From: Mobula hypostoma
Lineage: Eukaryota
NCBI RefSeq assembly: GCF_963921235.1
Contig: NC_086108.1
Coordinates: forward strand, 78,060,001 to 78,124,000
Length of the DNA: 64,000 bases
Direction: 5' to 3'
Position numbers and translations under genes: made by a program. Below are positions 1 to 64,000 of the stretch, one piece after another. Position 1 is the stretch's first letter. Each line of letters opens with the position of its first letter. Below the pieces are notes generated by a model. It was not told the origin of the DNA. It searched no databases and worked only from the letters and a program-made list of their open reading frames with translations.

Positions 1-920
1 ATTTAAGTTATTTTGGGAATTATTAAGCATCTGAGTAACAACCATTACTGCTGAATAGTTATTAGCATTATTATTCATTCAGTGATATAGAGAACTTAAC
101 TGAATTAAGTAAGGTTTGAAGTAAATGAAAGGGTCACACATGCATGTGGTCCGATGATTGGTTGTTACTGTGGGTCTCTGCTGAGATGACAAAGCAAACA
201 TTTCTCTTGTGAATGTGCTTAATTTCAACATGAGTGGAAGCAGTTTCAAAAGCCAAGTGTTTATGTTGTCATAATGAATTTTGAAACTTTTATATTTGAC
301 ATTTCAAAGATAGTTTCTGCCAGAGCATGCCAAGAATTACTGGCATCCATGGATATAAACTGCCTTTCTGGTCAAGTTACCGTCTGACACTACTTGCATA
401 ATGAATAGTGAAGGTATGAGTGTTAGATGTTTTGTGTAAAAGGCACAGGAAGAGTGTCCGAACTGACTTCCAGCCAGATATTTCACTTCTGAGGTCCCAA
501 TTTCAGTCACTTTGCTTTAATTCTATGTGATATCAAGAAATAACCCTGAGCAATGAGTACATAGTGAGGGCCAACAACATCTGGATTATAGAAACTTGTG
601 CTCCGTAACTGGCAAGATCTGGACTATTCTAGCAGAGTACCTGCTAATGGTTTCTGTACAACTATAGGTAAATTTTTCCAGTACATACTCTGCTTAAGAA
701 GTAAGACAAGTGTCTACATCTCATTCTGTCAGACCATGCTTAATTATAAGCATCTTGGCAGAAGGTATTGATGAGAATGCTTACCCATAATCTGTTCACT
801 GATGCTCTGATTCAGCCAGGACCACTTGGTTCCATTGCACTCTTGGTCCAAATGTAGGCAGAAGTGCTATATTCCTGAGGTAAGGTAAGAGTGACACCCT
901 TTTTCATTAAGGTCAAATCA

Positions 921-1118
921 CAAACTAGAGAAAATCTGCAGATACTGGAAATTCAAGCAACACGCGCAAAATGCTGTAGGAGCTCAGCAGGCCAGGCAGC
1001 GTCTATGGAAAAGAGTAAACAATCAATGTTTCAGACCGAGACTCTACAACAGGATGTTGACCATTTACCCTTTTCCATAGATGCTGCCTGGTCTGCTGAG
1101 TTTCTGTGCATTGCTTCA
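921..1118. repeat. Head-to-head Penelope terminal repeats
   Basis: CTCAGCAGGCCAGGCAGCGTCTATGGAAAAG (983-1013) is inverted as CTTTTCCATAGATGCTGCCTGGTCTGCTGAG (1070-1100). Confidence 0.75.
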
Positions 1119-1354
1119 ATAAGGTCAAACTCAGGTCAGTGGGACTTCAGGGAAAACGGCCCTACCCTCCATCAACAGTTGAGAAGCACAAGTATTGATT
1201 ACTGAATGCAAAACATTCAATTCCATTTGTAACTCTTTAGTAAATAAAGCTGCCGTCACCGTACACAAGATTCAGATAACATTCAGGCAAGAGATAAAAG
1301 CAGCTAACATTTTGTAAGAGATAATGATCTTACATAACAAGCTTATGTAAGAGC

Positions 1355-1641
1355 TTATGGTTGGGCACAGGAGTACATTCAGCCAGAGACTCATTCCACT
1401 GAGATGCAACACAGAGCGTCATAGGAAGTCATTCCTGCCTGTGGCCATCAAACTTTACAACTCCTCCCTTGGAGGATCAGACACCCTGAGCCAATGGGCT
1501 GGTCCTGGACTTACTTCCTGGCATAATTTACATATTACTATTTAACTATATATGGTGTATTACTATTTATTATTTATGGTGCAACTGTAACGAAAACCAA
1601 TTTCCCCCGGGATCAATAAAGTATGACTATGACTATGACTA
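1355..1641 (+). mobile_element. Rex1/Babar 3' end with (ATGACT)n tail
   Basis: RCNTERHRKSFLPVAIKLYN, then GGGATCAATAAAGT followed by tandem ATGACT. Confidence 0.8.
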
Positions 1642-1855
1642 CCACTTAACCTTAATATTCAGTGACATTATTACCACCAACATGAGAGAATCAGAATATT
1701 AACTGAACCAACCACATAAGCACTCTCCTAAGGAGCAGATCAGAATCTGACAATGATGGGCTAACTCCTCTAAAAACTTACCACCGTCAATTTATGTGAG
1801 GAGTGCAATTGTCTACTCTGCAGCAAAATGAATTGGATCCAGACTCGATGAGCCC

Positions 1856-1950
1856 ATGGCAAGATCAGCCTTGATCTTATTGAATGGTGGAGCAGGCTCG
1901 ATGGGCCAAATGGCCTACTCGTGCTCCTATTTCTTATGTTCTTGTGTTCC
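1856..1950 (+). mobile_element. CR1 3' tail fragment
   Basis: GATCAGCC..GAATGG..GCAGGCTCG..GGCCTACTC..TTCTTATGTT, the same 3' UTR as other CR1 copies here. Confidence 0.75.
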
Positions 1951-2942
1951 TATCCTCACCAGTTCGGTACAAAACAGCTTGCTTGATCGGTATCCTACTC
2001 ACCAGAGGCTTCAGCTGTATCATCTGTCAGCCTGCTTTGACAGGACCTCCCAAGCCCATCACCTCCAGGCCTAAAGGGACAAGGTCAGCATTCTCCCACA
2101 TAGTGCCATTATCACCTGCAGACTTCCCCTCCAAATCACACAACATTCAATCTTGGAAAATTATCATCGATCCTTGAGCTCCAAAACATTGGTGCTCACT
2201 GACCTATAATAATGGAGGTAGATTTTCAACACACGGGCTGTGGGGGGTCTCAACAAGGCTGCACCTTTTTAATACCACTTTGACATCAGAAATTGGGTCC
2301 AACAATAAAAGCTGCACTAGCCAATAACGCCCCATGTTTTGCACAAATAGGCTTGGTTTTAGATTTTCCTTGAAAAGCAGTGTCTGATGTCTGGTGAAGT
2401 TCAGTTTACAGCTGTGCAAGTTAGACTTCCCAGAGCACTTTAATTGAATCTTTTATTGAATTGCCCTTTGAAGAAACAGAGTGCACAGCTCTTAAGATTG
2501 CGCCAGAACCTGCTGGGGAATGCCAGCAGTCCAGCACCGAGATTTAAATGCAGGATTCCTGTGTGAACAATAGTACTCCTGGCAATTGCCCAATGGAACA
2601 TCGTGCTCCTGCAGTGGATTGTGAACCTATGGATTGAATCTGCATCAGATTAGACTTGGTGCAGCAATACTCAGGCTATTGATAAGAATGGAGAAGCATG
2701 TTAGAGAGGGGAAAGGGTTTTAAAAAGAGATTTTGGAATAAAAAGGATTAAATTTATTCATGTTTTAAATGTTATTAAAATATGAATATGCTTTAAATTT
2801 TATTAGTTTTAACTTTTTAAAAATGTCAATGATTTTTAATAGCTTTGACTGTTTCTGAATGTCGACAACATCCAGAGGGCTTAAGGTCTCACTAATGCAA
2901 CGTTTGTTTATGTACATTACATTCTTATCTTTATACATAATA

Positions 2943-3563
2943 CGAGGGGTGATTGATAAGTTCATGGCCTAAAGTAGACGAGTCAATTTTAGAAAACCCG
3001 GCACATTTATTTTTCCTACATTACACACACAGTCCAGCAGTCGTGGAGCATACAGATCCCTTCTTTGTAGAAGTCTGCATCTTGGACCTCCAGAAAGTGG
3101 TCCACAGCAGGGGTGATTGATGTTTGTGACCTAAGGTAGAAGGAGATCAGTTATTAACTTCAAACTTTCTGCATTTTCACTCAAAGAGTTGAAATGCACT
3201 TGCATATAACAAGAGCTGTATAACTCTTCTCTTTCTACCATAGGCCACAGACTTATCAATCAGCCCTGCTGTGGACCACCTGGAGGTCCAAGATGCTCTC
3301 GTTACATGCACGTGCAGTTTTGACTCTTTGAGTGATAATGCAGAAAGTTTGAAGTTAATAACTCATCTCCTTTTACCTTAGGCGACAAACTTATTAATCA
3401 CCCCTGATGTGGACCAGTTCTACAAAGAAGGGATCTATATGCTCCACGACTGCTGGACTAAATGTGTACATGTAGGAGGGGACTATGTTGAAAGATAAAT
3501 GTGCTAGGTTTTCTAAAATTAACTCCATCTACCTTAGGCTACGAACCTATCAATCACCCCTCG
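2943..3563. mobile_element. Mariner-derived palindromic non-autonomous element
   Basis: TA|CGAGGGGTGATTGATAAG...CTATCAATCACCCCTCG|TA. Transposase C-terminus FYKEGIYMLHDCWTKCVHVGGDYVER* at ~3418-3498. Confidence 0.85.
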
Positions 3564-4707
3564 TATGTGTACTTAGTGCTAGTGAAACAACATTCTTTAA
3601 AAAAAATGTGGAGGATTTTGTTAGATATTGTTTATGTCTGGTATTGTCCAGGAATCATGGATTCTTGTAAATATCTATCTATAAATTGTAAGGCATACAA
3701 TGCTGGATTTATATCTTTATCATTTTGAATTTAAAAAAACAAGTTTGAAGGAAGGAGAAATAATTCCTTGCTTTTTAAAGCATTCTGTGTTAAAAGTTCT
3801 ACCACATTGCAATGTATAAACAGAAATAAAATCACATGCATTTATGTTATTGGAACATTTACATTGGCAATTCTATTTACTTGTATCTCTGTTCCTTCAC
3901 TCTTTGGTGCAATGCACTTTACATTAGTAAATCATTAATAAATGTGTGGATTCATGAATTACTATTTTGCAAAGGTCAAACATAAAGTTGGACAACAGTT
4001 TATGATCTGTGGCCTGCCTGTTCTGCCAACTCCGAGATAATGTCTGTTTGAGGTCTTAACTTCACATGGTAAATTTCACCATTTCAGCAAATGGCTTAAG
4101 TCATCTTTACTAGAAGAATAAAGCAACATGCCTGTGAATTTCAAAGCAGTCTCAGTGTTTGTTTCTAGAACCCAGAGTTGAAGGAACCCTTCTGTAGTCA
4201 TAGTACCATTTGCAGTGAAACTTGATATAATAACACACAGGTTTGGTAATTCTATTGCCAGCTCACCATCCATTGTCTGAAGCCAGGTTACTGCCTGCAC
4301 AGGAAAATTTTCTTTGAATATATTGACTGCAATAATCACCAATGCATGCATGAAATGTATTAAGTCCAATTTTTCACATTTGATGACAGCAAGTAGAATG
4401 TAATAAGCAAAAAATAATTTCTATCTTTCCCATCCTGAAAGATGCGTTCCAGCAATAAAATGTAGTAATTCCAGACAAAGAGGAGGAAAACACTTCTCAC
4501 AGTACATAACTATAATATAAAAGGCTGTAAATTTGTTACTGGTTATGCAACAAAGTTGCAACAGTTTACTGCAATATAAGAAATATTTAAAAGCTGAGAA
4601 GTAGTTACAGAGAAAAGCTGGGCCTCTATGGCTAATATCAAAATGTGGGATTAGTCCTCTTCTTAACACATCAATGTATTTTCTTCGAATAAAATGCTCT
4701 TTGGTGG

Positions 4708-4935
4708 ATATTATTATCATTATCATTATGTGCTGTGTTGTATCACGTAAGCAATCATGGTCTTTGACCATGATTGTTCATGGCAAACTTTTGTGGTTTG
4801 CCATTGCCTTCTTCTGGGCAGTGTCTTTACAAGACAGGTGACCCCAGCCATTATCAATACTCTTCAGAGATTGTCTCCCTGGCGTCAGCAGTAGCATAAC
4901 CATGACTTGTGATATGCTTCTGCTCATACAACTAT
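4708..4935 (-). mobile_element. SINE-like repeat, possibly RTE-related
   Basis: (ATT/ATC)n tail and GTGGTTTGCCATTGCCTTCTTCT motif. Confidence 0.5.
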
Positions 4936-5329
4936 CCACCCACCTACTCCCAACACCCAAGGTATTATACTCATTTTTTAAAAATTTCTTCTTTGAAAAT
5001 TGGGAACGAGTATTCTGTAAGTAAGCTCTAAGTCACTGATAGTTATACAAAATTGAAGGAAAAGAACAATATGGTTTGGGAATAAATAATTATTTTCTTT
5101 GAAAATTCCATTCGCAGATTTAGATTGGGAAGATATTCTCTACAGAGTTTTAATTATAAGAGAGCTGGTACATAGTTAAAATAACTTGGCCTTTATTATT
5201 CCAGCTGCTTACATTTGGAATCTCCATGAGGAGTCATACTTCCTGTGTTTAACTAATCAAAAGAACCCCAGCTCCGGTGCAACTTTAATGCAAAGAAATG
5301 TTGTTGTTTTGTATCTCCTCTTAGAACAG

Positions 5330-6170
5330 AAAGAAGTTGCATATGTATTATGAATGGAGGACTGTGAGATACTGTTTCTTTAGATGGTGTTTGGTCCAGC
5401 TCTGACAGTAGAGGTGGCCAAGGACAGCCAAGTTGGTGGAAGCATCAAATGGCATTCAACCAGGAACTCAAGACCTGTAGGTAATCAACAAAGCAGTCTA
5501 CTGTACATTTGGTCTTGCTGATCAGAGTAGGTCACTTGTGGGGCACAATGTTACAGTAGGTACACATGAATCTGTGTCTCACCCGCTAGTATTGCATCAT
5601 TTTGGTTGCAGGAGAAAGTCCCAGAGGAGGAAAGGCAGGAGAGCAAATCAGTGAATCACGGAGACAGTGATTCCTGTGGAAAGAGGTGGGAGTGGTGATG
5701 ACAGGTGGTGGGATTGCATGGTAATTGGCAGAAATCATGAAGGGCATTGTTGTGGATACAGAGCTGGATAGGTTGAAAGGTAAGGACAAAGGAACGTTCT
5801 CTATGCTCTGTCAGGGGCAAGGCAGCGTGAGAAAAGAAGTTTGGGAAGTGGAGGAGATGCATGCAAGGGCTCTGCCAACCTTATAAAGGGGAAGCTACAT
5901 TTCCTGACAAGTAATGTCCTGGAACAGATGTGGCAGTGATGGTAAAATGAGAGAGAGGAATGGTGTCCTTATTCAATTGAGAGTGGGCAAAGTGTAATCT
6001 GAGTGGCTGTGGGCATCGGTGGCATTACAGTAAATGTCAGCAAAGTGTTTGCCTCTTGAGGTAGTAACAGGGTAATAAAGAGAGGGGAAAGAAGTGTCAG
6101 AAATCATCCAGGTGAATTTGAGGGTGGTGTGGAAGTTTACTACAAAGTTGATAACATTGACAAATTCCAT
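5330..6170 (-). mobile_element. Old Penelope-like RT/EN relic
   Basis: NVINFVVNFHTTLKFTWMISDTSFP, homologous to the 8444-8656 ORF. Confidence 0.7.
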
Positions 6171-6224
6171 ATACAGTACAGCACAAATGCAGTTAGTGAT
6201 GTTACAGGTGAAGAGTTAGGGCAT

Positions 6225-6382
6225 CCTTTCCCCTCTTTTCCACTCCTGATGAAGGGTCTTGACCTGAAACATCCACTGTTTATTCATTTCCATAGACACT
6301 GCCTGACCTGCTGAGCTCCTCCAGCACTGTGTGTGTGTGTTGCTGCTCTGGATTTCCAGCGACTGCAGAATCTCCTGTGTTT
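6225..6382 (+). repeat. Solo Penelope terminal repeat (other copies: ~10530-10718, 11963-12088, 20240-20353, 22325-22440, 25156-25301, 43727-43795, 45018-45099, 46886-47025)
   Basis: CTGATGAAGGGTCTTGACCTGAAAC..CTGCCTGACCTGCTGAG..CCAGCA..GTGTGTTGC shared among copies. Confidence 0.8.
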
Positions 6383-8396
6383 AGGGAGTGGTGTGAAATA
6401 AGGTTTGGAAAAATGTCTGTTCCGCATAGCCAATAAAGGGTATCGCTGGAGTCCATGGCTACACCTTTGATTTGTGGCAAATGAGAGGACTCAAAAGTGC
6501 ACTTATTTGTTCAGGGTAAGAAGTTCTGCCAGGCAGATGAGAGTGTTAGTAAAAAAGGATGTCTGTGTGGAGGGTCTGGACATCCAGAGTGAAGATGAAG
6601 CACTGGAGCATATTGGAACTGTGTTGCCTGTTACAACACACAACACTGGTTACTACGTTATAAGAAGGATGGCATAATGTTAGCTAATACACAAAAGATA
6701 TTTAAGAGAAAGTGATCAGAAATGAAAAATGTTGGATGATGAACCAAAATTTAATTGTGGTGCTTAAAATTATGAAGGGTTCTGATATGAAGGACATTTT
6801 TCCCTTTATAATAGTTAATGGGAGAGGCCATTAATTTAAGATAATAGGTAGAAGGAATAAGAGTTTAAAAAATCAGAAGTTCGTACAGGTTTCAAAAGAT
6901 GGGGGAGTCAGAAACACACAGCACATTAACAGGCATCTGAATAGCTAATTGATAGACATAAACTGTAAGGCCATGGAGTTCAGCTGGAAAATTGGATTAG
7001 TCTGAATTTGTTTTGTGGGCAGCATGATGTCATGGACTAAATTTAGAACATAGGTCATTTCAGCACAGTGTAGGCCCTATAGCCCACGATGTTGCCCTGT
7101 CCCTGCTCTAGGATCAATCTAACTCTCTGTCTGACATAATGTATACAGGGAGTACACGGCGGTTACATTAAGTTGGTAGTTTCCACCTTTTGTGCCATGG
7201 ACCCCGGCCATTAACTGAGGGGTCTGTGGACCCCTCGTTGGGAAACCCTGCGTTAGGGGCTTTTAAGCAACTCTTAGATAGACACGTGGGTGATAGAAAA
7301 CAAGAACCAGTCTCCAGTTCTTAATGTAAATTGCAAGCAGCAATTAGATTGGAGTTAGAAGCACAGGCTGCTAAGTGGTGTACTTTACAAACTAAAATTA
7401 CCAGGTGATTTTTTTTTCGTCTTCATTAAACAAGCTTAAGACAATGTCATTTAGCATATAAAACGTGATTACAAGTTGGGATGTTTATGTATTCAGTGAG
7501 TCAGGCCTCACAGCCTTAGTTGTGGATGTGTGAGATCTCTGTCACTTTAAGACCATCTGTGTGAGTTACTTTGTCCCAGCAGAGTTATCTAGAAAATATT
7601 ATATGCAGATGACGTCATCTAATAGAAAATCATATAAATATCATCAGCATTGGGGATTGTTAGAAATGTCAAGGAGAATAACAGAGAGATGGGGTGACAG
7701 AAAAAAAAGAACTGGAATTCATTCCTCATCCTTCAGTTTCTGTGACAGATGACTTGTTGGTCTGCAACTCATTGCTATGTTCTTCTAGTTAGATAAAATT
7801 CTACCTGTGTTTGGAAATCCTTTGTAGTTTGTAAATCTTTTGCTATTTGGAATTTTTTCATAAATCAGAAATCCTCTGAGTGTTAAATGTGTGTTAAGAA
7901 ATATTTGTCTAAATTTAAATGAGTATCATTAAAAAATAAAATAATTATGTTTAAATGACTTTGTTATCTGGAAGTATCCCTTCCTTGATAGGGTGGGGGA
8001 CAAGCTACTCAAGCAGTGGGTATTGTTCGGATGGACCTCTCCGCAGAGAAAAGACAGTGTAACAAGATTGCCCTTGAAGTGTATGTGGTACGGTATAAGC
8101 TCTTATAGTGAGGTACCCTTTGATACCTACATTGGATAGGACTTACATCTGATTTTGAGTTTAAAGATCTGCAGATAGGGAATCTAATCACACTGGGATT
8201 AGGGAATTGTGTGTATTAAGAGTATTGGACAATCAGCAACATGAATTGATCTTTTGTCTAAAGTGTCTTTTTGTTATTCTAAATTTGATGCATGAGGTTT
8301 ATGACAGTATTACTATATTTGGAATAAAAAGTACTGTACATCAACTAAAGCTTCCTTTAAAGTTTTTGGAGGTATAAAATAAACCCCCTAATACTC

Positions 8397-9803
8397 AGCA
8401 ACATATACCTGCCTTTTCATTGTCTATGTAGAACAAACAGTCCATGTTCCAAGCCTTCTGCAGTAATGCACCCCAACACTTCCTCCGCTACATTGACGAT
8501 TACATTAGTGCTGCTTCATGCTTCCATGTTGAGCTCATCAATTTCATTAACTTTGCCTCCAACTTCCACCCTGCCCTTAAATTCACTCAATCCATTTCTG
8601 ACACCCCCTCCCCTTTCTCAGTCTCTCTGTCTCCATCTTTGAAGATGAACTGTTGATCGATATTTTTTATAAATCTGCTGATTCCCATCCTGTTTCCTGT
8701 AAAAATGCCATTTCCTTTTCTCAGTTCCTTCATCCCTGCTGCATCTGTTTCCAGAATGAGGCTTTCCTTTCCAGAACTTCAGATGTTCTCCTTCAGCGAA
8801 CTTCCCTTCCTCCATCACTGATACTGCCTTCACCGGCATCTTCTCCATTTCCCGGACATATCACCCCATCTTCCATCACCTTACCAGTGATAGAGTTCCT
8901 CTTGTCCTAACCTATCACTCCATGATCCTTCACATCCAACACATCATTCTCCAAAACTTCTGCCATCTCCAAAGGGTTCCTTCCACCAAATGCATCTTTA
9001 CCTCCCTCCAACTCTCCGCTTTCCACAGGATCACTCCTTCCATGAATCCGTTGTCCATTTGCCTCTCCCCACTTATCTCCCTTCCGGCATTTATCCCTGC
9101 AAACGGCCAAAGTGCTACAGCTGCCCATTCACCTCCTCCCTCACCTCCATTCAGGACCTAAACTGTCCTTCCAGGTGAGGCAGCACTTCACCTGTGAATC
9201 TGCTGGGGTCATCTATTGTATCTGGTGATCCCAATGTGGCCTTCTCTACACTGGGGAGACCTGACATAAATTGGGGGACTGCTTCATCAAGCACCTCTTC
9301 TATCTGCCAAAACTGGAACTTCCTGGTGGCCAACATTTTAATTCATATAACCATATAACAATTCCCATTTCCTTTCTGACATGTTGGTCCAACAAGAGGC
9401 CACCCTCAGGGTGGGAAGCAACTCCTTATATTCCATCTGGGTAGCCTCCAACCTGATGGCATGAATGTCAATTTCTCCTTCTGTTTTATTAAAAAAAAGG
9501 TTCCTTTCTTCTTCCCTCTTTTTATCACCACTCTGGCCTCTTACCTCTTTTCATCTGCCTGTCACCTCCCCCTGGTGTGCCTCCTGCCCTATCTTCTATG
9601 GTCCTCTCCTAAGAGGTTCCTTCATCTCCAGCCCTTTACCTTTCCCACCTATCACCTTCCAGCTATCCTCATTCCCCTCCGCATCCTTTTTATTCTTCCT
9701 TTCCAGTCCTGAAGAAGGGTCTTGGCCCAAAACGTCAACTGTTTTTTTCACTTCCGTGGATGCTTCCTGACCTGATGATTTCCTTCAGCATTTTGTGTAT
9801 GAT
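8397..9803 (+). mobile_element. Penelope-like element (RT C-half, GIY-YIG endonuclease, pLTR with hammerhead)
   Basis: FLRYIDD..INFASNFHPALKFT, then FTCESAGVIYCI..CGLLYTGET. Perfect 13-bp TSD CCCCCTAATACTC at 8384-8396 and 9804-9816. Confidence 0.9.
9704..9741 (+). ncRNA. Hammerhead motif copy retaining the ACGT helix III palindrome and GUC
   Basis: CAGTC-CTGAAGA-A-GGGT CTTG GCCC-AAAA-CG-TC-AACTG. Confidence 0.62.
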
Positions 9804-12800
9804 CCCCCTAATACTCTAATCTCCACCCCTTCTGAATATTAGCCATTTTCAAAATTTGCAAACAAAATATGTTGGAGGTTGCAAATGACAAATGCTGCAA
9901 GTCCTTGGAGCTATGTCTCTAAACAAATGATAGATTGTTCATGTTTATGTGAGGTGACTGAGCCAGTGATCAGATGCATTGCCTCCAGCAACATCTGCGG
10001 CCCAGCTTGTGCCCATATGTTCCATGAAATCTGGATGTCCTCTTGTTTTCTGCTTGATTTCCCCTTCATTTGTTCCCATTGCACTTCATTCCTGCACAGG
10101 ATTTCAAAGAGGCATAATTTTATTTTACTAGATTTCACAAAATAAAGCGAACTTCCATCAAAGCATACAATAGGTGTACAGTTTAAAGATAAAAATATCC
10201 AAATGTTTGGCCATCGACTTCAAGTTAAAACTCGTGTAATCATTTTTTTTAAAATTTAAAATCCCTTTGAAGACAAGCTGTCTTATTGATAATATCCAAT
10301 ATGTCTAGATTACTTTAGAACTACGAAATGGTCTCAAAAGTGTTATCACTGTTGCTGGCAACAGTGATACAAATCAAGTTCAAGGTCTCATTGACTAATT
10401 CTGGATGAAGAACAGGAAAAGATTATTTCTGGGTGCTTAAAAGTTACCACATTTGTAAGAAGCTATTTTGCTGTCAATGTAAGAATTTGCAGGAAAGCAT
10501 TTTATGCTACCAACTGGAGACCTATTTCTATTCTCCCTTCCTCCTGCCTATCGCCCCTCCTGATACGGATCCGCCAATCACTCTCTCCACCCCTTCCCTC
10601 CACCCTCAATCTTTTTGTCCTGATGAAGGGTCATGACTTGAAAAATCATCTGTGCATTTCCCTCCACATACTGTATGCTGCCTGACCCATAGTGTTCCTC
10701 TAGCATATGTGTTGCTGCATATTTGACATAGTGAGGGACATTTATTGAGGTGAGATTTGAACTATTCCACAGAAAATAAATATTAAAATGTATTAAGATA
10801 TATGAGGTGACAATCTAATTATTAATGAATAATTTGGTCAGTTACATAGAGTCATTTTCGAACGCTGTTACCTATAACAATAGAAGTGCTTTGATATTTT
10901 TGAAAAATAATTACTTTCAATAGCAAGCTTCCAAATTTTACTAAGAAGATTTGTGATATGCAGGCTTACAACATAGAGCTATCTGTTGTACAGGTATTCT
11001 CTGTTAGGTTGCATTCAACTGAAGAGATGATTAGGAAGTATTGAATTCAGTGTTGAATTTGGTTATCTTCAGATAATCAAATGTATCTTGAACAGGAATA
11101 GATGGAATAGATTTGTAACAGTCTGAGAGTAATACTTACCACAGTTTTATGAAGAGAAAGGCTCTTAAGTTTTATTGTGTAAAATTTGAAGTGTATGGGT
11201 TTATGATCTTTTTAAAATCAATCAAATCTCCTTATGCTGGAACGTATGGGAAAAATTATTCTTGCTGAACCTTAAATGGGAAGGCTGTATATGCATAGAG
11301 AGAATTATGCAAAAATTATTTGACACATGCCAGGATAAAGCAGTGATAGCATTGTTGATCAAAATATAAAGGAATGATTTTGTCCTGACTGTTCAAGTGA
11401 TGAGTAAAGATTAACTGAAATGTGTATCACAGATTGATTGTATACCTATGTGAGGAAATTGTTACTATTCCAGAGTTTGACCGTGAAATCACAAGAAGAG
11501 AAATTGAAGAAGCACAAATCTAAATGTTTTTCAGAGAATGATCTTACTGAAATTCTTTTACTTAGAAAATGAAGAAAAATCTGTTTGAGACTTCATGTAT
11601 TGTAATCAGAGTACATGCACTGGCGTTGGTAAGAGTTATTGCAAATGTGTTTTTCATTCATCAGATCAAAGCAAACTAATGAAATCTTTTCTTGTGCTTT
11701 GTAACTTAAAAACATTAAAGTAATTCAAAGGAAAATGCTGGAGTCCAGGATTACAGGTCTAACTTTGCGTTTACTTTAAGTGAGGTGTACAGGTATCACA
11801 TGATAGTGTGTGTGTAATACATGTAGTTATACACGTAAACCATGGTGAATTATTTAAACAAACAAGAATGCTTACTCAAACAATATAAATGCAAGTTTGC
11901 TTAAGTATTAAATACACAACACTTTATATAAACGTTCAATAAAAAAGATAAAGATTTAATCTCAAACAAGAGAAAATCTGCAGCTGCTGGAAATCCGAGC
12001 AACACACACAAAATGCTGGAGGAACTCAGCAGGCCAGGCAGCATCTATGGAAAAGAGTACAGTTGATGTTTCGGGCCAAAACCCTTCTCTGACCCCTGAA
12101 AAATAAGCCAAAATCAGGTGTGTTCCTGGAGCATATTTTATTAGCCCAAGATCCACCTAATCATTTCATTTAAACTACGTTGTGCAATTTCCAAAGAAAA
12201 GTTGGCTTCATTCAGCCAATTTTAGTCTTTGAAAATTCTAAATTATTCAGTGATGATTGATTGCAATCCTGTTTTGAATGAGCTTGTGGATTTTCGCAAC
12301 TGAGAGATAAGGATATCAGCCTGAATTTCTATAACATAGAACATATGCAGAAATATAAAATTCCTCTACACGAATCAGGAATGAAATAATGTCTGCTGCA
12401 CAGCAAGAATATCAAAAATAAAATGGTTTCAGCCTGCATCTCGGAACCGAAAGCAGACATATTAACCCTTGTAAAATCTGTTTTGGATATAACCAATTTC
12501 TCAAAGGAGCACAAGGTTCTATTCAATAAAATTCACTCAGATCACTGCAACCTTTTTATTTTCCACTGCTTGTAAGACAAATGTTTGCTCTTTTCCTGAC
12601 TCATGATTTTGCAGTATGGGCCAATCACACAGGTAGTTCCATATTGCATTTTTCCATCAACTTTTACAGCTTTTGCCAAAGTTGATTGAGTACTCCTTAA
12701 GTATCTGTAGTACTTTTGGTTACAAGTGGTGTCAGTGATGTAAATTAATGTTTGTTATTTGTTTAATTTTAGTAAATTACTCTTAGATTCTTGGAGAAAA

Positions 12801-13851
12801 AAGTCCTTTCCCTCTGTAAAACTGTTCCAACTTCTTCTGATTTTAATCGGCTCTTATGTTTTACCTCCTGCAAAAAGAAACTTATTGCACAGCAGATGCA
12901 GGCATAAAACCACCAGAAAAATTACTCAGTTTGCTGGAAGCCACCTTTGCAAAGTTGTATGATATGGGCCAAGGGCTTAGCATCGCCATTAGATGATACA
13001 ATCATGATGTCTAAGGACAACTTAGTAGACAGACCTTAAATTCCCTTTTTCTACTTGTCCTCCAGACACTTGTTTAGCAACTCTAGACCAAATTTGTAAA
13101 TCAAGTGTATCGAGATAAATATAAACTAATCAAAAAATACTCTCCATTACTTACTTCTTCAATAAACCTGAATATAAAACCATAAGACATAGAAGAAGAA
13201 TTAAGCTATTCAGCCTGTTGCGCCTGCTCCACCATTCAATCATGTTGGATTCGTTATCCTTAGCAACCCTATTCTCCTGCCTTCTCAACATAACATTTGA
13301 CACTCTTTGTAATGAAGAACATACCTACATTCACTCTAAATACATATACCCAATGTCTTGGCCTTCACAGCCATCTATGAGATGAATTCCACAGATTCAC
13401 CACCCTCTGGCTAAATAAATTCCTCCTGCACTCTGTTCCTAGTTTACACCAGTACAGTATAGGAAACGTTCTCTTCACATCCACTCTATCTAGGCCTTCG
13501 AATATTCATTAGATTTCAATAAGATCCCTCCTCATTCTAAATTCCAGCGGGTACAGTCTCGGAGCCATCAAATGGTCCTCGTACGTTAACCCTTTCATTC
13601 CCATGAAACTCCTCAAAAGAAATCAAATATTCATGCATCTATTATTAAAGCATGTATGCAGTATACAGTCATAAGATTCATCTTCCCCCATAGACAGCCA
13701 TGAAAGAATGAAAACCATAGAACCCATTCAAAGAAAAACATCTCACCCTCCTCCAGCAAAATAAAACCAAAATCAAACATATCATGCAAACAGCAACAAA
13801 AAAGAGTGAAAAGCATAGAATATAAAACACAAAATCAAATGAGTCCAGATA

Positions 13852-14213
13852 TATTCAAGCAACACACATAAAAAATGCTGGTGAATGCAGCAGGCCAGGC
13901 AGCATCTATAGGAAGAGGTACAGTCGATGTTTTGGGCCGAGACTCTTCATCAGGACTAACAGAAAGAAGAGGTAGTAAGATTTGAGAGTGGGAGGGGGAG
14001 GGGGAGATCCGAAATGATAGAAGACTGGGGGGAGGGTGGGGGATGGAGCTAAGAGCTGGAAAGTTGATTGGCAAAAGGGATACGAGGCTGGAGAAGGGAG
14101 AGGATCATGGGACGGGAGGCCGAGGGAGAAAGAAGGGGGGAGGGGAGCCCAGGGATGGGCAAGGAGTTATAATGAGAGAGACAGAGAGAGATAGAAAAAA
14201 ATAGTAAGAATAA

Positions 14214-14244
<31 letters not shown>

Positions 14245-14470
14245 GGTCTAGGGTACGGAGGGGAGGTGGGGCACTAACGGAAGTTAGAGAAGTCAGTGTT
14301 CATGCCATTAGGTTGGAGGCTACCCAGATGAAAAATAAGGTGTTGTTCCTCCAACCTGAGTGTGCCTTCATCTTGACAGTAGAGGAGGCCGTGGATAGAC
14401 ATGTCAGAATGGGAATGGGACGTAGAATTAAAATATGTGGCCACTGGGAGATCCTGCTTACTCTGGCAGA
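13852..14470 (-). mobile_element. Penelope-like 3' fragment, same subfamily as 21318-22240
   Basis: LRLEEQHLIFHLGSLQPNGMNTDFSNFR, (TAAA)n tract, hammerhead core. Confidence 0.85.
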
Positions 14471-14853
14471 TGCAGTTCAGCTCAGTGTATGTTATCTGCA
14501 GGTCATTCTGATTCAAAGCTGCCCAAAATAGTAACAAAAAAAGGAGTGACCAGAAACCAGAAACACATCTTAGCATGAACTAGAGTCCAAACTACAAACC
14601 GCATTGATTAAACCTTGCGCAAGACCCAGGATTCTGGCACCATTCTCTGCCAGCACCGAGAGAGAGAGAGAGAGCACATTCAGATGCAGGGTTTTTCCCC
14701 TGGCAGCAGTGAGTGAGATGCTGATAGATAGCACTGAACACCTACTCGCCTTACGCACTCGCCCTGATGATTTCAATCTTCAGCGCTACAAAATGCTAGA
14801 TCAGCGAGAAATGCAGTTGATCAATGGCTTGCACCCTTTCTCCAGGCTTAGAA

Positions 14854-16384
14854 TCATAGAAACATAGAAAATAGGTGCAGGAGTAGGCCATTCGGCCCTT
14901 CGAGCCTGCACCGCCATTTATTATGATCATGGCTGATCATCCAACTCAGAACCCCACCCCAGCCTTCCCTCCATACCCCCTGACCCCCGTAGCCACAAGG
15001 GCCATATCTAACTCCCTCTTAAATATAGCCAATGAACTGGCCTCAACAGTTTCCTGTGGCAGAGAATTCCACAGATTCACCACTCTCTGTGTGAAGAAGT
15101 TTTTCCTAATCTCGGTCCTAAAAGTCTTCCCCTCTATCCTCAAACTGTGACCCCTCGTTCTGGACTTCCCCAACATCGGGAACAATCTTCCTGCATCTAG
15201 CCTGTCCAATCCCTTTAGGATCTTATACGTTTCAATCAGATCCCCCCTCAATCTTCTAAATTCCAACGAGTACAAGCCCAGTTCATCCAGTCTTTCTTCA
15301 TATGAAAGTCCTGCCATCCCAGGAATCAATCTGTGAACCTTCTTTGTACTCCCTCTATGGCAAAGATGTCTTTCCTCAGATTAGGGGACCAAAACTGCAC
15401 ACAATACTCCAGGTGTGGTCTCACCAAGGCCTTGTACAACTGCAGTAGTACCTCCCTGCTCCTGTACTCGAATCCTCTCGCTATAAATGCCAGCATACCA
15501 TTTGCCTTTTTCACCGCCTGCTGTACCTGCGTGCCCACTTTCAATGACTGGTGTATAATGACACCCAGGTCTCGTTGCACCTCCCCTTTTCCTAATCGGC
15601 CACCATTCAGATAATAATCTGTTTTCCTATTTTTGCCACCAACGTGGATAACTTCACATTTATCCACATTAAATTGCATCTGCCATGAATTTGCCCACTC
15701 ACCCAACCTATCCAAGTCACCCTGCATCCTCTTAGCATCCTCCTCACTGCTAACACTGTCACCCAGCTTCGTGTCATCTGCAAACTTGGAGATGCTGCAT
15801 TTAATTCCCTCATCCAAGTCATTAATATATATTGTAAACAACTGGGGTCCCAGCACTGAGCCTTGCGGTACCCCACTAGTCACCGCCTGCCATTCTGAAA
15901 AGGTCCCGTTTATTCCCACTCTTTGCTTCCTGTCTGCTAACCAATTCTCCACCCACACCAATACCTTACCCCCAATACCGTGTGCTTTAAGTTTGCACAC
16001 TAATCTCCTGTGTGGGACCTTGTCAAAAGCATTTTGAAAATCCAAATATACCACATCCACTGGTTCTCCCCTATCCACTCTACTAGTTACATCCTCAAAA
16101 AATTCTATGAGATTCGTCAGACATGATTTTCCTTTCACAAATCCATGCTGACTTTGTCCGATGATTTCACCGCTTTCCAAATGTGCTGTTATCACATCTT
16201 TGATAACTGACTCCAGCAGTTTCCCCACCACCGATGTTAGGCTAACCGGTCTATAATTCCCCGGTTTCTCTCTCCCTCCTTTTTTAAAAAGTGGGGTTAC
16301 ATTAGCCACCCTCCAATCCTCAGGAACTAGTCCAGAATCTAACGAGTTTTGAAAAATTATCACTAATGCATCCACTATTTCTTA
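14854..16384 (-). mobile_element. Young 5'-truncated CR1 (HER1-like) LINE, RT with one frameshift
   Basis: ORFs 15326-16375 and 14946-15329: YRPVSLTS, YLDFQNAFDKV, GVPQGSVLGP, KFADDTK. (CATAGAAA)n tail. Possible AGGCTT TSD. Confidence 0.95.
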
Positions 16385-17259
16385 AGGCTTCTTGGCCTTA
16401 AGGCTGCTGTGCCTCATGGAACACCCTTGGAGACAGCAAAGCAACAGATTGCTCAATCAGCCCAAAAACACGCCACCAACATGTAGATCTCTGGCTCCAG
16501 CAGTAGCAGAACCACGTTTGACAGAAAAAGGAGATGTGAACTGTCTGGTTGTATTGTTTGCTGGTGCCATCTTCTTCAGGAGACTCTGGACCCTCTCCAG
16601 TGCCAGCACATCCTTGCTTAGATAGGGAGCCCAAAACTGCTCATTATACTGCAAGTGCAGTCTGACCAAAGCTTTATAAAGTTTCAGCATTACATTCCTG
16701 CTTTTATATTCTAGTCCTCTCAAAATGAATTTTAACACCTTCCTTACCTTCTTTTAATGCCTTTCTTACCACCAACTCAGCCTGCAAGTTAAACTTCAGA
16801 GAGTCCTGCACGAGGACTCCTAAGTCCCTTTGCACCTCTGATTTTTGAATTTCCTCAGTGGTTAGAAAATAGTCTATGTCTTTATTCCTTCTAGAGAAGT
16901 GCAAGACCATACATTTCCCTAAACTATATTCCATCTGCCACTTCTTTGCCCATTCTCCTAGTCTGTCTACGTCCCTCTGCCAATTTGCTACTTTCTCAAC
17001 ACTAACTGCCCCTCCACCCATCTTAGTATCGCAATAGTATGAACTCTTGCCCCGCAGTGACCAGAGTGTGGCTGGTGGAAGATGCGAACATTCAATGGGG
17101 GAGACTGCTGTTGAAATTAAAGGGGCTTCCAACTGTGGCTTCCTGATCGCTGGCTGACAGGTAGCAACAGAATTAAAGAGAATTCCAAACCCTTTTATTA
17201 GAAGCAAGAGGATCAAAAGGGAAGCCTTTGTGTGGAACCAGTGCACAGTGTCTTGAGTG

Positions 17260-18730
17260 ATAAATTCATGTTGGTATTTACCAGGGTGAAGGATGGAGTG
17301 TTAACAGAGGTGCACACTGACAGTCTGAAATGTGTGTATCAGGAAAGTGGCCATGTTAGACAGATTGATGCACACATTGGTGGACAAATTCTTAGGGCCT
17401 GATGAAATTAATTCTAGGTTTCATGGGTAGTAAGGGAGGAAATTGCTGGACCCCCACAAGGATTTTTGTATCATCTTTAGTCAAGACTAGAGAATAGCTA
17501 AACTTGTTTCCATCTTCAAGAAGGGTGGCAGGGATAAGCAAGGAAACTACAATCCAGTGGTGAAAACTATTCTAAAGAATAAGATGCTTGAAAAAACAGG
17601 GTCTGATTAGGGGGGTCGGCTTGGTTTTGGACGTGGGAAATTTGACTGGACTTTACTAAGAAAATTGATGAAGCAAAGTGGAAGACTTGGTATATATGAA
17701 CTTTTGCAAGGCACCACATGACAGGTTGGTCCAGCAAGTTTGGGCACCTGGTCCAAGCTGCCTTGGCAGACTGTATAGACGGCACAGTGCAGTTGTAGAA
17801 GATGGCTTTTGTGACCAGACGTCTGTAATCAGTGGTCGATGCTGGCACCTTTGTGCTTTGTCATTAATATAAATGACTTGGATGAGAACATCTGTGGTCT
17901 GATAAGTAAGTTTTCTGAAAACACAAAGATTGATGGAATTTTAGATTGTGAAGATGTTTGGCTAAGGGTACAAAATGATATAGAACAATTGTAAATGTGG
18001 CATAGGGAATGTAATTCAGCCCAAACCTGAACAAGTATATACAGTAAATGGCAAGAACCTTGTAAATATTGATGTGAAAAGGACCTTGGGTTGTACAGTA
18101 TGTTGATAGCTCCCTGGACACAGATGGATAGGATAATGAAAGTACATTTAGCTGGCTTGACCTTACAGGCAAGGGTATTGTGTATAAGGGTTCTGATATC
18201 ATGTTGCAGCTAGATAAGACATTGTTTGGGATAGATTTGGAATATTCTGTGCAGTTCTGGTCGCCACGGTGTTGACAGGACATGGTAGTGCTAGAAGGAG
18301 TGCATAAGCGATTCATTGAGAAGTTGACTGGATTCGAGGGATTTAGTTACAATAAGGATTGTTATCACTCATGCAGGAAGCTAAGGGGTAACCTTATAGA
18401 GGTCAGTAAAGTTATGAGGGCATAGATAGGGTAGATAATCACAGTCCTTTTACAAGGGTAGAATAATCTCAAAATAGAAAACATCAGTTTAAGGTGAGAC
18501 AGGAAACATTTAAAGAAGATCTTATGTGCACACTTTTCTTATAAATGGTGGTGGGTAAATAGAACTAGCTATCAAAGTAAGTACCAGTTACAATCATACT
18601 GTTTAAGATGTATTTGCACTGGTACGTGGATAGAAGAGGAATAGAGAGATATCGGCCAAATTCAGGAAAATAGAATGAGCTCAGATAGGCATTCCAGTTA
18701 GCATGGAAAAGGTTTCATGCTGTATGACTC
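17260..18730 (+). mobile_element. Old degenerate CR1
   Basis: Decayed RT motifs and a CR1-like 3' end near 18720. Confidence 0.7.
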
Positions 18731-19424
18731 GACGACTTTATAACTAGTACACTAAGGGAGTGGTAATCTCCTCCCTGAGTGAGGAGATTCTGTGAGGTGA
18801 GTTCCTTAGGTTAGAATCAGCCCTTTTTGGTACATTGTTTCTCTTAATCTGCAAAATTACCACTACGTCTGTTGTTATTCACTTCAATTGTTTGCATAAT
18901 TTTTATTTATTTTTTTCTTTCTCTTGCGCATCAAGTGTTGGTCTTTTATTTTTATTCTTTTTTTTCTTTAATTAGATTCTTTCGGGTTTCTTGCTTTGTG
19001 GCTATCTGTGAGCAAGCAAATCTCAAGGTTGTATAAGTTATACATTCTTTGGAAATAATAAATGAATCTTGAATCTGATAATCAGTGCTTGGACAAAGTG
19101 GAGTCAGGCCTGATCTTATTCCGTTAGAGAAGCTGATTCTGAGAGACTGGTTGGATCCTTGCAAAGATAATGTGTTGTGTTCCTTGGGTTGGCAATGCTT
19201 TTTAGTTGCATCTTTGTCTGTTGTTCATTGAACTGTACAATCACAGTAAAACGGTCTCGTTAATTTAAAAAAACTGGACAAGGAAACTTTGTCTTTAGTC
19301 AGCAAAAGTACTGCATTATTTCCCGTGCACGGCAAGATCAATTAGTTTACAGTGTATGCTTTGTGCAAACAGGGGTGAAGTCATTCCATCTGAACTCTCC
19401 TTTGTAACCTATAAACTGAGGATA

Positions 19425-19910
19425 GATTTAGATTTAGATTATGAAGACACGCAGTCCTCTTTTATTGTCATTTAGTAATGCATGCATTAAGAAATGATAC
19501 AATATTTCCTCTGGTGTGATATCACAAAACACAGGACAGACCAAGACTGAAAAAAAACTAACAAAACCACATAATTATAACACATAGTTACAACAGTGCA
19601 ACAATACCATAACTTGATGAAGAAGTCCATGAGCACAGTAAAAGTTCAAAGTCTCTCAAATGTCCCACATCTCACGCAGAGGGGAGAAGGAAGAAAAACT
19701 CTCCCTGCCATACCTGACCACGGTCCGACTCTGAGTCATCCGAAAACTTAGAGCTCTGATCAGCTCTCCGACCGAGTACTGAGCGCCAGCTCTATCCAAA
19801 TGATTCGACCTCCATCTTGGTCGCGAACAGCAGGAAAAGCCGGGGATTTTGAGCCCTTCCCTCCGAAAGATTCCCAACCGCGCAGTAACGACAGCAGCGA
19901 ACGAGCGTAA
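19425..19910 (-). mobile_element. Short retroelement with (AGATTT)n tail and CpG-rich 5' part (non-autonomous; family unassigned)
   Basis: Tandem tail at 19425-19440, Rex1-like 3' UTR wording, no ORF homology recognised. Confidence 0.5.
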
Positions 19911-21317
19911 TTGACCATCAGTTCATCAATTAGGCCTCTGCTTTGCTCTTTTCTTGGGTTAAGGGTGTAGAAGAGAAATATTCAGAGTCATTTATTTATC
20001 ATGTGAGCATCGAAACATACAGTGAAATGCGTCACTTACATGAACAAGTGACACCACTTAAGGATGTGCTGGGACCAACCCGCAAGTGTCGTCACACATT
20101 GTGATGCCAACATTGCATGCCCACAATATTCAATAGAACAACACAATAATAGTAACAAAACAAAATAACAGCAAAACAAGTCCCTTTCCTCCCATCCACC
20201 CATTCAGTCATACACACCGACTTCTAATTCCAGCTTCGGCCCCTTTCCCTTCCAGTTCTGATGAAACGCCTCGGCCCAAAACAGCAACTGTTTATTCCCT
20301 CCGTAGATGCTGCCTGACTAGCTGAGTTCCTCCAGCATTTTGTGTGTGTTGCCTAACATAAAGCACTGTATACAAATTGGAAGCAGTTTAGCGTTGCTTA
20401 GCTAATGCTGACTTTTGGTACATCCACACTTCCAACAAGCTGTGTCTGTAGCTGTATTTTTGGCTCTGATTACAAGCTGTGGGTTCAAGGTACTTGTGTC
20501 AGCTTTGTCCCATAATTCTGTCTATGTGGAACGCTGCATTTAGATGGGCACCAAACCAGAGCCTTGTCTTAGATGCCTATACAAACTGAAGCAAGCAAGT
20601 GATCTGATCAAAAATTTGCCTCAAGCACAACACTGAGGGAGTGCTACACTGCCCAGCGTTTCAATTCCTTGACATTACTTTTTATGAGGAATAAAAATAG
20701 AATAACTCAGTGGGTCATGTAGCATTCCATCAAGGCAAAAGTTGTATTTCAGGTTGAAACCCTGCATTAAGGCAGTTTATGGAGTGGGGAGGGTGGTGAG
20801 TGGGGGTGAGATCAAAGGCTGGTAGGTGGTAAGTGGAACCCAATGAAGGGGAATGACAATAACCAATTGGAAAAGGGAGGGGATAACAGATGGGAAAGAT
20901 TGATAAAGAGAAATCAACCTTGCTAGATAGATAAGTGTTTATGGGAGAAGAACACCAGGGATGTGGATTATCTGAATTTAATTGTAATGGAGAGATTAAA
21001 CACAAATTATAGGAATGACATGTCATAATTCCACTTGGCTAATTTACAACCTAATTCTATGAAGACTGAATTTTCACCTTTGTTGACAAATGCAGCATTA
21101 TTATTTTTGAGTTGTGTCAACTGAACTCCATTTGTATATATAAAGAATGGAACCAAATAGATTTTTATGCACTTTTTTGCAAATGTTTATGTGCTTTCTC
21201 TCCATCCATTCCTTCCCCAAAACAAGCCTCACCAATTTTTGTTTCCTCAGAAACTCAAAATTAGCCTCCAGGAATAACCAAACAAAATTTCATCATATCA
21301 GTTGTGCAATATATACC

Positions 21318-22240
21318 ACCACTAAGCACTTCTTTCCCTCCCTCCCCCCCCTCTGCATTCCGCAGGGATCGCTCCCTACGCGACTCCCTTGTCCATTCAT
21401 CCCCCCCATCCCTCCCCACTGATCTCCCTCCTGGCCCTTAGCTGTGTAAGCGGAACAAGTGCTACACATGCCCTTACACTTCCTCCCTTACCACCATTCA
21501 GGGCCCCAAACAGTCCTTCCAGGTGAGGCAACACTTCACCTGTGAGTCGGCTGGGGTGATATACTGCGTCCGGTGCTCCCGATGTGGCCTTCTATATATT
21601 GGCGAGACCTGACGCAGACTGGGAGACCGCTTTGCTGAGCACCTACGCTCTGTCCGCCAGAGAAAGCAGGATCTCCTAGTGGCCACACATTTTAATTCCA
21701 CATCCCATTCCCATTCTGACATGTCTATCCACGGCCTCCTCTACTGTAAAGATAAAGCCACACTCAGGTTGGAGGAACAACACCTTATATTCCGTCTGGG
21801 TAGCCTCCAACCTGATGGCATGAACATCGACTTCTCTAGCTTCCGCTAATGCCCCACCTCCCCCTCGTACCCCATCTGTTACTTATTTTTATACACACAT
21901 TCTTTCTCTCACTCTCCTTTTTCTCCCTCTGTCCCTCTGAATATACCCCCTGCCCATCCTCTGGGTCCCCCCCCCTTGTCTTTCTTCCTGGACCTCCTGT
22001 CCCATGATCCTCTCGTATCCCTTTTGCCTATCACCTGTCCAGCTCTTGGCTCCATCCCTCCCCCTCTTGTCTTCTCCTATCATTTTGGATCTCCCCCTCC
22101 CCCTCCCACTTTCAAATCTCTTACTAACTCTTCCTTCAGTTAGTCCTGACGAAGGGTCTCGGCCTGAAACATCAACTGTACCTCTTCCTAGAGATGCTGC
22201 CTGGCCTGCTGCGTTCACCAGCAACTTTTATGTGTGTTGC
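21318..22240 (+). mobile_element. Young Penelope-like element 3' part (GIY-YIG + pLTR)
   Basis: HFTCESAGVIYCVRCSRCGLLYIGET*RRLGDRFAEHL..LEEQHLIFRLGSLQPDGMN. Flanking duplication TGCAATATATACC at 21305-21317 and 22238-22250. Confidence 0.9.
22141..22178 (+). ncRNA. Minimal type I hammerhead ribozyme motif (best-preserved core)
   Basis: TAGTC-CTGACGA-A-GGGT CTCG GCCT-GAAA-CA-TC-AACTG. Differs from the inferred consensus mainly by CpG transitions. Confidence 0.72.
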
Positions 22241-22842
22241 AATATATACCTCAGATGTCTTTCTTGGGTACTTGGAATACAGAGCCACAATCTTTCATAA
22301 AGCATTCCTTTTATTTGTCTAATTATTCTGATGAAAGCTTTGCATGAAACTTTGAGTCTGTTTCTCTTTCCACAGATGTTAATTAATTTCTAACTATTCT
22401 GTTTTATCTTAGACTTGCAGGTTCTGCAATTGTTTTGCTTTTCTAAGGTATATTAATTAACAATTCATTAACAAGATTTAAGATGGCCTGTTTCTTGTAT
22501 TTTAATCTGTAATCTTACTTACTAGGTCAGATGTATATCTTATTTTTTATAGGCCTTATTTGCAAGTCAGGTTAAGTCTGTCCATATAAATACATAATCG
22601 CTTGAGATTTCTCCCACTGCTTAACCTTCAAGATATATTGTGTGCATTTGGGACTGAATTATCTGATGCTGAAGTACATCCTAGGATGTGCTGGGACATA
22701 TAATCAGTGATACAACCTGGGGTCATCAGGTGATTTGGGTATTTCAACATCAGACACTTTTGCCCAGGCGAGCCAGCCATGATTGAATGGCAGAGCAGAC
22801 TGGATGGGCCAGATGGCCTAATTCCGCTCCTACGTCTTATAG

Positions 22843-23548
22843 CAGCGATCCCCAATCACCGGGCCGCGAGGAAACAATATGATTTGGCGATAGGAGTCAG
22901 CTGCACCTTTCCTCATTCCCGGTCACGGCCACTGTTGAGCCATTACGCGCATGCAAGGTCATTACCCGCGCGGCATCCATGTCACCGCGGGAAGGAGATC
23001 AACTCCTCGAGCTTGGCAGGCTGAAAAGTGTGTTTGACGTAACATCTCTGCCGGCATTCTGGATCAAAGTCAAGGCTAATTATCCTGAGATAGCCGGGAA
23101 AGCACTGAAAATGTTGCTTCCATTTCCAACATTTTTCTGCGCAGCAGAGTTTTCTGCAATGAATGCAAGGAAAACTAAATTGTGGAATAGACTGGATATA
23201 AGGAACCCCGTTAGAGTATCGCTGTCTCCCATCACCCCTCGATAGGACCGTCTTGTTGCAGGAGAACAAGTATTCAGCCCAGGGCTCCCACTGATTCAGC
23301 GATATTGGTGTGTTGCAATGATTTTATATGTTCATATGGGGAAAATATGCGCTGTGTGTTTAATATTCAAACGTTACTTAAAATGTTATGATGGTATTGA
23401 CTTACTTATATAACCATATAACAATTACAGCACGGAAACAGGCCATCTTGGCCCTTCTAGTCCGTGCCGAACGCTACTCTCGGCCGGTCCACAAGAATAT
23501 TGTCAATATTAAACCGGTCCGCAGTGCAAAGAAGGTTGGAGACCCCTA
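22843..23548 (+). mobile_element. hAT (Charlie-like) deletion derivative inserted in a CR1 tail
   Basis: TIRs CAGCGATCCCCAA / TTGGAGACCCCTA. TSD TCTTATAG/TCTTATGG. Dimerisation-domain relic SLPAFWIKVKANYPEIAGKALKMLLPFPT. Confidence 0.85.
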
Positions 23549-23574
23549 TCTTATGGTCTCATCTTCAGTCATAG

Positions 23575-24085
23575 AAAAAGAATCTAGTGCTTTCCCAGCA
23601 TATATGATGAGTAAACTCTTCTTGGGCTTCTAGCTAGGTACAGATATCGATTATAACTGACATTTTGATGACAAACTCTGCCATTTTCTTCAGGGATAAT
23701 GCGTGGGTAAGTCTAGTCCAGTGATATTTATATCCCCATAGTCCGTCCCTCCTGATTGGTTAGTCCTCATCCAATCAGGTTTCTGCTCTCCCACCTTGTT
23801 TACAATCAAATTCCAGATCTTACTTCACAAATTTTAACAAAGACAAAGTTCTCTCTAAGTAAGAACTACAATTTGGTTGGAAGCAAGGTGGGAGAGCAGA
23901 AACCCGATTGGATGAGGACTAACCAATCAGAAGGGATAGACTAAAGGTGGGGGGAGGGGGAGGGGAAAGGAGGTATAAATACCACCGGACTAGACATGCT
24001 TAGGCCTCATCCCTGAAGAAGATGGCAGAGTTTGTCATAATCAATATCTGTATCCTTTTGGAAGCCCGAGAAGAGTTTATTCGTT
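23575..24085. mobile_element. Second Penelope-like family: inverted pLTR pair
   Basis: Arms ~23605-23825 and ~23857-24083 are reverse complements. NFNKD-like endonuclease end in the spacer. CCAAT boxes, TATAAATA, CTGAAGA core. Confidence 0.72.
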
Positions 24086-24470
24086 CAGTCATAGAAGTTT
24101 AGGAGCTAGAACATGTAGAATATTCCTTTTTATCTTCAAGTCTCTGTTTCAAAAACTACAGTTCCTAAGGTGATTTGTTAGTCACCTGTCTTAAAAACAT
24201 AAAATTCTTTGGCAAGAGATGCTATTGATTGATCTCATACATACACAGCATTATGTTGGTATCTAGTTTCTTCCTGGAACTATTAGAGTTTTTTGTTTTA
24301 CCAGTTGTGCTGCCAATCTATTTCAACCTTTGGTTTTGCATAACCGTTCCTGAAATACCTCCTCAGGTTGCTTCTAAATATCTTCATTGTTTGGACGGGT
24401 GCAACAGATGTGAGTAATACCACAAAGGCTTCAGTTTGCCAATATGAGAGTAGGTTAAATATTCTACATC

Positions 24471-25125
24471 ACAAACAAAAGAAGTTCTGCAGGTGCTGGA
24501 AAGCCGAGCAACATACACAAAATGCTGAAGAAACTCAGCAGGCCAGGCGGCGTCTATGGAAAAAAGTACAGTCTACATTTTAGGCCATGACCCTTTGGCA
24601 GGGCTGGAGAAAAAAAAGATAAGGAGTAGATTTAAAAGGTGGGGGGAAGGGAGAGAAACACAAGGTAATGGGTGAAACTGGGAGGGGGAGGAATGAAGTA
24701 AAGAGCTGGGAAGTTGATTGGTGAAAGAGATACAGGGCTGGAGAAGGGGGAATCTGATAGGAGAGAACAGAAGGCCATGGAAAAAAGGAAAGCTGGTGGG
24801 GGGGGGTGGTGGTGAGGAGCACCAAAGGGAGCCGATGGGCGGACAAAGAGATGAGATGAGAGAAAGGAAAGGGGAGGGGGAATGGTGAAGGAGGTGGGCT
24901 GGAGGCCATTACCAGAAGTTTGAGAAATCAGTGTTCATACCATCAGGTTGGAGGCTACCCAGACAGAATATAAGGTGTTGTTCCTGCATCCTGAGTGTGG
25001 CCTCACCTGGAAGGGCCATTTGGGAACACTAACATACAGGAGGCCACACCAGGACCTCTGGGCACAGTATATGACCCCAACAGACTCACAGGTGAAGTGT
25101 CACCTTACCTGGAAGGACTGTTCAG
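24471..25125 (-). mobile_element. Penelope-like pLTR plus GIY-YIG fragment
   Basis: Same terminal repeat and endonuclease-coding segment as the other copies. Confidence 0.8.
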
Positions 25126-26157
25126 GAATGTAGAGCAGGGAAATTAAATTCAGGAAACAGGAGAAAATCTGCAATAATCCAACAAGTGCATGGAAAGATA
25201 GCAACACACACAGAATGCTGGAAGAACTAAGTAGTCCAGGCGGCATTTATAAAAAAAAAGAATAAATGGTCATGTTTCAGGCCGGGACCCTCCATCAGGA
25301 CAGATAGCTTTGATGGTCAAATGAACTTACTCGACGTTGTTTCATTTAATCATTTTATTCAGGGCCATTTATAAAAATTCAGCCTTTCTGTTCTTCCTTT
25401 CAATCTCTCTATTAGCTTCTGCCTCTTTTCACACCTCTGCTTCCTCAGGAGTTTGTCCCTCTTAAGGAATCTTCCGTGCTTTGTTTCTATGATGTCCTCT
25501 CTGTGCTCACTCCAAACAATCAGCACCTTGTCTGTGCCTGGAGTTCCCAGCATTGTTTCCGTCAGTGGCTATGGAAACTGGGTAGGATGATTTGCCAACT
25601 ACACCCACCTTTGTCAATGTATTGACTGAAATATGGCTGGCACCTTAGAGATTGCCACATGATCCTGTGTACGATTTCCCTGTACCATTGCTATAGAAGT
25701 TAGAAGTTACTATTCCAAGTGGATCTAATGGAACAGAATATCTTTACATGTAAACAGAGTAATAAGACACTATTGGAAGACAGCATTAAGTGCCCCCTTC
25801 AGGTTTTTGCAGACTTTGAAGTCAGTCGAAGTCCTATTTCAGCATAAACACAAGCCTCCTCTACTGCCACAATGAGGCCATTCAGGCTGGAGGAGCAACA
25901 TCTCATATTCCATCTGGGTAGTCTCCAACCTGACAGCGTGAGTATCAATTTCTTTAACTTTCAGTAATTTCTCCCCCTCCCCCTTCCCCTCCTCTCTTTT
26001 TTGCATTCCCCATTCTGGTACCTCCCTTACCCCTTCACTTCTCCTCACCTGCCTCTCGCCTTCCTCTGGTCCCCTCTCCCATGATCTGTTCCTCTTCTAT
26101 TAGATTCCATCTTCAACCCTTTACCTTTTCCACCGGTCACCTCCCAGCTTCTCACTT

Positions 26158-28945
26158 CAGAATCAGAATCACCAGCGTGTGTCATAAAATTTGTTAACTT
26201 CACAGCAGCAGTACAATGCAATACATAATAATATAGAAGAAAACATAAAATAATAATAAGTAAGTAAGTAAATCAATTATAGTATACGTATACAGGTTTC
26301 CCCTGCTATCTGAAGGTAGAGCGTTCCTATGAAATGGTTTGTAAGCCAGAATGTCGAAAAGTGAATAAGCAATTACCATTTATTAATATGGGAAAAATTT
26401 TTGAGTGTTCCCAGACCCAAAAAATAACCTACAAAATCATGCCAAATAACACATAAAACTGAAAATAACAGTAACATATAGTAAAAGCAGGAAGGATATG
26501 ATAAATACACAGCCTACATAAAGTATAAATACTTTTCTGCAGCACTGCCTAGCACAGCAAAAATCTCGCGGAAGCGCTCTCAGCAGAAACACTCTCTCCA
26601 GTAACCTTTAAGCTATGAAGCTGCCAAATCATACCAAATAACACATAAAAATACACAGCCTATACAAAGTAGAAATAATGTATGTACAGTGTAGTTTCAT
26701 TTACCGGAATTGGGAAGACTCCAATAAATTGCAGTTTTGTCACAGTTAAACACTTGCTTATATGAATAACCACCTGATGCAATTGGCAATCGCCTCTGAA
26801 CTGGGCCGATATTTACGTGCTGGGCGTTGGGCGGCATCTAATTAATTAGCTTGTTTATTTCGGCTTTTTTCTTAAAGATGTGCTGGGTGCGTTCCGACTA
26901 CCACTGCACCACCGCATCCTTCGCGGCAATGTATCAGTCCGCGGCCCGGAGGTTGGGGACCACTACTTTAACTATGAAGCTGCCCTCGCCTCAGAAACCA
27001 ATCAAACCACCCATGACTATCTTTAAGTTCCACTTTCGCAACACTTTCATCACCATCATCCAGTGCTTTCTGTTTCAGTTTATTAAAAAGACTGACTCAT
27101 TTTTCCTTTAAACCATTGTCCAGTGCTTTCTGTTTCAGCTTACTGAAAAGACTGACTCATTTCTCCTTAAGTATAAAAAAACTTAACGGAACACCACACT
27201 TTGTACACCCATCAATCCACTCAAGCAATAGACTTTCCATTTTATCCTTCATTGGATGCCGACTAAGAGAAACCACTTTGCTACGAGCAGAACCAACAGT
27301 AACATCGGCAGCTGTCAAAATTCTTTCTCTCTGCGGATGAATAGTGCGAATGGTGGATGCAGGCAAGATCAACACACGGACAATGTCCTTACTTCATTCA
27401 CCATGTTCGAAAGGCTTAATTATGTCTGGTTTTACGGTAAGTGTAACACCCTTACGAGCTCTTTTAGGCTTTTCCGATACCTTAGAACTCATCTTGCTAA
27501 CGGATGCACAAAATAAATTGAGATAAAGCACGTGTTTAAGCAATGGCAGCTAGAATGCAGATCCGGGGGAGGAGCTTGGCTGTTTGGGCGCGCGCTGCCT
27601 TTTTTCGTAACAGTGAAAACACCTTCTGTTAGCGAAAACAGGTAACTAATGTAGGTCTTTCATATCAGCAAGGTGTCGTAAAGTGAACATTTGGAAAACC
27701 GGGGGCCACCTGTATTGAATAGGTTAAAAATCATACAAAAACATAAATAATATATATTTAAAAAGTGAGGTAGTGTCCAAGGGTTCAATGTCCTTTTAGG
27801 AATCGGATGGCAGAGGGGAAGAAGCTGTTCCTGAATCGCTGAGTATGTGCCTTCATGCTTCTGTACCTCCTGCCTGATGATAACAGTGAGAAAATGGCAT
27901 TCCCTGGGTGCTGGAGGTCCTTAATAATGGACACTGTCTTTCTGAGACACTACTTCCTGAAGATGTCCTGGGTACTTTGTAGGCTAGTACCCAAGATGGA
28001 GCTGACTAAATTTATAACCCTCTGCAGCTTCTTTCAGTCCTGTGCAGTAGCCCCTCCATACCAGACAGTGATGCAGCCTGTCAGAATGCTCTCCATGGTA
28101 CATCTGTAGAAGTTTTTGAGTGCATTTGTTGACATGCCAAATCTCTTCAAACTCCTAATAAAGTATAGCTGCTGTCTTGCCTTCTTTATGACTACATCGA
28201 TATATTGGGACCAGGTTAGATCCACAGAGACCTTAACACCCAGGAACTTGAAGCTGCTCACTCTCATCACATCTGATCCCTCAATGAGGATTGGTATGTG
28301 TTTGTTTGTCTTACCCTTCCTGAAGTCAACAATCAGCTCTTTCGTCTTACTGACATTGAGTGCCAGGTTGTTGCTGTGACACCACTCCACTAGTTGGCAT
28401 ATCTTGCTCCTGTACGCCTTCTCGTCACCATCTGAGATTCTGCCAATAATGGTTGTATCATCAGCAAATTTATAGATGGTATTTGAGCTGTGGCTAGCTG
28501 CACAGTCATGGGTATATAGAGACTAGAGCAGTGGGCTAAGCACACACTCCTGAGGTGCGCCAGTGTGCATTGTCAGCGAGCAGGATATGTTATCACCAAT
28601 CCGCATAGATTGTTGGCTTCCAGATAGGAAGTCAAGGATCCAGTTGCGGTTGGAGGTACAGAGGCCCAGGTTCTGCAACTTCTCAAGAATTGTGGGATTG
28701 ATAGTATTAAATGCTGAGCTGTAGTCGATGAACGGCATCCTGACACAGGTGTTTGTGTTGTCCAGGTGGTCCAAAGCCATGTGAAGAGTCATTGAGATTG
28801 CAGCTGCCATTGACCTATTGTGGTGATAGGCAAATTGCAGTGGGCCCAGGTCCTTGCTGAGGCAGAAGTTCAGTATCGTCATGACCAACCTCTCAAAGCA
28901 TTTCATCACTGTAGATGTGAGTGCTACCAGGGGATAGTCATTAGG
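26158..28945 (-). mobile_element. Rex1/Babar LINE 3' half, interrupted by Tigger
   Basis: YPLVALTSTVMKCFERLV, FIDYSSAFNTI, GAPQECVLSPLL, LNVSKTKELIVDFRK. (CAGAAT)n tail at 26158. Confidence 0.88.
26293..27712 (-). mobile_element. Tigger/pogo DNA transposon, internally deleted
   Basis: TA|CAGGTTTCCCC ... GGGGGCCACCTG|TA. CENP-B-type HTH (LPASTIRTI..KMESLLLEWID..GVPLS..LKEK) at 27157-27375. Confidence 0.85.
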
Positions 28946-29058
28946 GCCCCTTTCCCTCACCCACACTTTCACTCTCACTTGGTTCACCCATCACCTGCCA
29001 GCTTGTACTTCTTCCCGTCCTGCCACCTTCTTATTCTGGCTTCTTCCCCCTTCTTTTC

Positions 29059-29096
29059 CAGTCCTGATGAAGGGTCTTGGCCCAAAACATCGACTG
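29059..29096 (+). ncRNA. Hammerhead motif copy (GAAA decayed to AAAA)
   Basis: CAGTC-CTGATGA-A-GGGT CTTG GCCC-AAAA-CA-TC-GACTG, with a perfect helix I. Confidence 0.62.
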
Positions 29097-31993
29097 TTTT
29101 TGTACAGATGCTGCCAGACCTGCAGACTTCTTCTAGCATTTTGTGTGTGTTGCCCTATTTCAGCATACATTTTGCAGGTAACTGTGACTGTACAATGTTT
29201 AATGGATGTTTATGACCATTTTACATTTAATCCCAGTTTAATTTCGATAAAGCTTATTTGATTATAAAAGTGGGTTGGATGAAATATAAATTCCGCTGTT
29301 CGGTGCCTGGTTACTGGACATTATCAGTGTGGAGGATTTTGAATGTATGATGGCACGGCAGAATACAATAGGAGCTAGAGTTTGGACAAAGAAAAATCAC
29401 AGAAATGTACTATGTTGTACTTTTCTATGATCTTATGTTGCCAGTTCACTTTCTCTAGTTTCAGTTTAGTCATAATTCCACCACCATGTGTATTTTGCCA
29501 AAGCATAAATTGACTGATCTTTAATTATGTTACATAGCATGGTGAAAATTAAATTTCTTGTACTCTGTGTTAAATCTTTATGCTGAAAAAAAAGTCAGTG
29601 TGACCTGCAGTTCTGAAGTAGCTTAGTTTCACTCACCATTTACTGTAAATGTCAAATGTTCACTGGTAGATGAGACATTGCAGGCTACAGCCAATCTCTT
29701 TTTGGCAGAAAAACAGTTGCAGGAATGTTACCAAAGCAGTAAGTCTTTCCACACAAAACCAATTACACCAAAGTACCAAAAACAAAACTAAATAACACTG
29801 CATTGTCTGAAATGCCACTGATGTTTCAAAAATCTATCAATTTTATCACCAAAAGCAGGTTTTTTTTTCCAAAAAGAATATTTTTAAATATCACATCCCT
29901 AAATTGTTCTATTACGTGATTTGGATTATAGGTGAACTTTATATGATGCAATTCGTTTATATGAAGTTTGCGTTCTGAAACTGGCCTAGAGTCTGATTTG
30001 ATATGATCTAAAATGGCAGCACCTAGTACAGGCTTTGTTCTCCCCTGCTCTTTTGGTTTTCATTGTGCAGATCCATCCAAGATGGCAGATAGCATGTTGG
30101 CACTGTAGTCCTAATTTACCTCACCTTATTAATTCCAATTATAAAAGAAAACCTGAAATGGCAGTTCTCAGCAAGGGGAAATGCAATTAAACTGAAAACA
30201 AAATAAATTGCTGCTTCTTAATCCAGCACAATGAGGCACAATTTTTGCTGGAAATACTCCCGCAGGAATTGCCTGTTGAAGCCCACATTTTTTTCACTAC
30301 TTTAGTCGCAAGAGTAGCTTTGATCCACTTGCAAAACCTTGAATATTTGATACTTACATATGTTCTATGCAAATTTCTTATTCTGAGTTGCAGTGAGGAT
30401 TGAGCATTTTTAGAACTTAAGCCTTCTCATGACCTTGTCAAAGTGGTTTGAGTCGATTGATGTAACTGGATTACACAGCATCTTTTGTGAAAACTTGCAG
30501 CCAGGAAGGGCAACTATGTTTTCATCAGATTCTATGAAAGTAATAAATGCAGAAGTAATTTTCGTCTTGCCTCCCTGGACAGTCAATAAAATGAAATGGA
30601 GGTCATGAAGAATCTCTGCAAGTTTGTTACCCAGGCAGAGGAGTGAAAATGGCCCTAATTCATCGTGGGTTTCTACTACACAGAACCCAGCCAATTGTTA
30701 GTTTTGGAGAAATAATTTTCTGAACAAAGCAAGGAAAATAAGAAAGAAAGGGAAAAAGGAGAAAAGAGAAGGAAGGAAAAAAGAAAGAAGAAAGGTGGTT
30801 CTCTGTATTTCACAACCATAGAAGTGTCTTGAATTATGGTAGATGTGTAACATAGGGAATACTGTATAGTACAAACGAGAGCTCTACAAGTTATGTTGAG
30901 AGATAAATGACCAATAAGCTGCTTTTTCCCCATTCTTGGAGCAGAATACCTACTCTTATATGGTCCACACCATGGTACCCTCTACATCCATCCTTAAGCA
31001 AATCAATCTTTGCCTTTAACATCTTATTGGAGCAACAGCACTCCGACAGTCTGTTTTCAAGTAGAAAGTTTATTTATCCGTGTTGAACCTTTTTAATAGT
31101 TTCATATTGCAGGATTATCTCCGTTCCCCCGCGCCCCCCCCAAAACTTGTGGATATAATGGTTTTCTTGTTGGTGAATGCAGATTAGATGTATTCATTTA
31201 AGACATAATACATGCCCTCTGGCTCCTCTTTCCACGATTACCCCATTGCTCTTAAAACACTTATAAACTGCTTTGAGAGTTTCCTTAATGTCACCTACCT
31301 GTGATATTTTGTTCCCTCGCTTTGCCTTTTGAATTTATTGTTACGCCCTCACCCACGAACTCTCTATCCTCTTGAAAGGGCTTCTCTTTTTTTCATTCTG
31401 TATGCTCTCATTTTTCATTCTGTCCTCAATATCCCTTGACCGTCTGGGTATCTTAGTCTTTTCATTGAATCTGAACTCTCATTATTTTACCTTTAAATTA
31501 TCTTACTCATCCAGTGGAGACTTACCTGCAAGTAGTTACTCTCACTCTATTTTGTCCCAGACATGCTATTATGTCCAGATCCTGTCTGATAATGTTGAAA
31601 CTCTCCAATTCAGAACTTTAACTTTCAGATAGTCTTTATCCCTTTCCGTCACAAATTTTCAGAGGTATGGTCACAATCGCCATAAAGATTCTTCCACTTT
31701 CATTTCAGTGACGATACATTCCCCAAGATTAGGTCCAGTACTGCTCCTTTCCTGAATGCACTTTAAAATTTCACCCTCATTATGACCTTCCACACTTAAA
31801 ATTACTATTGGATTCCGCAAAACCTCTTCCATATTGATCTGCCAGATTTTTTTTCACACTCTAGGACTTTCAAAAGCTTTGATAGAGAGGGGACATTAAT
31901 AGTGAAGTTGAAATCCTCTGCTGCTCAGAGTCATCCCCCTATAACTCTTACTTTATAATAGAAGCACCCATTTTATGGATTCCCATAGATACA

Positions 31994-32781
31994 TGTAATG
32001 CCCTGGCATTAAAGTATGTAATGCCATATTTTAACGGTAACCCAAATACTACTGCAAAGCTGTGGGATATTTCATTTAATAGTTTTCTGTAGAAGCAATG
32101 TGTTCTGCTGGTAGTGTTTGGGTTACTGTTAAAGATAAGGGGTTGTGATGTTCAGCTTTGGAATGTCAGATCAGCCAATCAGGATGGTGGAATTGGGAGA
32201 AGGGTCCAGAGAAATCTGGGCGGACAGGTTTTGTGAGAGGGGTTTTGTGAGGCCCTTTTTGGTGGGAGATGGAGAAAGAAGAAGATCAAGAGAACCGGCA
32301 GTAGGATTCGATCCAACTGGAATGCGCAATTCAGTGGAGTCGAAGATGGGAAGTTCTATCAGTGATTGGTGAATCGGAGTTGGCACCCAGATTTTGGAAG
32401 ATCTGAGCTCCAACTTTATGCACAATCGATTATTTTAATTATAATGGGCCCTTTTATTTTTTTCCTTTTACCCTTTCTTCAATATCTTGCATTAAGTGAC
32501 GTTCATAAATATACATTTCTTATAACTGTATGCAGTGTACGATATGTTATTTCTTGCCATTGGGTAATTGCAAGTGAGCAGGATTTACACAGTATTCGCT
32601 CAGATTGGGGTGCAGGTTGCTGAAACGTCTCGGTTCTCCCGGTCTGGTGGGACCCAAGTCATATCGACCTTAGACATACAGAGTTCGAGAAAGGTGGTTT
32701 TCTTACTGCTGAGTCCATTGGCTTGTTAGCAAAGGGCTAACCAGCTGTGTTTCTAGAAACGCCTGGTAAAAAGGGGTTTCA
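31994..32781 (+). mobile_element. Probable solo LTR
   Basis: TGTAATGCCC...GGGGTTTCA ends. Flanks TACA/TATG, both derivable from TACG by CpG decay. CCAATCAG and GGGCGG boxes; internal hairpin at 32031-32133. Confidence 0.5.
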
Positions 32782-33427
32782 TATGAATGAGCTCCATTAT
32801 ATTATTAAATTTGGAAATACATCAAATATACAGATTGGCAGGTATGTTGTGGGCATCTAGCCAATAATATAGAAGAAGATACAATAAGTTTTTTCAGATA
32901 TATAAGGAGTAATAAAGAGACGTGTATGCATATCAGACCACTGGAAAATGACATTGTTGAGGTAGTAATGGGGACAAAGAAATAGCGGAGGAACTTATAA
33001 GTATTTTGCATCAGTCTTCACTGCGGAAGACACTTGCAGAATGTCAGATATAAGAGAATGTCAGGAGGCAGAAATGAGTGTCATTGCTATTGCTAAGGAG
33101 AAGATGCCTGGGAAGCTGACAAGCCTGAAGGTAGATAAGTCACTGGACCAGATGGACTACGTCCCAGTGTTCTGTAAGATGCAGCTGAAGAGATTGTACT
33201 GATCTTTCAAGAATCACTAGATTTTGGAATGGTTCCAGAGTATTGTAAAATTATAAATGTCATTTCACTCTTTAAAAAGGGAAGGAGTAACTTCCGGTGA
33301 TGCCATGATTCAGTTTTGACCTGCCTCGCATTCCCTCCCACGAAACTCGAGGAATAATAGCTGTTAGGTTATCTTAGACCATATATGAAAGATATTTTTG
33401 CTTAGTAAAGAATAGAGGAACGTGAGT

Positions 33428-34383
33428 ATGGCGTCTCGGACTTCAAAACACGCTGGAAACCAAGAAATACAAAGAGAAAGCAAAGATAAAAAGATACAGT
33501 TCACTCCAGAACAGGCCGAAGCCAGCAAAGATGATGATATGGCCGTGATACTACGTGAATTGAAAGAGCTGAGAAAAGAAAATCAAGAGTCATTATTAGA
33601 TACCAAGGCATCCCTGCTTAGACCGGAAACTTCGATGACCGACCTGAAGGAACGACTGGATCTACTTGAGCAGAAGTCTATCAAGTCTGAGTCCAGAATT
33701 AGTGCTAACGAGGACGCACGGCATGAGAGAGCACTTAAATACTTGTTGAAGCGAGAAGCCACTCTTACCGCGGTTTATGATGATCTACAGAACTGCTTTC
33801 GAAGAAATAACTTAAGAATCTATCAGATACCTGAGGGTAGTGAGAAAGGAGACATGGAGGGGTTTGTCAAACAGTTAATTAAAACGATGCTTCAGCTGCC
33901 AGATGACTTAAATAATGCACATTGAAAGAGCTCACCGATCTCTAAGCACAAAGCCCACGCTCCATCGTTGTACGCTTCTTGGATTATACAGTGAAAGAGG
34001 CAAAACTGCGTCAAGCATGGGCTCAAAAACAAGTTACGTTTCAAGGCAGAGTCATCTATTTTGATCAGGACTACTTTCCTGAGGTCCAGAAAAGAAGAGC
34101 GAAAGTCCGTGCCGTGATCAAGCAGCGAAGGGAGAAAGGTGTGCGAGCAAGTTGTCGCTTCCCAGCGCAGCTGAGAATACACTTGGATGCTGGACTGAAG
34201 ACCTTTCCTTCCTTGATTGAAGCTTTACCTACACTGAGCAACCTGGGCATCTCCGTGCCGGTGAGTGGGAGGGAGAAGCTGGAGCAGCAGCTCATCAGCG
34301 AGGTATGGCAGGTGCAGCAGAGGGAGCGAGGAGGAGGGAGCACTGCGCTGTCAGAGGCAGACATGAGAGTTCTCCTGACATAA
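33428..34383 (+). pseudogene. L1 ORF1p (coiled coil + RRM + CTD), frameshifted
   Basis: ORFs 33422-33925 and 33979-34383: heptad-rich region, RRNNLRIYQIPEGSE, IYFDQDYFPEVQKRR, RFPAQLRI. Confidence 0.88.
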
Positions 34384-37300
34384 GGAGAGGACGATTTTTT
34401 TTTCGTTCAAAGAAGGAGGTATTATGAATGGTGTCTTCTTCGGACTGATCAATAATTTCTGGTTGTGAGGAATATTTAACTGTCTTCGTCAACATGTGCT
34501 TCTATTTAGCAGTCTAACTGACATACATTGATATACAGTGCAGTTTTATGGGGGGGAGGGAGGGCAAGTTAAATTTTGTTAAGAGAAGGAATTGCCAAGG
34601 GAGGGGAACAACTCAACCAGGGGGATATGTTTTCCCCGAGGTTTGTAGCTATGACAGCACTGTGTGCGTGTTCCCCAGAGAGAAGCAGGTGTCATTACTC
34701 TCTGCCTGATTATCATCAGGGGTTGGTCTTGATAAGAGAAAAAGCAGTCATAATAATTTGTTTTATCAGGAATCTTAAAAGACCAACTGGGTATTTGGAA
34801 GTCTTGTTTGGTTTTGTTGGATTTGTTGTGTTTTGTGGGTTATACTCTTTTGTAAATAGTTCTCTAGGCATTGGCAGGTCTTTACAAGTTTTTCAGTTAT
34901 TAAACTATAAAAATGCCGGGTTTGGTTGAAGGTGGGAGGGGGGAAGTGATGTAGTAAGAGAGATATTGTACTATGGCCACTTTGAACATAATTAGTTATA
35001 ATATTAATGGAATCAATCACCCCATTAAAAGGAAAAGAAATATTGGCTCAGTTGAAAGAACTTAATTGTTCTATAGTTCTATTAAAAGAAACACATTTAG
35101 GAGACATGGAACATAAAAAATTAAAAGAGAGTGGGTAGATCAAGTCTATTATTCATATTGTCCTAATAGTGGAAAGAGAGGAGTTGCAATATTAATTAAC
35201 AGATCAGTTTATTTCATGGTGGAAAAAGACGTTACAGACAAGCAGGGTAGATGTGTGTTAGTTTTGGGCTCTATGGGAGGTGAAGAGTTTACCATCATGA
35301 GCATCTATGCACCGAATGAAGATAATCCCACCTTTTTCAAAGAAGTAGCTGTATTACTTGCCAGGGAAGCTAGAGGTACTGTTATAGTTGGAGGAGACTT
35401 TAATTGTATTCTTAATAGGAGTTTGGATAAATTACCTGGGAATGGGGAACCCCTGAGCAAGAAGTCTAAAGCAGTAAAAATTATGTTGGATGAGCTTGGG
35501 CTGGTTGATGGCTGTAGAGTATTGAATCCAGGTGTCAGGGATTTTAATCATACATCAAGAGCCCATGGCTCATATTCAAGAATTGACCTTATTTGCATCC
35601 CAAAGATGAATCTACATCAGGTGAAGGAATGTGTTATTGAACCCATTACACTGTCAGATCACGCTCCCGTTAAATTTGTACTGAAAGTAGGCTGTGAGTG
35701 GCACTTCAGATATTGGAGACACAATGTTGATGGATCCCTCTTCCTATAATCAACTAAAACAATGCAGTGACGAATATTTTGTGACAAATGACAATGAGGA
35801 GGTTTCCCCCTCGATACTGTGGGAAGGTGCAAGAACCGTGATTAGGGGAAAATGTATTGATTTGGCTGTTCAAGTGAAAAAAATCCCGAAACAAAAAATG
35901 TAATCAGTTACAAAGTAAAATAAAAAGATTAGAACAAACGCACAAATCAACATTGAACAAAGATGATTGGAAAAACCTCCAAAAGTGTAGGGATGCCTTG
36001 AATGAGTTGCTCACATATAAAGTGGAAGGAGCACTTAGATACACAAATCAGAAGTATTATGAGATGGGGAACCGGGCCAGCCGTCTGTTAGCATTTCAGT
36101 TGAGAAAGGCACAGTCTAGTAGAGTTGTACCAAAATTTAGACATCCTTTAACTTTCTCCGAGGTATCGAACCCAAACGATGTAGCAGAGGCATTTAGGGC
36201 CTTCTATAAAGACCTGTATGATTCTTCGGATCCTCCACAAAATAAAGGCAAGCTGGACGAGATTTTAAGAGACATTTGTATAAACAAACTTTCGGAAAAT
36301 GAGATTGTCTCACTGACACAACCAGTCTCAGAACTAGAAATAAAAGATGTTATTAAAACATTAAAAAGTAATAAATCTCCAGGTATGGATGGATTTCTGG
36401 GTGAGTTCTATAACAGAACGGAACTTACTCCAGTTTTATGTAAAGTTTTTAATTATGCTTTGAATGAACATGACCTCCCGGAGAGCTGGTCAGAGGCAAT
36501 CGTATCAGTAATCCACAAGGATAGAAAGGACCCTATAGCTTGTAGTTCATATAGACCAATCAGCCTACTTGGTACTGATGTGAAGATTCTTTGCTCTATT
36601 TGAGCAAAGAGACTACAGAAATATATAGGGATATTGATTAATCCAGATCAAACTGGATTTATTCCAGGCCGCCAGGAGGAAATAATGTTAGAAGAGCTTT
36701 AAATATCCAGTCTTTGCACAGAGATCCATCCAACCTTCAACGCTTCTTAGCTTAGATCCCGAGAAGGCATTTGAAAGGGTGGATTGGATATACTTGGACT
36801 ATACCTTAGAAAAAATGGGCTTTAATGCAACATTTTGAAGTTGAATGAAGATACTGAATAGAGATCCAGTTTCCAGGGTTAGAGTAAATGGATACTGTTC
36901 CAATTTCTTCAGGCTCAAAAGGCGAACCAGACAGGGGAGTCCCCTATCCCCGATATTATTTGCTTAAGCATTGAACCACTGGCTGAGTTAATAAGACAAA
37001 ATGAACAAATTGAGGGTATAACAGATAAAGGAGGTATAATCCACAAGATAGCTTTATTTGTAAATGACATTCTTCTCTTTATAAAAAAAACCCTCTTTCA
37101 TCAGTTCCCCTGCTTATACAATGCTTGAGAAGCTATGGAGAGGTCTCAGGATACAAAGTTAACAAAGTGAAATCTGAAGCTATGATGATTACAAGGACCT
37201 GGCCAAGCCAGCTCGATGATGAAGTGACTTTTCATTGGTCAGGACAGGGTTTTAGATATTTGGGGGTAGTTTACCTCATAGTTCCTCTCAGCTCTTTGCA

Positions 37301-38545
37301 GCCAATTATGTTAAACTTATTAATCAAGTGAGGAGAGATCTTGAACATTGGGAGATGCTTCCTTTATCACTGATAGGTAGAGTAGAAGTGATCAGGATGA
37401 ATATTTTGCCCAGGTTTCTTTTTCTTTTTAATGCTTTACCCATAATAGTTCCCATATCTACTTTTAAAATGTTGGATTGACTCATCAGTAGGTTTATATG
37501 GCAGAAGAAGAGGTCCAGGATGAGATTAAAAGTATTATACTCAAATAAAAAACAGGGAGGTTTAGCTTTACCTCATTTAAAGACCTATTACTGGGCTGCC
37601 CAATTAGGAGCAATTGTGTCATGGATCAGAGAAGATGTGGATTCAAGATGGGTTCACATAGAGCAAAATTCAATTGGTGAGTTATCTTTAGCAGCTCTTC
37701 CCTTTTTAAATCCAAATGTGTAGAAGAATGTTGAGACTCAGAATGAATGGGTTAACTATACATTGAAAGTGTGTGATAGAATTAGGAGAAAATTAGATCT
37801 TCCAAGGTCTATATCAAGGGCAACCAGAATTGCATTCATTTCAGATTTTATTCCAGCAAGACTGGATTCTGGTTTTAACAGGTGGGCACAAAGAGGCCTG
37901 GTTCTTGTGGATCAATTGTTTGATGGTGAGATGCTCAAATCTTTCTCTCAGCTCCAAACTGAATTTGACCTTGTATCAAATGACTTTTATAGATTCCTCC
38001 AAATTAGACATTACCGTACATCACACAAAGAATGGAATAATCTTAAAATACAGCCAAATAATTTTGAAAAATTTTGGATAGAGATCATCATGGGTAGGTC
38101 GCAATCCCAGAAAACTGTATCTTGTCTATATAAGAACATACACCTGGGTACAATGGATAACACGTTAGATGTTAAACATAAGTGGGAATTGGAGGTAAAT
38201 ACCATAATAGAAGAGGAAGAGTGGGAGAGGTCTTGGGAGTCGTGGCATAAATGCTTGAATAGTCCCAACTGGAGGGAATTTGCTTGGAAAATAAGGATGA
38301 GGTACTTTAAAACCCCATTAGTAATATCATTACATGCAGAAAAAAACAGCAGACTTTGCTGGAGGGGCTGTGGCCCAGTGGGAGATTTTGCACATATATT
38401 CTGAGACTGTCCCAAATTAAGGGAATTTTGGTACAGGGTCACTGAGGAAATGAGAAAGATTTTAGATATAAGTATACCCTTTCAACCTAATCATTTAATT
38501 TTAGGTAACCTCCCGCAATTTGCACTAGAGAAGAATAAACTATAC

Positions 38546-38803
38546 CTGGACCTGAGACAGGTTTTTCAAGTCGCCTATGTTATCATTAAAGCAGCAAATT
38601 CTCCACGTCCTGGCAACTGGGTTTTGTAGCGCTCAATCGATGGCATTACATTTGAACCATGGCAGTACTGTGCCACAAGTGATACTGAATGCTTGACCCG
38701 ATACAACATTGCACCTCGAATTGGGCCGCCAACCTACAAAAGAGATGATGAAGTGATCTGCACTTCTTATTATTCCAGGCTCGTCCCAGTGGAGCATGAA
38801 GAG
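38546..38803 (+). pseudogene. LAMA1: Laminin alpha-1 LN-domain fragment, partially processed retrocopy
   Basis: Manual translation gives [85 protein letters not shown]. This matches the laminin alpha LN domain with LAMA1-type residues ([28 protein letters not shown]) rather than LAMA2-type. In-frame TAG at 38627-38629. Followed by GTAATG at 38804. Confidence 0.93.
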
Positions 38804-38889
38804 GTAATGTCATCTTCATAGAAAGATATCAAATACCTGCTGGAAGGTGCGTTTTAAAATAGGGTTCTGGTGGATCACCCATCACTCAA

Positions 38890-39288
38890 TACAGGAGTTG
38901 GGATGTTCTGTTGAAGTTGGATTAAATATTGCTGAGGCCAACTTTTGAGTAATGCGTGCAGTTCGTCTACTTACAGGGAAGATACCAGTAAGCTGAAAAG
39001 AGTGCAGGAATGTTGCCGAGACTCAAGAGCCTGAGTTACTGGGAAAGGTTGAATCAGTTAGGACATTGTTTCTTGGAGCGTAGGAGAATAAGGGAGGATT
39101 TGATAGAGCTATACAAAATTATGAGAGGTATAGACAGGGGTAAATACAAGCAGGCTTTTTTCCCACAGAGGCTGGGTGAGACTAGAGCTAGAAATCAAAC
39201 GTTTACTGGAGGTGAAAGCTGAAATTTTTAAAGGTAATCTGAAGGGAAACTTCTTCACTCAGAGGGTGTTGTAGAAAGAACTGCCAGA
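38890..39288 (+). mobile_element. Older CR1 fragment inside the LAMA1 insert
   Basis: MLPRLKSLSYWERLNQLG..LERRR..DLIELYKIMRGIDR. Stops abruptly where the younger CR1 begins. Confidence 0.8.
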
Positions 39289-39695
39289 AGTTTATTCTTT
39301 GGAGCGTAGAAGGTTGAGGGGGGACTTGATAGAGGTATTTAAAATTATGAAGGGGGATAGATAGAGTTGTCGTGGATAGGCTTTTTCCATTGAGATTGGG
39401 GGAGATTCAAACAAGAGGACATGAGTTGAGAGTTAAAGGGCAAAAATTTAGGGGTAACATGAGGGGGATCTTCTTTACTCAGAAAGTGGTAGCTGTGTGG
39501 AACGAGCTTCCAGCAGAAGTGGTTGAGGCAGGTTCGATTTTGTCGTTTAAAGGTAAATTGGATAGATATATGGACAGGAAAGGAATGGAGGGTTATGGGC
39601 TGAGTGCAGGTCGGTGGGACTAGGTGAAAGTAAGAGTTCGGCACAGACTAGAAGGGCTGAGATGGCCTGTTTCCGTGCTGTAATTGTTATATGGT
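39289..39695 (+). mobile_element. Young CR1 3' end with (TTATATGG)n tail, terminating the LAMA1 insert
   Basis: RGHELRV..FFTQKVVAVWNELP..FKGKLDRYM, 3' UTR hairpin, tail GTTATATGGTTATAT. Confidence 0.88.
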
Positions 39696-41112
39696 TATAT
39701 ATGTTAAGAGTCTTGATTTTGATTGCTCATAAAATGATAACTGTCAACTGGCTTAAACCTCGCCCACCCACTTTGAAACAATAGATACAGAGACTGAAAG
39801 AAGTGAACTGTATGGAAAATATCACTGCAAGTCTACAACTGAAAATGGACTCTTACTTGGAAAGATGGAACTCTGTTATAGTGTACCTGGCACCGTGAAA
39901 GGCCCTTACAGGAGCCTGGGAAAATGTGGGACTTGAGTTGATTTACTGAAGACTGTGATTTTATTTAAAATAGATGTAAATCTACATTGAGGGGTGATGT
40001 AAAGTATGTAGATCATGTGTATGTTTGTGTTTGTATGCAATTATATGTATGTGCTCTTTGTTTCTTTTTTCTCTTACTCCTGTTCTGGTATTGTTAATAT
40101 AGATATTTACCATTGTGCAGTGAACTGTGGACTAATAGCTGATGCTTGTTTGTTGATATGTGTTTGTTCAATAAACTTTTTAAAAAAAGGGAAGGAGCCA
40201 GAAGAAAGGAAATTATAGGCCAGCTAGCCTGACTTCAGTGGTTGGAAAGATGTCGGAGTCTACTATTAAGGATGAGGTTTCGGGGTACTTTGAGGTATAT
40301 GATAATACAGGTCAAAGTCAGCATGGTGTTCTAAAGGAGAAATCTTGCCTGACAAATCAGTGGAATTCTTTGAGGAAATAACAAGCAGGATAGACAAAGG
40401 AGATTCAGTGGATATTGTTTATTTGGATTTTCAGAAGGCCTTTGACAAGATGCAGCACAAGCTAGAGCCCTTGATGTTATAGGAAAGGTACCAGCATGGA
40501 TAGAATATTGGGTGGCTGGCAGGAAACAAAGAGTGGGAACAAAGGAGGCCTTTTCTAGTTGGCTGCTGGTGACTAGTGGTGTGCCACAGGGGTTGATGCT
40601 GGGACTGTTTTCACATTGTTTGTCAATGATTCCGATGAAGGAATTGATGGCTTTGTAGCCAAGTTTGTGGACTATACAAAGATAGGTGGAGGAACAAGTT
40701 GTGTTGAGGAAGCAGAATGTCTGCAGGAGGAGTTAGATTGGGGAAATGGACAAATAAGTGGCAGATGAAATATAATGTAGGGAAATGCACGGCCATACAC
40801 CTTGGCAGAAGGAAAAAACTATGTGGACTATTTTCATAATGGGAAGGAAATTTAAAAATCAGAGGTGCAGAGAGACTTGGGAGTGCTTATGCAGATTCCC
40901 GATAGGTTATCTTGCAGGTTGAGTGGATTGTGAGAAAGGCAAATGCAATGTTAGCATTCACTTCGAGGAGACACTAGAATACAAATCAAGGATGTAATGC
41001 TGAAGGCTTTATGAGGCATTAGTCAGATTTTACTTGGAGTATTGTGAGCAGTTTTGGGTTCCTTATCTAAGAAAACTTGTGCTAGCATTGGAGAGGGTCC
41101 AGAGTAGGTTCA

Positions 41113-41500
41113 CATAAGAACATAAGAACATAAGAAATAGGAGCAGGAGTAGGCCATCCGGCCCATTGAGCCTGCCCTGCCATTCAATAAGATCATGGCT
41201 GATCTGTCTGTAAACTCAGCTCCATCTACCTGCCTTTTCCCCATATCCCTTAATTTCCCTACTATGTAAAAATCTATCTAATTTTATCTTAATTATGTTT
41301 AGTGAAGAAGCCTCAACTGCTTCCCTGGGCAGAGAATTCCACAGATTCACCACGCTCTGGGAAAGAACAGTTTCTCCTCATCTCCATCCTAAATCTTCTC
41401 CCCTGAATCTTGAAGCAATGTGCCCTAGCTCTAGGCTCACCTACCAATGGAAACAACTTTTCTACTTCTATCTTATCTATCCCTTTCAAAATTTTGTATG
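41113..41500 (-). mobile_element. CR1 3' fragment with (CATAAGAA)n tail
   Basis: Octamer tail at 41113-41137 followed by CR1 3' UTR and RT C-terminus on the minus strand. Confidence 0.82.
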
Positions 41501-42349
41501 TTTACGAGAATTATCTTGGGAATTAAAGGGTTAACATACATGGTTTATTTGATTGCTCCTGTACTTCCTGGAGTTTAGAAGAATGAGGGGGATCTCAGTG
41601 CAACCTACCAAATATTGAAAGGTCTGGATAAAGTGGATGTGGAGAGGATATTTCTTACAGTGGGGAAGCCTAGGACCAGAAGGCACAGCCTCAGAATTGA
41701 CGGATATCCATTTAGAACAGAGGTGAAGAAATTTTTCTTTAGCCAGAGAGTGGTAAATCTGTAGAATTCATTGACACAGATAACAGTGCAGGCCAGGTCA
41801 TTAAAGCAGAGGTTGATAGGTTCTTCATTAATCAGGCACCAAAGGTTATGGGGAGAACAGAGTTGAGAGGAATAATAAATCAGCCATGATGGAACAACAG
41901 AACAGACATCTGGGCTGAATGGCCTAATTCTGCTCCTACATCCCATGATCTTATGGTTGCTTAAACTTTCCCCCTCTCACCTTAAAGCTATGCCATTTTG
42001 TTTTTGACAGTTCACCTCTGGGGAAAAAAGATATTATTTACCCTTTCAACATCTACATGTCTGCACCTCTCTTTGTTGATGAGTTTCAGGAGGCTTCGAT
42101 GTACCTTCGGTAATCTTTTGTTTCTAACCTGTACCAAATGGACTAATTTAAAGTCTGCATTAGAATAGATACAATTTACCCTTGCATTCCTCCCATGTAC
42201 CTTATACTCATGTGTGCTCTGCCTACTGGTTGTCTTAGCTTTCCTTCTATATTTAACTGCACCTCCCACCTCCTCAAATGTACATCTAATCTGTATCCCA
42301 TTACCCTGCTAAATTAGCTTAAACTTTTCCTGATAACTAACAATAAGGA

Positions 42350-43153
42350 TTCTTAGCAATGTGGAAGAACAGGGGGATTCAGGATCCTTAGCAGTGTGGA
42401 GGAACGAAACTGAGCAATCCTGGAGTCCATATCTGTAGAGCCCTGACGACTGTTGTGCAACTTGTAAGGGTGGTTAAGAAGGCATATGGTGCGTTGACCT
42501 TCTTTAGTCGGAGAGCTGAGTTCAAAAGCCACAAGGCAGCTCTATAAAACTCTAGTCAGACCACACTCGGAATATTGCGTCCTGTTCTGGCCAGCTCCGT
42601 AAAGGAAGGATGTGGAAGCTTTATAGAGGGTGCAGAGGAGATTTAGTAAGATGCTGCCTGGTTTAGAACATGTGTTTTAAGAGCAAAGGTTGAGCAAGCT
42701 AGGGCTTTTCACTTTGGAGTGAAGAAGGATGAGAGGTGACATTAAATTGGTGTGTAAGATCATGAGAGGCATAGATAGAGTGGACAGTTCAATGCTCTCT
42801 ATGTTCTACAACACCAGCAAACCATCCCACAATGTTGGATTGATTCTGGTTCAGTTGCAACCCATCCATCTTAACCCAATGCCACCTTTCCCAGAAACAG
42901 TCCAAATGACCCATTAAGCTAAAGCAGTCTTCCTCTTCCTATACTCACCAGCATATGATACTGGAAGTAATCCAGAAATGACCATTTTTAGAGTTAGATA
43001 TGGCCCTTGAGGCTAAGGGGATCAGTGGGTATGAAGGGAAGGCTGGTACAGGGTTCTGAGTTGGATGATCAGCCATGATCATACCGAATGGCGGTGCAGG
43101 CTCAAAGGGCTGAATGGCCTACTTCTGCACCTATTTTCTATGTTTCTATGTTT
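42350..43153 (+). mobile_element. CR1 fragments; 3' tail (TTTCTATG)n at ~43135-43150
   Basis: LVRPHSEYCVLFW-like coding relic. 42985-43153 is the reverse complement of the 14860-15020 3' end. Confidence 0.75.
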
Positions 43154-45095
43154 TTTACAGGACCTGTTGGTATCCTAAGAGTGTTAGTAAGAGGAATCTG
43201 ATATCTTTATGTAAATTAATATGAAGGTACATTGTGCAATTGCGAGATTTGAGTACAAGAGTAATAGCATCAGACTGCAATTACTTGAACTCTGGTGAGA
43301 CTACATTTGGAATATCATGCACAGGCCTAGTCTCCCTAGCTGCAAAGCCAAGTGCAGTGAAGACTTGACAGAGTGATTCCTAAGATAACATATTTGTTGT
43401 AAGAATAATAGATTAAGTAAACAATGCCTATACAGTCTAGTGTTTAGACGAATAAGAAATAATTTAATTAAAATGTACAGATATCTTGCTGTGATTGACC
43501 AGAATTATATTTTCTGTGGCGGAGCTATCTAGAGTCAAGAGTCGCAGTTTGAAACAAAGGATCAGCCAGAGAATAGTGAACCTTTAGCAGTCTCTAACCA
43601 AGAGGGCAGCCGAGGCTCGGTCAGTGAGTATCTTCGAGAGAGAAAATGATCACTTTATCAATATTGTCATGAATCAAATGATATGATGTTTCAGCAGATA
43701 TGAGGGCCACATAGTCAACTCCTGCCACAAACAAGAGAAAATCTGCAGATGCTGGAAATCCGAGCAGCACAGTTCCTCCAGCATCTGTGTGTGTTAGTCA
43801 ACTCCTGCTTTGGTTTTAATGTCCTTATATAATCATTGGTATGCAACCATAAGTTCTCAAGATCTTTTACGACCTCCCAGCAATAAAAGCATTTTTGTAT
43901 CCTTTTTTACCAAGAGTATCTTGTAACTTTAATATTTTTAGAAAATAAAACTCATAAACTCAAAGGGGATCATAAAACATACCAGAAAAGAGTTAGTTGC
44001 GAAGTTTGGTTCACAAAGAGTTCTACAACCGGGTTCCGTTCCTGGTTGAAACAATAATGTGTACAAGGAGGACAAACCAGCAGTTAATGAAAATCCTGTT
44101 CACTTAGCCTGCAAGACTATAAACAGCCCCACAGAAAAAAACAAGGTGATAAAGAACCGAAAAGAGGAACTAATTTAAAATCGCGAAGTGCAAGTTCCAG
44201 GATGACTTAAATAACTTTTACTTCATCCTGAAGATGAGGGATTTCATTTACCATAAATCAAAATACCTTGACAAATTTGTTTCCATATATTTCCCAACGT
44301 TAGCTTCTCTTTGTGTACACAGGCGGAGCGCTGGAGAAATGACAGAAAATGGAGGCCTATCTGTACTTTTCCAAAAAATGTGCATGATCAGGGAGGGAGT
44401 ACTATTTTTAGTAGAAGCAATCGTATTGTGGAATGGAATTCGTAGTGGATAATTTGACACCCAGATGCATTGCTTCCCTCACACATTCATACGTTGAGAA
44501 GGCTGTTGACACATACAGTCCAATGCTGGACATTGCAACACTGGGGTGGGAGGAGGGGGAAGGTTTAAATAACTCCTCCATGGCCGAGTTAAAATTATAT
44601 TCTTCTGTCTTATTCAGGAACTGGAACTATAGGAATGGATTTTATCTGAGTTGAACTCCTCTGATGATAATACTTATCTATATAGTAATGTAAAAAGAAA
44701 AAAAAGTTTTCATTTATTAAGAAGCTTTCACAGACTTAATAGAAGCACTTCACAGCCAGTGAATTCCTATTGGAATGTAGATGATGTTGTGAGGAATGTT
44801 GACATATGTATTGAAATGGATTGCTAGCCTATTTCCTGTTATATTTACTGATCTCTGTATAAATCCACTGAGTGCTTTTATCAGTGGTGTGCATTTCATA
44901 TGGTTCATGGTCACTAATGTTCCATTATTGTGTCTGTGTCTGATGCCACGTGTGTCATTTGCAATCTGCATATATGACCTAGCTAGCAAAATGGAACGGT
45001 GAGAGAGCTTATAGAGGTACACACACAAAATGTTGGAGGAACTCAGCAAGTCAGGAAGGGATTAAACAGTCAATGTTTTGAGCCGAGACCCTTCA

Positions 45096-45415
45096 TCAGA
45101 ATCAGAATCAGGCTTGGTATCACTGGCATACGTGGTGAAAATTGTTAATTTAGTGGCAGCAGCCCAATGCAATATGTGATAAATATATAAAAAGATAAAT
45201 AACTGAATACACTAACTATATAATGTAGATTGAGTAGTCAAATTAAAAATAGTGCAAAAACAGAAATAATAAAAACCTGAGATAGTGTTCATGGTTTCAA
45301 TGTCCATTTAGAAATCAGGTGTCAGAGGGGAAGAAGCTGTTACTGAATATCTGACTGTGTGCCTTCAGACTTCTGTACCTCCTACCTGATGGTAACAATG
45401 AGAAGAGGGCCTGTC
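45096..45415 (-). mobile_element. Rex1/Babar 3' end with (CAGAAT)n tail
   Basis: Homologous to 26158-26290 and 27715-27910. Confidence 0.75.
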
Positions 45416-48400
45416 TAGGACTGGAGAGGAAGGGGGAAGAAACCGGATAAAAAGAAGTGGGGTGACGGGGAAGGGAGGGGAAAGAGTACGCATAACTTTA
45501 AGGTGTGTGGAGGTATGTATGGGGACGGATGTCAGAGTGGCAAGTACAATGAATGTGCTATCGTGTAGTGGTAGAGGCGGATACATAAGGGACATTTAAG
45601 AGTATCTTAGATAGGCACATAGATGAAAAAAATGGAGGGCTATGTGGGAGGGAAGGGTTAGATTAATATTAGAGTTAAAGGGTTGGCACGACATTGTGGG
45701 CCAAAGGGTGTGCACTGTGCTGAAAGATGTGTTAACTAATGCAATTTGTACTACCATTGTCTCTAAATTCTATGGCTAGTGTCAGATTAGCTGAAGGTGC
45801 ACAAATCATAAACTGTAGGAGCTTATGAAGAAAAGAGAGAAAAGGGTAATGTTAGCTAAGTTTTGCTGCCTGGAATAAAGGCCCCAAAATCCACAGTTAT
45901 ATAAAGACTAACAGTGAAAAGAACTTTTCCATTCATCCATCAGTGCATTCTGCTTCAATCATCATGCAATGGTGCTGTTGGACATCAATTCTTCATTTTT
46001 CCCATTATGGAGGTCATGCCTTCACAGAAATAGCACAGTAAAGAATATTTTCTATTTTCTTCTTTTCAGATTGGACCTATATTTGTGAAAGGTATGTCAA
46101 TTTTTGACGTAATTATTTAACCAGAGCTTTTCATTTCTTAATATTGCATCTTTTTATTTAATTTCCTTCCCTTCACAGCCATGCTAATTTGTGGATCTCA
46201 TGTCGTACCAAGTTCAGTCAGCCAAAGTGATAGAGATACTGGCTGAATTTGAGGACAACTCCTTGAATTGTGCTGAAATAGCAATCATCTTGATCTTCAG
46301 GTAGAGATTTCTTCGACAAAATTGCAAACTTTTTATCATCTTAAAAAATAAGAGTTGTTCAGCTAACCATGTTCACTTTTAACATACTCTGCCCCCAACT
46401 TAATCTTCAGAAAAGATTGCTATTTTTCCCTGCTCCCTTAAAGTTACAGTAAGTGTACTTGTCTGAAGAATACCATTCACTGTATCCTCCATCATTCATT
46501 TCCTGAGCAGTCATCTTGCCTGCATAACAGAAAAAACATCCAGTAGTAGAGTATCAGGGAGTACAAAACAGATATTCGCTAGCATGGATCTTGTCATCTT
46601 TTTTACATCCATTAATTGAATGCTCACAACCTTCAAGGTCCAAGGACAATTATATTGCACATCACATTCTTGATATGTAGTTAGCCATTTTCACTCAGTT
46701 TAAATCTGACATTTGAAGATTGGAATTGTCATCTAAAACGTCTTGTGAATAAAAACGTAAATAAAAAATTGGATGCAAGTTTTTTTTCAGCATTTATATG
46801 CTCTTCTTTAACTTAACACTTCAGGTGTACAGGTTAACCTTGCTTTGCACCTCTTAGAAATGTAGCTACAATAAAAACAACATTTACAAGTGAGAGAAGA
46901 TCTGCAGATGCTGGAAATCTAAGCATCACACACAAAATGCTGGAGAAACTCAGCGGGTCAGGCAGCATCTATGGAAAAGAGTACAGTCGACATTTCAGGC
47001 CAAGACTGTTTAGCAGGACTGGAAGTGAAGGATGGAGACAGGAAGGATGGGAGAGTTGGGAGAGAGGGCAAGGTAGATGTGTGAGAGAGAGCTAAACATG
47101 AGAGAGGGAAAAAGATGATGTGATGGATGTGTCGATTGAGGTAGGAAAGAGCTAATTAGATAAACTATAACCCTAAAAGGAGTATGTTGCTTCAATCAGA
47201 CATTACCTGAAAGTTAGTATTACTAACTTTATTTATTATACTTACTCATTTTTCAGGACTTCAGCATCTCTGGCTCATCATTCCTAGCTATCTTTGAAAA
47301 GCAGGTGATGAGCTTCCTTCTTGAACCACTGCAGTTCAATTGGTGAAGGTGCTCCCCACAAGATACTGCAGAGCAGAGAGAAACTGAGCTGGGTGCTGTG
47401 TTAATCAGGGTTCAGCCGCCTTTATTTATTCCTCTCCTACCAATTTCTCCTTCTGTTAAATCTGACGAGACAGTAGTGGAGCAACTCGGATGCAGACACC
47501 TGACCTGTGCCTACTGGATGGTGGAAAGAGAGGAGTCACTTGTTGGAGGCTACCTCACCTTTGAGCTGCTGTTCTATTCGTGGTGTTTATGTGGCTGCTC
47601 CCATTGAATTTCTGCTCATTGATGACTCTGGGATATTGATGTTGAGGACCTGGTGATGTAAAGCCACTGGTTGTTAATGGTAGGTGCTAGAATCTCTTGT
47701 TGGAGGTGGTCAATCTCTGGTACTTCTGTGGTGTAAGTATTAGATACAACTTACCAACCCATTATCTGGAGGTTTTCAATATTTTCTTTCTGTCTTTTTA
47801 GTGCAATCTTTGCTCCTTTTTGTTTCTTTAAGTAATCTTCAACACACCACTAGAAAAGAGGTCAGACCTTAGATATACCATCAGATTGACTTATCTGTAG
47901 AAGCTACTCAAATCTTCATATCAGAGTGGGTTTAGCTATTGTTCCAAACACAGTGGAAGAGGATTCTGCATTTTGTAAACTAGATGTCTTTTGTTAACTG
48001 ATCTTAATGTGAATCAGTGGCAGCATGGTTAAATATTACACCCTCCAATTGTGTATGTGCATTGCAATATCCTTGTTTGGAGTGAATAATTAACATTTGT
48101 AAAGTGGAGGTTGATAAGTCTTACATCATTTATCCCTAAACCCGTAAATGAATGGAGCATCTTGCAGGGCTCCTGGGAATTCAGCAACTTATTACTAGAA
48201 TAACAAGTTTGTGAAACCTGCAACAGCAAACAATCTGTTGGAGTAACTCAGTGGGTCAGTCAGCTTCTGTGTAGGGAAAGAATTGCTGCCATTTTAGACT
48301 GAATCCCTGTATAGGGACTAGAAAAATCTACTAAAGAAGTTGTGAACCTGTGCTGGACATACTCAGCAAGTCAAGCAACATTCTGGAAAAAGAGACAATT

Positions 48401-51400
48401 CACATTTCAGGTTGAAGATTCTTGATTAGATGTTGTGCAGTTTTGAAGATGACATTGACATCCCAAAGGAACTGGCGAAACTCCAGCGAGTGATTCACAG
48501 CTGTGCTTGACTGCTGGATTTCCCATGGAGTCCAGCAACAGAGTGACGACCTTGCTGAATTTCCCTAGTGCTTTCACTGGGGATGCTGCTTTTAGATTAT
48601 GTTAAAGGTCTAACCTGAAGCAGGATCTACAAGACACTGAATCAGATTAACAGGGACAGTGAACCTGTGGGAAAGGAAAGAATATATTCAATTTATTACA
48701 TTGTTGCTAAGTAATTTTATTTTGTATAATATTTTATATTATTTAATAGTCTATTTTTCTATTTGATCATTTTAAAATATGCTTGATTAGCTTTTCTAAT
48801 ACTTTGCTTTTATCATTTTTAAATAAGAGGCTTAAAGAAAAAAATAAAAACGTTTACCAGTTCTATAGGTGGGAAACCTGGAGGTGGAGCCTTGATGGTT
48901 ACCAGAGGCTTCCACGGCAGATTCATAGAAAGCTCATTACAAAGGGGGCCATTCAGCCCATCTTGTCTGTGCCACTTGAAACAGAGCTACCAAACCTGAT
49001 CCCACCTTCCAGCACTGGGTCCATGGCTTTGCATGTCATACTCTTCAAATAAATATATAAGACATTAAGATATAGGAGCAGAATTAGACCATTTGGCCCA
49101 TCAAGTCTGCTCCGCCATTTCATCATGACGGATCCAATTTAATTGTTTTGTTTGTATTGTTTAAATATGAAGAAGGCTTTTGCCTTTACCATCCTTTTGA
49201 GCAATGAATTCAAGATTCTTTACATGCCTCTGGGTGAAAAAATTTTCCTCATGTCCCCTTTACTCCTACTAATTAATATAAATTTATCCCCTTGGTGAAT
49301 GTCTCCTCATATCTATACTTTGACAGGCCTAACAATGTGTACACATTTCACTCTCTCCATCTTCATGGATGGGACTTGCTCAAAGGCCCAGATGTCAATC
49401 ATTACCTCAGTATTCAGTGCCAAGATCATCTGGGCCAGTGAGATAGGCCATTCCAGCCCCAAGCAAGATAAATATGGCGATATGGGGTATGGGGGTAGAA
49501 AGTGCACTCAGTTAACACAAACATGAGGGATCAGACTTAATGTCCTGCTGTATGAGGCTATTAAACGGTTCCCTAGTACGATAAGATAGACTCTTGACCT
49601 CATAATCTACCTCACAATGACTTTAAACCTTATTGTTTATCTGCACTGCACCTTGTAGCTGTTACACTTCATTCTGCGTTGTTATTGTTTTATGTTGTTC
49701 TACCACAGTGTACTGTGTAATAATTAGATCTGTCTGAGCAGATGCAACAAAAGATTTTCACTTTATCTTGGTGCATGTGACAAGAATAAACCAACTCCAG
49801 TTCCAGTTGCAGACTCAGCATTGGCTTTAGTCAGTTGGACCCTTTATAGTCCCTTCAATGGGATTATGTAAGACTGATGTTGATAATTAAAATAACACCT
49901 CAACTTCAGTGGAATTGGGAATTGAGAGAGCAGTGAGCATTGGTGTCTGAGGATAAGATTGCCCCATTTTGCTACAAAGGCAACTGCATGGTGGGAGTTC
50001 ATGCTATGACAGAGAAGTTGAAGCAGGCAGACACCCTCCATTGTATGTCTGTTTGCTGATTTCAAATATTAAGCTGCAATGCAGTAACATTCCTCCACAC
50101 TAATCGTTTTCTTAGTATCAGCGTTTCCAAGGCAGCACCTAGGCTATTCATTTCAAACCATGCCAAGGCAGTGTTTGTTGCATAAGCACAATAGCACAAA
50201 GAATCAGTGAGGTTCAGGCAGCAAGCCTGATGTGAGGTAAATGCCCTTTCCTGCCTTGGTGAATTAGCACCTAAGAGCCTATCCGTTTTTGCAGTATTTG
50301 AACAAGGCGCTAAAACATCCAGGAGCTCAAGATCACTACTGTGGCCACTCGGTGAGGAATCATGGATTGAGTTGACCACCCCTCTCCCCTGAGTATGAGT
50401 CTGTCCCAACAATTGATCTATGCCTGGAAAGTATGAACTCAAACATCACTCCCCATCTACAGGGTATGATAGAACACCAACCCGGGGTACTTAGCTTTTC
50501 CCATGCCTGGAGAAAATTGGCTTAATCTCCTGGTGGACAATTTCCAATACAGTGCTGAATGGGTGACTTAAAATATTGCATAATCATTACCAATTCCAAG
50601 AAACAGGTGCAGGATTGTTCATCTTCATTTAATTGCAGCAGAATAAGAGATTCTTCTGTTTCAATGAATGAAATTTGAGAAGTGCACATGTTTCTGGTAT
50701 CAGAGTTTCTGGTATCTTTCCATTAGGCCACTGCAAGTGTATGAGAGTATCCCCACTTCTCTTCCCTAATCTCTACTTGTTACATAGTGACATATTATCT
50801 TTGTTTAAATTTCTTTATCTTAAGTTTACATCACCCAGTATCTGTTCCCAGACCTCTGAAACAGCAGCCGGAAGAGATAAGAACAGATTAATTCCTTCTT
50901 ATTATCCTTCACTCATGCTGACCTGACTGAGATTGGGGGCTGGCTACACAGGACAAATGCAGGGCACCGATGTGAAGTCTTGGTAGAAATTGCCTTTATA
51001 AGTCAATTCTGCTTGGGACTCTCCCCTGCAGCGTGGAGTAATGACAGCAAAGACTGCCGAAACCCATCTCGTATCGTTAACTACTTCTGCTCGGTCAACG
51101 TTGGAGACATCTGCTCAGTTGTATTCTTGCTGCTACGAAGGGCCCTGCCTGTGCAGGAGAAGAGATTCTTCTTGCAATAGGACTGCAGCTGAGGTATGAA
51201 AAGATGCAGCAAGATCATAAAATCAAAACCATCGGAGTAATAGAGTTGTGCCATGCATTTACCTAAACCTTTATCCCATACCACCACTGTTATGAATAGA
51301 AGTTTCCCATTATTTACCCTATCTATGCCCCTCAAACAGGTCCCTGTCTACCTTCTTCACTGCCCCGCCCATCAAGTTTCTCCTCATGTGATACACCTTC

Positions 51401-52261
51401 CTTGTCAAATATATGCACAGAATATAGGTATCATTGTAAGGCTTCATCTGTTACCCATCCCCCTTGAGCCTGTGCCATCATGTATGATGTATTAAGAGGA
51501 ACAGATGTCAAATATGGGTTTGGCTGGGACCTGCCTGTTGCTTTCTCTGTGTGTCAAGGAAGCGACAGCTGCCGTAATTTCTTGAGGCTGGGAGAGAGAG
51601 GAGACTAACTGGGAAGGTGGCAGTGCACTTTTCTGATTTTCGCAGTGGTTTCGAGGGATGGCAGGGGAACATTCAGACAAGACAGTGGTTTAGTGCACTC
51701 CCGTTTCATTAATACCAAGAAAAACATGTGACCCCTTTGTTAGACAAACTACAGAAATGAAAAAAGGCTGGGCTAATATATTTGTACTCATGCAGCAGAA
51801 TTCTGAGCCACTTCAGGATAATAGCATTGTTTGAGATTAGTTTCGGAAATGTGCTTGGTTTGACTGATTGAATTTTGACAAAAGTCAAATGAACACCACA
51901 TCAGTCCCACAGTAGAAGGTGATCAAAGCCTTCATTCAGCTGAAGAACACATTCCATTGTGGGTCTGATGGCAGGGCTGGCCAATGCCAGGAGCTTACAA
52001 ACTGGCAGGGAGCCGACAGAGTGCCCATATCCTGGCACAAACTTGTCTAATACACTAGGATACAGGAATTCCACTCAGCAATAACAATGGAAGTACAGAG
52101 ACTGTAAACCTTGCTTAGATTGTACTAGCTAATTGGAATTAGAATCAGAACCTTGCAAAATCCTTGCAGGGTTAAAGCAAGGCTAATGCTTCTCCTGGCT
52201 GGGACGTCTGGAGCCCAGGGTTACAGGATAGAAATGATCTATCTCTCTATCTCTTTATGTG

Positions 52262-52510
52262 CTTATTTATTTATTTAGAGATACAGCATGGAATAGCCCC
52301 TCTGACCCAATGAGCCATATCACCCAGCAGCTCACCTACTTAACCCTAGCCTAATCACGGGACAATTAACCTACTAACCAGTATGTCTTTAGACTGTGGG
52401 TGGAAACCGGAGCACTTGGAGGAAACCCTTGTGGTCACTCAGGGAGAATGTACAAACCCCTTATATTCGGCCAGAATTGAACTCTGAACTTCCAGCAAAC
52501 CGTGGTGCCC
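52262..52510 (-). mobile_element. HE1-like V-SINE
   Basis: V-domain-like GGAAACCGGAGCAC..GGAGGAAACCC..GGGAGAATGTACAAAC, B-box relic, CR1-like 3' end, (TTTA)n tail. Confidence 0.7.
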
Positions 52511-53291
52511 CAAATAATGGACTGACCGTTCAGGACTAAGATGAGATGAAATTTCTTCATCCAGAGGGCAATGCTCTTTGCAATTCTCTACCCAAGAGTT
52601 TGCTGAATATCATAAGAACAGAGATCAATAGATTTTGGATGTTGAGAGATATGAGGTTATCATAGCAATGTAGTACTGAGGTATATGATCTGCTATGATC
52701 TTATTCAGTGATAGAGCAGGCAAAAGAAGTTGAAATGCCTTCTCCTGTTTCTATTTCTCATGTTGTATTCTTACTTAAGAAGCAATATAAAATGTCACAA
52801 TATGGCAGATGTGTTAAAGCCTTTGAGTTAGGTTTGGCTCTTTATGTTTATTGGGTGTTTTCTGGTAGAGCCTGTACTATTTCATAGTATGTGAAGTATG
52901 AGTAGCTCATACATAAATCATATTTCTCTGTTTATGCTTATTTGGCATGTAGATATACAAAAAAGTCTAGTCCTATTTAGATTCATACTGAACAGAAGCA
53001 AGTGCCTAGACCCACCAAGACCATGACCATCATCAAGACTTCTTTAAATATTAACCTTACATTGAGCTAATCTTATTCTCCCCACGTTCCACTCACCAAT
53101 GCACCAGGGGTAACTTAGAGTTGCCAATTAACTGAGCAAGCTGCAAGTCAATGCGATGTAGGAGGATACCTGTGCAGCTGAAGAAACTCGATAGTCTTGA
53201 GGAAGATGTGTAGTCTCCAGCCAAGCAACACCAGCGGTGAAGATCAAACCCACCTGCAAGAGGCTGGGAGGCTGTAACACTGTGCTGCAAT

Positions 53292-53980
53292 TCTAATCTA
53301 CCATTGGATCACCTGGACAATGCAAATAACTGTCAGGATGCTATTTATTGACTGCAGCTCAGCATTTAATACCATCATTTCTACAGTTTTGATCAAAAAG
53401 CTCCGGAACCTGGACTTCTGTACCTCTGTCTGCAGCTGGATCCTTGACTTCCTAACCAGAAGACCACAGTCTGTGCGGTTCGGAAACAACATCTTCAGCT
53501 CGCTGACAATCAACACTGGCGCTCCACAGGGATATGTGCTTAGCCCACTGCTCTACTCTCCCTACCCCCATTACCGCGTTGCTAGGCTCAGCCCAGATTT
53601 ATAAATTTGATGACGATACAACTACTGTTGGCAGATTTTCAGATGGTGATGAGAAGCTTTACAGGAGCAAGATGGTGTCGCAGCAACAACCATGCACTCA
53701 ACACCAATAAGACCAAAGGACTGAGTGTGGTCTTCAGAAGCAGTGAGACAAAGAAACACACATCAGTCCTCATAGAGGGATCAGAAGTGGAAAGAGTGAG
53801 CAATTTCAAGTTCTGGGTGTCAGTATCTCTGAGGATCTAACCTAGACCCAGCATATCAATGTAGCTACAGAAAAGCCACGACAATAACTATATTTCATTT
53901 GGAGTTTTAGGAGATTGGGAATATCACCTAAAACACTGAAAATTTCTACAGTACCGTGGAGAATATTCTAACTGACTGCA
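53292..53980 (+). mobile_element. Rex1/Babar RT fragment
   Basis: [37 protein letters not shown]. Confidence 0.85.
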
Positions 53981-54548
53981 CAGGATCAAAACCCAGGATA
54001 TGGGGAGACAAAATTGGAAGAAATAAAGAAACCATTAACCAACTTGCGTAAATAAAATAAGTAATTTCAACATAATCCTCATTCCTTACCTCGCAGGATG
54101 CCAACAATTCCAGACAAATCCGTTAGCGAATTGCTTTGATGTTGCTTTTACTTGGTGAGAAGCCAGAATTGATCAATACAGGAGGCATACTTTCTGTAGG
54201 AAACCTTAGACTGTTGTAGCTCCCACAATGTTTTACTTGTATGTGCGCTTGCAAAAGCTACAGTACCTGCACTAAAGTGGAATTAAATTGCCCCTTTTGT
54301 ATTTTAGTAGCTGATGGCTATTGAAATTGATATACCTTTTTTTACACATGGCACATTTGATGCCTATCAAAAAACTATTGGTTGGTGATGTCTGTTCATA
54401 CTGTGGCTGTTCCTTGCTATGCACCTGATTATGTCCCAATTTTAAAATCACTTTAGTTTGCCATGATCAGACATTAGATTGCAACTTCCTTGCTAATACG
54501 TTAGTGTCATTTATTTTCCTCTGCAGAGAACTGAGATATATGTAAATA

Positions 54549-55298
54549 CAGACATCCCACCCTGCAAAAGCTCATTTCAGGAAGGTAGCATCATCAATTT
54601 GCGGGAGACTTCCGGGAGAGGTGGGATGTCTGCAATAGAATAGCTCCTTAGCAGCTGGCCAGCTAGTTTAAATAACGTTAGCTATACTAATGAACGAATG
54701 ACACCTGTTAAACTCACCTCAACATGTCTTTTACATTTTAACCCACCATGGGCAATAGAAAAGTCACTGTTGCAAACAGTGCAGCGAGCAACACTGTCAT
54801 TATTTTGACCCCTATTAGACAGGGGTACACTTTAGTGGGGTGACGTATGTTTTATTTTTTTTTTGGAACACTCTGCAATGGTGCGCTCTCTCTCTCTCTC
54901 TCTCTCTCGTGGTCGCTCGCGCGCTCTCGCTTGCTCTCTGTCTCGCTGGCTGTCTCTCTCTTGCTTTCTCTCTCGCTCTCTCTCTCTCTCTCACTTGCTT
55001 TCTCACTCTCTCGCTGGCTCTCTCTCTCTCGCTTGCTTTCGCTCTCGCTTTCTGGCTCGCTTGCTCTCTCTTGCTTTCTCACTCTCTCGCTCGCTTGCCT
55101 TCACTCTCGCTTGCTTTCTCTCTCACTCTCTCTCTCTCTCTCTCTCTCTCTCGTCACTCTCGCGCTCTCTCTTGCTTTTCTCTCGCTCGCTCTCAAAAAA
55201 ATTGATTTCCGTGATATTGTATATAATTTGCGGGCATCAGGGAGCCACTATTAATATGCGGGAGACTCTCGGAAGTTCTGGGAGAGGTGGGATGTCTG
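54549..55298. mobile_element. hAT-like non-autonomous element with an internal CT/CTCG microsatellite
   Basis: TIRs CAGACATCCCACC / GGTGGGATGTCTG, an extra TIR copy at ~54620-54632, TGTAAATA at both ends. Confidence 0.72.
54885..55194. repeat. Compound (CT)n/(CTCG)n/(CTTG)n microsatellite
   Basis: Directly visible; explains the five overlapping low-complexity ORFs. Confidence 0.95.
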
Positions 55299-56019
55299 TA
55301 AATATTGGGAATCCAGATTCCCATCTCCCTGTGCTGATGTTAATTATTATCAAAAGGCCATTTGAGCTACCCTGTGTGAATAGAATTTGTGACAACTGTG
55401 GCAGCTTCGACTGAGCTTTCGTTATCTGTTCATTGACCAGAATTGGAATTAGGTTTAATATCACCAGATAGATCACAGCACAAAGTATATTCAAACGACA
55501 GAAAAGTTCACTGGCAGTAAAGTAAATAATACTTCTAACATATTCATGGTTTTGTGACTGAGGGCTGCGTTCCAGCAAGAAAGTCATGGGCCCAGTTCCC
55601 AGCGTGACCTGTCTCTTGAATTCCCTCAGCCTCACTTAACTTCAAAAGGACACAAGACCAGTTCCTGCAAGACAAAACATATTTTCTTTAGGGAACATAG
55701 ATAGAATTGTTGTTGCTGAACTAACGGCACTAATTATAACCCTCACTGACTGATCTCACTCAGCAGACTAGTCTGGAGGAAGGATTTAACAATTAATTGG
55801 CTAATAATAATATGCATTCTTTAGCTTAGGAAATAATAAACGAATTGACCTGACAGCAGAATGACTAAGTTCATCTATCTTTGTGAGTTATACCAATCAG
55901 GAGTTTCCAGGCTTGGACTGAATTAGTTGAGCTTACCTAGATAGTAAATCTCCGTGTTTTTAGATACCAGGTTTGGGTTGGGTTTTAGGTATTTAATCCT
56001 CCACAATATTCCATGTGGG

Positions 56020-56182
56020 GATTTAAACTGGAGGTGGCAGTGTTTTTTTTACGAGGTCGATTTGTGAGCTCGACATCAACCCGGCATGGATGGAGAGCGC
56101 GCTCGGGAGCAGCCTGTCACTGGATCGAACTCGGGAACCTCCGTTCTCGAGCCCAGCGCTGATCTCACTGCGCCACCAGCCG
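56020..56182 (-). mobile_element. tRNA-headed SINE
   Basis: On the minus strand: A box TGGCGCAGTGAG (56175-56164) and B box GAGTTCGATCC (56132-56122). CpG-rich. Confidence 0.72.
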
Positions 56183-57006
56183 ACCTGGTGAGCTGCAATA
56201 CCAAGCCAAATTCGATGCACTTAAAAAATGAATGCTTAAAGCCCATGGAAATACGCCTTCTTGTCCAGCACAGTGAGTGGTTCAGTTACTAGACTAGCAA
56301 TCTGGAAGTTTACAATAATAATCTGGGAGACTTCTAAACAGTGTGTCAAAAGAAGTCTGAAAGTGAAAAGCCAGTATCAGCAATGGTGAAGATGTTAGAA
56401 TAACCGTATCCTGCTGAACCACATGTAATGGCAGTCCCATCTCAAAGTTATTCACTCTCAGCTGCTCTTTCAAATTATTCACAGGCCAATTCAATTTCAA
56501 ACCAATGCGAAGGACTGTTCAGGAAGAAGGCAATATATCCAGCCTGGCCTGCAAATTCCACATAGAGAGTAAGAACTAAATTGCCCAAGTGTGTTCACCT
56601 GAGGAAACTGGAAATACTGGAGAGAAATGGAGGGTGGAGTTCCCCAGAACGCAGCAGTGGGACCCAGCTTTTCCTAACATATAATATTACTTGGATACCA
56701 TGCAAATTGCAATTTCAAAACTGCAGATGGCATAAAATGAAGGCATGGTGTCCTGTTAGAAGGATAGTAATGAACCTCAAGGAGATGAAGACCGGCTAGG
56801 ATCTGGAATGCATTGCAGCAGGCAGAAGAGAACTAGTTTATATCTGAAAGAGAAGGATTTGCAGTGCTGTAAGGAGTTTGTTCATAAAATAAACTAGTTC
56901 AGGTTCAATGGGCCAAAAGGCCTCCTACATGCTATAACCATTCCATGATTCTGTAAGTAAAATACCAGCAATTTGTGGTGGGTGAAATTTAATGCTAAGG
57001 TACCAA

Positions 57007-57542
57007 CACTCAGTGGCCACTTTATTAGGCAAACCTGTGCACCTGCTTGTTAATGGAAGTTGCAAATCAGACAATCATATGGTAGCAACTCAGTGCATAA
57101 AAGCATCCGTACATGATCGAGAGTGTCAGTTGTTATTCAGACCAAACTTCAGAACGGGGAATGAATGTGACCTATGTGACTTTGACCCGTGGAATGATTG
57201 TTGGTGCCAGACAGGGTGGTTTGAGTATCTCAGAAACTGCTGATCACTTGGAATTTTCATGCACAACAGTTTCTAGAGTTTACAGAGAATGGTGCAATAA
57301 ACAAAAGACATCCAGTGAGCGGCGGCTGTGGTGGGGAAAGCACCTTGTTAATTAGAGATGTCAGAGGAGAATGGCCAGACTGGTTGAAGCTGACAAGATG
57401 GCAATGTTAACTCAAATAACAAACACATTTACAGCGGTGGTGTGCATAAAAGCATCTCTGAGTGCAAGTTGAACCTTGAAATGGATGGATTACAGCAGCA
57501 AAAGACTATGTACAGGAGGTACCTAATAAAGCGGCCGAGTGT
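57007..57542 (+). mobile_element. Tc1-like deletion derivative
   Basis: TIR CACTCAGTGGCCACTTTATTAGG. Paired-like HTH RGMIVGARQGGLSISETADHLEFSCTTVSRVYREW. Confidence 0.85.
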
Positions 57543-59315
57543 GAAGTGCTACATATTGGTAAGAAGAATAAGAGGAGAGCATGAATGTAATTGTCTACAG
57601 CAACGAGTTGGAATCCATGTGCATGATCATAGAGTAAAACCAAACTACTCCTCCTACGTGCATAGTGTCCACTTTTCCACCTGCTGCACATTCATGTGCC
57701 TGTGTAAATGCTCCTTGAACACCTCAGTTTTATGTGTCGCCACCAACATTGAGAGAGGCGGAATGAGAAAGTGGCAAATAACCACAGGGAAAGCTGGGCT
57801 TTATAGAGGTAAGAGTAAGAAAGATACGATTTTTTATTAAATACTGCCTTTGGCCAGTTCAAGGTACAAGGTACAGGGTACAGTTCAAGGAAAGGCACGA
57901 AACCAATTAAATCTTGTAGAAATGAACTGTTCAAGTGATTCTACAGATGAGAGACTTGGTTATGTGGATAGACTGGGGAATATGGGTTGTTCTCGTGGGA
58001 ACAAAAAACATTGAAGAGGGATGAAAGAGACATTTAGATCATCACAAAGTAGATAGAGAAAATCTATTCCCATGGACGGAAGAGTGAGAACTAGGGAACA
58101 TAGATGAAGGTAACTGGCAAGCGGGTCAAGAACCAAGGCATGAAGGAATTTTAACACAGCAAGTGGTCGGGCTCTGGAATGTACTGCCAGTGTTGTAGTT
58201 GAGTCATATTTAATTGTAGTTTTCTAAAAGGAACCAGTTAAAAGGACAGAATTTATAGGCCTATGGGGGAGGGTTGAGGAATGGGACTAGCTGGAGTTAC
58301 ACTTACATGGAATTAGTACAGACTTAATAGCCTTTTCCTGTTTTAAACCATTTTGAGTTCAGCGAATAAAACATCAGACTTCAGTTGCAGGTGAAGAGTA
58401 GCAGGAATATGAAGTTAGTAGGCAGAGACTGAAGGAGTAATATATTCAAGATGGAATAGGAAAGGCAGTGGTGTCATTTTCATAATAGCTGTTTGCTGTA
58501 TTTCAGCGGAACTTAAATTAGACTGGAAATTTCCACCCAGCACTAAGCTTCCCACAATTTTAAGGATAGAAGATAAATAATGGAGCACCGCCAAGAGGGA
58601 GAAAAACTGAGAACAAAATAAGATTATAAAGATTGTTTATGAAATTATTTTATGTATCCATATCTGGTATTTTGTTGTCTCCAGACAGTATCAGATTACA
58701 CGAAGAGAGGTGAGTAAACTTACCCTTCATCCATGCTTAGAATTAATGTGCAATCACTACTCTCAATCATTCGATATTAAGTTCACTGAAGTGGAATTAA
58801 GCATATCCATTAAATTAAACTGAAGCTAATTATGTGTGCTGCAACATGTTTACATGTTTGCATACAAAATAAACATAGATTCTCTGTAGCGTTGCGCAGT
58901 TTACAGGACTAGTGAGATATACGAAAAGGGACACAGTCATACCCGCCACTACTGGAGGAAGATTGTTAATATATAGTGATATTATTCGTAAAAATTTAAG
59001 CTGTTTTGTAAATTATGATTTAATTTTTGTTTGAACATTTAAATAAACTTTCATTACCCTTACTGTATGTTTCCCTCCCCCCTACCCCTATATGTATCAT
59101 ATAATTAGTCAATAGATGCTCAAGGTATATTACAGCACGAGATGGTTGAATGGCTAGGATCTGATTTCCCTACTCCCTTCCCCTCCCACATCCCTACCAG
59201 CTGTCACCCTGGCAAAGGTCTGCCTGGCAAACTAAGAGCCTGTTAGTACTGGAAGCTATTAGGGGAAGTCTGAATGTGCAGCCAGGTGGGTAACCCCCCA
59301 TTGCTATGCGCTCTC

Positions 59316-59853
59316 TTATACCTAATAAAGTGGCCACTGAGTATGACTTCATGGTCTTCTGCTGCTGTGGGCCATCCACTTCAAGATGCAACGTGCTGTG
59401 CTTTCCGAGATGTTCTTCTGTTCACCACAGTCGTAACTCGTGGTTAGTTGAATTAGCGACATCTTCCTGTCAACTTGAACCAGTCTAGCCATTCTCCTCA
59501 GACATCTCTCATTAACAGGGCATTTTCGCCCATAGATCTACCGCTCATTGGATGTTTTTCTGTGTAAATCACTGTTGCCTGTAAACCCTAGTAACTGTGG
59601 TGTGTGAAAATCCCAGGAGATCAGCAATTTCTGAGATATTCAAACCACCCCATCTGACGCCAAAAACCATTCTACAGTCTAAGTTACTTAGATCACATTT
59701 CTTCCCCATTCTGAGCTTTGGCCTAAACTACAACTGAAGTCTAGACTATGTCTGCATACTTTTTTGCATTAAGTTGCTGCCACATGATTGGTAGATTATA
59801 TATTTGAATTAATGAGTACTTGTGCAAATGTACCTAATAAAATGGCTACTGAG
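59316..59853 (-). mobile_element. Tc1-like deletion derivative, same family, inverted
   Basis: CCTAATAAAGTGGCCACTGAG motifs; body is the reverse complement of 57050-57510. Confidence 0.8.
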
Positions 59854-60384
59854 CCTGTTTCTTTTGGCCAGATGCTTCAGCACTGTGAAAATGCAGTTAT
59901 TCAAAATATGGACTGGTCGCAGGGTAAAACTCAAGACTGAAACTTTCTACGTCAAATCAAAATATAATCATGTCAGAGAGGATTTTGTTGGTGTCACGAA
60001 GGAGTGGTGATTAACTTTCCGCTTTAGCATCAAACAGTCCTGGTTCCCTAAACGTTTAGGCCTTTTTATTCTGCATTCAAGCTGCCAAGATCCTAAATGG
60101 CCTCACTTACACTGTGGACCAGGCGTGCTAGAGTGTGAAGTTGCTGCTTTTGCACAAATGCTGCAGTGTTGAGCAAAGAGAAATAGAGAATTATTCTTTG
60201 CAGGGAACTATTTATTGTAGCTTATCAGCTGAGGCCGATAGAAGTGAGGAGTTTGTAAGCCTGAATGCTGAGCATGGTTTTTTGCTGCAATTGTTCTTTC
60301 CTTGGCACTCTGCTTTTGCAGAACACACTTGTCTAATTTCCATCAACTCAGTTTCAACTAGGGCATTCCAGAATACTACGAGTC

Positions 60385-63115
60385 ATGGAAGCAGAATTAG
60401 GCCATTCAGCCCATTGAGTCTGCTCAGCTATTCTATCATGGCTGATTTATTATTCCTCTCAACCCCATTCTCCTGCCTCTCCCTGTAACTTCTGATGTCC
60501 TTACTAATCAAAAACCTATCAACCTCTGCTTTAAATATACCCAATGACTTGGCATCCACAGCCATCTATGGCAATGAATTCCACAGATTCACCACCCTCT
60601 GGCTAACGAAATTCCTCATCATCTTTGCTCTAAAAGGGTCGTGTTTCTCTTCTGAGACTGTGTCCTTTGGTCCTAGATTCTGCCATTACAGGGAACATTC
60701 TCTCCACATTGAATCTTTCTAGACCTTTCGATATTTGATAGGTTTTGATGAGCTCCTCCCTATTTCAGCAAGGCATTTGATAAAGTACCCCATGCAAGGC
60801 TTATTGAGAAAGTAAGGAGGCATGGGATCCAAGGGGACATTGCTTTGTGGATCCAGAACTGGCTTGCCCACAGAAAGCAAAGAGTGGTTGTAGACGGGTC
60901 ATATTCTGCATGGAAGTCGGTCACCAGTGGTGTGCCTCAGGGATCTGTTCTGGGACTCCTACTCTTTGTGATTTTTATAAATGACCTCGATGAGGAAGTG
61001 GAGGGATGGGTTAGTAAATTTGCTGATGACACAAAGGTTGGTGGTGTTGTGGATAGTGTGGAGGGCTGTCAGAGTTTACAGTGGGACATTGATAGGATGC
61101 AAAACTGGGCGGAGAAGTGGCAGATGGAGTTCAACCCAGATAAGTGTGAGGTGGTTCATTTTGGTAGGTCAAATATCATGACAGAATATAGTATTAATGG
61201 TAAGACTCTTGTCAGTGTGGAGGATCGGAGGGATCTTGGGGTCTTGAGAGGATCGGAGGGATCTTGATAGTCCATAGGACACTCAAAGCTGCAACACAGG
61301 TTGACTGTGTGGTTAAGAAGGCATATGGTGCATTGGCCTTCATCAATCGTGGGATTGAGTTTAGGAACTGAGAGGTAATGTTGCAGCTATATTGGACCCT
61401 GGTCAGACCCCACTTGGAGTACTGTGCTCAGTTCTGGTCACCTCACTCTAGGAAGGATGTGGAAACCGCAGAAAGGGTGCAGAGGAGATTTACAAGGATG
61501 TTGCCTGGATTGGGGAGCATGTCTGATGAGAATAGGTTGAGTGAACTCAGCCTTTTTTCCTTGGAGCGATGGAGGATGAGAGGTGACCTGATAGGGGTGC
61601 CTAAGATGATGAGAGGCATTGATCATGTGGATAGTCAGAGGCTTTTTCCCAGGGCTGAAATGGCTAGCATGAGAGGGCACAGTTTTAAGGTGCTTGGAAG
61701 TAGGTACAGAGGAGATATCGGGGCAAGTTTTTTATGCAGAGAGTGGTGAGTGTGTGGAATGGGCTGCCGGCGACAGTGGTGGAGGCGATATGATAGGGTC
61801 TTTTAAGAGAATCCTGGATGGATACATAGAGCTTAGAAAAATAGAGGGCTATGGGTGACCCTAGGTAATTTTTCAGGTAAGGACATGTTCCGCACAGCTT
61901 TGTTTGCCGAAGGGGTCTGTATTGTGCTGTAGGTTTTCTATGTTTCTATTCTTTTGAGCTCCAGTGAGTACGCACCCAGAACCAACAAATGCTCTTCACA
62001 TGTTAACATTTCATTCCTGGGATCATTCTTGTGAACCTGTTCTGGACCCTCTCCAATGCCAGCATATCCTTTCTTAGATAAGGAGCTCTGAACTGCTCAC
62101 AATGCTCTAAGTATGGATTGATCAATGCCTTATAAAGCCTCAGCATTACATCTTTGCTTTAATATTCCAACCCCCTCAAAATGAATGATAACATTGTGTT
62201 TGCCTCCTTACATCTACTCAACCTGCAAGTTAACCTTTAGGAAATCCTGCACAGGGACTCCTAAGTCCCTTTGCACCTCTGATTTCTGAATTTTTCATCC
62301 CCATTTAGAAAATAGTCTATGCCTTTATTCCTTCTTCCAAAGTGTTTAACTGTACACTTTCCTACACTATAATCCATGTACCACTTCTTTGCCCATTTTC
62401 CAAATCTGTCCAAGTCCTTTTGCAGACTCCCTATTTCCTCAACGCCACCTGCCTCTCCACATGTCTTATTATCATCCACAAACATGGCCACAAAACCATC
62501 AATTCCATCATCCAAATCATTGACATATAACATGAAAAGAAGTAGACCCAGTACTGACCCCAGTGGAACACCACTCATCACCAGCAGCCTACCAGAAAAG
62601 GTCCCCTTTATTCTCACTCTTTGCCTCCTGCCAGTCAGCTGATCTTCTAAAGCTAGTATCATTCTTGAAATACCATGGGCTCTTATCTTTCTAGCAGCTT
62701 CATATGCTGCATCTTGTCAAAGTCCTTCTGAAAATTCAAATAAGCAACATCCTTTATCTAGCCTGCCTGTAACTTCATCAAAAAATTCCATCAGATTTGT
62801 CAGACAAGGTTTCTTCTTGCAGAAACCATGCTGACTTCAGCCTATTTTATCAGATGCCTCCAAGTACCCTGAAACCATATCCTTAATAATCAATTCCAAC
62901 GTCTTCCCAACCACTGAAGTCAGGCTAACTGGCCTATAATTTCTTTTCTTTTGCCTCCCTCCCTTCTTAAAGCATGGAGAGACATTTGCAGTTTTCTAAT
63001 CCTCTGTACAATTCCAGAATCTAGTGAATTTTGAAGGTTCACTACTAATGTCTCCACAATTTCTTCATTACATCTTTCAGAACCCTGAAGTGTAGTCCAT
63101 CTGGTCCAGGTCACT
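60385..63115 (-). mobile_element. CR1 interrupted by an oppositely oriented CR1
   Basis: 3' UTR at 60385. RT ORFs 62261-62662 (GVPLGSVLG, FVDDNK) and 62920-63114. Confidence 0.85.
60762..61948 (+). mobile_element. CR1 RT 3' half
   Basis: ORFs 60845-61267 and 61378-61749 (GVPQGSVLG, KFADDTK, LVRPHLEYC). TTTCTATG tail. Confidence 0.92.
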
Positions 63116-63539
63116 TAACTATGTAAAGAACTTTGAGCCAGGAACTTAGTGCATGAAAAATGCTCTATGAATAAGTTATTATTAATATTTATTTTTTCTC
63201 GGGTCAAGCTGGTAAAACCTGAGGTACGGCATTGCCAAGCACACTCATTTCTTAATTGCTAGAACTTTCGGACTATTCAAGTAGTGTTCAGTATTGTAAC
63301 TTTCTGGAGATTTACATACATATTGCTGTGTAGGCCTAATTGATTTATGCTATTGTGTAGTGTCTTTGGGAAGATACCAATAGTAGATGCTGCTGTTGGG
63401 ACAATGTATAACCTATTCATGTTCCATAACTTTCAGTTCCCTCTTTTAATTTGGCATATTTGTGTTGTTTTTCGCTTTTTTAATTTCTGTATGTTATGTG
63501 TGTTTGGAGTGGCTATATCTATTGAGTAAATAGTTCTTG

Positions 63540-64000
63540 CTTATTTATCCTGTAATATTATATCTAAATGATTATTATGGAGTGTCCTATTTGTAATAAT
63601 GGATCAGTCGTAATATAATTTATAGCACTCTGACTCTAAAACAGGATCAGGGTTATACTTATAGTAAGGTATGATGCCTTTAGGAGTTTGTATTTAAAAG
63701 TCTGAATCTGGTGAATGATATTTGCCGCTTGATTGTGTCTGTGTAAGTAATCAGATTGAGTTAAACTGCTGCAGGATCCTGTAATGCAGATGTACCCAAC
63801 CCGGGGTACATGGATCCCTTGCTTAATAGTATTGGCCATTGGCATTAAAAAAGTTGAGAACCCCTGCAGTAACGTGTTGGATTTTTTCAGGTTTCTCTTG
63901 GCATTTTCTACATTTATTGACTTGAATTTGTTGGTCTTTTATTATTTATTTTTTGTGTTAACCACCTGGTCTTGTCGTGCCACAAGGAAACCCTCTGTTT
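63540..64000 (-). mobile_element. R4/Dong-like (restriction-like endonuclease) non-LTR element fragment, running off the window end
   Basis: TEGFLVARQDQV..KCRKCQEKPE..ITGSCSSLTQSDYLHRHNQAANIIHQ: CCHC knuckle followed by the RHN motif. Confidence 0.72.
63787..63866. mobile_element. 80-bp hAT-type MITE (related copy ~7173-7250)
   Basis: CAGATGTACCCAAC...GTTGAGAACCCCTG with a degenerate 8-bp TSD CTGTAATG/CAGTAACG. Confidence 0.65.

Follow-up and report, generated by a model that had tools for sequence, protein, structure and literature searches.

The locus described here raises the question of how a complete laminin exon, joined to the end of the exon preceding it and followed by the start of the next intron, came to lie inside a decayed LINE on a different contig from the gene. 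The window, that is, the whole stretch of DNA analysed, covers 64,000 nucleotides (G000:C50:78060001-78124000) of a source genome of 3.48 Gb. CR1 elements are held to copy almost exclusively RNAs that carry their own tail, and this is the usual reason offered for the small number of retrogenes in CR1-dominated genomes (passages in PMC5470649 and PMC3136929). The low number of chicken retrocopies has been ascribed to CR1 (PMC3136929), and sequence recognition by CR1 is described as limiting which cellular RNAs are copied, partially processed retrogenes being known to exist (PMC5470649). In this study, we compare the insert with its parent gene, LAMA1, with its host L1 and with the CR1 family at its 3' end, and show that it is of RNA origin and partially spliced.

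The insert and its LAMA1 parent

The insert, a LAMA1 retrocopy, occupies positions 38546-39695/39700 on contig C50, and the parent gene is located on C1. Measured against the parent, it comprises, in order, the last 15 nt of one exon, the 243-nt exon that follows and 0.9 kb of the next intron. The 15 nt (38546..38560, plus strand), which form the 5'-truncated end of the copy, were identical at 15/15 positions to C1:163076312-163076298, the end of an upstream LAMA1 exon with a GT donor directly after it, 36.7 kb upstream of the 243-nt exon. The latter was present in full (38561..38803, plus strand; Laminin_N domain), with 10/243 mismatches to C1:163039615-163039373 on the minus strand, where the parent exon has an open frame and a pyrimidine-rich AG acceptor in front. 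Translation of 38546-38803 gave LDLRQ followed by VFQ..., interrupted by a single in-frame, premature stop at 38627. An earlier sequence-only reading of the window had held that five codons, LDLRQ, were joined to a 243-nt LAMA1 exon, and had named contiguity of LDLRQ with VFQ in genomic LAMA1 as the sign of a DNA-level duplication; the two proved to belong to consecutive parent exons, presumably exons 3 and 4, parted by an intron of 36.7 kb on C1. It was also considered whether the 16 nt in front of the exon might be the end of an intron or contain a cryptic acceptor; this was ruled out, as the parent acceptor differs and the 15 nt are those of the previous exon.

Downstream of the exon, the insert runs through an unspliced GT donor into the first part of the next intron (38804..38895, plus strand; 7/92 mismatches to the parent intron), the right boundary of which is approximate (38880-38895). 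The unique intron stretch in the insert is about 80-92 nt long; the proposed ~85 nt of intron-like DNA is present, its length being approximate. There follows an old CR1 fragment of the parent intron (38896..39291, plus strand), which is interrupted by a young CR1 and is 92% identical to the parent copy, with at most 79% identity to the other 38 genomic places listed. As had been predicted, the insert from 38804 onward was colinear with the following LAMA1 intron, with the donor retained, and 38559-39699 formed one alignment with C1:163039617-163038476 at 93.9% identity. The next parent exon starts near C1:163019670, which gives this intron a length of ~19.7 kb. The succession of an old CR1 and a young CR1 ending in its tail, noticed earlier in the insert, was found in the parent intron with the same junction.

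The parent exon matched Laminin_N in Pfam, and its best PDB match was laminin alpha-1 (8dmk_A, E 1.4e-45), with alpha-5 at 2.7e-23 and no alpha-2 chain among the PDB matches listed for it; the assignment of the parent to alpha-1 rather than alpha-2 leans partly on the paralog on C2. This LAMA2-like paralog was ruled out as the source, being only 79% identical. C58 was also seen to hold a pair of adjacent Laminin_N genes (74653985-74718565 and 74890171-74915589) whose exons follow the same pattern, and C66 two more.

The spliced exon-exon junction occurs once in the 3.48 Gb, in the window (pattern search, 2 mismatches allowed), and the old-CR1/young-CR1 junction at exactly two places in the genome, the parent and the window. 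A genome search using 38545-38940 as query returned the window, one 96% match on C1, the 79% paralog on C2 and short old-CR1 matches (best 40 of 312 candidates). No sibling copies from the same intronic CR1 were found in the DNA searches (best 40 of 312 and best 40 of 7,407 candidates) or in the genome-wide pattern search. The exons of the copy are joined exactly at the parent splice sites, and the copy lies at a dispersed, unrelated site, the point of insertion being crossed without a break in paralogous L1 sites (paralogs, not an orthologous empty site). A DNA-level duplication or break repair with exact intron loss, or an error of assembly, is extremely improbable as the origin of this structure. 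Against it stand the loss of 36.7 kb exact at both splice sites, ~6% divergence from the parent with a stop codon of the copy's own, and an L1 frame that rejoins across the insert as in paralogs.

Contigs from sequencing runs bear on the same alternative. Four of the 24 listed runs were examined (X1, X5, X9 and X10; all Logan contigs), and 65,255 contig pieces lay outside those listed. Run X1 yielded a copy-type contig (0 differences) beside parent-type contigs (7 and 14 differences), and X5, which carries another species label, yielded one that spans 38559-38919 and has the stop allele at 38627. The contigs of X5 and X10 both begin exactly at 38559, the point where the spliced and unspliced forms diverge. 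These observations speak against misassembly of the insert, which is unlikely, whereas two others lend some support to an assembly error or a DNA-level event: X1 may be the assembly's own sample, and no contig among those listed bridged the L1 junctions with 31 letters on each side. The X10 contig (organism C) is of the parent type, with 23 differences, and its start at 38559 is a weak hint of a copy in organism C. In X9 (the same label as X5, and RNA by guess), the sense allele was found and the spliced junction, that of the normal message, was crossed, with the match running from 38546; among the X9 contigs listed, none extended over the start of the intron or over the greater part of the exon's end, and this run is uninformative on intron-retaining RNA. 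At 38645, the A of the copy was also seen in the RNA-type contig of X9 (organism B), with G in the genome parent, the X1 parent-type contig and X10, a pattern that may reflect recurrent CpG decay, an old polymorphism or conversion.

The host L1, the insertion ends and the CR1 tail

The insert lies in a full-length, decayed LINE (33288..40183, plus strand; end approximate), which we take to be an L1 on its anatomy and on characteristic motifs rather than on a repeat library, and which has open reading frames, an endonuclease (Pfam PF03372), AATAAA and an A-rich end. Its frames include an ORF1-like frame (33416-33925), the endonuclease (35117-35749) and C-terminal ORF2 frames, and no Pfam family was found for three scanned host L1 frames. 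It is flanked by a 14-bp target duplication (33274-33287 / 40184-40197). Copies of the host L1 are mostly 88-92% identical to one another, which makes the family older than the insertion. The family is small (32 candidates). The element together with its duplication (33274-40197) was itself inserted in an older CR1, halves of which lie on both sides, and the nested order is thus old CR1, then L1, then LAMA1 retrocopy.

The position of the insert in L1 ORF2, and the restoration of the L1 frame on its removal, were confirmed: the insert sits in the C-terminal part of ORF2, removal of 38546-39700 gives a 9-mer present exactly in 9/14 L1 paralogs, and the reading frame rejoins as it does in the paralogs. 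On the left, the copy is preceded by the target sequence TATAC (38541..38545, plus strand; L1 codons K-L-Y). The place of 38545 is occupied by C in 13/14 paralogous L1 sites, which were picked from the best of 36 matches, and by T in parent LAMA1; 38545 is therefore L1 sequence, and the copy starts at 38546, not at 38545 where its start had been put before. On the right, TATAT (39696..39700, plus strand) is an overlap of CR1 tail and L1 target, with microhomology and a possible duplication of 4-5 bp. Since the young CR1 of the parent ends in ...GGTTATA, the right-hand TATA (39696-39699) is common to template and target. Of the two TATA bounds that had been proposed, the left one stands as target sequence and the right one fails as a clean duplication, being templated by the parent, and the target site duplication appears ambiguous for that reason. 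Three readings fit the site, each of them short: a duplication of 5 bp (TATAC / TATAT) in which a transition has since occurred, one of 4 bp, or 38546-39700 inserted blunt.

The 3' part of the insert is a young, 5'-truncated CR1 (39292..39700, plus strand), made up of the end of ORF2 and the 3' UTR, in sense orientation to LAMA1, with its 5' junction as in the parent and 95-96% identity to family members. The clade label is one that we assume from characteristic motifs and the hairpin and octamer tail, in place of a repeat library. In the parent, the young CR1 carries its own AAGT duplication and is nested in an older CR1 of the same orientation, close to the latter's 3' end (L002:741-1145 = G000:C1:163038476-163038880), and it has three single-base deletions that are absent from the copy and the family. 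The tail of the older CR1 lies ~160 nt beyond the young tail in the same parent intron, and the copy stops at the young tail. Longer members of the young family have a reverse transcriptase 55-61% identical to an RVT_1 frame of the window. That frame (15326-16381, minus strand), an open CR1-type reverse transcriptase frame of 351 aa (RVT_1, E 3e-34), appears to belong to a different, fairly recent CR1 family.

The copy terminates in the CR1 3' tail (39631..39700, plus strand), a hairpin followed by the 8-mer repeat GGTTATAT, and this repeat is present in the tails of the family (29 members compared). In amniotes, the CR1 recognition site is described as a hairpin plus octamer (passages in PMC4316615 and PMC8665684). 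The tail of the parent folded with a z of -2.41 (3/200 shuffles as good) and that of the copy with a z of -1.39 (20/200), and the last 61 nt of the copy alone folded no better than shuffles (z -0.49). Two marks of a trans-mobilised RNA were found, namely a 3' end that is the tail of a LINE family and a hairpin with a short terminal repeat. Genome-wide, 18,903 such tails were counted (1 mismatch allowed; 0 in the reversed control), or one per 368 kb per strand, from which the chance of a random end falling within 5 nt of a sense tail is about 3e-5. No candidate duplication of more than 7 bp was found in the 23/29 family members with a 5' end inside the fetched locus, the other 6/29 having run past it and been excluded; the search was loose, with matches of 4-5 bp about as frequent as expected by chance, and it is informative only in that long duplications were lacking. 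At the CpG of the tail hairpin (39644-39645), the TG form was counted 2,632 times, double the 1,196 of the CA form; since G, the predicted partner in the stem, would be preserved in TG, a TG subfamily may have been active.

The insert has no poly(A), and its target duplication is at most 5 bp, compared with 14 bp for the host L1. Both marks of a classical L1 processed pseudogene, a 3' poly(A) and a long duplication of the TT/AAAA type, were hence absent, and a CR1-like rather than an L1-like insertion signature is supported. The L1 machinery might still have primed internally on the pre-mRNA, in the manner of tailless retropseudogenes, the end at a CR1 tail then being a coincidence or an effect of AT richness. 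The genome does have an L1 family with an A-tail and a 14-bp duplication, and the 4 nt of complementarity between target and template are also a feature of the tailless type, which is reported to insert at TT/WAAAAWW targets and to duplicate 8-35 nt (passages in PMC5322556). With at most 5 bp duplicated, no target of that kind, a chance of about 3e-5 for a coincidental tail end, and a sampled L1 family (one family was sampled) that predates the insertion, internal priming by L1 is very improbable.

Age of the copy and priming on the intronic tail

Mismatches between copy and parent were, part by part, 0/15, 10/243, 7/92, 28/398 and 18/402. Nine codons of the exon had changed (5 missense, 1 stop and 3 silent). 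The copy lies 9 and the parent 10 substitutions from the majority of the CR1 family, for which the mean is 8.9 (29 members) or 9.6 (49 members), a mean biased downwards by the choice of members according to their likeness to copy or parent. Distances so near the family mean indicate that the copy was made during the burst of the family, with the partner LINE then active. The retrocopy is dead and without sign of function, its frame being broken by the stop at 38627, and no RNA contig over the L1 junction was found among those shown from one run. It is the only copy in the genome, whereas many would be expected of a SINE family. The remainder of the window is largely decayed LINE sequence: a Pfam scan of 42 further frames (71 frames of at least 95 aa listed) gave retroelement matches only, and over the 42 + 5 frames scanned nothing was matched but reverse transcriptase, endonuclease and, once, where a reverse transcriptase frame ends, ALKBH8_N. 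A long low-complexity CT-rich repeat at 54819-55414 has spurious open frames.

The explanation that we favour, and consider probable, is priming in trans by a CR1 reverse transcriptase, for which the intronic tail in a partly spliced LAMA1 RNA served as template. Events began with the landing of a young CR1 fragment, in sense, in the LAMA1 intron, 0.5 kb behind the exon, where it is found in the parent today. While the family was still active, CR1 ORF2 protein would have attached itself to the tail, hairpin and 8-mer, of a LAMA1 transcript that had lost the upstream intron and retained the next. In all likelihood this was a germ-line RNA that was still nascent or had terminated early, and either its own end lay at the tail or priming was internal. 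The enzyme would then have nicked a TATA-containing site in the dead L1 on another contig, 4 nt of the target would have paired with the tail repeat, and reverse transcription would have run 1.15 kb upstream through the CR1, the intron and the exon, with a drop-off 15 nt into the previous exon, where the copy ends. The product would be a one-off, dead-on-arrival retrocopy, equivalent to a 5' transduction in which the mobilising element is a non-autonomous CR1 tail within an intron. The steps of nicking, pairing and copying are inferred from target-primed reverse transcription and from the trans assay of UnaL2, an element of the L2 clade and not the CR1 of the insert; in that system, mobilisation in trans is reported to require no cis element besides the 3' tail, with reverse transcription starting at the terminal repeat and slippage (passages in PMC1636434).

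Direct priming is favoured by the exact removal of the 36.7-kb intron with the next donor kept, by the end at the young tail and not at the older one, by the lack of poly(A) and the short duplication, by the fit in time with the burst of the family, by the 5' junction of the CR1 in the copy, which is the parent's own, and by the agreement of copy and parent at four non-CpG variable sites (39337, 39359, 39563 and 39566), a haplotype carried by 18/49 members. The same haplotype counts against a homologous template switch, in which the enzyme would have had an ordinary CR1 RNA as its first template and crossed to the LAMA1 pre-mRNA where the intronic CR1 matched it. In that case, the intronic element served for landing and not for priming, host exons still having been moved because of it. 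Such a switch would fit the 409-nt CR1 part, in which no private substitution was common to copy and parent and the one shared indel state occurred also in 2/49 other members, so that this part may derive from an element other than the parent's. It would also fit the last base of the copy (39700), which matches the family tail and not the parent, and the slightly lower divergence of the young CR1 (18/402) than of the intron and old CR1 (35/490; p = 0.12). LINE template-switch chimeras such as U6-L1 are a known class, as is 5' transduction by L1 and SVA. No new junction was found of the kind that marks such chimeras, the host-CR1 junction existing already in the parent, though a switch within homologous CR1 would leave none. 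As it requires one extra rare event and must accommodate the shared haplotype, we regard the switch as rather unlikely.

Site 39645 was tried as a subfamily marker for the switch, since A was present in 24/29 of the matches nearest the copy against 1/20 of those nearest the parent, and it was ruled out as a case of CpG decay unlinked to ten other sites (genome-wide CA 1,196, CG 5,371 and TG 2,632, or 13% A). The apparent signal is ordinary decay inflated by similarity-picked matches; the comparison of copy, parent and family showed neither a shared private substitution nor a sign of a switch.

If priming took place directly on the intronic tail, the want of a shared private substitution requires that the retrocopy was made soon after the CR1 insertion; the probability that none is shared is 0.39 if it was made within a tenth of the age and 0.06 if within three tenths. 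A short delay is likely, given the activity window of the enzyme. The intronic CR1 is the reason why the exon moved, under direct priming and switch alike. Thus, of the CR1-tail retroposition originally proposed for the insert, the RNA origin, the partial splicing and the end at a sense tail are upheld, and the intronic tail as primer is the simplest reading, a homologous switch being the less likely alternative.

Relation to known systems and wider meaning

LINEs have been divided into classes with stringent and relaxed recognition of the tail (PMC3747384), and partner pairs are listed as HE1/HER1 for sharks and rays and UnaL2/UnaSINE in the eel (passages in PMC1636434 and PMC3747384). Like the RNAs mobilised in those pairs, as described in these sources, the RNA copied here ends in a LINE hairpin and a short repeat, without poly(A). 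Unlike UnaSINE, which is headed by a small RNA, the passenger is a protein-coding pre-mRNA with the tail far inside an intron, present as a single copy and not as a family. Exact intron loss, 5' truncation, a dispersed site and decay are shared with processed pseudogenes and partially processed retrocopies (passages in PMC5470649), from which the insert differs in having no poly(A) and no long duplication and in ending within an intron at a CR1 tail. With tailless retropseudogenes, as characterised in PMC5322556, it shares a 3' end inside the source RNA and complementarity between target and template, whereas its duplication and target motif do not match theirs and it ends at a CR1 recognition signal. 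Host sequence carried 5' of a retroelement end is also seen in 5' transduction by L1 or SVA and in U6-L1 chimeras; unlike these, the insert shows no splicing into the element, which is a non-coding fragment of 409 nt, and its host-CR1 junction pre-exists in the parent. The insert is a retrocopy. In the way it works it resembles the trans mobilisation of SINEs, but it belongs neither with them nor with the processed pseudogenes of the L1 type.

In the literature covered, which consists mostly of titles and abstracts with subscription journals thinly represented, no retroposition of host exons via an intronic CR1 tail is described. Trans mobilisation through LINE tails is known; what appears to be new is that the RNA retroposed was a host transcript, spliced in part, and that the CR1 tail used lay embedded in it. 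The case follows from the stringent-recognition model, and it fits the CR1 rule instead of overturning it. At this locus, nature has put the converse of that rule to a clean test: a host transcript that contained the tail, 0.9 kb into a 19.7-kb intron, was copied. This suggests that CR1 tails can let a choosy copying enzyme move host exons. The copy also preserves a snapshot of splicing order, with the upstream intron gone and the downstream intron present, which suggests that the CR1 enzyme can meet unfinished nuclear RNA.

It is conceivable, although we put it forward with considerable doubt, that CR1 tails lying in sense in introns regularly make nascent, partly spliced transcripts eligible for retroposition as long as the CR1 family concerned is active. 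The locus provides a precise signature for a genome-wide screen. Such retrocopies would be missed by standard screens, since the screen described in PMC3136929 drops candidates that have retained introns, that have one intron fewer than the parent or that consist of more than half repeats (passages in that paper). If the proposal is correct, the scarcity of retrocopies in CR1 genomes would partly be an effect of counting, and CR1-rich genomes would hold hidden exon-plus-intron retrocopies ending in CR1 tails. A general route of exon shuffling via intronic CR1 tails is offered as a proposal that rests on one event, a single broken copy; in that case, copies landing in introns could donate exons that bring with them a ready splice donor.
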